Below the pieces are notes generated by a model that was not told the origin of the DNA, did no database searches, and worked only from the letters and a program-made list of their open reading frames with translations. This document shows positions 1-11,188 of a stretch of 11,188 nucleotides of DNA, one piece after another; positions within the stretch are counted from its first letter, which is position 1; the number at the start of each line of letters is the position of its first letter. Source of the stretch: a virus; the IMG/VR virus record IMGVR_UViG_3300018019_000494. The stretch is one strand, 5' to 3'. The position numbers were made by a program, and so were the translations under genes.

Positions 1-76
1 GGACACCAAGAAACGGTTCTACCAGCCTCACCATTATCAACCCCCCCAGACTGGACACCCTCCAACCTATGCGTCG

Positions 77-286
77 ATGTCGTCTTCCGGTTCGCTCTCG
101 GTGGGTTACTCATCGTCTTCTTCTGCGGAAGAGCTTCGGCGCGAGTTATCAACACCTGACGTGAGGCCGTTGACCGAAGAAGAGGTTGCGTTCTTCGCCA
201 GATACGAGAAGCAGATGAGAGAATTTGTTGTCAACGGCGGGGAGCGTAGGTCAGCTTTTTGGAGGCCATTCAATGGCAAAGGCTAA
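77..286 (+). CDS. Hypothetical Ser-rich small protein. The frame is open from the left window edge, so this could be the 3' part of a longer gene starting upstream of the window.
   Basis: ORF in track. The same frame has no stop between position 2 and 286. GC3 is moderate. There is no strong RBS before ATG 77. Confidence 0.35.
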   Translation: MSSSGSLSVGYSSSSSAEELRRELSTPDVRPLTEEEVAFFARYEKQMREFVVNGGERRSAFWRPFNGKG

Positions 287-289
287 TAT

Positions 290-928
290 GTGGAGGAACT
301 CGTGAGAGAAATAGCGAGCAAGAACCTTAAGCCTAGCGTGAACTACCGCATGGTCCACAGCCGCAAGGGCGAAGCCGTGGTCAAGTGCGTGGAGCCTGAC
401 ACTGACGGCGGGACGTTCGTCGTCATCGAGGGCGAACTCCGGGGCATCAACGATTTCTATGGTCCGGGCGACAAGTTCACTACCATCAATAACCTTGCCA
501 AGTTCTACCGGGAGAAGCCCACCACCGCGAAGAACGTCAAGCAGCGCACGACCAAGCCTGTCCCGATGGGGGAGTTCGGCAAGGACCACTGGAGCACATT
601 CGCCTACCTTGAGACCTGTTGCGTAGACAACGGCGGCGTGGTTGATATTCAACGCATGCGCTGTGCCGCTAACCGTCATCCGCAGTTCGCCCATGCTGGT
701 AGCGATAACGGCATTAGGTATCCGACTCGCACCAAGAGGGGTGAAATCAAGAACCACGACGATTGGGATTGCCTCGACGACTGCGAACTGGTAGGATTGA
801 TCGAGAACACGGGCACGGCGCTTCATCGCGTCTACAAGATTACGGAACTGGGATTCGCGGTCGCCGGGCAGCTTCGTCAACATAAGGCGAACGGTGAAAA
901 TTTCGACAACTTCGTACCGAAGATTTGA
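290..928 (+). CDS. Hypothetical protein, 212 aa, GTG start
   Basis: Long ORF with strong GC3 bias. It starts 4 nt after the stop of the upstream ORF. No recognisable domain. Confidence 0.7.
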   Translation: MEELVREIASKNLKPSVNYRMVHSRKGEAVVKCVEPDTDGGTFVVIEGELRGINDFYGPGDKFTTINNLAKFYREKPTTAKNVKQRTTKPVPMGEFGKDHWSTFAYLETCCVDNGGVVDIQRMRCAANRHPQFAHAGSDNGIRYPTRTKRGEIKNHDDWDCLDDCELVGLIENTGTALHRVYKITELGFAVAGQLRQHKANGENFDNFVPKI

Positions 929-948
929 CTAGCATCTAGGGGAAGAAC

Positions 949-1173
949 ATGGCCAAGGTCGATCTGCCCAACTTACGGAATGCCTGCCAGAGGATGATCG
1001 AGCTTATCGACGAGATCAGCAACCCCGCAACCGACTCCTCGGGCGCACGCAACTTCGGCTTCGCTATGATCGCCGACGAGATCAGGTTCGAGATCGACGG
1101 CGGCGAAAGCTGCGTCCCATCCGTGCGGGAGCGGGCGGCTTTGGTCAAAAGATACGAGAATGAAGACGCGTAA
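949..1173 (+). CDS. Hypothetical small acidic protein, 74 aa
   Basis: ATG preceded by RBS-like GGGGAAG at 938-944. High GC3. Confidence 0.65.
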   Translation: MAKVDLPNLRNACQRMIELIDEISNPATDSSGARNFGFAMIADEIRFEIDGGESCVPSVRERAALVKRYENEDA

Positions 1174-1291
1174 GACGACGAAGCGTAAGAAGAAGCAACC
1201 GAAGCGGTCAACGCCGCTCCCGTCGTACAAGATCGACTGGAGCTACTTGCATCCGCTGATCCGAGACAAACGAGGATTACTGCCGGTATGA
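1160..1291 (+). CDS. Unlisted small, highly basic protein, 43 aa (MKTRKTTKRKKKQPKRSTPLPSYKIDWSYLHPLIRDKRGLLPV)
   Basis: Found by manual translation. GC3 is about 80%. It fills an otherwise 115-nt gap in a tightly packed region. Its TGA forms an ATGA overlap with the 1288 start. Confidence 0.4.
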   Translation: MKTRKTTKRKKKQPKRSTPLPSYKIDWSYLHPLIRDKRGLLPV

Positions 1292-1542
1292 CACCGAGCG
1301 ATCTCGAAATTCTGGTCCACTGCCACGTCAGCCCCGACCCGCACCCACGGCTGCACGCGCCCGCCGTGAAGGACGCGATCCGGCAGTTCCTCGCGGACGG
1401 GATCATCAAGAGGGTTAGTGTAGACATCTATGGGTCAACCGAGCGCGGGGAGATGTGGCTGGAGATGATACTGGACACCCCGATGCCCGTCTACCAACTG
1501 GTGGACCCGCGCAAGCTAGGCCCGACCCTGGAGGAATCATGA
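1288..1542 (+). CDS. Hypothetical protein, 84 aa
   Basis: ORF with high GC3 and an ATGA overlap with the upstream small ORF. Confidence 0.7.
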   Translation: MTPSDLEILVHCHVSPDPHPRLHAPAVKDAIRQFLADGIIKRVSVDIYGSTERGEMWLEMILDTPMPVYQLVDPRKLGPTLEES

Positions 1543-1793
1543 CAACGAAGCGAACGAGGAAGAGCAAGCGGTTCTGGGAGCACGAATACGCCGTCACGAA
1601 GGTTGACCCGGCGTCGGACCGGACCGAGGTGGCGATAGTCGTCGGCAGCCTTGACGCCACGGCGAAGCAGGAAGAGTTCGAGGACGCGGGCTTCTTCGCC
1701 GTCGTCTTCAACAACACGACCAAGGAAGAGGAGTACCGGACGCCTGGCTGCGAGCTTCGGGCGCGGACGGAGAGCGATGAAACCCAAGCCTAG
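1539..1793 (+). CDS. Hypothetical protein, 84 aa, basic N-terminus
   Basis: ATG 1539 overlaps the upstream stop (ATGA). A strong GGAGGA RBS lies at 1530-1535. High GC3. Confidence 0.7.
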   Translation: MTTKRTRKSKRFWEHEYAVTKVDPASDRTEVAIVVGSLDATAKQEEFEDAGFFAVVFNNTTKEEEYRTPGCELRARTESDETQA

Positions 1794-2151
1794 CCAGATG
1801 AACCGCAGGCGCTTCATCGCCATGCTGGGCATGGCACCGGCGGTGGTCGCGGCGGCCAGGCTTCTGCCCAAGCTAGATGCGGTTGCCAGTGTGTCCACGC
1901 CGGTCACCGCATACGCCGACTCCATCGGGCAAGCACTTGAGTTCGCCCCAAGCCACGGGTACAAACCTGGGGACGTTGTCTGCATCACCGGAACAAGCGG
2001 GGGATGGGACGGCGTCTACCGGATGACCGACGACAGGGTCTTCCGACCGAGACCCTGCTCCGCGCCGTGTACCTGCGCGTGGACAACAACATCGTCAGCG
2101 ATATCGTTCGCGCCGAGACGAAAGACCTCGTCAACGTGGACATCAAGCTGA
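1777..2151 (+). CDS. N-terminal segment with a twin-arginine-like signal and TM helix (MKPKPSQMNRRRFIAMLGMAPAVVAAARLL...). Its coding signal ends near 2040. It is probably the N-terminus of the downstream SPFH protein, joined through a -1 frame change.
   Basis: Frame-1 GC3 is near 100% up to about 2040 and then collapses, at which point the -1 frame (the 2004 ORF) takes over. GGAGAG lies 4 nt upstream of ATG 1777. An alternative ATG is at 1798. Confidence 0.5.
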   Translation: MKPKPSQMNRRRFIAMLGMAPAVVAAARLLPKLDAVASVSTPVTAYADSIGQALEFAPSHGYKPGDVVCITGTSGGWDGVYRMTDDRVFRPRPCSAPCTCAWTTTSSAISFAPRRKTSSTWTSS

Positions 2152-2996
2152 GCTACCGCGTCAACTTCCTGCGTGAGCACAAGGATAGGTGGTTCTCCGT
2201 CGAGAACTACGTCAAGTTCCTGTGCGACCACATGCGCAGCCGCCTGAAGGGCGCGGTGAAGAAGCTCGGCGTGAAGGAGTTCATCGAGAACTCCACCGCC
2301 ATCGTCCGCGACACCATCCTCGGTGCCAAAGTCGGGGGCGAGGTACGCCACTTCACATTCGCTGAGAACGGCATGGACGTCTACGACGTCGAAGTGCTGG
2401 GCGCGACCATCAGCGATGACAAGATCGCCGGGCTGCTCCGCAACGCGCAGCAGACCGCCGTCACCACCGCGATCAACCTGTCGGTCGAGGAAGCCTCCCT
2501 CGAAGCCAAGAAGCGCAGCATTGAGATTCAGTCTCAAGTCGCCAAGCTTGACCACACCCTTGCGACAAAGAAACTGGAACTCGCTTCCACGCTGGAGAAG
2601 GCCGAAGCCGAACAGACCATGGCACGCTTGCAGGAAGAGATCGCGCAGACGGTCGCGAAGATGACCGCCCGCGTGGACGAGCAAGCGCAACTCGACACCA
2701 TCGCCGCCGCGACGCTCACGCGCCGCCAGGGTGAGGAGAACTACACGATCTCGCTGGAACAGCAGCGTGTGGACTTCTTCGCGAAGCGCATGGAAGCCGT
2801 CACCCCGGACCTCATCGCCGCGATGAACACCCTCGGCAACAACGAGTTCGCGACGAAGCTGGCCACCGCAATCGCCCCGCTTGCCCTGCACGAACAGAGC
2901 GGCATCGGAACCACCCTGGAGAAGGTTTTCGCCAACACCCCGTTCGCGACGATCCTTACCAACCTGCAATCCAAGCCCGCGAAGGCCGGTCAATAA
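2004..2996 (+). CDS. SPFH/band-7 (stomatin/HflK/C/flotillin-like) domain protein with a C-terminal coiled-coil Ala/Glu/Gln-rich region
   Basis: The segment ...IVSDIVRAETKDLVNVDIKLSYRV... followed by a long EA/K-rich helix resembles the SPFH core plus coiled coil. GC3 is strong from about 2040 onward. The true N-terminus is probably the 1777 ORF. Confidence 0.65.
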   Translation: MGRRLPDDRRQGLPTETLLRAVYLRVDNNIVSDIVRAETKDLVNVDIKLSYRVNFLREHKDRWFSVENYVKFLCDHMRSRLKGAVKKLGVKEFIENSTAIVRDTILGAKVGGEVRHFTFAENGMDVYDVEVLGATISDDKIAGLLRNAQQTAVTTAINLSVEEASLEAKKRSIEIQSQVAKLDHTLATKKLELASTLEKAEAEQTMARLQEEIAQTVAKMTARVDEQAQLDTIAAATLTRRQGEENYTISLEQQRVDFFAKRMEAVTPDLIAAMNTLGNNEFATKLATAIAPLALHEQSGIGTTLEKVFANTPFATILTNLQSKPAKAGQ

Positions 2997-3014
2997 GCCT
3001 TCGGCAGTAAAAAC

Positions 3015-3048
3015 CAGAGGGGGAGCCACCCGGCTCCCCCTTTCTTTT
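3015..3048 (+). terminator. Rho-independent terminator
   Basis: AGAGGGGGAGCC-ACCC-GGCTCCCCCT stem-loop followed by TTTCTTTT, directly after the SPFH gene stop. Confidence 0.8.
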
Positions 3049-3060
3049 AGGGGATGTTAT

Positions 3061-3231
3061 ATGAATGTCAACTGTCGCGGATGCGGCAAGGAAATTCCAG
3101 AAGATAAAGCATTGTATCGCGGTTCACCCGCTAAGAACCACGACGAGTTGGCCGGGCGCGATTGGAAGGACTTCGCAAAGTGCGAAGACTGTGACTACCA
3201 AGATTATAGCAACACCTATGGCGGGATGTGA
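3061..3231 (+). CDS. Small zinc-ribbon protein, 56 aa (CRGCGKE...CEDCDY)
   Basis: ATG with a GGGGA RBS 6 nt upstream. Two CxxC pairs. Confidence 0.65.
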   Translation: MNVNCRGCGKEIPEDKALYRGSPAKNHDELAGRDWKDFAKCEDCDYQDYSNTYGGM

Positions 3232-3452
3232 TCTGGCTGGCCTACGTCGGTTTCGTGCTCGTCTTCCTGTCCTACGCGAGGATTCCCAAGAGTCCCCGCT
3301 CCGGGTGGGCATACGGGGCGTTGGGGAACGTCCTTTACACTATTGCATTCCTGCCCTACCGTAGGGTAGAGTTGCTTTTAGCGCCCGTCGCATTCGCGGC
3401 GCTGTCCGCGTGGAACCTATGGCGAGAACTAAGGAAGACATCCTCGAACTGA
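3228..3452 (+). CDS. Small membrane protein with two predicted TM helices, GTG start
   Basis: GTGA overlap with the upstream stop. Hydrophobic stretches LAYVGFVLVFLSY and LLLAPVAFAALSAW. Confidence 0.55.
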   Translation: MIWLAYVGFVLVFLSYARIPKSPRSGWAYGALGNVLYTIAFLPYRRVELLLAPVAFAALSAWNLWRELRKTSSN

Positions 3453-4261
3453 TCCGGCACACGCCGTTCATGTGGCCCGACTCCGTCATCCACGTATTTA
3501 TATCCGGCTCCGCGATGCACGGCGCGACCGGAAGCCAGCCGACCGACACCGACATCTCCGGGGTGTACATTCAGCCCGTGGAGACGGTGCTGGGCATCCC
3601 GCAGAAGAATGAGGATGGCAAATGGTTCGATCCGGACACCCAGGTGTGGAGCAGCGCTGGCGACCACAGCAAGAACACCGCCGACGACATCGACGTGAAC
3701 CTGTACTCGCTCCGCAAGTGGGCGGGCATGGCGGCGAGTGGGAACACCACCGCCTTGGAGTTTCTGTTTGTGAAGAACATGGTCTGTGAGACTCCTTTGG
3801 AATATACCGTTTGGGATAAGTACATCCTGCCGAACACGCAGCACTTTATCTCCAAGCGTGCGGGCTTCCACTTCGCCGCCTTCGCGGAGGCGATGAAGCT
3901 GCGGCTGAGCGGCGGGAGCACGGGGAGGCACGGGCAAAGACCGGAGCTTGAGACCGAGTTCGGGTACGACGTCAAGGGGGCCATGCACATGCTGCGCATG
4001 CTGGGCGAGGGCATCGAGCTTATGACCACCGGCGCGATCACCCTGCCTTGCCCGGAAGCGGCGTTCCTGAAGGCCGTTCGGAACGGCGAGCTTTCATGGG
4101 CGCAGGTCGATGGGATCGCCGACGCGAGGTTCAGCATCCTTGGCGAGTGCCGCGAGAAGTCTTTCCTGCCTGACGAGATCGACCGGGCGGCGATCAGCAG
4201 GATCATCACCGACGCGCAGATCGAATTCTGGGGCTTGGTAGGCAGCAGGAGGGCGATATGA
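3410..4261 (+). CDS. Nucleotidyltransferase-fold protein of the Pol-beta superfamily. Possibly RlaP-like, that is, of the RNA-ligase-associated type.
   Basis: hG[GS]x(9-13)DxD motif in VFISGSAMHGATGSQPTDTDISGVYI, a later acidic IDVNL strand, then a helical C-terminal domain. The start is GTG 3410; the alternative ATG 3419 is equally plausible. Confidence 0.65.
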   Translation: MEPMARTKEDILELIRHTPFMWPDSVIHVFISGSAMHGATGSQPTDTDISGVYIQPVETVLGIPQKNEDGKWFDPDTQVWSSAGDHSKNTADDIDVNLYSLRKWAGMAASGNTTALEFLFVKNMVCETPLEYTVWDKYILPNTQHFISKRAGFHFAAFAEAMKLRLSGGSTGRHGQRPELETEFGYDVKGAMHMLRMLGEGIELMTTGAITLPCPEAAFLKAVRNGELSWAQVDGIADARFSILGECREKSFLPDEIDRAAISRIITDAQIEFWGLVGSRRAI

Positions 4262-4446
4262 AAGCACAACACATCAGCGGGGACATTTGGGAGTACAAGG
4301 GCTACAAAATCAGGCTTTCTTACTCGCCGGGGTACGAATCGACTGTTTCCGTAGAGGTTGCGGGCGTCCCTCTGGAAGATGGCCTCAGAGATACTTTCTA
4401 TGCCGTCAAAGCGGCAGAAGAGTACATAGACTCCAGGACTGAATGA
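4258..4446 (+). CDS. Hypothetical protein, 62 aa
   Basis: ATGA overlap. AGGAGGG RBS at 4245-4251. Confidence 0.65.
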   Translation: MKAQHISGDIWEYKGYKIRLSYSPGYESTVSVEVAGVPLEDGLRDTFYAVKAAEEYIDSRTE

Positions 4447-4721
4447 GCAACCCGTGTGAGCTATGCGGGCGGACAGCCCTTCCGCTGACGAAGCATCATT
4501 TGATCCCCAAGGCACGGCACAACAAGCGGGTGAGGCGCGACCTCGGCGCGGACAGGAATAAGGTCGCCATGATGTGTCGGCCTTGCCAAAACGCGATCCA
4601 CGCCTTCTTCACGGAGAAGCAGCTTGAGCGCGAGTATTACACCATCGACCTCTTGAAGAAAAACGAGCAGGTGATACACTGGATAGAGTGGGTGAAAAAG
4701 AGACCCACGTGGGGGCTGTGA
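4443..4721 (+). CDS. Small HNH-family endonuclease-like protein, 92 aa
   Basis: CxxC...HH(L)IP...CxxC...H arrangement (CELCG..TKHHLIPKA..CRPCQNAIH). ATGA overlap. Confidence 0.65.
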   Translation: MSNPCELCGRTALPLTKHHLIPKARHNKRVRRDLGADRNKVAMMCRPCQNAIHAFFTEKQLEREYYTIDLLKKNEQVIHWIEWVKKRPTWGL

Positions 4722-4885
4722 TGGCAGACCGGGCTTTGTTCATCGTCTGTTTGGCGGCGCTGGTTGTTGGGGGCGGCTGGTGGCTTACCAAGCTCGACTT
4801 CCCGGACGACATCGAGTGCCGCAGGATGTCCCGCGAGCACGGGGTGTGCAGGGATTGCAGGTGCCCGTGCCACGGGCGGGCATGA
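4721..4885 (+). CDS. Small membrane-anchored Cys-rich protein, 54 aa
   Basis: ATG overlaps the upstream TGA. TM helix FIVCLAALVVGGGWWL followed by CRRMSREHGVCRDCRCPCH. Confidence 0.5.
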   Translation: MADRALFIVCLAALVVGGGWWLTKLDFPDDIECRRMSREHGVCRDCRCPCHGRA

Positions 4886-5073
4886 TGACTTACTACACCC
4901 ACCGGCGCGGGCTTCAGTTCTTTCTGGAGGTCACGGGCATCGCCTTCGAGGGGCACTACCCCTTCAAGATCAGCAACGTGGGCGAACTAGCAATCGAGAG
5001 CATGGCATCGGCGGGCGGAGAAAGCTGGGTCTGGGACAAGCCGAGAGAGATTCCGAGGAGCATGGTCAATTGA
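4882..5073 (+). CDS. Hypothetical protein, 63 aa
   Basis: ATGATG start overlapping the upstream stop (ATGA). GC3 is high from this point. The longer listed ORF 4780.. has poor upstream coding character. Confidence 0.55.
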   Translation: MMTYYTHRRGLQFFLEVTGIAFEGHYPFKISNVGELAIESMASAGGESWVWDKPREIPRSMVN

Positions 5074-5210
5074 AAACCAAAGCGGAAAAGGTCTACGCTC
5101 TCTTCGAGAAGCACACGGGTTTCTGCGAGTTCTACCGCAAGGGTCATGGGGCATGCACCTGCGGGGCGTGCAAACCGTGCAGTGACAAGAACTGCGGGGA
5201 GCACCGATGA
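5070..5210 (+). CDS. Small Cys-rich (zinc-binding-like) protein, 46 aa, TTG start
   Basis: GAGGAG RBS at 5055-5060, about 9 nt before TTG 5070. CEFYRKGHGACTCGACKPCSDKNCGEH. The TGA forms an ATGA overlap with the next gene. Confidence 0.5.
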   Translation: MKTKAEKVYALFEKHTGFCEFYRKGHGACTCGACKPCSDKNCGEHR

Positions 5211-5434
5211 GCGACTGGAAGATCGGAGACCGCGTCCGCGTCGCCGAGGACTACACCTCGCCGTATCCCGAGACCGTCTGCCTGGACGGCACCATCACGG
5301 GCATCGAGACGCTGGAATTTGAGGGCGACCAACATTCGGATTCCGCGTTTGCACGGAGCATCGACATACCCGTGATCACGCTAGACGACGGAACGGTGCT
5401 GAGGGGTTACGAGTGTTGGTGGAGGCTACTGTGA
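5207..5434 (+). CDS. Hypothetical protein, 75 aa
   Basis: ATGA overlap. High GC3. Confidence 0.65.
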   Translation: MSDWKIGDRVRVAEDYTSPYPETVCLDGTITGIETLEFEGDQHSDSAFARSIDIPVITLDDGTVLRGYECWWRLL

Positions 5435-5514
5435 CGTTGGCTTCGATAGTGGTGGCGTGCTGCTGTGGCTGGATCGCTCGGGGATTCTTCGAGCGGTGGA
5501 TAGACAAGCGTTAA
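5431..5514 (+). CDS. Possible 27-aa TM micropeptide (VTLASIVVACCCGWIARGFFERWIDKR), GTG start
   Basis: GTGA overlap with the upstream stop. It fills the gap before the strong RBS of the 5534 gene. It is too short to score reliably. Confidence 0.3.
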   Translation: MTLASIVVACCCGWIARGFFERWIDKR

Positions 5515-5533
5515 GGAAAAGGGGACTAAAATC

Positions 5534-6733
5534 ATGTCACATTTTGCGGTTTTGGTGGTGGGCGACGACGTCGAAGGTCAATTGCAACGTTATCACGAAT
5601 TTGAATGTACTGGGCAGGACGACCAGTACGTCAAGGAGATCGACGAGACCGAGGAGGCCCGCAAAACATTCGAGAAGAACACCACCAGGCGGTACAGAGA
5701 CCCCGAGGGCAACCTCCATTCGCCCTACACCCCGGAGGGCAGCCACAGCCCGCTGTTCTGGCGCGAGCTTACGCCCGAGGAAGAGACAAAATATGGCAAG
5801 CGCATCAGCAGCAGCGAGGGGGACGATGGGCTGCGGCTGGAATCCACCGACTGGCACGACGGCAGGGGCTACCGCACGAAGGCGTTCGCCTGGCCCTCCG
5901 ATGGCTGGTCTGAGGTCGAGGTTCCGACGAGTACCGTCCAGACGTTCGCCGAGTTCTGCGCGGACTACTACGGTCACGAGGCCATCCCGTTCGGGACGGA
6001 ACCCGACCTCGCGGAGAAGCACAAGTACGGCTACACCATCGTTGACGAGCAAGACAACGTTATCAGGACAATCAATCGCACCAACCCGGACCGCAAGTGG
6101 GACGGGTACACCGTGGGCGGGCGCTGGAACGGCTTCTTCAAGCTGAAGCCGCTCGCCGTGGGCGTCCTCGGCGAACCCGGCCTACAGGTCATGAACAGCA
6201 ACTACGAGCCGGTCGCCGAAAACCGCGCCGACGTCATCATGAAGGGCGATATCGACGTCGAGGGCATGCGCGACGAGGCCGGGGAGAAAGCTGCCGAGCG
6301 CTACGACATATTCGAGCGAGTCACCGCTGGCCTGCCGCAGGCGCTCTCCTGGAAGCAGGTGCAGGAGAACAACCGCACGGGGAAGATGGACGAGGAGTAC
6401 CCCGGCGAGCCGGAGGTGGACTGGAAGACGGCGAGGGAGGATTACAACTCCCAGCCCATGGTGAAGGCCCTCCGCGCTGACAAGGAGACGATCTGGTACG
6501 AGCTTGACGAGTTCCTCTACACCCGCGAGGAGTACATCCAGCAGCACCGCGACCGCGCCCTGGTGCTCTTCGCCGTCGTGAAGGACGGTGTGTGGTACGA
6601 GCGCGGCAGGATGGGCTGGTGGGGCATGGTCTCCGACGAGAAGGACCGCGACGAGTGGAACAGGCAATTCTCGGCGCTGATCGACGGCCTGCCGGACAAC
6701 ACATTGCTGAGCGTCGTGGATTGTCACATATGA
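5534..6733 (+). CDS. Hypothetical protein, 399 aa, ORFan-like; function unknown
   Basis: Strong RBS AAGGAAAAGGGGA. Long ORF with consistent GC3. Trp-rich motifs (GGRWNGFF, GRMGWWGMVSDE). I could not recognise a domain. Confidence 0.8.
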   Translation: MSHFAVLVVGDDVEGQLQRYHEFECTGQDDQYVKEIDETEEARKTFEKNTTRRYRDPEGNLHSPYTPEGSHSPLFWRELTPEEETKYGKRISSSEGDDGLRLESTDWHDGRGYRTKAFAWPSDGWSEVEVPTSTVQTFAEFCADYYGHEAIPFGTEPDLAEKHKYGYTIVDEQDNVIRTINRTNPDRKWDGYTVGGRWNGFFKLKPLAVGVLGEPGLQVMNSNYEPVAENRADVIMKGDIDVEGMRDEAGEKAAERYDIFERVTAGLPQALSWKQVQENNRTGKMDEEYPGEPEVDWKTAREDYNSQPMVKALRADKETIWYELDEFLYTREEYIQQHRDRALVLFAVVKDGVWYERGRMGWWGMVSDEKDRDEWNRQFSALIDGLPDNTLLSVVDCHI

Positions 6734-7101
6734 AGATTTGCCAAGAGCATTGGAACCGGCTCAGGACAGCAATCGAGGAGCGCGGCCTCTCGCACTTCGT
6801 CGCGAAGGACGGCAAAGTCGCCGCCAACAATATGGTCGCCGAACTTCAAGGCGCGAACACCAAGGAGAACTACGACCCCCTAATGGCCGCCAACTTCGCG
6901 ATCTGGGGCAACGCCCTAGAGTGCTGGGGCATCGAGATGATGACGTCGGATGCGTGTCCGCTGTGCGCCCTGGACAAGCACGCGGCGGAATGCACCGAGG
7001 AAAGCTGCAACAAGCAGAGCGGGTCGGACTGGATCAGGTTCGCGGCCGACGGCCAGTTTAAGGTGGCGCAGGAGTTGGGGCTTCTGGGGGAGCCGAATTG
7101 A
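6730..7101 (+). CDS. Hypothetical protein, 123 aa
   Basis: ATGA overlap at 6730. High GC3. Confidence 0.7.
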   Translation: MKICQEHWNRLRTAIEERGLSHFVAKDGKVAANNMVAELQGANTKENYDPLMAANFAIWGNALECWGIEMMTSDACPLCALDKHAAECTEESCNKQSGSDWIRFAADGQFKVAQELGLLGEPN

Positions 7102-7191
7102 TTCGGCTAAGAAAGATTTGGCGCTGGATTTCCCAGAAGCTTTGGGGAATAAGATGCCGCAAGCCCAGCGGAACCATCTCGATGATCCGAG

Positions 7192-7407
7192 ATGTCCACG
7201 ACGGCATCCATCCGAGGTTTCGATGAAATGGTGAAAAACGTGGATGCCACAGCGGTTTGCGGGATCGAGGGCGATAAGGTCGTCCTCCGCCTCGAATCGG
7301 AGACCCCGTCCGCCGACAACGCCCGCCTCAACTTCACGGCGGAATCGGCCGAGAGGCTGGCCGGCGACTTGCTCATGTGGGCGGACAGGCTGAGGAAAAT
7401 CCGGTGA
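7192..7407 (+). CDS. Hypothetical protein, 71 aa
   Basis: ORF with high GC3. The RBS is weak. An alternative in-frame ATG is at 7228. Confidence 0.55.
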   Translation: MSTTASIRGFDEMVKNVDATAVCGIEGDKVVLRLESETPSADNARLNFTAESAERLAGDLLMWADRLRKIR

Positions 7408-7559
7408 CGGCTGAGGAGAGGAAGCAGGTCCGCGACGAGACCATCGACGAGCTTTGCGGCTGGCTGGCGTCCTGCATCGAGCACGTGGATCACGGCAGCG
7501 AGGTCTACAAGGCGTGCAACGCCATGGTCGCCGCGATGAGAGGAAAAAAGACAGTATGA
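7404..7559 (+). CDS. Hypothetical protein, 51 aa, GTG start
   Basis: GTGA overlap with the upstream stop. The alternative ATG 7377 would overlap the upstream gene by 31 nt. Confidence 0.45.
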   Translation: MTAEERKQVRDETIDELCGWLASCIEHVDHGSEVYKACNAMVAAMRGKKTV

Positions 7560-7669
7560 CACTCCTACTGACATTGCTTTTTGGCTTGGGCTTTTACATT
7601 CTTCTTGACTGGTTTGCCGGATGCAACGCGATCCCCAATTTCCTAAAGAGACTTTGGAAAAAGTCCTAA
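7556..7669 (+). CDS. Small TM protein, 37 aa (MTLLLTLLFGLGFYILLDWFAGC...)
   Basis: ATGA overlap at 7556. A single strong hydrophobic helix. Confidence 0.45.
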   Translation: MTLLLTLLFGLGFYILLDWFAGCNAIPNFLKRLWKKS

Positions 7670-7678
7670 GGAGAAGGC

Positions 7679-7879
7679 ATGGCAGAAAAGGAAAAGGTGT
7701 ACCGGGAGCACATAGTGTCCGACCAGGGGAACGGCGTGGCGGTCTGCTCCAAGTGCGGGGCCGATCTGTCGCCCACGGGTCCGCTCGGCCGGGGTCCCGC
7801 GCCCTACCCGTGCCCCGGCTGCGGGGCGGAGTACGAGGAGGGCGGGATGTGGGTGCAGGGCGGGGGTTCCGACTTCTAG
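7679..7879 (+). CDS. Zinc-ribbon protein, 66 aa (CSKCG...CPGCG)
   Basis: AAGGAG RBS at 7667-7672, 6 nt before ATG. Two CxxC pairs. Confidence 0.7.
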   Translation: MAEKEKVYREHIVSDQGNGVAVCSKCGADLSPTGPLGRGPAPYPCPGCGAEYEEGGMWVQGGGSDF

Positions 7880-7880
7880 C

Positions 7881-8120
7881 ATGAGAAAATTCCTGTGCGC
7901 CATCGGGTTCCACGATCCTCAGATCGTCCGCAAGGTCTTTTGGGGAAACGTGCATCACGCCGAACTGAGATGCGCCTGTGGTAAGCGATTCGAGGGTTTC
8001 GTGGCTGGCTCCTTCGGGCGCGTGTACCCGGCAAAGACGCCGTCGGACTTCTGGGTCGCATACGACGCGGGGGCGTTGCTCGCGATCCCTCCATGCTGCG
8101 TCTCAAATTCCCAAAAATAG
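7881..8120 (+). CDS. Hypothetical Cys/His-containing protein, 79 aa
   Basis: ATG 1 nt after the upstream stop. High GC3. Confidence 0.65.
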   Translation: MRKFLCAIGFHDPQIVRKVFWGNVHHAELRCACGKRFEGFVAGSFGRVYPAKTPSDFWVAYDAGALLAIPPCCVSNSQK

Positions 8121-8123
8121 TTC

Positions 8124-8152
8124 TTGACAGTTTTCCAGTTTTTCGGTATCTT
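8124..8152 (+). promoter_or_regulatory. Sigma70-type promoter: -35 TTGACA (8124-8129), 17-bp spacer, -10 TATCTT (8147-8152)
   Basis: AT-rich intergenic island in a GC-rich genome. Perfect -35 hexamer with canonical spacing. Predicted TSS near 8159. Confidence 0.5.
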
Positions 8153-8167
8153 ATGTAGGTGAGAACA

Positions 8168-8269
8168 ATGACCTCAAGGAAACCCAACACGATTGCCCGA
8201 AAGGGCGCGAGCCAGTGGCGGAATCGCCATTCCGGCGCGGGTCTGTTCTCCGATGGGTGGGACGGCTAG
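8168..8269 (+). CDS. Possible 33-aa leader peptide or small protein (MTSRKPNTIARKGASQWRNRHSGAGLFSDGWDG) inside the structured leader
   Basis: AGGTGAG SD 6 nt upstream of ATG 8168. GC3 is about 70%. It overlaps the predicted antiterminator 5' strand. Confidence 0.3.
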   Translation: MTSRKPNTIARKGASQWRNRHSGAGLFSDGWDG

Positions 8270-8294
8270 GCAAGAGTCCCAAATCGAGTTCCAG

Positions 8295-8332
8295 ACCCGC
8301 CAGATGAGAATCTCGGCGGGTTTTTTGCTTTT
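8295..8332 (+). terminator. Intrinsic terminator-like hairpin with a U-tract; possibly a conditional attenuator
   Basis: ACCCGCC/GGCGGGT stem with an inner GAT/ATC stem and a GAGA loop, followed by TTTTTTGCTTTT. It ends 1 nt before tRNA-Trp. Confidence 0.55.
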
Positions 8333-8408
8333 AGGGGAGTAAGATAACCGGCAGTCGGTCGGTCTCCAAAACCGTACAGTGGCGGTTCAAATCCGTCCTC
8401 CCCTGCCA
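8333..8408 (+). tRNA. tRNA-Trp(CCA), 76 nt, CCA encoded
   Basis: Manual cloverleaf: acceptor AGGGGAG/CTCCCCT, U8, A14, G18G19, U33, anticodon CCA, T-loop TTCAAAT, G53-C61. The D-stem first pair and the 27-43 pair are weak (A/G, U/U). Confidence 0.7.
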
Positions 8409-8442
8409 AAGTTTTTGAAAGGAAAGTAGTTACAAGTTCTAT

Positions 8443-8519
8443 GGTGGCGGTCGTCTAGCGGCTAAGACACCTGACTGTGGATCAGGATAGCATGGGTCCG
8501 AATCCCATTCGCCACCCCA
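8443..8519 (+). tRNA. tRNA-His(GUG) with encoded G-1 and C73
   Basis: Acceptor GTGGCGG/TCGCCAC, G-1 at 8443 pairing with C73, perfect D and anticodon stems, loop CTGTGGA. The T-loop TCCGAAT has C at position 55. Confidence 0.8.
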
Positions 8520-8538
8520 ATTTTGAGGAGAGACGTTG

Positions 8539-8614
8539 GTCCGTGTAGCTCAGAAGGAAGAGCACCACGCTCCGAACGTGGAGGTCGCGAGTCCGAGTCT
8601 CGCCATGGACACCA
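8539..8614 (+). tRNA. tRNA-Arg(CCG)
   Basis: Acceptor GTCCGTG/CATGGAC, D-stem GCTC/GAGC, anticodon loop CTCCGAA, T-arm GCGAG-TCCGAGT-CTCGC (C55). Confidence 0.8.
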
Positions 8615-8618
8615 GTTT

Positions 8619-8825
8619 ATGATGACGTTCACGATCAGCGACGAGAAGGCGGCGCAGTACAAGGCGTGGAGCGAAGAGCACCGGAAGACGTGCGGGGCGC
8701 GACCGGATATGAGCATGGCCCTGTACAGCTTCGTGTTCACGCCGAACGGTCTTGGGGACGGCATATCGGTCAAATGCCCCTGCGGCGAGAGGGTATTCCT
8801 CGACGCCGGGGACGAGGATTTATAG
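8619..8825 (+). CDS. Small Cys-containing protein, 68 aa (MMTFTISDEKAAQYKAWSEEHRKTCG...CPCGERVF), located between tRNA genes
   Basis: Very high GC3. It starts 5 nt after tRNA-Arg(CCG) and its stop abuts the next tRNA (8826). The listed longer ORF 8523.. runs through two tRNAs and is rejected. Confidence 0.6.
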   Translation: MMTFTISDEKAAQYKAWSEEHRKTCGARPDMSMALYSFVFTPNGLGDGISVKCPCGERVFLDAGDEDL

Positions 8826-8903
8826 GCGCGTGTAGCTCAGCCGGAATAGAGCGCTATTCTGCGAAGATAGAGGTCGGCGGTCCGAGTCCGCCCATGCGCA
8901 CCA
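8826..8903 (+). tRNA. tRNA-Arg(GCG)
   Basis: Acceptor GCGCGTG/CATGCGC, D-arm GCTC-AGCCGGAATA-GAGC, anticodon loop CTGCGAA (stem with one G-U pair), T-arm GGCGG-TCCGAGT-CCGCC (C55). Confidence 0.75.
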
Positions 8904-8911
8904 AGTTTTTT

Positions 8912-8989
8912 GCCGGGCTAGCCATTGGACATGGCGGCACGCCTTCGAAACGTGCACGTTTGCGGGTTCGAATCCCGCGCCCGGTTCCA
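8912..8989 (+). tRNA. tRNA-Arg(UCG)-like with a non-canonical anticodon arm (9-nt loop CCTTCGAAA, or a 7-nt loop closed by a C/A mismatch)
   Basis: Acceptor GCCGGGC/GCCCGGT (G1-U72), T-arm GCGGG-TTCGAAT-CCCGC, anticodon stem GCACG/CGTGC. The anticodon assignment TCG is inferred from U33 placement. Followed by a T8 run. Confidence 0.55.
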
Positions 8990-8999
8990 GGTTTTTTTT

Positions 9000-9077
9000 G
9001 CGCCCGTAGCTCAGCGGAATAAGAGCATTGGTCTACGAAACCAAGGGTCGCGTGTTCGAATCACGCCGGGCGCACCA
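9000..9077 (+). tRNA. tRNA-Arg(ACG)
   Basis: Acceptor GCGCCCG/CGGGCGC, D-arm GCTC-AGCGGAATAA-GAGC, anticodon loop CTACGAA with a perfect stem, T-arm GCGTG-TTCGAAT-CACGC. Confidence 0.85.
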
Positions 9078-9081
9078 ACAT

Positions 9082-9168
9082 TGAGGTGTAGGGGAATCGG
9101 TAGACCCACCTGGCTGTTACCCAGGAGCCGAAAGGCACTTGCAGGTTCGAAGCCTGCCGCCTCAGCCA
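9082..9168 (+). tRNA. Atypical 87-nt class-II-like tRNA: Leu-like D-arm (GGG-GAATCGGTAGA-CCC), long variable arm, but anticodon GUU (Asn), U1-A72 and G73
   Basis: Acceptor TGAGGTG/CGCCTCA, perfect anticodon stem CCTGG/CCAGG with loop CTGTTAC, variable arm AGCCGAAAGGCACTT, T-arm GCAGG-TTCGAAG-CCTGC, CCA encoded. Confidence 0.55.
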
Positions 9169-9186
9169 GTTTAGAGGGAGGATTCA

Positions 9187-9518
<332 letters not shown>

Positions 9519-9523
9519 AGTTT

Positions 9524-9598
9524 GGGTCTGTAATTCAGCGGCTAGAAGCCCTCGCTCTTAACGAGGTAACGAGAGTTCGAGTCTCTCCAGACCCACCA
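9524..9598 (+). tRNA. tRNA-Lys(CUU), copy 1
   Basis: Acceptor GGGTCTG/CAGACCC, A73, anticodon stem CCTCG/CGAGG, loop CTCTTAA, T-arm GAGAG-TTCGAGT-CTCTC. The D-stem has one A/G mismatch. Confidence 0.75.
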
Positions 9599-9618
9599 GG
9601 CATCTGATAGAATAGGGC

Positions 9619-10020
9619 ATGAACAAGAAAGCTCAAGGCACTCGGTCAGTCGGTGCGGTGATGAGCCACTTCATCAAAGCAGGCAAAATCGTCTTGATGC
9701 CGATTGGAGACAATGAGCGATACGATTTCGTCATTGATGAGGATGGGCGGTTTCGGCGTATTCAAGTCAAAACGGGCAAGGTCAAGAACGGAGCGATAGA
9801 GTTTAGTACCGCCAGCACTAATCTTGAAAACGGTAAGTGGGTGAGACACGGTTATAGGGGACAGATTGACGATTTCGCAGTTTACTGCCCTAAACTCGAC
9901 AAGGTTTACCTTGTGCCTATAGACGAAGCAGGTGGTCAGACACACTGTTCTTTGCGGCTTGAGCCAGCGAAGAACGGTCAACAAAAGGGCATTAGGCTGG
10001 CTGAGCAGTACGAGGTTTAG
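9619..10020 (+). CDS. PD-(D/E)xK-fold nuclease-like protein (Hjc/YraN-UPF0102-like), 133 aa, with foreign composition
   Basis: GC is about 50% and GC3 about 55%, versus about 85% GC3 in the flanking genes. The pattern G..G...FIKAGKIVL...DFVID-x7-RIQVKTGK resembles the core of YraN/Hjc-like nucleases. Its stop codon shares its last base with tRNA-Lys copy 2. Confidence 0.6.
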   Translation: MNKKAQGTRSVGAVMSHFIKAGKIVLMPIGDNERYDFVIDEDGRFRRIQVKTGKVKNGAIEFSTASTNLENGKWVRHGYRGQIDDFAVYCPKLDKVYLVPIDEAGGQTHCSLRLEPAKNGQQKGIRLAEQYEV

Positions 10021-10095
10021 GGCTACTAACTCAACTGGTAGAGTAGCAGACTCTTAATCTGCGAGTTCGGGGTTCGAGTCCCCGGTGGCCCACCA
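10020..10095 (+). tRNA. tRNA-Lys(CUU), copy 2, with a different sequence from copy 1
   Basis: Acceptor GGGCTAC/GTGGCCC, D-arm ACTC-AACTGGTA-GAGT, anticodon stem GCAGA/TCTGC, loop CTCTTAA, T-arm CGGGG-TTCGAGT-CCCCG, A73. Confidence 0.8.
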
Positions 10096-10134
10096 AGTTT
10101 CCGGGTATTAGAACTCTTAGGATAGGAGGTCAGC

Positions 10135-10680
10135 ATGCCCGACGTACTGGTTCTCGACATGAACTACCGCCCTGTCGGCTTCAAGTCCTGGCAGGACGCG
10201 ATCACGAACGTGTGGAAGGAGCGGGCCATCGTCGTCAAGGAGGACGAGTCCGGCCTGAAGCTCCACTCCCCGTCGTTCGAGGTCGGGATGCCGAGGGTGA
10301 TCCGCGTGCGCAACGCCTGGGTGAAGCGGCGCAAGACATCCGTGCCGTTCTCGCGGCGCAACCTGTACGTCCGCGACGGCGGCGAGTGCCAGTACTGCGG
10401 TAGGCACCTCAAGCTGGAGGAGTACACCCTCGATCACGTGATCCCGCGTTCGCAGGGCGGCGTGAGTTCGTGGGTCAACATGGTCCTCGCCTGCATGCGC
10501 TGCAACAAGCACAAGGCGGGCCGGACGCCGCAGCAGGCAGGGATGCCCCTCCTGCACAAGCCCGTCGTCCCGAAGGTGGACGACCCGAAGTACAACTTCA
10601 AGCTCCACATCCGCAAGATGCGGCCCGAGTGGAAAGAATGGGAGAATTTCCTTTACTGGAATATCGAGCTTGACGAGTAG
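10135..10680 (+). CDS. HNH endonuclease, 181 aa
   Basis: TAGGAGGT RBS. Motifs CQYCG...LDHVIPRSQGG...N...CMRCNKHK (the HNH zinc-finger core). Confidence 0.8.
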   Translation: MPDVLVLDMNYRPVGFKSWQDAITNVWKERAIVVKEDESGLKLHSPSFEVGMPRVIRVRNAWVKRRKTSVPFSRRNLYVRDGGECQYCGRHLKLEEYTLDHVIPRSQGGVSSWVNMVLACMRCNKHKAGRTPQQAGMPLLHKPVVPKVDDPKYNFKLHIRKMRPEWKEWENFLYWNIELDE

Positions 10681-10694
10681 ATCAAGCGACAAGC

Positions 10695-10718
10695 CCCGGA
10701 GGAGCAACCCTCCTCCGG
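10695..10718 (+). terminator. Strong GC hairpin (CCCGGAGGAG-CAAC-CTCCTCCGGG) without a good U-tract; a possible terminator or processing/stability element
   Basis: Perfect 10-bp stem, 14 nt after the HNH stop and 9 nt before tRNA-Arg(CCU). Confidence 0.35.
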
Positions 10719-10727
10719 GCGAAATTT

Positions 10728-10805
10728 GGCCCCGTAGCTCAGCGGAATAAGAGCGACGCACTCCTAACGCGTAGGTCACTGGTCCGAATCCAGTCGGGGT
10801 CACCA
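10728..10805 (+). tRNA. tRNA-Arg(CCU)
   Basis: Acceptor GGCCCCG/CGGGGTC, D-arm identical to that of Arg(ACG), anticodon loop CTCCTAA with an A31/C39 mismatch, T-arm ACTGG-TCCGAAT-CCAGT (C55). Confidence 0.7.
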
Positions 10806-10818
10806 ATTTTTGAGTTGT

Positions 10819-10892
10819 TGCCTCCTCGTCCAACGGTAGGACACGGGTCTCTGGAACCCGGTATCGCGGTTCGAATCCTCGGGAGGCAGCCA
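10819..10892 (+). tRNA. tRNA-Gln(CUG), U1-A72, G73
   Basis: Acceptor TGCCTCC/GGAGGCA, D-arm GTCC-AACGGTA-GGAC, anticodon stem CGGGT/ACCCG, loop CTCTGGA, T-loop TTCGAAT (the T-stem has one C/U mismatch). Confidence 0.75.
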
Positions 10893-10899
10893 AATTTGC

Positions 10900-10928
10900 T
10901 GGACAATGCCGCGAAAATGCGGTATAAT
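10900..10928 (+). promoter_or_regulatory. Sigma70-type promoter: -35 TGGACA, 17-bp spacer, perfect -10 TATAAT (10923-10928); predicted TSS at or next to the ATG (leaderless)
   Basis: AT-rich island directly after tRNA-Gln. Consensus hexamers with optimal spacing. The ATG at 10936 lies 7-8 nt after the -10 element. Confidence 0.6.
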
Positions 10929-10935
10929 GATCAGA

Positions 10936-11115
10936 ATGAACTCGACGCTGAAGACGATCCTGAAGGCCGCGGCGATAGCGGTCGTGCCGGGGCTGGGCGC
11001 TTTCTGGCTGTTAAGCAGGCTCGCGAAAGAGCACGAGCGGCAGGAGTTCAGGGAGTACATCCGCAAGACCTACGGGAAGGGAAGCAAGTACGAGAACGAA
11101 AATGTTGAGCCTTAG
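10936..11115 (+). CDS. Small membrane protein, 59 aa (MNSTLKTILKAAAIAVVPGLGAFWLLSRL...), probably translated from a leaderless mRNA
   Basis: There is no SD and no room for a 5' UTR downstream of the promoter. TM helix. The upstream part of the listed ORF 10906.. would lie in the promoter. Confidence 0.55.
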   Translation: MNSTLKTILKAAAIAVVPGLGAFWLLSRLAKEHERQEFREYIRKTYGKGSKYENENVEP

Positions 11116-11188
11116 CATGAACGCGGACACGCTCTTCAACGTCCTCAGCGGCGTTGTGATGCTTCTCTCCGTCTACGCCTTCTACCAA
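11107..11188 (+). CDS. 5' end of a membrane protein gene (MNADTLFNVLSGVVMLLSVYAFYQ...), truncated by the window edge
   Basis: ATG 11107 overlaps the end of the upstream gene by 9 nt. Hydrophobic N-terminus. The frame is open to the window end. Confidence 0.45.

Follow-up and report, generated by a model that had tools for sequence, protein, structure and literature searches.

A 5'-truncated MVP homolog beside an altered small gene with a putative Tat signal in a phage genome: an apparent −1 frame change as the probable scar of a deletion

Organization of the locus

The stretch of DNA analyzed here (the window) comprises 11,188 nucleotides of the viral sequence IMGVR_UViG_3300018019_000494 and has a G+C content of 59%. 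Mechanical ORF detection delivers two reading frames on the plus strand, 1777–2151 (124 residues) and 2004–2996 (330 residues), which overlap by 148 nt, the frame of ATG 2004 being bounded upstream by an in-frame stop at 1938. In the original prediction both were read as one SPFH/band-7 membrane protein gene, split by an abrupt passage of the coding signal to the −1 frame near position 2040. A GC3 frame plot bears out this passage: the coding signal follows the frame of ATG 1777 for approximately 1730–2060 and then the −1 frame, that of ATG 2004, for approximately 2030–2996. In each frame the far side of the switch looks non-coding, as had been noticed, since GC3 in the frame of 1777 goes from 0.79 (1777–2043) to 0.61 (2044–2151) and in the frame of 2004 from 0.56 (1944–2045) to 0.86 (2046–2996). 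The figure of 0.79 also indicates that the GC3 "near 100%" mentioned earlier was overstated for the upstream segment. Comparison of positions 1400–3100 with GenBank phages by blastn returned no match, and a PHROGs search with both ORFs matched nothing.

Upstream of these frames lies a conserved neighbor gene of 84 residues (1539–1793, plus strand, GC3 0.85), preceded by the Shine-Dalgarno (SD) motif GGAGGAA. It shares 65–79% amino acid identity with genes of 74–78 residues in related contigs, located at 8380–8604 in L004, 121–357 in L019 and 2349–2573 in L020, the identity being 70–79% for those of L019 and L020. By these alignments the gene anchors the synteny on the left of the deletion proposed below.

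The small gene with a putative Tat signal

The frame opening at ATG 1777, with the SD motif GGAGAG upstream, corresponds to a gene for a small putative Tat-signal protein, of which 89 codons are retained (1777–2043, plus strand); the assignment is based on relatives found with HMMER, on the DNA match to L019 and on GC3. The Tat-like twin-arginine N-terminus that had been predicted is present (MKPKPSQMNRRRFIAMLGMAPAVVAAARLLP) and consists of the signal-like segment NRRRFIAML...AAA, followed by a module of the form PGDxVxITG...GxYRM...RVF. Neither a word-indexed search of proteins nor a pattern scan of IMG/VR found anything for the frame-1 ORF; the family was recovered only by an exhaustive HMMER search with residues 1–89 among 1.8 billion representatives, which yielded 11 relatives. 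Nine of these are free-standing proteins of 78–112 residues with the same build, in which an N-terminus of the form M-N-R-R-R-F-L-A-M-L-G-M-A-P-A-V-V-A-A-A-K-x-L-P leads into a module ending ...PGDxVxITG..W.GTYRM...G.F. With the Pfam TAT_signal model, whose cut-off is 22.7 bits, the window ORF scores 13.6 bits and several relatives score 17–19 bits; the twin-arginine motif, the h-region and the AAA are seen in the ORF itself, and the motif is shared throughout the family. The hydrophobic stretch, previously taken for a transmembrane segment anchoring an SPFH protein, belongs to a family of small free-standing proteins and is probably the h-region of a signal peptide.

The family alignment of the window ORF reaches F89, whose codon ends at nucleotide 2043. 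The relatives end 4–10 residues past the final F of the module, which is the position equivalent to the frame switch, and the window gene appears to have lost its last 4–10 codons together with its stop. What follows on the plus strand (2044–2151) is, judged by its translation and its GC3, an out-of-frame read-through tail of 35 codons (RPRPCSAPCTCAWTTTSSAISFAPRRKTSSTWTSS) closed by a TGA; it is without homology to anything and is best described as a product of the deletion. The signal and nearly the whole conserved module are retained in front of this foreign tail of 35 residues and, given the good SD motif and the ATG at 1777, a putative tail-altered small Tat-signal protein may well still be made.

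Identity and structure of the downstream segment

The segment on the right of the switch (2044–2996) amounts to 317 codons. Within it, 2046–2996 (plus strand, 316 codons and the stop) was identified as the remnant of a 5'-truncated phage homolog of the major vault protein (MVP) from Pfam matches, homology, AlphaFold2 (AF2) modeling with Foldseek comparison, and GC3. The remnant begins with the last approximately 10 residues of a Vault_3 repeat, which are followed by a shoulder domain (approximately nucleotides 2085–2414), by a single helix resembling the cap helix (approximately 2418–2831) and by C-terminal helices. When the 330-residue ORF was compared with Pfam, residues 28–137 matched MVP_shoulder (PF11978) with 90.2 bits (cut-off 25; E = 1.3e-25), the match being complete (model positions 2–117 of 118), and no match to Band_7 (PF01145) was obtained at E ≤ 0.1. 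Weak Pfam matches to Band_7 occur in some distant relatives. Searching the PDB with phmmer recovered MVP chains only, with residues 20–232 of the query aligned to residues 512–728 of MVP, a region that covers the shoulder and the cap helix.

An AF2 model of the 330-residue ORF, built from 43 homologs, has a mean pLDDT of 80. Residues 1–18 are disordered, residues 29–136 form an alpha/beta domain and residues 139–276 one continuous helix (approximately 138 residues, pLDDT above 90 over most of its length), after which come short helices. Foldseek comparison of the model with the PDB places MVP and vault structures in the best 12 matches (E = 1e-11 to 3e-9), followed by HflK/C, flotillin, prohibitin and stomatin at E = 1e-6 to 1e-3. 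Sequence comparison and the predicted structure together assign the downstream part to the MVP family, with a modeled fold that is SPFH-like, and not to stomatin or HflK/C. The SPFH core and coiled coil of the original prediction therefore stand at the level of the fold and of the long helix, whereas the family is that of the MVP shoulder and Band_7 is missing.

The likeness to both groups can be stated precisely. With MVP the remnant has in common the shoulder, the cap-type helix of about 138 residues and the short C-terminal helices, but it lacks the N-terminal repeat domains (approximately 520 residues) and a start of its own. With the SPFH/band-7 proteins (stomatin, prohibitin, flotillin, HflK/C) it shares an alpha/beta fold with a long helix behind it; unlike them it has no Band_7 match, its matches to MVP are far stronger, and its homologs carry vault repeats and no membrane anchor at the N-terminus, the hydrophobic segment in the window being part of another gene.

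Full-length relatives

The protein database contains 115 relatives of the remnant. In the closest longer ones, P0002 (83% amino acid identity), P0003 (79%) and P0004 (64%), a Vault_3 repeat immediately precedes the shoulder, and the alignment with the window begins at residue 72 of P0002 and at residue 88 of P0003. Twelve viral contigs of IMG/VR encode relatives; in 10 of them (contigs of 42–436 kb) the relative is a single ORF of 810–930 residues, with Vault_3 and MVP_shoulder above the Pfam cut-offs and with 510–580 residues preceding the position equivalent to nucleotide 2046 of the window. Full-length genes of approximately 850 residues occur, at 32–49% identity, in 10 or more diverse phage contigs, and MVP homologs are also encoded in three published huge-phage genomes (LR756500, LR756501 and LR756503). 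Phage MVP homologs have already been described in two gut phages, and homologs are known from bacteria and eukaryotes as well (bioRxiv 10.1101/2023.11.10.566534).

Both the N-terminal array of vault repeats and the length of approximately 800–900 residues are absent from the window copy, which is a fragment of an MVP family member and not a complete one. In addition, the proposal that fusing the two frames would restore a normal TM-plus-SPFH architecture is not compatible with these proteins, all of which have vault repeats, and no signal peptide, before the shoulder domain.

Undeleted gene order and position of the junction

Two related contigs, L019 (Logan ERR12076133) and L020 (JGI 3300086620), contain the order 74–78-residue gene, small Tat-signal gene and MVP N-terminus. 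The distance from the small Tat-signal gene to the MVP start is 326 nt in L019 and 78 nt in L020, and their MVP N-termini share 84–92% identity with the N-terminal ORF of L004. A homolog of the 84-residue gene immediately precedes the MVP gene of L004, and everything downstream of the latter in this contig is syntenic with the window, with an RlaP nucleotidyltransferase gene, a gene of 399 residues and an HNH gene. The two sides of the switch are unrelated genes, which in L019 and L020 are separate neighbors, and not one gene split by a change of one base; the objection to a split gene that had been foreseen earlier, namely that homologous phages encode two separate overlapping genes, applies in so far as there are two separate genes, which do not overlap.

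A three-way alignment with L019, L004 and L017, together with the blastn end-points, places the junction at 2043|2044, which is the exact position of the shift that an alignment to homologs had been expected to provide. On the left, the window DNA follows L019 from position 1555 and ends exactly at 2043 (74% identity to L019 125–585); the small Tat-signal gene of L019, an open frame starting MNRRRFIAMLGMAPAVV..., has its stop codon 33 nt past the position that matches 2043. On the right, the window aligns from 2044 with L004 from 10260 onward, at approximately codon 88 of the C-terminal MVP ORF of that contig. The homology to the MVP relatives begins abruptly, at 2044 in DNA and at 2046 in protein, and the frames on either side are one base out of register. 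Moreover, the junction coincides with no domain or gene boundary; it lies inside the last vault repeat, a Vault_3 domain, between residues 87 and 88 of P0003, where this domain spans residues 48–97. The upstream 71–87 residues of P0002 and P0003 and some 430 more residues in L004 had no match in the six frames of the window (tblastn, word size 2, E up to 100). No microhomology is visible at the junction against the diverged relatives.

In the intact form, the MVP coding sequence between the breakpoints amounts to approximately 1,566 nt (about 1.57 kb), to which the intergenic spacer has to be added. The size of the deletion is approximately 1.67 kb on a composite of L020 and L004 and up to approximately 1.9 kb with the spacer of L019; both the end-points and the size are inferred ones, since the nearest undeleted relatives have 74–82% DNA identity and the parent sequence itself is not among them.

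Origin of the frame switch

Since L019 and L020 retain the ancestral order, the homology breaks sharply and approximately 520 codons are absent, a single deletion explains the window, and we consider it very probable that the frame switch is the scar of one such event of approximately 1.7–1.9 kb, that is, a case of ordinary gene decay. The source of the window would be a large, tRNA-rich phage whose ancestors possessed a gene of approximately 75 residues, a Tat-signal gene of approximately 85 residues and an MVP homolog of approximately 850 residues. One deletion would have taken the end of the small gene (its last few codons with the stop), the intergenic spacer and the first approximately 520 codons of MVP, leaving of all vault repeats only the last 10 residues or so. 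Joining of nucleotide 2043 to nucleotide 2044 would have put the genes one base out of register and so created the apparent −1 frame change. The small ORF would now read 35 nonsense codons into the MVP sequence before the stop at 2151, and the MVP remnant, having lost its promoter-proximal start, would be left with only the fortuitous internal starts ATG 2004 and GTG 2067. In its features the locus resembles deletion remnants in mosaic phage genomes, with synteny on both sides, a sharp breakpoint inside two coding sequences and an out-of-frame join that leaves one gene with a read-through tail and the other as an orphan 3' fragment; compared with these, nothing about the locus is unusual.

The opposite direction of change, in which the short shoulder-plus-helix gene would be ancestral and the relatives would have gained the vault repeats, can be proposed inasmuch as the direction is inferred from the relatives, and nothing specific speaks for it. 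Full-length genes in at least 10 diverse phage contigs, in bacteria and in eukaryotes, a break that interrupts both a repeat domain and the conserved C-terminal end of the small protein, and nearest relatives that are intact on both sides make it extremely improbable.

Of the three explanations originally listed for the frame change, genuine disruption is the one retained; an assembly indel and programmed −1 frameshifting are not. An error of sequencing or assembly, either a base missing or extra near 2040, for instance in the run of five G at 1999–2003, or a chimeric join, could be suspected from this homopolymer 40 nt upstream of the junction, from the related ENA long-contig assemblies with frame-broken MVP genes that resemble indel errors, and from a Logan contig (L003) whose first base lies at window position 2067, 23 nt past the junction. 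An indel in the G run was rejected, as the frame-1 homology goes on through the run to 2043. Furthermore, approximately 520 MVP codons are absent. Two independently assembled JGI metagenomes contain the identical junction in gap-free alignments at 99.9% identity or higher (L001, two mismatches over 164–4175; L002, one mismatch over 1397–3295; both spanning the junction). An assembly indel is excluded by this shared junction and by the fact that no single-base correction yields one homologous protein, and for the artefact explanation as a whole we see only a very small likelihood.

Programmed −1 frameshifting would fuse the Tat-signal protein to the shoulder and coiled coil and thereby produce an exported or membrane-targeted SPFH-like protein, with a predicted trans-frame peptide running from ...GVYRMTDD into ...TETLLRAVYLRV. 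The two frames are both open over 1941–2151, so that a −1 shift anywhere in this interval yields the fusion, and an SPFH fold placed behind a signal or hydrophobic segment is reminiscent of stomatin and HflK/C. With phage −1 frameshift sites such as the tail chaperone G/GT the locus shares overlapping frames, the downstream one being in −1, but it lacks a slippery heptamer, a stimulatory structure and a conserved overlap. Indeed, an in-phase scan finds no X_XXY_YYZ heptamer anywhere in 1777–2151, which confirms what had been noted at the outset, and the stem-loop that was to be sought downstream of 2040 is not apparent, the RNA of 2040–2140 folding like its shuffled versions (MFE −28 kcal/mol, the shuffles averaging −28.7; z = 0.21, folding without pseudoknots). 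The overlap itself is a by-product of the deletion, as the genes are separate in L019 and L020 with a spacer of 78–326 nt and an intact MVP 5' region, and the fused architecture occurs in no homolog of either gene. We therefore attribute next to no probability to recoding at this site.

Expression and function of the remnant

Accepting the deletion, it remains to consider whether its downstream product is still expressed. The first possible start of the remnant is ATG 2004 (2004–2006, plus strand), which lies inside the small gene in the −1 frame and would give a product of 330 residues, the first 13–14 of them novel. The run of five G at 1999–2003 abuts this ATG with no spacing, a poor SD geometry compared with the other genes of the window, most of which have a GGAG-type motif 5–10 nt before the start. 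The alternative start is GTG 2067 (2067–2069, plus strand), used in the public gene call P0001 (window 2067–2996, 309 residues), and no SD-like motif is found upstream of it. After the remnant gene, a GC-rich hairpin, AGGGGGAGCC-ACCC-GGCTCCCCCT, followed by TTCTTTT, resembles a terminator (3018–3048, plus strand). A hairpin scan reports 3018–3048 on the minus strand, the hairpin being symmetric with U-rich tracts on both sides; conservation with L004 extends through its region as far as window position 3049.

The remnant contains no stops in 316 homologous codons. A three-taxon branch analysis gave dN 0.061 and dS 0.278 for the window, a ratio of 0.22, with ratios of 0.21 for L017 and 0.25 for L004. 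Relaxed constraint was considered in this light and set aside, the value for the remnant not being discriminated from the 0.21–0.25 of its intact relatives. Such a ratio fits a recent deletion and equally fits continued function; it may simply mean that the deletion is recent, since the deleted allele hardly varies among all its known copies.

The remnant has no start of its own, lacks the N-terminal repeats (approximately 520 residues) and should be unable to form the barrel part of a vault-like shell. Most likely its truncation is recent and it has little function or none, and we regard it as probably inactive or barely expressed. A different possibility, which adds to the deletion without replacing it, is that the truncated shoulder and cap helix are still translated from ATG 2004 or GTG 2067 and act alone, for example as a self-assembling ring or cap. 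The open homologous codons with a dN/dS equal to that of the intact relatives, the completeness of the shoulder domain, the confident AF2 model for the shoulder and the long helix, the retention of the terminator-like hairpin downstream and the presence of the deleted allele in at least two separate samples are all consistent with it, as is, by analogy, the resemblance of the fold to cage-forming SPFH proteins that oligomerize via the same parts. Against this, neither start has a well-spaced SD motif, unlike most genes of the window, and ATG 2004 lies within an upstream ORF that would itself be translated for a further 148 nt in another frame. The same short form was found in no diverged lineage, and a recent deletion predicts the equal dN/dS as well. 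We therefore consider autonomous action of the fragment rather doubtful.

Naturally short, stand-alone forms were sought among the relatives, and the candidates (P0008, P0082 and others) were rejected, being either pieces cut off at the end of a contig or full-length genes with a broken frame. For L021 and L022, the N-terminal portion of MVP is located upstream in a neighboring frame, whereas the window has none; these two are frame-broken full-length MVP genes, probably through assembly indels, and the MVP genes of L004 and L018 are probably frame-broken too. All four contigs are ENA "contig_N" assemblies. That the fragment is a natural "mini-MVP" made of the shoulder, the cap helix and the C-terminal helices, which would be translated, selected and, by analogy with SPFH proteins, able to assemble by itself into a ring or cap, seems to us unlikely.

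Implications

The above comparison leads to a corrected annotation of the locus, as a 5'-truncated MVP homolog beside a C-terminally altered small Tat-signal gene; it should be labelled neither as a frameshifted SPFH membrane protein nor as a recoding site. Large and huge phage contigs of environmental metagenomes commonly encode predicted full-length MVP homologs of approximately 850 residues, and these environmental contigs extend the 2023 preprint on two gut phages (bioRxiv 10.1101/2023.11.10.566534). What is new here is that phage MVPs are widespread in large environmental contigs and that there is a lineage with a truncated copy. A phage lineage can thus lose its MVP gene, which bears on the question of essentiality. 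Should the remnant prove to be expressed, shoulder and cap helix would together be defined as a minimal unit, and a mini-MVP, if real, would constitute a natural experiment on the part of MVP that is sufficient for assembly or for a role in phage infection.

Frame-broken MVP genes in related assemblies

Analysis of the major vault protein (MVP)-like gene in related assemblies, where the full-length product is approximately 850 residues in length, reveals that it is split into two to three ORFs by frame changes in four of them: L004 (8694–11209), L018 (8793–11548), L021 (2380–4960) and L022 (2310–4861). Past each break the homology carries on in the adjacent frame, and in L018 the N-terminal ORF also contains a garbled stretch. 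All four are ENA records named 'contig_N', and the breaks are probably assembly indel errors rather than biology. Frame-broken genes of such assemblies are the reason why many MVP entries of the protein database are 'short'.

Within the window, the 5'-truncated MVP remnant (2046–2996) is mirrored on the minus strand by an ORF of 337 residues (2016–3029), which is not a gene itself but a shadow ORF of the kind that GC3-rich genes usually produce. The Logan contig L003 (SRR7027918) has its first base at window position 2067, with only 23 nt between it and the deletion junction (2043|2044) on its left. A branching assembly graph, meaning that an undeleted variant co-exists with the deleted one, could explain this start, or coverage may simply have been low.

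Family of small proteins with a putative Tat signal

The small protein with a putative Tat signal, of which the retained part is encoded at 1777–2043, and its HMMER relatives P0116–P0126 gave no match in Pfam or PHROG. They form one uncharacterised family. Its module of approximately 45 residues, PGDxVxITG...GTYRM, occurs in 17 copies in P0116 (1,839 residues) and in two copies in P0120. A Tat-type signal is unusual on a small phage-encoded protein.

Genomic neighbourhood and tRNA array

Downstream, synteny with the 100-kb contig L004 involves a nucleotidyltransferase gene (3410–4261; RlaP and phrog_388 matches), a gene for a 399-residue protein (5534–6733; phrog_10079, E = 8e-108) and an ORF (10135–10680) whose DNA is 78% identical to the L004 HNH endonuclease gene. 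The pieces 8279–9089 and 10727–10878, which match L004 at several places, correspond to tRNAs of an array of 12 genes, all on the plus strand, extending across 8333–10892 (one Trp, one His, five Arg, two Asn, two Lys-ctt and one Gln). The five Arg tRNAs all carry different anticodons (ccg, gcg, tcg, acg and cct). Such arrays are typical of large or huge phages.

Follow-up and report, generated by a model that had tools for sequence, protein, structure and literature searches.

The tRNA cluster of this phage is preceded by a short leader whose codons call for the same amino acids that the downstream tRNAs carry, and whose RNA can fold into two mutually exclusive structures, one of them an intrinsic terminator. 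We consider it probable, at roughly 60%, that this leader acts as a transcription attenuator of the ribosome-mediated (leader-peptide) kind and gates expression of a cluster of Trp, His, Arg, Asn, Lys and Gln tRNA genes. All of the support for this reading is computational, and it comes from the anatomy of the element, its conservation, its energetics and the match between its codons and the tRNA genes; from these we infer that ribosomes stall, which way the response runs and that transcription is coupled to translation. The tRNA genes of phages are commonly regarded as constitutive supplements to codon usage or as decoys against defence systems that target tRNAs. In this case, a clade of huge phages appears to meter its tRNA output by having a ribosome test-read the codons that those tRNAs decode.

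The leader lies within a window of 11,188 nt, the whole stretch of viral DNA that was analysed, and its features are collected in Table 1.

Table 1. Features of the leader and the adjoining tRNA unit, in coordinates of the window
Feature	Position	Strand	Description
Sigma-70-type promoter	8124-8152	+	-35 TTGACA 8124-8129, 17-nt spacer, -10 TATCTT 8147-8152
Shine-Dalgarno-like AGGUGAG	8157-8163	+	4 nt 5' of the AUG
Region 1 candidate	8161-8173	+	GAGAACA..GACC over the Shine-Dalgarno sequence and AUG; predicted to pair with 8240-8250 before region 3 has been transcribed
Leader ORF	8168-8269	+	33 codons, MTSRKPNTIARKGASQWRNRHSGAGLFSDGWDG, stop UAG 8267-8269
GNRA hairpin P2	8195-8206	+	GCCC-GAAA-GGGC
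Putative regulatory codon run	8213-8230	+	CAG UGG CGG AAU CGC CAU = Q16 W17 R18 N19 R20 H21
Hairpin P3	8214-8231	+	AGUGGCG-GAAU-CGCCAUU, formed from run codons
Region 2, antiterminator 5' arm	8237-8254	+	core GCGGGUCUG 8237-8245, CUC 8248-8250, GAU 8252-8254; codons 24-29
Apical hairpin of antiterminator	8258-8281	+	UGGGAC...GUCCCA; stop codon 8267-8269 at apex
Region 3, antiterminator 3' arm	8283-8300	+	AUCGAG 8283-8288, core CAGACCCGC 8292-8300
Intrinsic terminator	8293-8332	+	hairpin 8293-8323, U6-GC-U4 tract to 8332
tRNA unit	8333-10892	+	12 tRNA genes, with small ORFs, one PD-(D/E)XK and one HNH gene between them

Transcription is predicted to start near 8159, and the leader ORF begins about 10 nt past that point. 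A promoter scan returned five sigma-70-like sites in the window, the leader promoter being one of them, and no further such promoter from 8152 to 10900 on the + strand. The terminator directly abuts tRNA-Trp, the first tRNA of the cluster (start 8333), leaving no space for another promoter between the two. At the homologous place, TTGACA-N17-TAnnAT occurs in L002, L010, L011, L020, L024 and L025, sitting 120 nt further upstream in L025 than in the other lineages; L022 and L037 show merely a -10-like box in this position. The tRNA genes of the window are Trp, His, Arg-CCG, Arg-GCG, Arg-UCG, Arg-ACG, two Asn, two Lys-CUU, Arg-CCU and Gln-CUG. Upstream of the leader, both the window and its relatives carry an RlaP gene, and the L037 tRNA cluster contains an RNA ligase gene; both are of RNA-repair type.

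A first-pass annotation of this DNA had read a -35/-10 promoter, hairpins at 8195-8206, 8214-8231 and 8258-8281, a 9-bp helix, a terminator stem with a T-run ending just before the first tRNA, and a 33-codon ORF with a good Shine-Dalgarno sequence. All of these were recovered in the same places. The 9-bp core helix pairs GCGGGUCUG (region 2) with CAGACCCGC (region 3). In the competing structure, ACCCGCC (8295-8301) pairs with GGCGGGU (8315-8321) to build a terminator hairpin of -19.7 kcal/mol (RNAfold), which a simple terminator scan missed because the stem is bulged. Positions 8293-8300 are common to region 3 and the terminator 5' arm, and when the antiterminator forms, 8 of the 13 nt of that arm are paired with the ORF. 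The leader RNA as a whole (174 nt) folds at -72.6 kcal/mol (z = -3.6), and none of 200 shuffles folds as well. We rejected the idea that the hairpin only terminates an upstream operon, since it explains neither the leader's own promoter nor the competing helix.

The element was found again in related huge-phage contigs, upstream of their tRNA arrays, where the first-pass annotation had advised looking. The result is nine leaders from eight distinct lineages, and because the promoter, the ORF, the pairing between regions 2 and 3 (2:3) and the terminator recur at homologous positions in eight lineages, the element did not arise by chance in a single sequence. The pairing, whose loss in homologous phages had been named beforehand as evidence against the idea, is kept in all nine leaders. 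In each of them, 5 to 11 nt of the terminator 5' arm are able to pair with ORF codons instead. The predicted antiterminator is also the more stable structure throughout, at -28 to -42 kcal/mol versus -15 to -22 for the terminator (-32 versus -20 in the window), and its energy was matched by only 0 to 17 of 300 dinucleotide shuffles of the ORF part per leader. When transcripts were cut after region 3, a test applied to four lineages (the window, L002, L010 and L011), the antiterminator was the minimum free energy (MFE) fold in each. The terminator abuts the first tRNA except in one lineage, where 17 nt separate the two. Among tRNA-adjacent terminators, canonical ones occur where a cluster begins, at its first tRNA.

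In all eight lineages the antiterminator 5' arm is made of the last ORF codons, with the stop codon at the hairpin apex, and the ORF nucleotides that pair with the 3'UTR reach the stop codon with a gap of -2 to +5 nt in 8/8. Compensatory change in the 2:3 helix, which the first-pass annotation had advised looking for, gave a divided answer. In L037 the strands are wholly different (CGGAGGAGUG / CACCCUCCG / CGGAGGG), yet they still pair with one another, and the cognate duplex reaches -23.3 kcal/mol versus -10.5 to -20.4 for non-cognate combinations. In the other lineages the core of the 2:3 helix is conserved rather than covarying, and a strand-swap test of the 2:3 and 1:2 pairings among the three closest lineages was equivocal. 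The inner stem of the terminator does covary, with four pairs altered on both sides among relatives. We relied on per-lineage folds and duplex matrices for these comparisons because a MAFFT alignment of the nine leaders misplaces region 2 of L037 and several outer pairs.

The leader ORF is genuine, judging from its in-frame indels, the stop codon at the hairpin apex, the divergence after the stop and the synonymous pattern of its changes. It is kept in eight lineages at lengths of 25 to 49 codons, preceded by AGGUGAG in the window and by Shine-Dalgarno-like purine stretches, some of them weak, in other lineages. All indels between lineages are in frame (3, 12 and 48 nt). Among close relatives there are no substitutions at codon position 1 and the changes in the first 21 codons are nearly all synonymous; beyond the stop codon the lineages diverge abruptly. 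Conservation at synonymous sites is 75-85% in the leader ORF versus 51-72% in most neighbouring genes (71-81% in one small neighbour), which fits a constraint on codon identity and RNA pairing. Across lineages, the length of the peptide (25-49 aa), its N-terminal region and its C-terminus (GWDG, EVNV, STDVV, VELV) are otherwise poorly conserved, as expected for leader peptides. Homologues of the peptide outside the clade were absent from 5.8 billion clustered proteins and from 1.84 billion representative ones; two extra matches from the peptide search were low-complexity repeat proteins and were discarded as family members.

The strongest argument for attenuation, and one absent from the first-pass annotation, is a run of codons that mirrors the downstream tRNA set. 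In most lineages the downstream tRNA genes serve W, H, R, N, K and Q exclusively. Every leader contains 6 to 10 consecutive codons for these same amino acids (empirical p <= 0.005 each, against a background frequency of 24.5%; the p-values are not independent, because the lineages are homologous). For L024 and for L025, none of 20,000 random windows held a run as long. All six amino acids are packed into 6-11 residues per lineage (p 3e-5 to 9e-3), and a tRNA gene at the same locus decodes 59 of the 60 run codons pooled over all lineages. The order of residues is permuted between lineages and the composition is retained, as in QWRNRH, RKHQRRNNRW, RQRKHNNRW and NQRWHK, the last from L037. In the window, further cognate codons lie 5' of the run: AGG (R4), AAA (K5), AAC (N7), CGA (R11) and AAG (K12). 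Enrichment over the whole peptide is modest (38-48% versus 24.5%, p 0.03-0.1); the cognate-codon signal resides in the run and not in the peptide overall. Since part of the run forms hairpin P3, some of its codons are coupled by complementarity (CAG/CUGG, UGG/CCAU). Together with the conserved pairing and the stop-codon geometry, the run supports the leader-peptide type of control over the tRNA array that the first-pass annotation had likened to attenuation.

An alternative is that the ORF is a stand-alone early gene for a small arginine-rich peptide, with the tRNAs arising through leaky read-through or on other transcripts and with alternative pairings that are incidental or serve mRNA stability. 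Its N-terminal 21 residues are nearly invariant in the three closest lineages, where changes are synonymous; the tRNA region holds other small genes that use the same promoter type; the pairing of regions 1 and 2 (1:2) is not significant; and an arginine-rich peptide might be functional in its own right. Arginine-rich peptides that contain a Trp, of the lambda N type, are known to bind RNA, and N binds boxB, a GNRA-like hairpin. The leader resembles that system in its arginine-rich, Trp-containing peptide, in the GNRA hairpin of the same transcript and in the terminator that must be overcome. N is a protein of 107 aa that needs Nus factors and nut sites; in the leader, the GNRA hairpin is missing from most lineages and the peptide has nothing beyond the basic run. 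We regard a stand-alone gene as unlikely. Over the eight lineages the peptide ranges between 25 and 49 aa in length, its C-terminus is unconserved and its run residues are permuted, and it has no homologues beyond the clade among 1.84 billion representative proteins. Such a gene would also leave unexplained the position of the stop codon at the apex of a competing hairpin, the coherent change of all three strands in L037 and the exact match between the run and the amino acids of the downstream tRNAs.

Attenuation would proceed as follows. Host RNA polymerase would initiate at the leader promoter and a ribosome would load on the 33-codon ORF. If it met no delay at Q-W-R-N-R-H and the upstream R, K and N codons, it would come to occupy the last codons, which form the antiterminator 5' arm, and halt at the UAG in the hairpin apex, so that region 3 would be free for region 4. 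The terminator would then form, and transcription would end at about 8326-8332, one base before tRNA-Trp. If any cognate charged tRNA were scarce, the ribosome would stall on a run codon, at a distance of 9-24 nt 5' of region 2, allowing regions 2 and 3 to pair; the terminator would be blocked, polymerase would enter the tRNA genes, and the new tRNAs would relieve the stall, closing a feedback loop. The run codes exactly for the amino acids of the downstream tRNAs, and tRNA output is therefore probably shortage-dependent: the phage would make more tRNA only when its ribosomes run short of cognate tRNAs. Across lineages the run sits 4-36 nt 5' of region 2, and since most of its codons are at least 12 nt away, a ribosome stalled on them is expected to leave region 2 free. 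We examined the geometry of a ribosome on the leader by masking simulations; a ribosome at the stop codon of the window would cover only the apical helices and not the 9-bp core of region 2.

The same anatomy would serve a translation-dependent attenuator that responds to another signal, such as nascent-peptide arrest (TnaC- or SecM-like, possibly involving a small molecule) or the availability of ribosomes after infection. The motif R-N-(N)-R-(W/H)-F-G, fairly conserved at the peptide level in 7/8 lineages, could reflect contact with the ribosome exit tunnel. The run varies in order and length, which is atypical of arrest peptides, and its exact correspondence to the tRNA set would go unexplained, so we find a signal of this kind improbable.

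We also weighed a switch that works without translation, in which a junction at 8161-8250 binds a ligand, a protein or a tRNA in the manner of a riboswitch or T-box. In the window and its closest relatives, the MFE fold is a three-way junction (P1, P2 and P3) whose closing helix sequesters region 2, and a change of the P2 loop from GAAA to GCAA (in L010/L011) and a 3-nt insertion leave its helices intact. The junction with its GNRA hairpin occurs in a single clade. L020 carries a deletion of P2, the folds of L024, L025 and L037 contain no counterpart of it, and the junction was not recovered in folds of L020, L022, L024, L025 or L037; the GNRA hairpin is specific to one clade and probably not essential. 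The closing helix P1 is not above chance, and the conserved ORF, the in-frame indels and the stop-codon geometry would have no explanation. A covariance-model search for riboswitch and attenuator families, advised by the first-pass annotation, gave no such family: Rfam, run at the gathering threshold and at E <= 10, matched nothing in 8050-8332 even at the looser setting, the T-box model included, and its matches in the window and six related loci were confined to tRNAs. The sequence GGGUGGGAC loosely resembles a T-box motif, but it falls in the G-W-D codons and is not retained in L020, L025 or L037. T-box riboswitches are like the proposed leader in tying an antiterminator/terminator choice to tRNA status; unlike it, they bind uncharged tRNA directly without translation, regulate aminoacyl-tRNA synthetase (aaRS) or amino-acid genes, and have a Stem I and a specifier loop, which the leader lacks. 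We hold a switch of this type to be very unlikely. A tmRNA or tRNA-like reading of GGGUCUG...CAGACCCGCCA was dropped as well, as neither ARAGORN nor Rfam found a tmRNA, tRNA-like or other stable RNA gene in the leader and the helix is that of the antiterminator.

Other parts of the fold may contribute to attenuation itself. In every lineage, MFE folding pairs region 2 with early codons, the AUG or the 5'UTR, which would be compatible with a region 1 that sequesters region 2 in an untranslated leader, but the 1:2 duplex is no better than shuffles in 6/8 lineages and its partner shifts position, so that the modelled 1:2 pairing is weakly supported. Hairpins built from other stems occupy the position of P3 in L022 (CAGCGG/CCGCUG), L024 (CAGCG/CGCUG), L025 (CCAGCG/CGCUGG) and L037 (UGGCAU/AUGCCA), and P3 is a candidate RNA polymerase pause hairpin.

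The first-pass annotation had also raised a separate sRNA of ~170 nt. The terminated transcript could be a trans-acting sRNA, or a dual sRNA and peptide, with tRNA control secondary; it has its own promoter, a strong terminator and a highly structured RNA, and some probability stays with this option because a terminated leader transcript would be exactly such an RNA. The rnTrpL sRNA and peTrpL peptide of Sinorhizobium meliloti are reported to derive from an attenuator and to have functions in trans (PMC6614838, PMC7968998). They resemble the leader in that a terminated transcript of similar size encodes a short peptide, and differ from it in sequence, host and regulated genes, and we identified no trans targets for the leader. 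Its RNA yielded no target-pairing region or conserved single-stranded seed, and what the lineages have kept is the ORF run together with the competing helices. A primary role in trans, which would be compatible with attenuation, strikes us as highly improbable. Stable small RNAs encoded together with a phage tRNA cluster are known from T4, whose species 1 and 2 RNAs (rnaC/rnaD) are processed from a tRNA precursor. The leader is like them in being a structured non-tRNA transcript within or beside such a cluster; to our knowledge, rnaC/rnaD have no ORF, terminator switch or regulatory role.

The closest likeness to the proposed attenuator is found in the classical leader-peptide attenuators of enterobacterial amino-acid operons (trpL, hisL, pheL, leuL, thrL, ilvL/ivbL) and of pheST (pheM). 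Like the leader, these have a promoter-proximal short ORF with a regulatory codon run, and a 2:3 antiterminator that competes with a 3:4 intrinsic terminator just upstream of the regulated genes. As proposed for the leader, a stalled ribosome frees region 2 and completion of the ORF prevents 2:3 pairing. Leaders that sense several amino acids exist, including thrL (Thr, Ile) and ilvL (Ile, Leu, Val); here, the run samples six. The leader also differs from the enterobacterial attenuators in being phage-borne, in sharing no sequence homology with them, in having its stop codon at the antiterminator apex rather than between regions 1 and 2, and in a 1:2 helix that is not demonstrably conserved. 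The main difference lies in the regulated genes, which are the sensed molecules, tRNAs, instead of biosynthetic enzymes or a synthetase. All of the leader-peptide attenuators that we know to have been described regulate genes for amino-acid biosynthesis or aminoacyl-tRNA synthetases, and full-text literature searches turned up no case of leader-peptide control over a tRNA operon. Neither the K-12 sequence nor literature searches showed an attenuator upstream of E. coli pheV, and that candidate precedent was dropped.

If attenuation of the tRNA cluster is borne out, textbook attenuation would extend to a new regulated class in which the sensed molecule is the product, and huge phages would control translation-related genes through direct feedback, by a compact 210-nt element that is directly testable. 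Host anticodon nucleases typically attack Lys, Arg, His or Asn tRNAs. A more speculative extension, which we offer only tentatively, is that the leader senses tRNA shortage with codon resolution, as part of an inducible, self-limiting counter-defence circuit that replaces the tRNAs hit by such nucleases; if so, these would be the first tRNA genes known under leader-peptide attenuation.

The element also provides a search rule, namely a terminator abutting the first tRNA of a cluster and a short ORF whose codon run mirrors that cluster. Megablast and blastn searches against GenBank phages gave matches at the level of tRNAs only. Scans of IMG/VR found no instance of the exact element pattern or of the peptide patterns, a motif common to L001 and the window returned solely the contig of L001 itself, and a pattern combining the run with region 2 returned the L024 and L025 lineages only. 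Two more distant relatives, L001/L012 (before a Pro/Met cluster) and L034-36, carry cognate-rich short ORFs without a terminator, and because the terminator is missing they neither confirm nor refute generality. The phages that carry the element of this clade are environmental, with sizes of 100-900 kb.

The leader that precedes the tRNA cluster of the window is, with a probability that we put at roughly 0.85, a conserved attenuator-like switch. Everything that the first-pass annotation had listed for it was found in place in the window sequence: a TTGACA-17-TATCTT promoter, a 33-codon ORF, three small hairpins, a 9-bp pairing, and a terminator stem with a U6GCU4 tract ahead of tRNA-Trp (see table). 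The 174-nt leader RNA folds at -72.6 kcal/mol (z = -3.6) and the terminator hairpin at -19.7 kcal/mol (RNAfold); the bulge in its stem is the sole reason why a pattern scan passed over this terminator.

The window belongs to a very large, uncultivated phage. Its genes lie on the + strand throughout, and their products include an MVP-shoulder (vault-like) protein, an RlaP nucleotidyltransferase, a PD-(D/E)XK nuclease and an HNH nuclease. GenBank phages gave no close match to the window. Its relatives, sought first with the 79-aa gene ending at 8120, then with the leader peptide and last with the HNH gene inside the tRNA cluster, are metagenomic contigs of 100-894 kb, part of them listed in IMG/VR. 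Among these loci (L-numbers), the element was recovered in eight distinct versions, namely the window (= L016), the L002 type, L010/L011, L020, L022, L024, the L025 type and L037, which perhaps amount to five independent lineages. In all eight, the element directly precedes the first tRNA, and the tRNA clusters are homologous. Most share the promoter TTGACA-N17-TAnnAT, while L022 and L037 have a -10-like box only. Clade promoters have a common GCGGTA / CAGTA extension 5' of the -10 box; the L002 lineage alone has a further such promoter, followed by ~85 nt of unassigned sequence, directly upstream of the leader promoter.

Features of the window and of related loci, with coordinates
Feature	Locus	Coordinates	Strand	Remarks
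Leader promoter	window	8124-8152	+	
Region 1	window	8161-8173	+	candidate early partner of region 2
Leader ORF	window	8168-8269	+	
P3 hairpin	window	8214-8231	+	built from run codons
Region 2	window	8237-8254	+	antiterminator 5' arm
Region 3	window	8283-8300	+	antiterminator 3' arm
9-bp pairing	window	8237-8245 / 8292-8300	+	
Terminator stem	window	8295-8301 / 8315-8321	+	U tract to 8332
tRNA cluster (n=12)	window	8333-10892	+	Trp (start 8333), His, five Arg isoacceptors, Asn x2, Lys x2, Gln
tRNA-Asn	window	9082-9168	+	87 nt
Promoter TGGACA-17-TATAAT	window	10900-10928	+	homologues L010 11352, L011 6041
Vault-domain gene	window	2004-2996	+	
Vault-domain gene	L010	285-2747		
Vault-domain gene	L002	1-43		
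Vault-domain gene	L025	1-704		
Truncated HisRS-like gene	L002	6838-7311		
Truncated HisRS-like gene	L010	8378-8911		
Truncated HisRS-like gene	L011	2171-2605		
Truncated HisRS-like gene	L020	4105-4566		
Second promoter TTGACA-N17-TACTCT	L002	6246-6362		= L018 2837-2953
Element before Pro/Met cluster	L001	6223-6405		= L012-L015, L019; 155-kb phage
Element before mixed cluster	L034	3840-4170		= L035, L036
Cas12f1-like/TnpB-type gene	L029	12140-12811		
RNA ligase	L037	9496-10227		
PARP-domain protein, amino-acid permeases	L020	12513-13877		also in L010, L025
tRNA	L025	5531-5601		two-base 'anticodon' (ta) per ARAGORN; Rfam tRNA, 44.5 bits
tRNA-Trp-like gene	L024	4427-4505		insertion; no ARAGORN call

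The nine leader sequences, from eight distinct lineages, all build the antiterminator 5' arm (region 2) from the final 6-10 codons of the ORF; the stop codon sits at the antiterminator apex with a gap of -2 to +5 nt, and the 3' arm (region 3) is 3'UTR. The proposed exclusivity of this 2:3 pairing and the terminator holds throughout, as 5-11 nt of the antiterminator 3' arm double as the terminator 5' arm. Of the two, the antiterminator has the lower free energy (-28 to -42 kcal/mol vs -15 to -22 for the terminator). It is the MFE structure of window, L002, L010 and L011 transcripts cut after region 3, and the terminator state wins in these at full length only. Dinucleotide shuffles of the ORF part were as stable as observed in 0-17/300 cases per lineage. 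Lineages with a GGGUCUG/CAGACCC core conserve 2:3 without covariation, and the strand-swap test there was equivocal. All three strands are replaced in L037 (CGGAGGAGUG / CACCCUCCG / CGGAGGG), where the cognate duplex is clearly better than every cross combination; L025 shows the same trend. The terminator inner stem covaries freely. Canonical terminators that abut a tRNA sit before the first tRNA gene in each cluster; the remaining matches of the terminator-tRNA scan are mostly artefacts of tRNA T-arms, together with a small hairpin ahead of the second L022 tRNA. A competing 1:2 helix, as in the classical attenuation model, appears in MFE folds; its partner shifts among lineages, and in 6/8 it does not outperform shuffled controls.

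We also considered a ligand-binding aptamer, for which the three-way junction with GNRA hairpin in the window, L002 and L010 clade would be the candidate structure. It is deleted or rearranged elsewhere, and this limitation to one clade makes an aptamer unlikely. The first-pass annotation had suggested a search of Rfam for riboswitch and attenuator families; searches returned nothing in the leader region, even at E <= 10, and a T-box or other Rfam family was rejected on that ground.

The leader ORF is also consistent with an attenuator-like switch, and its pattern of change argues for translation, or at a minimum for selection to keep the frame open. The three closest lineages differ by an in-frame 3-nt insertion, codon position 1 has zero substitutions, nearly all differences in the first 21 codons are synonymous, and the stop codon (UAG/UAA) keeps its position, directly past which similarity collapses. 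More distant lineages retain the ORF at 25-49 codons; their indels, of 12 and 48 nt, preserve the frame. Synonymous sites have also changed less than those of most neighboring genes: 75-85% of codons are identical among conserved residues, vs 51-72% there and 71-81% in one small neighbor. This points to a constraint on RNA or codon identity besides coding. The peptide itself is poorly conserved (C-termini GWDG, EVNV, STDVV, VELV), and protein family searches found no family beyond the clade.

What the peptide does conserve is a composition. Just upstream of region 2, each leader has 6-10 consecutive W/H/R/N/K/Q codons (the run: QWRNRH, QWRNNRH, RKQWRNRH, NHQRNNRW, RKHQRRNNRW, RQRKHNNRW, NQRWHK). 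These residues make up 24.5% of neighboring proteins, and their enrichment over the whole leader peptide is only modest. Random windows of neighboring proteins rarely matched the run lengths (p <= 0.005; 0/20,000 for L024 and L025), and every leader holds the full set of six amino acids inside 6-11 residues (p from 3e-5 to 9e-3), all values to be read with the lineages being homologous and part of the run doubling as hairpin. The downstream tRNA genes of most lineages serve W, H, R, N, K and Q only; the L025 cluster has one Phe tRNA in addition. A same-locus tRNA gene can read 59/60 run codons; the one left over is Trp of L024, a locus with a discernible but uncalled tRNA-Trp-like gene. The run hypothesis was derived from the window plus its nearest relatives, and L020, L022, L024, L025 and L037, added later, agree with it.

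We lean towards a model in which the switch responds to ribosomes that stall on the cognate run. With run codons in its A site, a stalled ribosome would sit 12-36 nt upstream of region 2 and keep that region available for capturing region 3 as the latter emerges; polymerase would then read into the tRNA genes. An undelayed ribosome would unwind the antiterminator 5' arm and park at the apical stop codon, letting the terminator form one base before tRNA-Trp. The P3 hairpin is a plausible pause site synchronizing ribosome and polymerase. The outcome would be feedback: if any one of the six decoding capacities ran short, the matching tRNA genes would be transcribed more, until tRNA accumulation shut this off. 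More speculatively, the circuit might answer tRNA cleavage by host defences, as RNA-repair-type genes lie nearby (RlaP in the window, RNA ligase in L037).

In its predicted function, the element is of the same type as the trp/his/thr/ilv leader-peptide attenuators, with which it shares the ORF, codon run, 2:3/3:4 competition and geometry. It departs from them in its target: known leader-peptide attenuators regulate biosynthetic or synthetase genes, whereas the phage element precedes tRNA genes. Full-text literature searches found no report of tRNA genes controlled by leader-peptide attenuation. Escherichia coli pheV was rejected as a precedent for attenuated tRNA genes, the K-12 sequence showing no attenuator.

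Short ORFs rich in cognate codons also occur, without a terminator, in two relatives that are more distant, L001/L012 and L034-36, and for this reason the run/tRNA rule is either wider in reach, with more than one mechanism, or in part a coincidence. In L001, a homologue of the 79-aa gene and the same promoter type are followed by an apparently leaderless 20-codon ORF, MRNLNPMRPQPKWLGVYVTD, as in L012, and a cluster of Pro x4 / Met x2 tRNAs; no intrinsic terminator was found after the ORF. Its CCA, CCG and CCC codons match the three Pro anticodons, it has an internal AUG as well, and its stop lies inside the apex of a long hairpin. AACCCAAYRCGA and GCGGAAUNNCC are common to this element and the window leader. 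The L034 element has ~300 nt of G+C-rich, apparently structured sequence with a tRNA-like 3' end (GGTTCGACTCCGACCGGTCACCCCA), without an Rfam match at gathering threshold or an ARAGORN call. A 20-codon ORF, MTRRNPGRPGYRDQWTPPLD, follows, its stop abutting tRNA-Arg(CCG) of a mixed Arg/Asn/Lys/Phe/Met/Pro/Gln/Trp cluster.

Several further features of the neighborhood were observed. A few kilobases upstream of its tRNA cluster, the clade carries a major-vault-protein-domain gene (MVP_shoulder, Vault_3; 810-826 aa in relatives); the intact ORF of the window has 330 aa only, with the shoulder domain (1.3e-25), and the upstream part seems split across several ORFs. Between tRNA-Trp and tRNA-His, relatives carry a truncated HisRS-like gene (tRNA-synt_His / tRNA-synt_2b, 144-177 aa). 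It is missing in the window, where 8409-8443 seems to be its remnant ribosome-binding region. Cas12f1-like/TnpB-type, RNA ligase, PARP-domain and amino-acid permease genes also lie near the tRNA clusters of relatives (see table). Three tRNA genes are unusual, namely the long tRNA-Asn of the window, the L025 tRNA with a two-base 'anticodon' and the L024 tRNA-Trp-like gene with its insertion. Some relative contigs are very long: L018 has 436 kb, L024 456 kb, and L002 (Ga0374055_0000025) 894,233 bp. To our knowledge, 894 kb would be above the largest known phage genomes; the contig may be concatemeric or misassembled, or the genome may truly be larger. Directly after tRNA-Gln of the window, a near-consensus promoter drives a small conserved protein (MNSTLKTILK...), probably a membrane protein.

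Follow-up and report, generated by a model that had tools for sequence, protein, structure and literature searches.

The tRNA array and its genomic setting

The window, by which we mean the whole stretch of 11,188 nucleotides analyzed here (IMGVR_UViG_3300018019_000494), carries on its plus strand an array of 12 tRNA genes (8333..10892) comprising Trp, His, Arg-CCG, Arg-GCG, Arg-UCG, Arg-ACG, two Asn, two Lys-CUU, Arg-CCU and Gln-CUG. Five of these genes are arginine isoacceptors, located at 8539-9077 (CCG, GCG, UCG and ACG) and at 10728-10805 (CCU). The tRNA genes are interspersed with a 68-amino-acid ORF with conserved cysteines (KTC...CPCG), lying between Arg-CCG and Arg-GCG (8619-8825), and with the genes of a PD-(D/E)XK endonuclease (PDDEXK_5, 9619-10020) and an HNH endonuclease (10135-10680), both of which look like homing endonucleases that colonised the array. 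The product of the 68-amino-acid ORF had no match in Pfam or PHROG; it is 60-78% identical in related phages, and a distant version is found in an AT-rich phage (L032). Other genes of the window encode an MVP-shoulder/vault-like protein (2004-2996), which in the relatives has 811-871 amino acids with Vault_3 and MVP_shoulder domains, an RlaP nucleotidyltransferase of the RNA-repair type upstream of the array (3410-4261), and a 399-amino-acid protein of PHROG family phrog_10079 (5534-6733). Additionally, a consensus scan alone placed a sigma-70-like promoter match upstream of the array (8124..8152, plus strand; TTGACA, 17-nt spacer, TATCTT), with 10 of 12 positions matching; such a match is not in itself a sign of function.

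The 399-amino-acid protein served as the marker for related phages. It has many metagenomic relatives at 55-69% identity by BLASTP, and largely the same tRNA array was found on six of the contigs encoding it (L033, L035, L039, L040, L043 and L044), with gene order largely conserved apart from local differences. One of these loci, L043, comes from a contig of 447,784 bp, and a seventh related array lies on L030, a short contig reached via the 68-amino-acid ORF. Among the phages with orthologous arrays the marker is 57-65% identical by BLASTP and 58-67% identical in a MAFFT alignment. Four other loci (L036, L037, L041 and L042) stop before the Arg tRNAs, and L038 carries no array. The four CGN anticodons (ACG, GCG, UCG and CCG) together with CCU are present in every family array that is fully covered.

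The arrays of the relatives also contain, or have beside them, short genes resembling aminoacyl-tRNA synthetases, which include HisRS-like genes, an ArgRS DALR-like gene (L035) and a class Ib-like gene (L044). Moreover, a gene for an IF3 C-terminal domain is present in L035 and L040, and genes for an amino-acid permease, a PARP and an R2K ATP-grasp protein are found nearby. The synthetase-like and IF3 stretches map to L035 12397-15138, L033 4656-5117, L039 12930-13463, L040 12010-13668, L043 12443-13060, and L044 12905-13372 and 19588-20277, and all these genes together with the array form a translation island.

The tRNA-Arg(UCG) gene and its alternative folds

The gene at 8912..8989 (plus strand) was called as tRNA-Arg(UCG) by ARAGORN with a score of 111; it has four orthologs of the same build, its structure is recovered by RNAalifold, and it combines a non-canonical cloverleaf with an encoded CCA end. 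From the 5' end, a 7-bp acceptor stem (GCCGGGC with GCCCGGT) is joined by a linker of two bases, U8-A9, to a D arm at 8921..8935 (GCCAT-TGGAC-ATGGC; plus strand), which both RNAfold and RNAalifold fold as a stem of 5 bp and a loop of 5 nt; G18, G19 and A20 are retained in this loop. The usual place of A14 is taken by a U, and this base (T in the gene) can pair with A21, giving the D stem its five base pairs. A single purine connector, G8936, precedes the anticodon arm at 8937..8955 (plus strand), in which a helix of six positions (GCACGC/ACGTGC) encloses the loop CTTCGAA with the anticodon TCG at 8945-8947. The variable loop ACGTTT follows (8956..8961, plus strand), and its first base, A, can act as position 44 opposite G8936. 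The 3' part consists of a 5-bp T stem (GCGGG/CCCGC) with the T loop TTCGAAT, the second acceptor strand, U73 and the encoded CCA.

The anticodon arm can be read in two ways. Five Watson-Crick pairs, GCACG/CGTGC, surround the nucleotides CCTTCGAAA, and the minimum-energy fold computed by RNAfold has exactly these 5 bp and a 9-nt loop, in agreement with the original prediction of a 5-bp stem enclosing nine nucleotides. On the same bases ARAGORN places a 7-nt loop, CTTCGAA, closed by a C8942·A8950 mismatch, together with a 2-nt spacer and a 7-nt variable region. The numbering that follows from the ARAGORN call may be taken as an alternative description, in which the stem would have five pairs, 26:44 would be a Watson-Crick pair, one extra base would precede position 26 and the variable region would be 7 nt long. 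When a U was restored in silico at the closing pair, the arm gained 1.7 kcal/mol and folded as a 6-bp stem with a 7-nt loop. An intron in the gene was considered and rejected, there being no insert.

Recurrence of the gene in independent assemblies

The same phage was assembled independently from at least nine samples, with at least 99.97% identity in every assembly compared. Four of the other assemblies extend to the Arg part of the array (L005, L006, L009 and L031). The first three are at least 99.97% identical to the window and carry a tRNA-Arg(UCG) gene that is identical base for base, and the same holds for tRNA-Arg(CCU) in L005 and L006; L031 has the same array, with matching gene lengths, spacing and anticodons. 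The assemblies with the identical Arg(UCG) gene derive from JGI, ENA and Logan samples.

A base inserted in this genome only, which the original prediction had named as a possible sign of sequencing or assembly error, is not what these data contain. Such an error as the origin of the irregularities is rejected, with a probability close to nil, because independent assemblies are identical: three have the same gene and a fourth the same array, and L039, which is another phage, shares the C·A.

Orthologous genes, covariation and the origin of the unpaired position

The non-canonical form of tRNA-Arg(UCG) is found in the window, L033, L039, L043 and L044, and an ordinary gene with a 5-bp anticodon stem in L035, L040 and L030. 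The structure alignment comprised the five distinct non-canonical orthologs, window included, which are related to each other. Without guidance, RNAalifold predicted from it the cloverleaf proposed here, whose acceptor, D, anticodon and T stems have 7, 5, 6 and 5 bp, respectively; the D loop is TGGAC (5 nt), the anticodon loop has 7 nt and the variable loop 6-7 nt. The anticodon loop CUUCGAA, G18-G19, A20, the T loop, the CCA end and the first base of the variable loop (A) are invariant in the five genes, the D arm is conserved and the connector at position 26 is G or A, whereas the stems vary.

The variation within the stems is compensated. Standard pairs occupy 98.3% of the 115 pair cells, six pairs have changed on both sides, and compensatory double changes occur in all four helices. 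In the D stem, for example, pair 11:24 is U-A in L043 but C-G in the other four orthologs, and the additional pair on top of the anticodon helix reads G-C in the window, L039 and L043, A-U in L033 and U-A in L044. Of the five covariation measures, four had values that none of 500 shuffles attained, and the fifth was attained by two of the 500; pairing fell to 36-50% when the 3' partners were shifted by one to three columns. The tRNA-Arg(UCG) gene is thus real, conserved and under selection for its cloverleaf.

The alignment also accounts for the nine unpaired nucleotides of the thermodynamic fold. The pair that closes the loop is U-A in L033, L043 and L044, which have six Watson-Crick pairs in the anticodon stem, and C·A in the window and L039, where the sixth position is mismatched; these two cells are the only unpaired ones among the 115. 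Because the orthologs pair this position as U-A within a covarying helix of six positions, the "9-nt loop" is explained by a base-pair position that has undergone a U-to-C transition. The nine bases are as originally described, but the idea of a designed expanded loop does not hold, since the flanking C and A stand at a position that is base-paired in orthologs. On the evidence of the alignment, the true anomaly is the extra anticodon-stem pair, accompanied by an altered architecture of the D arm and the variable loop. In the phage of the window the loop-closing pair would have changed from U-A to C·A at a cost of about 1.7 kcal/mol in the nearest-neighbour model, after which the arm would resemble one of 5 bp with a 9-nt loop.

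The same observations bear on the proposal, also made in the original prediction, that the 9-nt loop supports +1 decoding. A role of the enlarged loop in +1 frameshifting or quadruplet decoding is very improbable: although the thermodynamic fold has a 9-nt loop in the window phage and in L039, the pair is closed and the loop has the normal seven nucleotides in three orthologs, the seven central loop bases, including U33 and A37, are canonical and invariant in all five, and no gene requiring a frameshift turned up in the stretches that were inspected. In characterised +1 suppressors such as SufB2 and sufD, the loop has 8 nt and its additional base stands next to the anticodon. The Arg(UCG) arm resembles them in the enlarged anticodon loop of its minimum-energy fold but differs in that the enlargement is symmetric, results from the closing position being unpaired and does not exist in three of the five orthologs. 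Identity with such suppressors was rejected, since there is no extra nucleotide beside the anticodon making an 8-nt loop and the loop core CUUCGAA is canonical.

Decay of the gene was also considered, that is, that tRNA-Arg(UCG) is a degenerating or non-functional copy whose irregularities are accumulated damage. The gene lies below the Rfam gathering score for tRNA, decodes the rarest arginine codon and belongs to a phage with other departures, such as C55 in 4 of 12 tRNAs vs. 1 of 89 in the relatives. We nevertheless regard decay as improbable, given the compensatory double changes in all four helices, the invariance of the tertiary-contact bases, the loop and the CCA end among phages with about 40% divergence in a neighbouring protein, and the fact that only 2 of 115 pair cells are unpaired. 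The possibility of a pseudogene, raised in the original prediction, is at odds with an ortholog alignment that records compensatory evolution rather than decay.

In a neighbour-joining tree of the marker protein the non-canonical form is distributed over several branches, including the deepest (L044), and the canonical form is found in the tight pair L035/L040; from this distribution, the odd build of Arg(UCG) is probably ancestral for the phage family. The window and L039 are not neighbours in the marker tree, yet by tRNA sequence they are the closest pair, with six differences. The C·A state may accordingly go back either to one origin followed by exchange of the tRNA gene or to two origins, between which a one-gene tree and a 78-nt tRNA gene cannot decide. 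A covariance model (R1) built from the five non-canonical orthologs scored these at 98-107 bits vs. 52-54 bits for the canonical orthologs, and its search of 292 kb of collected loci yielded no further member.

Departure from background genes and from tRNA models

The background for these comparisons was a set of 84 distinct phage tRNA-Arg(UCG) genes from IMG/VR, in which the 31:39 pair is Watson-Crick in 80 and G·U in 4, with no mismatch. The spacing between D stem and anticodon loop is 7 nt in the Arg(UCG) gene of the window and 6, 5 or 4 nt in the background; between anticodon loop and T stem it is 12 nt as compared to 10 or 9 nt. The first base of the D loop, a T in our gene, is A in 80 of the 84 and never T. 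A Watson-Crick 26:44 pair occurs in 27 of the 84 genes. A contiguous 6-bp helix is therefore not rare by itself, and what is distinctive is the helix together with connectors retained on both sides, namely the purine at 26 and the A at 44.

The departure is also reflected in covariance-model scores. At its gathering score of 29 bits, Rfam RF00005 recovers 11 of the 12 tRNAs of the array, Arg(UCG) being the exception; the top match of this gene within the tRNA clan is tRNA-Sec at 28.5 bits, whereas that family has a gathering score of 47. RF00005 must score lower than 28.5 bits on this gene because tRNA-Sec is the best clan match. Several features of canonical class I tRNAs are present and do not vary among the five orthologs (an acceptor stem of 7 bp, a T stem of 5 bp, TTCGAAT, G18-G19, U33 and a purine at 37), and others are lacking, that is, an adequate RF00005 score, a 5-bp anticodon stem with standard spacings and A14. 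We infer that tRNA-Arg(UCG) may work like a class I elongator tRNA, yet structurally and by its Rfam score it would be no standard member of that class. Since the standard covariance model misses genes of this type, phage tRNA inventories may be undercounted.

No close relatives of the window were found in INPHARED or IMG/VR. A megablast search of INPHARED with positions 8200-11188 returned only two short tRNA-Asn matches, and none with positions 1-8200. Using Arg(UCG) as the query, blastn against the same database gave only partial matches to the T arm, the best of which, tRNA-Arg(ACG) of Caulobacter phage CcrSC, has an ordinary arm. Pattern scans of IMG/VR for the exact arm, the D arm, and the D arm plus loop produced no member of the family, the D-arm matches not being tRNAs. 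A scan of genome contigs with the D-arm-plus-loop pattern had no match, and the anticodon-arm pattern gave 120 matches there, all in protein-coding DNA and none of them a tRNA; neither pattern yielded a hint of the host. A scan of metagenome contigs with the alignment of the 68-amino-acid ORF recovered only another copy of the window phage and an unrelated AT-rich phage. Besides, a limited literature search yielded no previous description of a phage-encoded tRNA for a sense codon that is built in this way.

Comparison with known tRNAs

Anticodon stems of 6 bp have been described in tRNA-Sec and Sec-like tRNAs, in tRNA-Pyl and in mitochondrial tRNA-Ser(UCN) (PMC7609411). [quoted passage not shown] It differs from tRNA-Sec in its acceptor and T stems (7/5 as opposed to 8/5 or 9/4), in its D stem (5 vs. 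6 bp), and in having a 6-nt variable loop and the anticodon UCG where tRNA-Sec has a long variable arm and UCA. Identity as a tRNA-Sec was rejected, as stems, anticodon and variable loop do not correspond and the score of 28.5 bits compares with a required 47.

The likeness to tRNA-Pyl and mammalian mitochondrial tRNA-Ser(UCN) lies in the 6-bp anticodon stem and small D loop; in addition, G18, G19 and the T-Psi-C motif are retained in both the mitochondrial tRNA and Arg(UCG). Both tRNA-Pyl and the mitochondrial tRNA function with the ordinary elongation machinery (PMC7609411). Their connector is a single nucleotide and their variable loop has 3 nt, whereas Arg(UCG) has two bases (T8 and A9) and a variable loop of 6-7 nt, is phage-encoded and is predicted to read a sense arginine codon. 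A tRNA-Pyl identity was rejected on the same grounds, as the connector of Arg(UCG) is not a single base and its variable loop exceeds 3 nt. The presence of an extra helical layer without the shortened connectors of tRNA-Pyl and mitochondrial tRNA-Ser(UCN) means that the anticodon might be misplaced.

Predicted decoding by tRNA-Arg(UCG)

Bacterial ArgRS recognises C35, G36 or U36, and A20 in the D loop as identity elements. The Arg(UCG) gene possesses them, with the anticodon UCG and an A directly after G18-G19 in TGGAC, and they are invariant in the orthologs. Because these elements are present and conserved, the tRNA is most likely charged with arginine and expected to read CGA and CGG in frame. 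In our preferred reading, which we hold with reasonable but not high confidence, the gene at 8912-8989 encodes a working though structurally non-canonical elongator tRNA-Arg(UCG) of a huge-phage family so far known only from metagenomes. Such a tRNA would be charged by ArgRS through A20, C35 and G36 and would decode CGA, and probably CGG, in frame, as part of a full phage set of CGN and AGG decoders that may allow arginine codons to be translated without host Arg tRNAs. The C·A pair, like the A·C pair of Arg(CCU) described below, would be tolerated, perhaps as a protonated A+·C wobble, and would not be the functional point of the gene.

The composition of the set and its match to codon use were also considered. 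The GCG anticodon is uncommon in bacteria, and a set of ACG, GCG, UCG and CCG would make CGN decoding independent of the host conversion of A34 to inosine. In a sample of 2,799 codons the arginine codons were CGC (80), AGG (39), CGG (27), CGT (20), AGA (9) and CGA (7), so that AGG makes up 21% of arginine codons and CGA, with 7 of 182, is the rarest, which indicates a low demand for Arg(UCG). Codon supply thus accounts well for Arg-CCU and hardly for Arg-UCG.

If the tRNA works as proposed, it would represent a naturally occurring reader of a sense codon in which an additional anticodon-stem pair is tolerated without the compensating features of tRNA-Pyl or mitochondrial tRNA-Ser(UCN). It would then bear on how far the tRNA core can vary and might offer a scaffold for orthogonal engineering.

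Weakened 31:39 pairs, C55 and possible evasion of tRNA-targeting enzymes

Two more arginine tRNAs of the window have an irregular 31:39 pair. In tRNA-Arg(CCU) (10728..10805, plus strand; ARAGORN), the anticodon arm at 10756-10772 (ACGCA CTCCTAA CGCGT) is closed by A31 (10760) and C39 (10768), and the T loop TCCGAAT carries C55. The A/C pair at 31-39 had been pointed out in the original prediction; it is a mismatch in the ARAGORN structure and is marked as non-standard in the Rfam alignment. This anticodon arm is identical in the window and L033, while the T stems of the two genes differ at four of five pairs, all compensated; in L039, L043, L044, L040 and L035 the pair is U31-A39. In tRNA-Arg(GCG) (8826..8903, plus strand), which also has C55, the closing pair is a wobble of U31 (8858) and G39 (8866).

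A survey of 101 tRNAs in the eight related arrays found Watson-Crick pairs at 31:39 in 96, G·U in 1 and a mismatch in 4. The single G·U is that of Arg(GCG) in the window, replaced by C-G in all orthologs, and the four mismatches are the C·A of Arg-UCG (window and L039) and the A·C of Arg-CCU (window and L033). The phage of the window therefore has a non-Watson-Crick 31:39 pair in three of its five Arg tRNAs. The A31·C39 of Arg-CCU and the U31·G39 of Arg-GCG appear, from these alignments, to be lineage-specific weakenings of the same pair, similar to the C·A of Arg-UCG.

The T loops of this phage are also irregular. The base U55 is near-universal in tRNA T loops, and C55, in a T loop starting TCCGA, was found in four of the 12 tRNAs of the window, all on the plus strand (His, 8444-8519; Arg-CCG, 8539-8614; Arg-GCG, 8826-8903; Arg-CCU, 10728-10805), and in 1 of 89 tRNAs of the other seven loci surveyed.

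In an unrelated AT-rich phage, a tRNA-Arg(UCG) of normal stem length also has C31·A39 (ATTGC CTTCGAA ACAAT), the search pattern having required the mismatch. This gene is located at L017 367-437 (minus strand), L020 120-190 and L023 258-328 (minus strand), and it follows that C31·A39 recurs outside the family of the window phage.

The concentration of weakened pairs in arginine tRNAs raises the possibility that the unusual build and the 31:39 changes were selected for escape from a host enzyme that targets tRNA, in which case the full set of resistant Arg tRNAs would be a counter-defence. Candidates for such an enzyme would be a nuclease acting on the anticodon arm, whether colicin D-like or of another kind, and a modifying toxin. 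A precedent is given by the AriB nuclease of the PARIS system, which cuts tRNA-Lys between positions 40 and 41 and whose cleavage is abolished by the single change U39-to-A, and tRNAs of phage T5 neutralise PARIS (PMC12409363). Since AriB is blocked by one change at 39, a change at 31 or 39 could plausibly matter here, and positions 31 and 39 do differ relative to the sister phages. In support of evasion, the 31:39 mismatches of the family survey are confined to Arg tRNAs, affecting three of five in the window phage if the G·U is counted, as compared to no mismatch in the 84 background genes. The gene context fits a conflict over tRNAs as well, with five Arg isoacceptors conserved throughout the family, the RlaP nucleotidyltransferase of RNA-repair type upstream of the array, and the synthetase and IF3 gene fragments of the relatives.

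Several observations weigh against it. The closing pair is an intact U-A in three of the five orthologs, which means that the family does not require the mismatch; the loop sequence itself is that of an ordinary Arg loop, and the pattern could equally be relaxed constraint in one lineage. Moreover, neither extra pairs nor mismatches are involved in the published precedents, which are base substitutions. [quoted passage not shown] The Arg(UCG) gene resembles the reported phage tRNAs, including those of T5, in that these are isoacceptors of nuclease-targeted species whose changes affect the anticodon arm or its immediate neighbourhood, position 39 among them. Theirs, however, are substitutions within a standard cloverleaf, with resistance measured in the case of T5, and the changes of Arg(UCG) are a mismatch and an extra pair. 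On balance, we consider selection for nuclease evasion a rather unlikely, though credible, explanation. Its broader version is quite doubtful: the shape-shifted tRNA-Arg(UCG), the weakened 31:39 pairs and C55 would together provide a structural escape from host enzymes that cut or recognise Arg tRNAs, with use by ArgRS and the ribosome kept. If the irregular arms do block a nuclease, phage counter-defence would extend from point substitutions to tRNA architecture, and the complete Arg set would point to an arginine-tRNA-targeting defence in the uncultured host.

Other irregular tRNAs in the family

Unusual architecture within the family extends beyond the arginine tRNAs discussed above. An extra variable arm is normally confined to Leu, Ser and Tyr tRNAs. 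The tRNA-Asn(GUU) of the window (9082-9168) is 87 nt long and has such an arm (GCC-GAAA-GGC), together with C38. Long-arm tRNAs in L044 comprise Trp (91 nt), Gln (89 nt), Arg-ACG (86 nt), Asn (86 nt) and Arg-CCU (88 nt), and in L035 Lys-UUU (88 nt). Additionally, model R1 matched tRNA-like sequences at 23-36 bits just upstream of Lys-UUU genes, without ARAGORN calls, at L044 17896-17976 and 17984-18077, L035 18289-18369, L033 8861-8943 and L039 16622-16702; the equivalent place in the window phage lies just past the window. From their position and scores, these sequences may be further irregular tRNA genes.

Follow-up and report, generated by a model that had tools for sequence, protein, structure and literature searches.

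Phages commonly encode tRNAs for asparagine with the long variable arm of class II tRNAs, and smaller sets of such genes exist for lysine, glutamine, histidine and tryptophan. This breaks the rule that the long arm is restricted to tRNAs for leucine, serine, selenocysteine and bacterial tyrosine (PMC4033280, PMC7609411); bacterial tRNA genes have been called "surprisingly uniform" in one review (PMC4033280 or PMC7609411). The gene at positions 9082-9168 of the window, i.e. of the 11,188-nucleotide stretch of viral DNA that was analysed, probably encodes a functional tRNA that reads the codons AAC and AAU on a class II body and that, to judge from its identity elements, is most probably charged with asparagine. 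A previous, sequence-only reading of this DNA had regarded the gene as peculiar to a single phage, but it is a member of a large family, termed type A here, with at least 34 distinct phage genes that were found in unrelated phages. No report on class II tRNA-Asn, or on phage tRNAs that combine a long arm with a class I isotype, was found in the literature covered, outside of which most subscription journals lie. The features of the window are as follows:

8124-8152, plus strand: promoter-like site (TTGACA-17-TATCTT) upstream of the first tRNA gene, weak (2 sites versus 1.1 expected)
8333-10892, plus strand: tRNA array of 12 genes, including both tRNA-Asn genes (ARAGORN)
9082-9168, plus strand: class II-type tRNA(GUU) (ARAGORN, RF00005 with 51.1 bits, MFE cloverleaf, family covariation)
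9082-9088, plus strand: 5' strand of the acceptor stem, TGAGGTG, which pairs with 9158-9164 (CGCCTCA)
9091-9107, plus strand: D-arm, GGG / GAATCGGTAGA / CCC, Leu-type, with a 3-bp stem, A15 and G18 G19
9109-9125, plus strand: anticodon arm, CCTGG CTGTTAC CCAGG, with GTT at 9116-9118, A37 and C38
9126-9140, plus strand: variable arm of 15 nt, AGCCGAAAGGCACTT, with a 3-bp stem GCC/GGC and a GAAA tetraloop
9141-9157, plus strand: T-arm, GCAGG TTCGAAG CCTGC (sequence, MFE fold)
9165-9168, plus strand: discriminator G73 (9165) and encoded CCA (sequence)
9444-9518, plus strand: canonical class I tRNA-Asn(GUU) of 75 nt, the partner gene (ARAGORN; Rfam, 68.1 bits)

The segments of the long-arm gene follow each other directly, apart from TA between the acceptor strand and the D-arm and a single A between the D-arm and the anticodon arm. 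The 87-nt cloverleaf proposed in the sequence-only reading was the same in the ARAGORN call, the RF00005 alignment and the MFE fold. ARAGORN called a tRNA-Asn(gtt) with the anticodon at position 35, in agreement with the GUU that had been recognized in the loop CTGTTAC, and the gene consists of 84 nt plus the encoded CCA. With a gathering score of 29, the Rfam model RF00005 matched well above threshold (E = 8e-9 for the window), and its alignment placed an inserted stretch in the variable region; no Rfam match other than RF00005 was obtained for 9082-9168. The MFE fold contains an acceptor stem of 7 bp, a D-stem of 3 bp, an anticodon stem of 5 bp, a variable hairpin of 3 bp and the T-arm. All helices are free of mismatches in sequence and fold, and the branch geometry is the regular 7/5 of acceptor and T-stem, within a 7/3/5/5 cloverleaf. 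The acceptor pairs include U1-A72 (T9082-A9164), G2-C71, A3-U70 and U6-G67, and the variable arm ends with four unpaired 3' bases, the last of which is the invariant U48. With a z-score of -1.64 the folding energy of this copy is by itself not significant. The remaining structural elements described earlier could likewise be found, namely the 3-bp D-stem with a Leu-type D-loop (the D-arm is closest to those of tRNA-Leu), the 15-nt variable arm with its GAAA-capped stem (GCC-GAAA-GGC in sequence and MFE fold), the canonical T-arm, and the acceptor end with U1-A72 and G73. At least seven further contigs from JGI, ENA and Logan samples carry DNA that is 99.97-100% identical, which shows that the sequence is not an assembly artefact. 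Six of these assemblies, all from one search, speak for reproducibility only and have no evolutionary depth.

A pattern scan of IMG/VR yielded 112 stretches, 34 of them distinct type-A genes, which stem from phage contigs, from cultured phages of Pseudomonas and Brevundimonas, and from tRNA arrays in bacterial genome assemblies. The search patterns were tied to a GGTAGA D-loop and to chosen anticodons; for type A the GUU anticodon was part of the pattern and U1 was used as a filter, so that only the counts of A72 and G73 are unbiased. Matches in archaea and giant viruses were set aside, most of which fail a strict cloverleaf parse and are probably intron-containing tRNAs. Every type-A helix, including the extra arm, is supported by covariation. 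In a MAFFT alignment, which was not fitted to structure, 96.2% of the cells are paired and both sides have changed at 19 of the 23 pairs, with a covariation score of 0.80 versus 0.19 in shuffles (none of 500 reached 0.80) and 0.09-0.15 when slid. Changes on both sides were found for six of the seven acceptor pairs (U1-A72 is present in 34/34) and for all three pairs of the variable-arm stem; all five pairs of the anticodon stem covary, and 100% of the T-arm cells are paired. Invariant positions are U8, G18, G19, U48, G53, T54, T55, C56, A58, C61, A72 and G73, the latter present in 34/34 genes although it had not been selected for. A15-U48 and G18G19, which are tertiary elements for LeuRS, are also conserved. 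The CCA end is encoded in 25 of the 34 genes, position 38 is A in 30 and C in four, and the variable hairpin is 12-17 nt long and carries a GNRA loop in 29 genes. The combination of the long arm with GUU, whose conservation in related phage arrays had been suggested as a check, is present in 34 distinct genes, GUU being part of the pattern. A short Asn gene was also present at 3 of 33 type-A loci, and at 2 of the 17 loci with at least ten tRNAs; the type-A gene is the sole Asn tRNA in 15 of these 17 large arrays, but the loci are partial contig stretches, so that a canonical Asn gene may have been missed at some of them. In Brevundimonas phage Bajun, with an array of about 26 tRNAs, it is likewise the sole Asn tRNA. 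The gene had been proposed to be a second, disguised Asn decoder; a disguised Asn decoder is indeed the best supported reading, whereas "second" does not apply to the family, in which it is usually the only one.

In bacteria, the identity of tRNA-Asn consists of the three anticodon bases and G73 and can be transplanted into another tRNA body (PMC9976931), and U1-A72 is a determinant for amidation by GatCAB (PMC9976931, PMC2811023). The window's long-arm gene contains this set completely (G34 U35 U36, G73, U1-A72), but its 3-bp D-stem and 15-nt arm are at variance with the class I body of tRNA-Asn, which has a 4-bp D-stem and a variable loop of 4-5 nt. The canonical tRNA-Asn, predicted about 280 nt downstream, starts 276 nt behind the end of the long-arm gene. 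Both have the loop CUGUUA, A37, G73, U1-A72, an encoded CCA and a position in a phage array in common, and they presumably serve the same codons with the same amino acid. They differ in the body, with a 4-bp D-stem and a 5-nt variable loop in the canonical tRNA, and a 3-bp D-stem, a longer D-loop and a hairpin of 12-17 nt in the long-arm type. As the Asn identity resides in the anticodon and G73 and is transplantable, AsnRS should charge the long-arm tRNA directly; in hosts without AsnRS, ND-AspRS would add aspartate, which GatCAB, an enzyme that requires U1-A72, would then convert to asparagine. Long-arm Asn tRNAs with U1-A72 were found in Pseudomonas and Brevundimonas phages and in a viral region of Bradyrhizobium, and those with G1-C72 in phages that infect Erwinia, Klebsiella, Raoultella and E. 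coli; P. aeruginosa uses ND-AspRS together with GatCAB (PMC2330236). Class IIb synthetases and GatCAB approach or inspect the D-loop/variable-loop side of the tRNA (PMC2811023), and between G19 and the 3' strand of the D-stem the long-arm gene has one base more than the canonical gene at 9444-9518. Therefore, acceptance by the synthetase and by GatCAB cannot be taken for granted.

The body of type A is homologous to genuine phage tRNA-Leu. In the tRNA-Leu(CAA) of Ralstonia phage RSP15 the D-arm is identical to the commonest type-A D-arm, the anticodon stem is the same, the GAAA-capped variable arm is nearly identical, and the core is of the A15-U48 type, while tRNA-Leu has A73, G1-C72 and an NAA/NAG anticodon where type A has G73, U1-A72 and GUU. 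The proposed combination of a Leu-like class II body with Asn identity elements has thus been substantiated on both sides. An origin from tRNA-Tyr by a change from GUA to GUU was rejected: some BLAST neighbors are annotated as tRNA-Tyr, but their D-arms differ, and the exact match to the RSP15 D-arm makes tRNA-Leu the preferred ancestor. Profiles built from phage tRNAs gave low and mixed nhmmer scores for 9082-9168 (Tyr 18.0, Asn 14.3, Ser 12.2 and Leu 7.6 bits), none of which exceeded 10.4 bits when the anticodon was masked. The gene itself is neither a tRNA-Tyr (G73 and GUU instead of A73 and GUA) nor, in spite of its Leu-type D-arm and tertiary core, a tRNA-Leu, which would have A73 and an NAG/NAA anticodon. 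Anticodons for glutamine and histidine, with matching acceptor ends, were also found on the same Leu-like chassis. The long-arm gene probably descends from a phage tRNA-Leu gene in which the anticodon, the discriminator and the first pair were switched to those of asparagine.

For type A alone, a neutral origin along the short mutational path from Leu to Asn and escape from a nuclease are about equally likely. It is possible, though less likely than not, that the molecule is a functional Asn tRNA whose arm has no role of its own, but was inherited from a duplicated phage tRNA-Leu and has been kept folded. The direct homology to phage tRNA-Leu is in line with this, and so is the shortness of the path, which comprises all three bases of the anticodon, the change of A73 to G and the first pair, with AsnRS ignoring the body: for Asn identity the anticodon and G73 suffice, and Leu identity requires A73 but no arm (PMC9976931). 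The occurrence of Gln and His on the same chassis would be expected if identity switches are easy there. However, remoulding of tRNA-Leu does not explain types B and C, in which a GNRA-capped hairpin has been inserted into an Asn body of the ordinary kind, as in the E. coli K-12 phage nepoznato; such insertions of a similar hairpin by other phages indicate that the arm itself may be selected. Furthermore, matched scans for long-arm tRNAs of class I isotypes gave a strong excess of Asn (Asn 38, Lys 14, Gln 4, His 2, Asp 1, Thr 0). Cultured phages with class II Asn genes infect Pseudomonas, Brevundimonas, Klebsiella and Erwinia, and one grows on E. coli K-12.

The best guess on the function, plausible but still tentative, is that host factors which read the ordinary tRNA-Asn body, e.g. 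tRNA-cleaving defence nucleases, would find a poor substrate in a tRNA with the extra arm and the foreign D-loop. The AriB nuclease of PARIS, whose targets include tRNA-Asn(GUU), cuts tRNA-Asn at 40|41 and reads the D-loop bases 16-17 (PMC12409363). In the window's gene positions 36-41 read UACCCA and a different D-loop has taken the place of the usual one; for E. coli tRNA-Asn the sequence is quoted as UAAUC|C. The U36-A-A-U-C motif beside the AriB site is retained in 14 of the 34 type-A genes. A prediction specific to PARIS, namely that arrays with long-arm Asn should also contain long-arm Lys and Thr, was discarded, because the long-arm isotypes that share arrays with long-arm Asn form a mixed set (Trp, Thr, Pro, Lys, Met, Gly and Gln) and because 14/34 genes keep UAAUC. 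Variants of phage T5 tRNAs evade PARIS AriB or PrrC-type nucleases (PMC12409363, PMC10264068), and long-arm Asn tRNAs could serve the same purpose; the T5 variants owe their escape to point substitutions close to the site of cleavage and within the D-loop, whereas the change in long-arm Asn is architectural and concerns the arm and the D-arm. More generally, and this is a speculative view, phages might repeatedly have given class I tRNAs the class II format while keeping their own identity, with the arm as a shield or a handle against tRNA-directed defences. Asn would be the most frequent conversion, with Lys, Gln, His, Trp and Thr occurring as well, and it would be reached by two routes, an identity switch on a tRNA-Leu chassis or the insertion of a GNRA-capped hairpin into the variable loop. 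The defences escaped would be Toprim nucleases of the PARIS type and colicin-like or other tRNases. If true, phages would have a new mode of counter-defence that is architectural and differs from the known escape by point mutations. The family offers a testable hypothesis for the escape of phages from tRNA-cleaving immunity.

The sequence-only reading had also considered mis-acylation by LeuRS or SerRS, both of which ignore the anticodon. Recognition of the Leu-type core by LeuRS, or of the long arm and G73 by SerRS, would place leucine or serine at Asn codons and lead to ambiguous decoding or recoding. A long arm with G73 is indeed read as seryl identity in allo-tRNAs (PMC5389517), the exchange of A73 to G alone makes human tRNA-Leu accept serine (PMC5389517, PMC9976931), and there is a precedent in the nematode nev-tRNAs, which are charged with leucine (PMC4033280). 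The window's copy has G2-C71, and A15-U48 and G18G19 are conserved in type A. Nevertheless, mis-acylation is quite improbable. Leu identity requires A73, and G73 is an antideterminant for LeuRS and TyrRS (PMC9976931), which would exclude both as charging enzymes; A73 is present in 0/34 type-A genes, but in 28/28 phage tRNA-Leu and 21/21 phage tRNA-Tyr genes. Of the tRNA-Ser features, G73 is the only one found in type A as a whole. G1-C72, which is absolutely conserved in most bacterial tRNA-Ser (PMC9976931), occurs in 0/34 type-A genes versus 26 of 29 phage tRNA-Ser genes, and G2-C71 in 10/34 (the window's copy included) versus 27/29, and the anti-SerRS element C2-G71 (PMC9976931) is present in 20/34. 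The type-A arm is also shorter, with means of 13.7 nt, 2.9 bp and 2.9 unpaired 3' bases, compared to 18.5 nt, 5.6 bp and 1.1 unpaired bases in phage tRNA-Ser. The invariant U1-A72 would be useless to SerRS or LeuRS, and the type-A gene is usually the phage's only Asn tRNA. Asn residues lie inside the HNH-domain match of an HNH endonuclease encoded in the window, which at least does not conflict with normal decoding.

It is very unlikely that ND-AspRS aspartylates the tRNA and GatCAB then rejects its Leu-type D-loop and arm, so that aspartate would be inserted at Asn codons or the enzymes would be sequestered. The window's gene and its closest relatives contain C38, an AspRS identity element of E. 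coli tRNA-Asp. Bacterial GatCAB reads the shape of the D-loop and rejects tRNA-Asp and tRNA-Glu, in which this loop has a supernumerary base, and the tail domain of the enzyme adjoins the variable loop (PMC2811023, PMC2330236); the long-arm gene has the additional base behind G19. But the invariance of U1-A72, a positive GatCAB determinant, would be hard to explain if GatCAB were not used, and most arrays have no Asn tRNA besides the type-A gene. In addition, Asp-tRNA-Asn is poorly bound by EF-Tu. Equally unlikely is a non-translational decoy RNA that binds and blocks a host tRNA-targeting nuclease or another tRNA-binding factor. The presence of a canonical Asn tRNA in the same window would fit a decoy, but the acceptor end, the encoded CCA, the T-loop, the anticodon loop and the Asn identity set are all retained over wide divergence, and a sole Asn tRNA would be an odd choice for a pure decoy. 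A degenerate gene, i.e. a decaying pseudogene or a functionless chimera, to which the unremarkable z-score and the phiPsa374-group copy with an extra T that bulges the acceptor stem (annotated tRNA-Pseudo-GTT) might point, is effectively refuted by the mismatch-free helices, the strong compensatory covariation in 34 distinct genes with invariant identity and tertiary bases, the wide occurrence in unrelated phages and the role as sole Asn tRNA in most arrays.

The only well-known precedent against the rule that class II means Leu, Ser or Tyr is the nev-tRNAs of nematodes, class II tRNAs with Gly or Ile anticodons that were reportedly described by Hamashima in 2012. Like type A they combine a long arm with a class I anticodon; unlike the phage genes they are eukaryotic, weakly expressed, and have kept their Leu identity and are charged with leucine, which results in mistranslation (PMC4033280). 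In type A the acceptor-end identity has been switched to match the anticodon, and therefore faithful decoding is expected. The allo-tRNAs and the 8/4 tRNA-Ser and tRNA-His of bacteria and phages (Mukai 2017, PMC5389517) resemble type A in being irregular long-arm tRNAs, in their occurrence in phage tRNA clusters and in G73, but allo-tRNAs have 8/4 or 9/3 branches, Sec-like D-arms, seryl or alanyl identity and assorted anticodons (PMC5389517), in contrast to the regular 7/5 branches and the Asn set of the window's gene. The natural and repeated identity switching on a class II chassis provides ready-made tRNA scaffolds for synthetic biology. It also raises the question of whether a long arm is tolerated by AsnRS, ND-AspRS and GatCAB, which is relevant to the way in which these enzymes recognize the shape of a tRNA. 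In addition, inconsistent annotation is explained, as one family member is labelled a pseudogene in GenBank, and look-alikes with the same body elsewhere are genuine tRNA-Leu or tRNA-Tyr.

A megablast of the array against INPHARED gave no close relatives, only short matches to the canonical Asn gene, and the relatives of a neighboring protein of 399 aa are distant and without comparable tRNA arrays. An exact 33-mer of the long-arm tRNA had zero matches in IMG/VR, and the subgroup pattern recovered only the same phage (contig L120) and the already known contig L064 from JGI metagenomes. No plus-strand terminator was found within the array at 8333-10892. A nucleotidyltransferase of the RNA-repair type is encoded in the same window as the long-arm tRNA-Asn. 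In the contigs L120 and L379 a 13th array gene, Lys-UUU, lies directly past the end of the window.

The tRNA gene with the anticodon GUU at 9082-9168 matched the general tRNA model of Rfam with 51.1 bits (threshold 29), and no other Rfam family matched it. Minimum-free-energy folding gave the same cloverleaf, with an energy z-score of -1.64 that is unremarkable by itself; therefore, the case for this tRNA rests on the covariance model and the comparative data. Together with the ARAGORN prediction, which returned the anticodon gtt and the isotype Asn, and a direct reading of the sequence, these analyses recovered all structural elements that had been described from the sequence alone. The gene, its parts, and the second Asn gene of the window are as follows.

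9082-9168, + strand: tRNA-Asn(gtt) called by ARAGORN, 87 nt, anticodon at position 35
acceptor stem (+): TGAGGTG/CGCCTCA with U1-A72 and G2-C71, followed by U8 and A9
D-arm (+): stem GGG/CCC, loop GAATCGGTAGA
anticodon arm (+): CCTGG-CTGTTAC-CCAGG
variable region (+): AGCCGAAAGGCACTT, a GCC-GAAA-GGC hairpin plus 4 unpaired bases
T-arm (+): GCAGG-TTCGAAG-CCTGC
3' end (+): G73 and an encoded CCA
9444-9518: canonical tRNA-Asn(GTT), 75 nt

The window sequence is reproducible, because it has been assembled at 99.97-100% identity in at least seven other contigs (JGI, ENA, and Logan samples).

A degenerate-pattern scan of IMG/VR (Leu-type D-loop end, GUU anticodon loop, long spacer, T-loop) yielded 112 stretches, and ARAGORN together with strict cloverleaf parsing identified 55 long GTT tRNAs in them. 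These include 34 distinct genes, the window's among them, that are called type A and are characterized by U1, a D-stem of 3 bp with GGAAxTGGTAGAC, and a variable arm of 12-17 nt. They were aligned with MAFFT, which was not fitted to structure, and compared with the cloverleaf of the window's sequence. Standard pairs occupied 96.2% of the cells, and both sides had changed at 19 of the 23 pairs; the stem of the variable arm covaried at each of its three pairs. The covariation score was 0.80 versus 0.19 after shuffling (reached by none of 500 shuffles), and it fell to 0.09-0.15 when the partners were slid. U8, G18, G19, U48, G53, T54, T55, C56, A58, C61, A72, and G73 were invariant, and the nearest independent relatives of the window gene, on the fetched stretches L064 and L092, have compensatory differences in every helix. 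The gene is thus under selection as a tRNA, and the earlier suggestion of a degenerate gene is rejected for the window copy.

Bacterial Asn identity consists of the three anticodon bases and G73 and can be moved onto a different tRNA body (Giege and Eriani, PMC9976931). According to the same source, Leu identity requires A73 and tertiary elements, not the arm; G73 is among the antideterminants for LeuRS and TyrRS; G1-C72 and G2-C71 characterize bacterial tRNA-Ser, which depends on its long arm; C2-G71 is an anti-SerRS element; and U1-A72 is required by the amidotransferase that converts Asp-tRNA-Asn. Type A was compared with class II tRNAs encoded at the same phage loci.

Identity positions and variable arms of type A and of class II tRNAs from the same phage loci (arm and stem lengths are means)
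phage tRNA-Leu: A73 28/28; 1-72 G-C 19/28; 2-71 C-G 19/28; arm 13.6 nt, stem 3.7 bp
phage tRNA-Tyr: A73 21/21; 1-72 G-C 20/21; 2-71 G-C 14/21; arm 13.4 nt, stem 2.9 bp
phage tRNA-Ser: G73 18/29; 1-72 G-C 26/29; 2-71 G-C 27/29; arm 18.5 nt, stem 5.6 bp
type A: G73 34/34; U1-A72 34/34 (U1 by definition); C2-G71 20/34; arm 13.7 nt, stem 2.9 bp

By these rules and this contrast, type A does not qualify as a Leu, Tyr, or Ser tRNA and has all sequence features of an Asn tRNA, and the window gene probably encodes a working Asn decoder. Profile HMMs emulating isotype-specific scoring gave no clear winning isotype for the window tRNA, which agrees with a mixed ancestry and with the inconsistency of the labels in GenBank.

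The D-arm of type A is closest to that of tRNA-Leu. A genuine tRNA-Leu(CAA) of Ralstonia phage RSP15 (G1-C72, A73) has the D-arm tgggggaattggtagaccca and the anticodon stem cctga/tcagg, both shared without any difference by type-A genes, for example that on stretch L031, and a near-identical variable arm (cgctgaaaggcgt). Therefore, type A appears to be a phage tRNA-Leu in which the anticodon, the discriminator, and the first pair were switched to Asn.

In two further types, B and C, the body is that of an ordinary tRNA-Asn, and a hairpin has been inserted into its variable loop. Phages of Erwinia, Raoultella, and Klebsiella carry type B, which has G1-C72. Type C combines U1-A72 with a 4-bp D-stem of the Asn type. 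A variant of type B is present in Escherichia phage nepoznato (L378, MN850571, 2977-3062; 86 nt, G1-C72, G73, variable hairpin GTTC-GAAA-GAAC), and its anticodon stem-loop cggactgttaatccg matches the one in a tRNA-Asn-like sequence from a gammaproteobacterial chromosome (L175). Nepoznato grows on E. coli K-12 MG1655 and is the handiest experimental system for a long-arm tRNA-Asn. A GNRA tetraloop caps the hairpin in 29/34 type-A genes and in most other long-arm Asn genes.

As controls, the same pattern and parse were applied with the anticodon loop exchanged. The distinct long-arm cloverleaves numbered 38 for Asn, 14 for Lys-UUU, four for Gln, two for His, one for Asp, and none for Thr-UGU; Asn is thus the commonest class I isotype on a long-arm body for this D-loop type. 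The Leu-like D-arm chassis also carries the His anticodon GUG (contigs L371 and L373, apparent G-1 and C73) and the Gln anticodon UUG (contigs L404, L406, L429, L451, and L116; U1-A72, G73 in 4/5). Some of these genes thus have acceptor ends typical of their own isotype, and identity switching on this body is not limited to Asn. A tRNA-Lys(UUU) family combines a normal Lys-type D-arm with A73 and a variable hairpin of 17-21 nt, and looks like a class II tRNA-Lys; the phage contigs from IMG/VR that carry it span about 20-520 kb, and several measure 200-520 kb (L247, L260, L265, L266, L302-L305, L320, L325, L326). Long-arm tRNA-Trp genes with A1-U72/G73 are found at two Asn loci. The Lys, Gln, His, and Trp examples indicate that the occurrence of class I tRNAs in class II form extends beyond Asn among phages. 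The Asp anticodon GUC also occurs on a Leu-like body of class II (L335, IMGVR_UViG_3300044960_000921, about 220-280); this gene keeps the Leu discriminator A73, in contrast to G73 of type A, and is therefore a candidate for a Leu-charged reader of Asp codons.

Reviews of unusual tRNAs describe long arms as specific to Ser, Leu, and bacterial Tyr (PMC4033280, PMC7609411), and neither a class II tRNA-Asn nor the present family of phage tRNAs was found described in the full-text literature covered, which leaves out most subscription journals. The closest precedents differ: nematode nev-tRNAs are Leu-charged and mistranslating (PMC4033280), and allo-tRNAs combine 8/4 or 9/3 branches with seryl identity (PMC5389517).

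That the long arm is a counter-defence device is a tentative idea. For type A alone, neutral remoulding of tRNA-Leu to Asn is about equally likely, because the path is short. That hairpins were inserted independently in types B and C is the chief reason to consider selection on the arm. The PARIS nuclease AriB cuts tRNA-Lys, tRNA-Thr, and tRNA-Asn at 40|41 and contacts the D-loop base-specifically at positions 16-17, and phage T5 evades it via substituted tRNAs (PMC12409363). A class II arm would emerge between the cleavage-site and D-loop contact regions of AriB, and the D-loop of type A is replaced as well, which makes escape structurally plausible. An explanation specific to PARIS is weakened by two observations: UAAUC is kept in 14/34 type-A members, and the long-arm isotypes sharing type-A arrays are not specifically Lys and Thr.

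The G1-C72 long-arm Asn forms occur with Enterobacterales, which possess AsnRS, and the U1-A72 forms with Pseudomonas, Brevundimonas, and Bradyrhizobium. In P. aeruginosa, Asn-tRNA is made by ND-AspRS and GatCAB (PMC2330236). This distribution, which is correlative only, fits use of the normal Asn route of the host. Caution is advised, because GatCAB, which sits near the variable loop, also reads the D-loop shape (PMC2811023), and the window tRNA has one more base after G19 than the canonical tRNA-Asn gene.

Type A is present in the cultured Pseudomonas phiPsa374 group, annotated as tRNA-Asn with the note 'tRNA-Pseudo-GTT', in Pseudomonas phage Milchi, and in the Brevundimonas phages Bajun, Kikimora, and Gurke. 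The phiPsa374 copy (L117, 3995-4081) has an extra T, which would bulge the acceptor stem; an odd 77-nt tRNA(GTT) lies immediately upstream (3912-3988), and ARAGORN found 20 tRNAs on this stretch versus 11 in the GenBank annotation. Among the bacterial-assembly matches listed, none was a cellular housekeeping tRNA-Asn, and most lie within dense arrays (12-22 tRNAs per 8 kb); the copy of Bradyrhizobium sp. Ai1a-2 is identical to one from an IMG/VR viral region. The only listed copy that does not look array- or phage-borne is a lone Leu-like class II tRNA with GUU, G73, and G1-C72 in an Acetobacteraceae MAG (L195, 3153-3239), on a 3.9-kb contig too short to judge. A short Asn gene accompanies type A at 3/33 loci, and at 2/17 loci with at least 10 tRNAs, the fetched stretches being partial contigs. 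Type A is thus usually the phage's Asn tRNA, and the two-gene layout of the window is a minority case. Phage contig L061 has two long-arm tRNA(GUU) genes with differing D-arm types 8 nt apart (7314-7398 and 7406-7493).

The window looks like phage DNA; its G+C content is about 60%, and every convincing gene lies on the + strand.

2004-2996, +: MVP (major vault protein) shoulder-domain protein, 330 aa (PF11978, 1.3e-25), upstream of the array
3410-4261, +: RlaP protein, 283 aa (Pfam PF10127, RNA repair pathway pol-beta nucleotidyltransferase, 7.6e-19; phrog_388, 1e-42), upstream of the array
8333-10892, +: array of 12 tRNA genes
9187-9453, +: alanine-rich ORF, 88 aa, TTG start, Shine-Dalgarno-like GAGGGAGG at 9174-9181
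9619-10020, +: PD-(D/E)XK endonuclease gene (PF11645), within the array
10135-10680, +: HNH endonuclease gene, within the array

A 13th array gene, Lys-UUU, lies just past the window end (L120 and L379, longer contigs of the same phage). The 88-aa ORF, which has no match in Pfam or PHROG, occupies the gap between both Asn genes and runs 10 nt into the canonical one. Pseudomonas phage Milchi has a resembling order of canonical Asn gene, HNH gene, and long-arm Asn gene, with the HNH endonuclease gene in the corresponding gap. The two array-borne nucleases may be homing endonucleases that could carry tRNA genes between phages, and the RlaP-type nucleotidyltransferase suggests that the phage invests in RNA/tRNA repair or modification. 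A 399-aa protein of phage family phrog_10079 is also encoded upstream of the array; its nearest cultured relatives (about 45% identity) are from phages of Bordetella, Burkholderia, Pseudomonas, and Caulobacter. The MVP shoulder domain is unexpected in a phage, and the protein has no PHROG match. The array contains two tRNA-Lys(CUU) genes (9524 and 10020) and five tRNA-Arg genes (8539-9077 and 10728-10805, +), with the CGN anticodons CCG, GCG, UCG, and ACG consecutive, plus CCU; a tRNA-Arg with GCG is unusual among bacteria. About 5 kb downstream of the array, L379 encodes an ADP-ribosylglycohydrolase-family protein (PF03747, 13297-14509).

Follow-up and report, generated by a model that had tools for sequence, protein, structure and literature searches.

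A free-standing homing endonuclease gene of the I-Ssp6803I family, probably inserted between two already-adjacent tRNA-Lys genes of a large soil or peat phage

The window analysed here is a stretch of 11,188 nucleotides from the IMG/VR virus record IMGVR_UViG_3300018019_000494. On its plus strand lie two tRNA-Lys(CUU) genes, number 1 at 9524-9598 and number 2 at 10020-10095, which were called by both ARAGORN and Rfam (61.3 and 63.7 bits, respectively). Each gene is intact and folds into a cloverleaf, and their mutual identity in a MAFFT alignment is 58%. The 421 nt between them are taken up by a 20-nt spacer (ggcatctgatagaatagggc, positions 9599-9618, plus strand) and an open reading frame on the same strand (9619-10020) that encodes a protein of 133 amino acids. 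The ORF ends in a TAG stop codon, the G of which is also the first base of tRNA-Lys number 2. An earlier, sequence-only reading had described the locus in just these terms, as a low-GC ORF wedged between two non-identical tRNA-Lys(CUU) genes and sharing the final base of its stop codon with the second of them, and this description holds.

Within the spacer, TGATAGAAT looks like an extended -10 promoter element and ends 5 nt before the ATG. A comparable sequence, TGGTATTAT, is found in the same geometry at L017, a locus from another phage that is discussed below. The element may act as a promoter. No canonical promoter or terminator was detected at the site (the promoter search being a simple sigma-70 scan), and the ORF lacks a good Shine-Dalgarno sequence. 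A group I intron and a split tRNA were both ruled out, as an Rfam search at E <= 1 over positions 8000-11188 returned tRNAs only. The ORF is not housed in a group I intron within a tRNA anticodon loop but sits between two separate and complete tRNA genes, outside of any intron or intein and with its flanking genes intact. It is therefore free-standing, as the sequence-only reading had proposed.

The protein encoded by the ORF matches the Pfam family PF11645 (PDDEXK_5) with a score of 128.2 bits (cut-off 26.1) and an E-value of 2.9e-37, with residues 1-132 aligned to positions 1-136 of the 138 in the profile. All 51 of its database homologues carry the same domain, which corresponds to the "ssp6803i" group of the PD-(D/E)XK superfamily (PMC3424549). 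The sole sequence match in the PDB was 2OST, the homing endonuclease I-Ssp6803I, at an E-value of 5e-9 and about 25% identity. An AlphaFold2 model of the protein (pLDDT 92.2, pTM 0.85) likewise retrieved chains of 2OST as the top four Foldseek matches, with TM-scores of 0.66-0.78 (0.76-0.78 for the best) and E-values down to 9e-10. None of the NCBIfam models matched the ORF. PADLOC returned a match to its "HEase" (homing endonuclease) model at 4e-10, and because the PADLOC match was limited to this model we rejected the idea of a defence-system nuclease. The earlier suggestions of a PD-(D/E)XK nuclease core and of a homing-type enzyme are both supported by these searches. The narrower comparison with YraN and Hjc did not fare as well: Pfam at E <= 1 gave neither a YraN/UPF0102 nor an Hjc match to the protein, and Hjc resolvases, which come next after 2OST in Foldseek, are distant fold relatives with TM-scores of about 0.4-0.5. 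Judged from sequence and predicted structure, the ORF is a clear member of the I-Ssp6803I family and appears to be an intact homing endonuclease gene, with a predicted cleavage activity and target.

The two elements from which the nuclease core had been recognised, a hydrophobic strand ending in Asp (YDFVID) and a QVK motif, are both present. Since QVK stands in the place of the textbook ExK, the enzyme had been suspected of being catalytically altered by an E-to-Q change, and it could by extension be an inactivated relic, or a protein co-opted for DNA or RNA binding or for tRNA processing. The superfamily does include a tRNA splicing endonuclease (PMC3424549), and in helix 1 the clade of the window protein has a Val at a position where most family members have a Glu and I-Ssp6803I has a Gln. 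However, P28, D36, Q49 and K51 do not vary among 23 aligned homologues, and the aligned positions of I-Ssp6803I in 2OST read YDLVFD...VQVK. Because Q49 is invariant and I-Ssp6803I, an active enzyme, has QVK, we regard QVK as the normal motif of the family rather than as an inactivating substitution, with D36, Q49 and K51 as putative catalytic residues. The ORF is also full length, has all 12 invariant positions intact and is predicted to adopt its fold with high confidence, while the sporadic distribution of the gene speaks against an essential role in the processing of the tRNA array. A relic or a recruited factor is thus highly improbable, and the ORF should be annotated as a homing endonuclease rather than as a hypothetical protein or a defective nuclease.

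The window derives from a large soil or peat phage. We found no close relatives among GenBank phages, where matches were confined to tRNAs. Relatives in IMG/VR that were retrieved through the HNH gene or a 399-aa gene were set aside as distant (30-38% identity), their fetched flanks containing one tRNA call at most and no comparable array. A metagenome scan with the neighbouring HNH gene yielded about 30 loci with a syntenic tRNA array, in the order ...Arg x4, Asn, Asn, Lys(ctt), Lys(ctt), HNH, Arg(cct), Gln(ctg), Lys(ttt), Lys(ttt). In these syntenic loci the HNH identity is 54-83%, and the nearest relatives without the endonuclease gene share 81-83% identity with the window in the HNH protein. 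Because some of the loci sit on contigs of 155-463 kb, the group probably consists of jumbo phages. Duplicated tRNAs with the same anticodon are abundant in this phage group.

The syntenic loci reveal what the site looks like when the ORF is absent. The two Lys(CTT) genes are then adjacent, being separated by 24 nt in L054, 25 nt in L073, 27 nt in L074, 42 nt in L076, and 5 nt in both L065 and L083. The empty sites of L054, L073, L074, L076 and L065 sit upstream of the orthologous HNH gene. Eighty loci were retrieved by way of the HNH gene, and about 10 of them span the inter-Lys site; a family HMM applied to all 80 gave no PF11645 match at this site. The endonuclease gene is thus present in one genome and absent from others at the same locus, and the proposal that it had inserted into the tRNA array is upheld. 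One of the 80 loci, L069, contains a partial PF11645 copy at a different position of the array, with a sharp breakpoint at 2080 relative to L067, so that a second copy in a relative is polymorphic as well.

The boundaries of the insertion can be placed by comparison with L076. Colinearity between the window and L076 spans tRNA-Asn and tRNA-Lys number 1 as far as the CCA end of the latter, and it resumes from tRNA-Lys number 2 into the leader of the HNH gene. Within the intervening spacer, a remnant (tctgatagaataggg) matches the empty-site spacer of L054 (tgtggtattgtaggg) at 10 of 15 bases when aligned by eye. Because the flanks are colinear with L076 and the retained 20-nt spacer is still like that of an empty site, the insertion amounts essentially to the ORF itself, about 401 nt, directly abutting tRNA-Lys number 2. 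The left edge of the insertion site is formed by tRNA-Lys number 1, the resident "position-1" copy with a non-canonical D-arm, and the right edge by number 2, the canonical "position-2" copy, which supplies the last base of the endonuclease stop codon with its own first base. The same arrangement is seen in the relatives, in which the first Lys gene is always of the non-canonical D-arm type and the second of the canonical type. We conclude that the locus probably holds a free-standing I-Ssp6803I-type homing endonuclease gene that slotted in between two tRNA-Lys genes already adjacent to each other. With occupied and empty sites both at hand, it offers a clean natural case of an enzyme of this type that is free-standing in a tRNA array.

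One of the two tRNA-Lys genes might instead have come in with the endonuclease gene, as the sequence-only reading had suggested checking. The three nearest distinct homologues of the endonuclease (61%, 60% and 56% identity) come from two unrelated phage groups, and all run into a downstream tRNA-Lys(CTT): in L011 the ORF lies at 5001-5420 and the tRNA at 5394-5469, in L013 at 5001-5402 and 5393-5469, and in L017 at 3040-3438 and 3429-3504. In L013 and L017 the stop codon of the ORF is the T8-A9-G10 of the tRNA read as TAG. L011 and L013 belong to lower-GC phages (43-46% GC) that have no other gene in common with the window phage, and the endonuclease and HNH genes are the only ones common to L017 and the window phage. 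tRNA-Lys(CUU) is the constant partner of this endonuclease clade, also in the unrelated lower-GC phages.

This partnership could be taken to mean that a two-gene mobile cassette brought in the endonuclease gene along with the downstream tRNA-Lys(CUU), duplicating tRNA-Lys. All four clade members are fused to the downstream tRNA-Lys(CTT), their DNA homology extends from the ATG to the CCA end of the tRNA and no further, and tRNA-Lys number 2 shares 79% identity with L011_d, the tRNA linked to the endonuclease gene in L011, compared with only 63-70% for the position-2 tRNAs of L051-L056, the closest relatives by HNH. However, L073_2, from a locus without the endonuclease gene, matches tRNA-Lys number 2 just as well (79%), and tRNA identities among the relatives scatter between 59% and 92% in any case. 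In about ten gene-less relatives a pair of Lys(CTT) genes is already in place, with the two sequence types in matching order, and both the spacer downstream of tRNA-Lys number 2 and the HNH gene are orthologous. The first Lys(CTT) genes of L076 and L051, two loci without an endonuclease gene, are respectively 84% and 79% identical to tRNA-Lys number 1. Joint arrival is unlikely on this evidence. Because gene-less relatives with the same array have both tRNA-Lys(CUU) genes 5-42 nt apart, these sequence comparisons indicate that the pair is ancestral and older than the insertion; co-acquisition of a tRNA-Lys is not borne out, and annotation should not attribute the gene pair to the insertion. 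Partial replacement of the pre-existing tRNA-Lys number 2 by co-conversion is possible. Inspection of the alignment revealed no consistent difference in the anticodon or D stem of the endonuclease-linked tRNA-Lys genes that could serve as a signature of target immunity.

We turn now to the age of the insertion. The ORF has a GC content of 0.494 and a GC3 of 0.549, against a GC3 of 0.73-0.92 in the nine other genes of the window (mean 0.833, sd 0.053), which places it at z = -5.3. A sliding-window analysis, which had been proposed as a check, agrees: the two lowest-GC windows of 300 nt in the whole 11 kb (0.483 and 0.487) are on the ORF. From this composition the sequence-only reading had concluded that the acquisition was recent. 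The endonuclease clade, however, has a GC3 below that of most neighbouring genes checked in all four of its phage backgrounds: 0.55 against 0.83 in the window, and 0.54 against 0.50-0.75, 0.35 against 0.51-0.55 and 0.40 against 0.47-0.58 in the three others. Because its GC3 is low wherever we examined it, the value cannot be used to date a recent transfer, and we dropped it as a clock. L017 has the same Lys-endonuclease-Lys layout with an endonuclease that is only 56% identical, which could reflect either independent homing into the same site or an old insertion followed by many losses. The marked failure of GC3 to ameliorate beside the adjoining HNH gene (GC3 0.92) would favour the former, an independent and later invasion.

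The population of the window phage is uniform at this site. The ORF protein is unchanged on five JGI metagenome contigs, each of which is 99.96-100% identical to the window, and an identical neighbouring HNH gene is found on 15 contigs from JGI, ENA and Logan samples. The ten places read among these 15 contigs match the window at 100% identity wherever they overlap it, and in all nine that reach the ORF site the ORF is present at 100% identity, with no gene-less variant among them. The endonuclease gene is fixed in the population of the window phage, and the lack of a gene-less variant there counts against the homing reading. Gene calls of 119 amino acids are merely alternative start choices of the same ORF, and a 95% homologue (P0001) was discarded as carrying no independent information, being the same phage on a 548-nt contig.

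An intact gene that is fixed in nine of nine places might be kept for the benefit of the phage rather than be purely selfish, for instance by excluding co-infecting relatives or by promoting recombination or amplification of tRNA genes. There is a precedent in the homing endonuclease SegB of T4 and T6, through which the tRNA region is inherited preferentially and, under defence pressure, amplified segmentally (PMC2330249, PMC13096335), and the richness of the present phage group in same-anticodon duplicates would fit such a role. These tRNA doublets, however, occur without the gene, which is missing from all 80 loci that the HNH gene retrieved and has a persistently atypical codon composition. 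We consider retention for phage benefit to be distinctly unlikely as the main explanation, although it is compatible with homing and the two are not exclusive.

If the gene does spread by homing between two adjacent tRNA-Lys genes, a plausible course of events can be sketched by analogy to known systems. I-Ssp6803I is a tetramer that acts on a 23-bp pseudo-palindromic target (PMC3384342), and the window enzyme may similarly be tetrameric, with a long pseudo-palindromic target. In a mixed infection it would cut the gene-less allele at or near the junction of the spacer and tRNA-Lys, and recombinational repair from the gene-carrying genome would copy the gene in. The occupied allele would be immune, because the insertion splits or destroys the target site. 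The gene could be transcribed with the tRNA precursor or from the -10-like element of the spacer, and its poor ribosome-binding site may keep expression low. RNase P cleavage at the 5' end of tRNA-Lys number 2 would fall inside the stop codon (UA|G) and could limit expression further. Expression of the endonuclease is, all told, probably low.

A similar coupling has been described for SegB, the closest analogue of the window gene in its presumed lifestyle. In T4, the last codon and the stop codon of segB are separated by tRNA-Arg maturation, and control of expression by this means has been proposed (PMC2330249). The segB gene of T4 and T6 occupies the same genomic niche, within a tRNA cluster and absent from related phages, and SegB targets tRNA gene DNA (PMC2330249). 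The two enzymes differ in that SegB is a GIY-YIG protein with NUMOD3, unrelated to the PD-(D/E)XK fold of the window protein, and in that it recognises a T-psi-C motif at the 3' ends of tRNAs, whereas the constant neighbour of the window gene is the 5' end of a single specific tRNA. The F-Tfl endonuclease genes of phage T5 are a further parallel, although the enzymes belong to other nuclease families. According to work cited within PMC2330249, F-TflI, F-TflII and related endonuclease genes lie in the tRNA cluster of that phage.

I-Ssp6803I itself, with which the window protein shares its family, fold and D...QxK motif, is also tied to a tRNA gene. It is encoded by a group I intron in the tRNA-fMet gene of Synechocystis, and PF11645 genes occur in tRNA-fMet introns (PMC13011429). 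The window gene, in contrast, is free-standing with no intron, and borders on the 5' end of a tRNA-Lys(CUU) within a phage array instead of occupying an anticodon loop; the two proteins are only about 25% identical, and the activity and target of the window protein are predictions. Free-standing PF11645 genes are found in other phages as well. T7 gene 5.3 is one, though it is not beside a tRNA, and 80 stand-alone PDDEXK_5 genes have been described in Jug jumbo phages, in a report that does not mention tRNAs (PMC12880540).

Free-standing phage homing endonucleases in tRNA clusters are already known, as is the homing-endonuclease fold used here. The most interesting lead is that PF11645 genes lie directly against the 5' ends of particular tRNA genes, and in the literature that we searched, the coverage of which was incomplete, we found no description of a link between PDDEXK_5/PF11645 and tRNA arrays. 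We compiled 33 distinct loci with PF11645 relatives, namely the four clade members and 29 from IMG/VR that were retrieved by one conserved peptide pattern and sample only part of the family. A tRNA lies within 60 nt of the PF11645 gene in 26 of the 33; in 18 it is on the same strand and either overlaps the gene or begins no more than 30 nt downstream, and in seven the overlap is exactly 10 nt. Clades within the family track tRNA type, as exemplified by three Thr(GGT) loci and by the Lys(CTT) clade. These patterns suggest candidate target sites for a family with one characterised member and, if confirmed, would tie the evolution of tRNA arrays in phages to homing endonucleases. It is a tentative and rather doubtful possibility that PF11645 endonucleases are a lineage specialised on tRNA genes, each clade of which homes to the 5' edge of one tRNA within phage arrays (tRNA-Lys(CUU) for the clade of the window gene), its ORF extending into that tRNA. 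If this is true, PF11645 elements could generally drive the remodelling of tRNA arrays and the exchange of tRNA alleles between unrelated phages, and RNase P, by processing the downstream tRNA, could gate the expression of these endonucleases.

Cultured phages bear out the association with tRNAs. T7 gene 5.3 is an exception, carrying PF11645 but having no adjoining tRNA. In Enterococcus phage EFP01, a tRNA-Arg lies 137 nt downstream of the PF11645 gene, and in Salmonella phage SM5 the gene follows 20 nt after a tRNA. The PF11645 gene of Pectobacterium phage My1 overlaps tRNA-Ile by 7 nt, and that of Synechococcus phage Sf-FR1 overlaps tRNA-Val by 21 nt. An overlap of 21 nt is also found in L137, here with tRNA-Asn, and tRNA-Asn(GTT) is a recurrent neighbour across several PF11645 clades.

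The gap between the two tRNA-Lys(CUU) genes of the window (number 1, 9524-9598; number 2, 10020-10095), which in the window holds the PF11645 (PDDEXK_5) homing endonuclease ORF, is an insertion hotspot. When we examined related phage loci from metagenomes, we found that this inter-Lys slot is filled by different cargo in several of them. Two relatives encode an R2K-clade ATP-grasp protein there (L051:1686-2657 and L075:2329-3141), and a third carries what appears, by eye, to be an HNH gene with a frameshift, although it has no match in Pfam (L072:3529-3899). Small ORFs occupy the slot in two further relatives (L070:661-957 and L058:3103-3279). In each of these five loci, as in the window, the slot ORF reads into tRNA-Lys number 2 at its 5' end.

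A second PF11645 copy was found at a different position of the tRNA array in one relative, where a partial gene of the same clade as the window ORF (L069:2080-2221; 64% identity over 36 aa) lies 3' of a tRNA-Arg(TCT) gene and a small ORF. This locus and another relative that is without the gene, L067, are 91% identical as far as the breakpoint, at which the similarity ends sharply (L067:2082).

PF11645 genes also lie close to tRNA genes in other genomes. A Ktedonobacteraceae genome encodes two or three PF11645 paralogues in tandem (L135:2501-3458 and L136:504-1933), and those at L136 stop 9 nt short of a tRNA-Lys(TTT) gene on the opposite strand. No group I intron was detected, despite the NCBI name "group I intron-associated". 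At another locus (L133; OM681507.1, 113606-114816), the GenBank record places the endonuclease gene between two genes labelled "tRNA-Met-CAT"; ARAGORN identifies the flanking tRNAs as tRNA-Asn(GTT) and tRNA-Tyr(GTA), and the tRNAs are probably misannotated in the record.

The window array contains another endonuclease gene, an HNH gene at 10135-10680 (Pfam HNH, E 3e-14) with a GC3 of 0.92. About 30 relatives have this gene at the corresponding position, with 54-83% amino acid identity, which marks it as a long-term resident rather than a recent mobile gene.

Many tRNA genes in the window array (8333-10892) and in the loci L051-L083 are paired side by side, with the same anticodon and non-identical sequences. 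The doublets in this phage group comprise His/His, Asn/Asn, Lys-CTT/CTT, Lys-TTT/TTT, Phe/Phe, Met, Trp and Gln types. In the Lys(CTT) doublet, one copy has an odd D-arm and the other is canonical, both in the window and in L051-L083. One idea is that such doublets provide an escape from tRNA-targeting defences.

In the window Asn doublet, the upstream tRNA-Asn(GTT) (9082-9168) is 87 nt long and has a class-II-like long variable arm with a GCC/GGC stem, and a tRNA-Asn(GTT) of normal length (75 nt) follows at 9444-9518. The relatives likewise encode tRNAs of 86-89 nt called as Asn(GTT), Gln(CTG), Arg(ACG) and Trp, identities for which this length and a long variable arm are unusual. Between the two tRNA-Asn genes lies the GC maximum of the window (9187-9453; 0.68-0.70). 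Gene callers differ on the coding strand of this stretch (88 aa on the plus strand versus 72-76 aa on the minus strand), and its ORFs gave no match in a Pfam search.

Downstream of most array tRNAs (8409-10900) comes a short U-rich trailer, usually AGTTT, ATTTT or GTTT, with tRNA-Lys number 1 as the clearest exception. Several spacers in the window and its relatives also contain GTATT(G/A) about 10 nt past the CCA end, a motif that could serve as a signal for processing or as part of a promoter.
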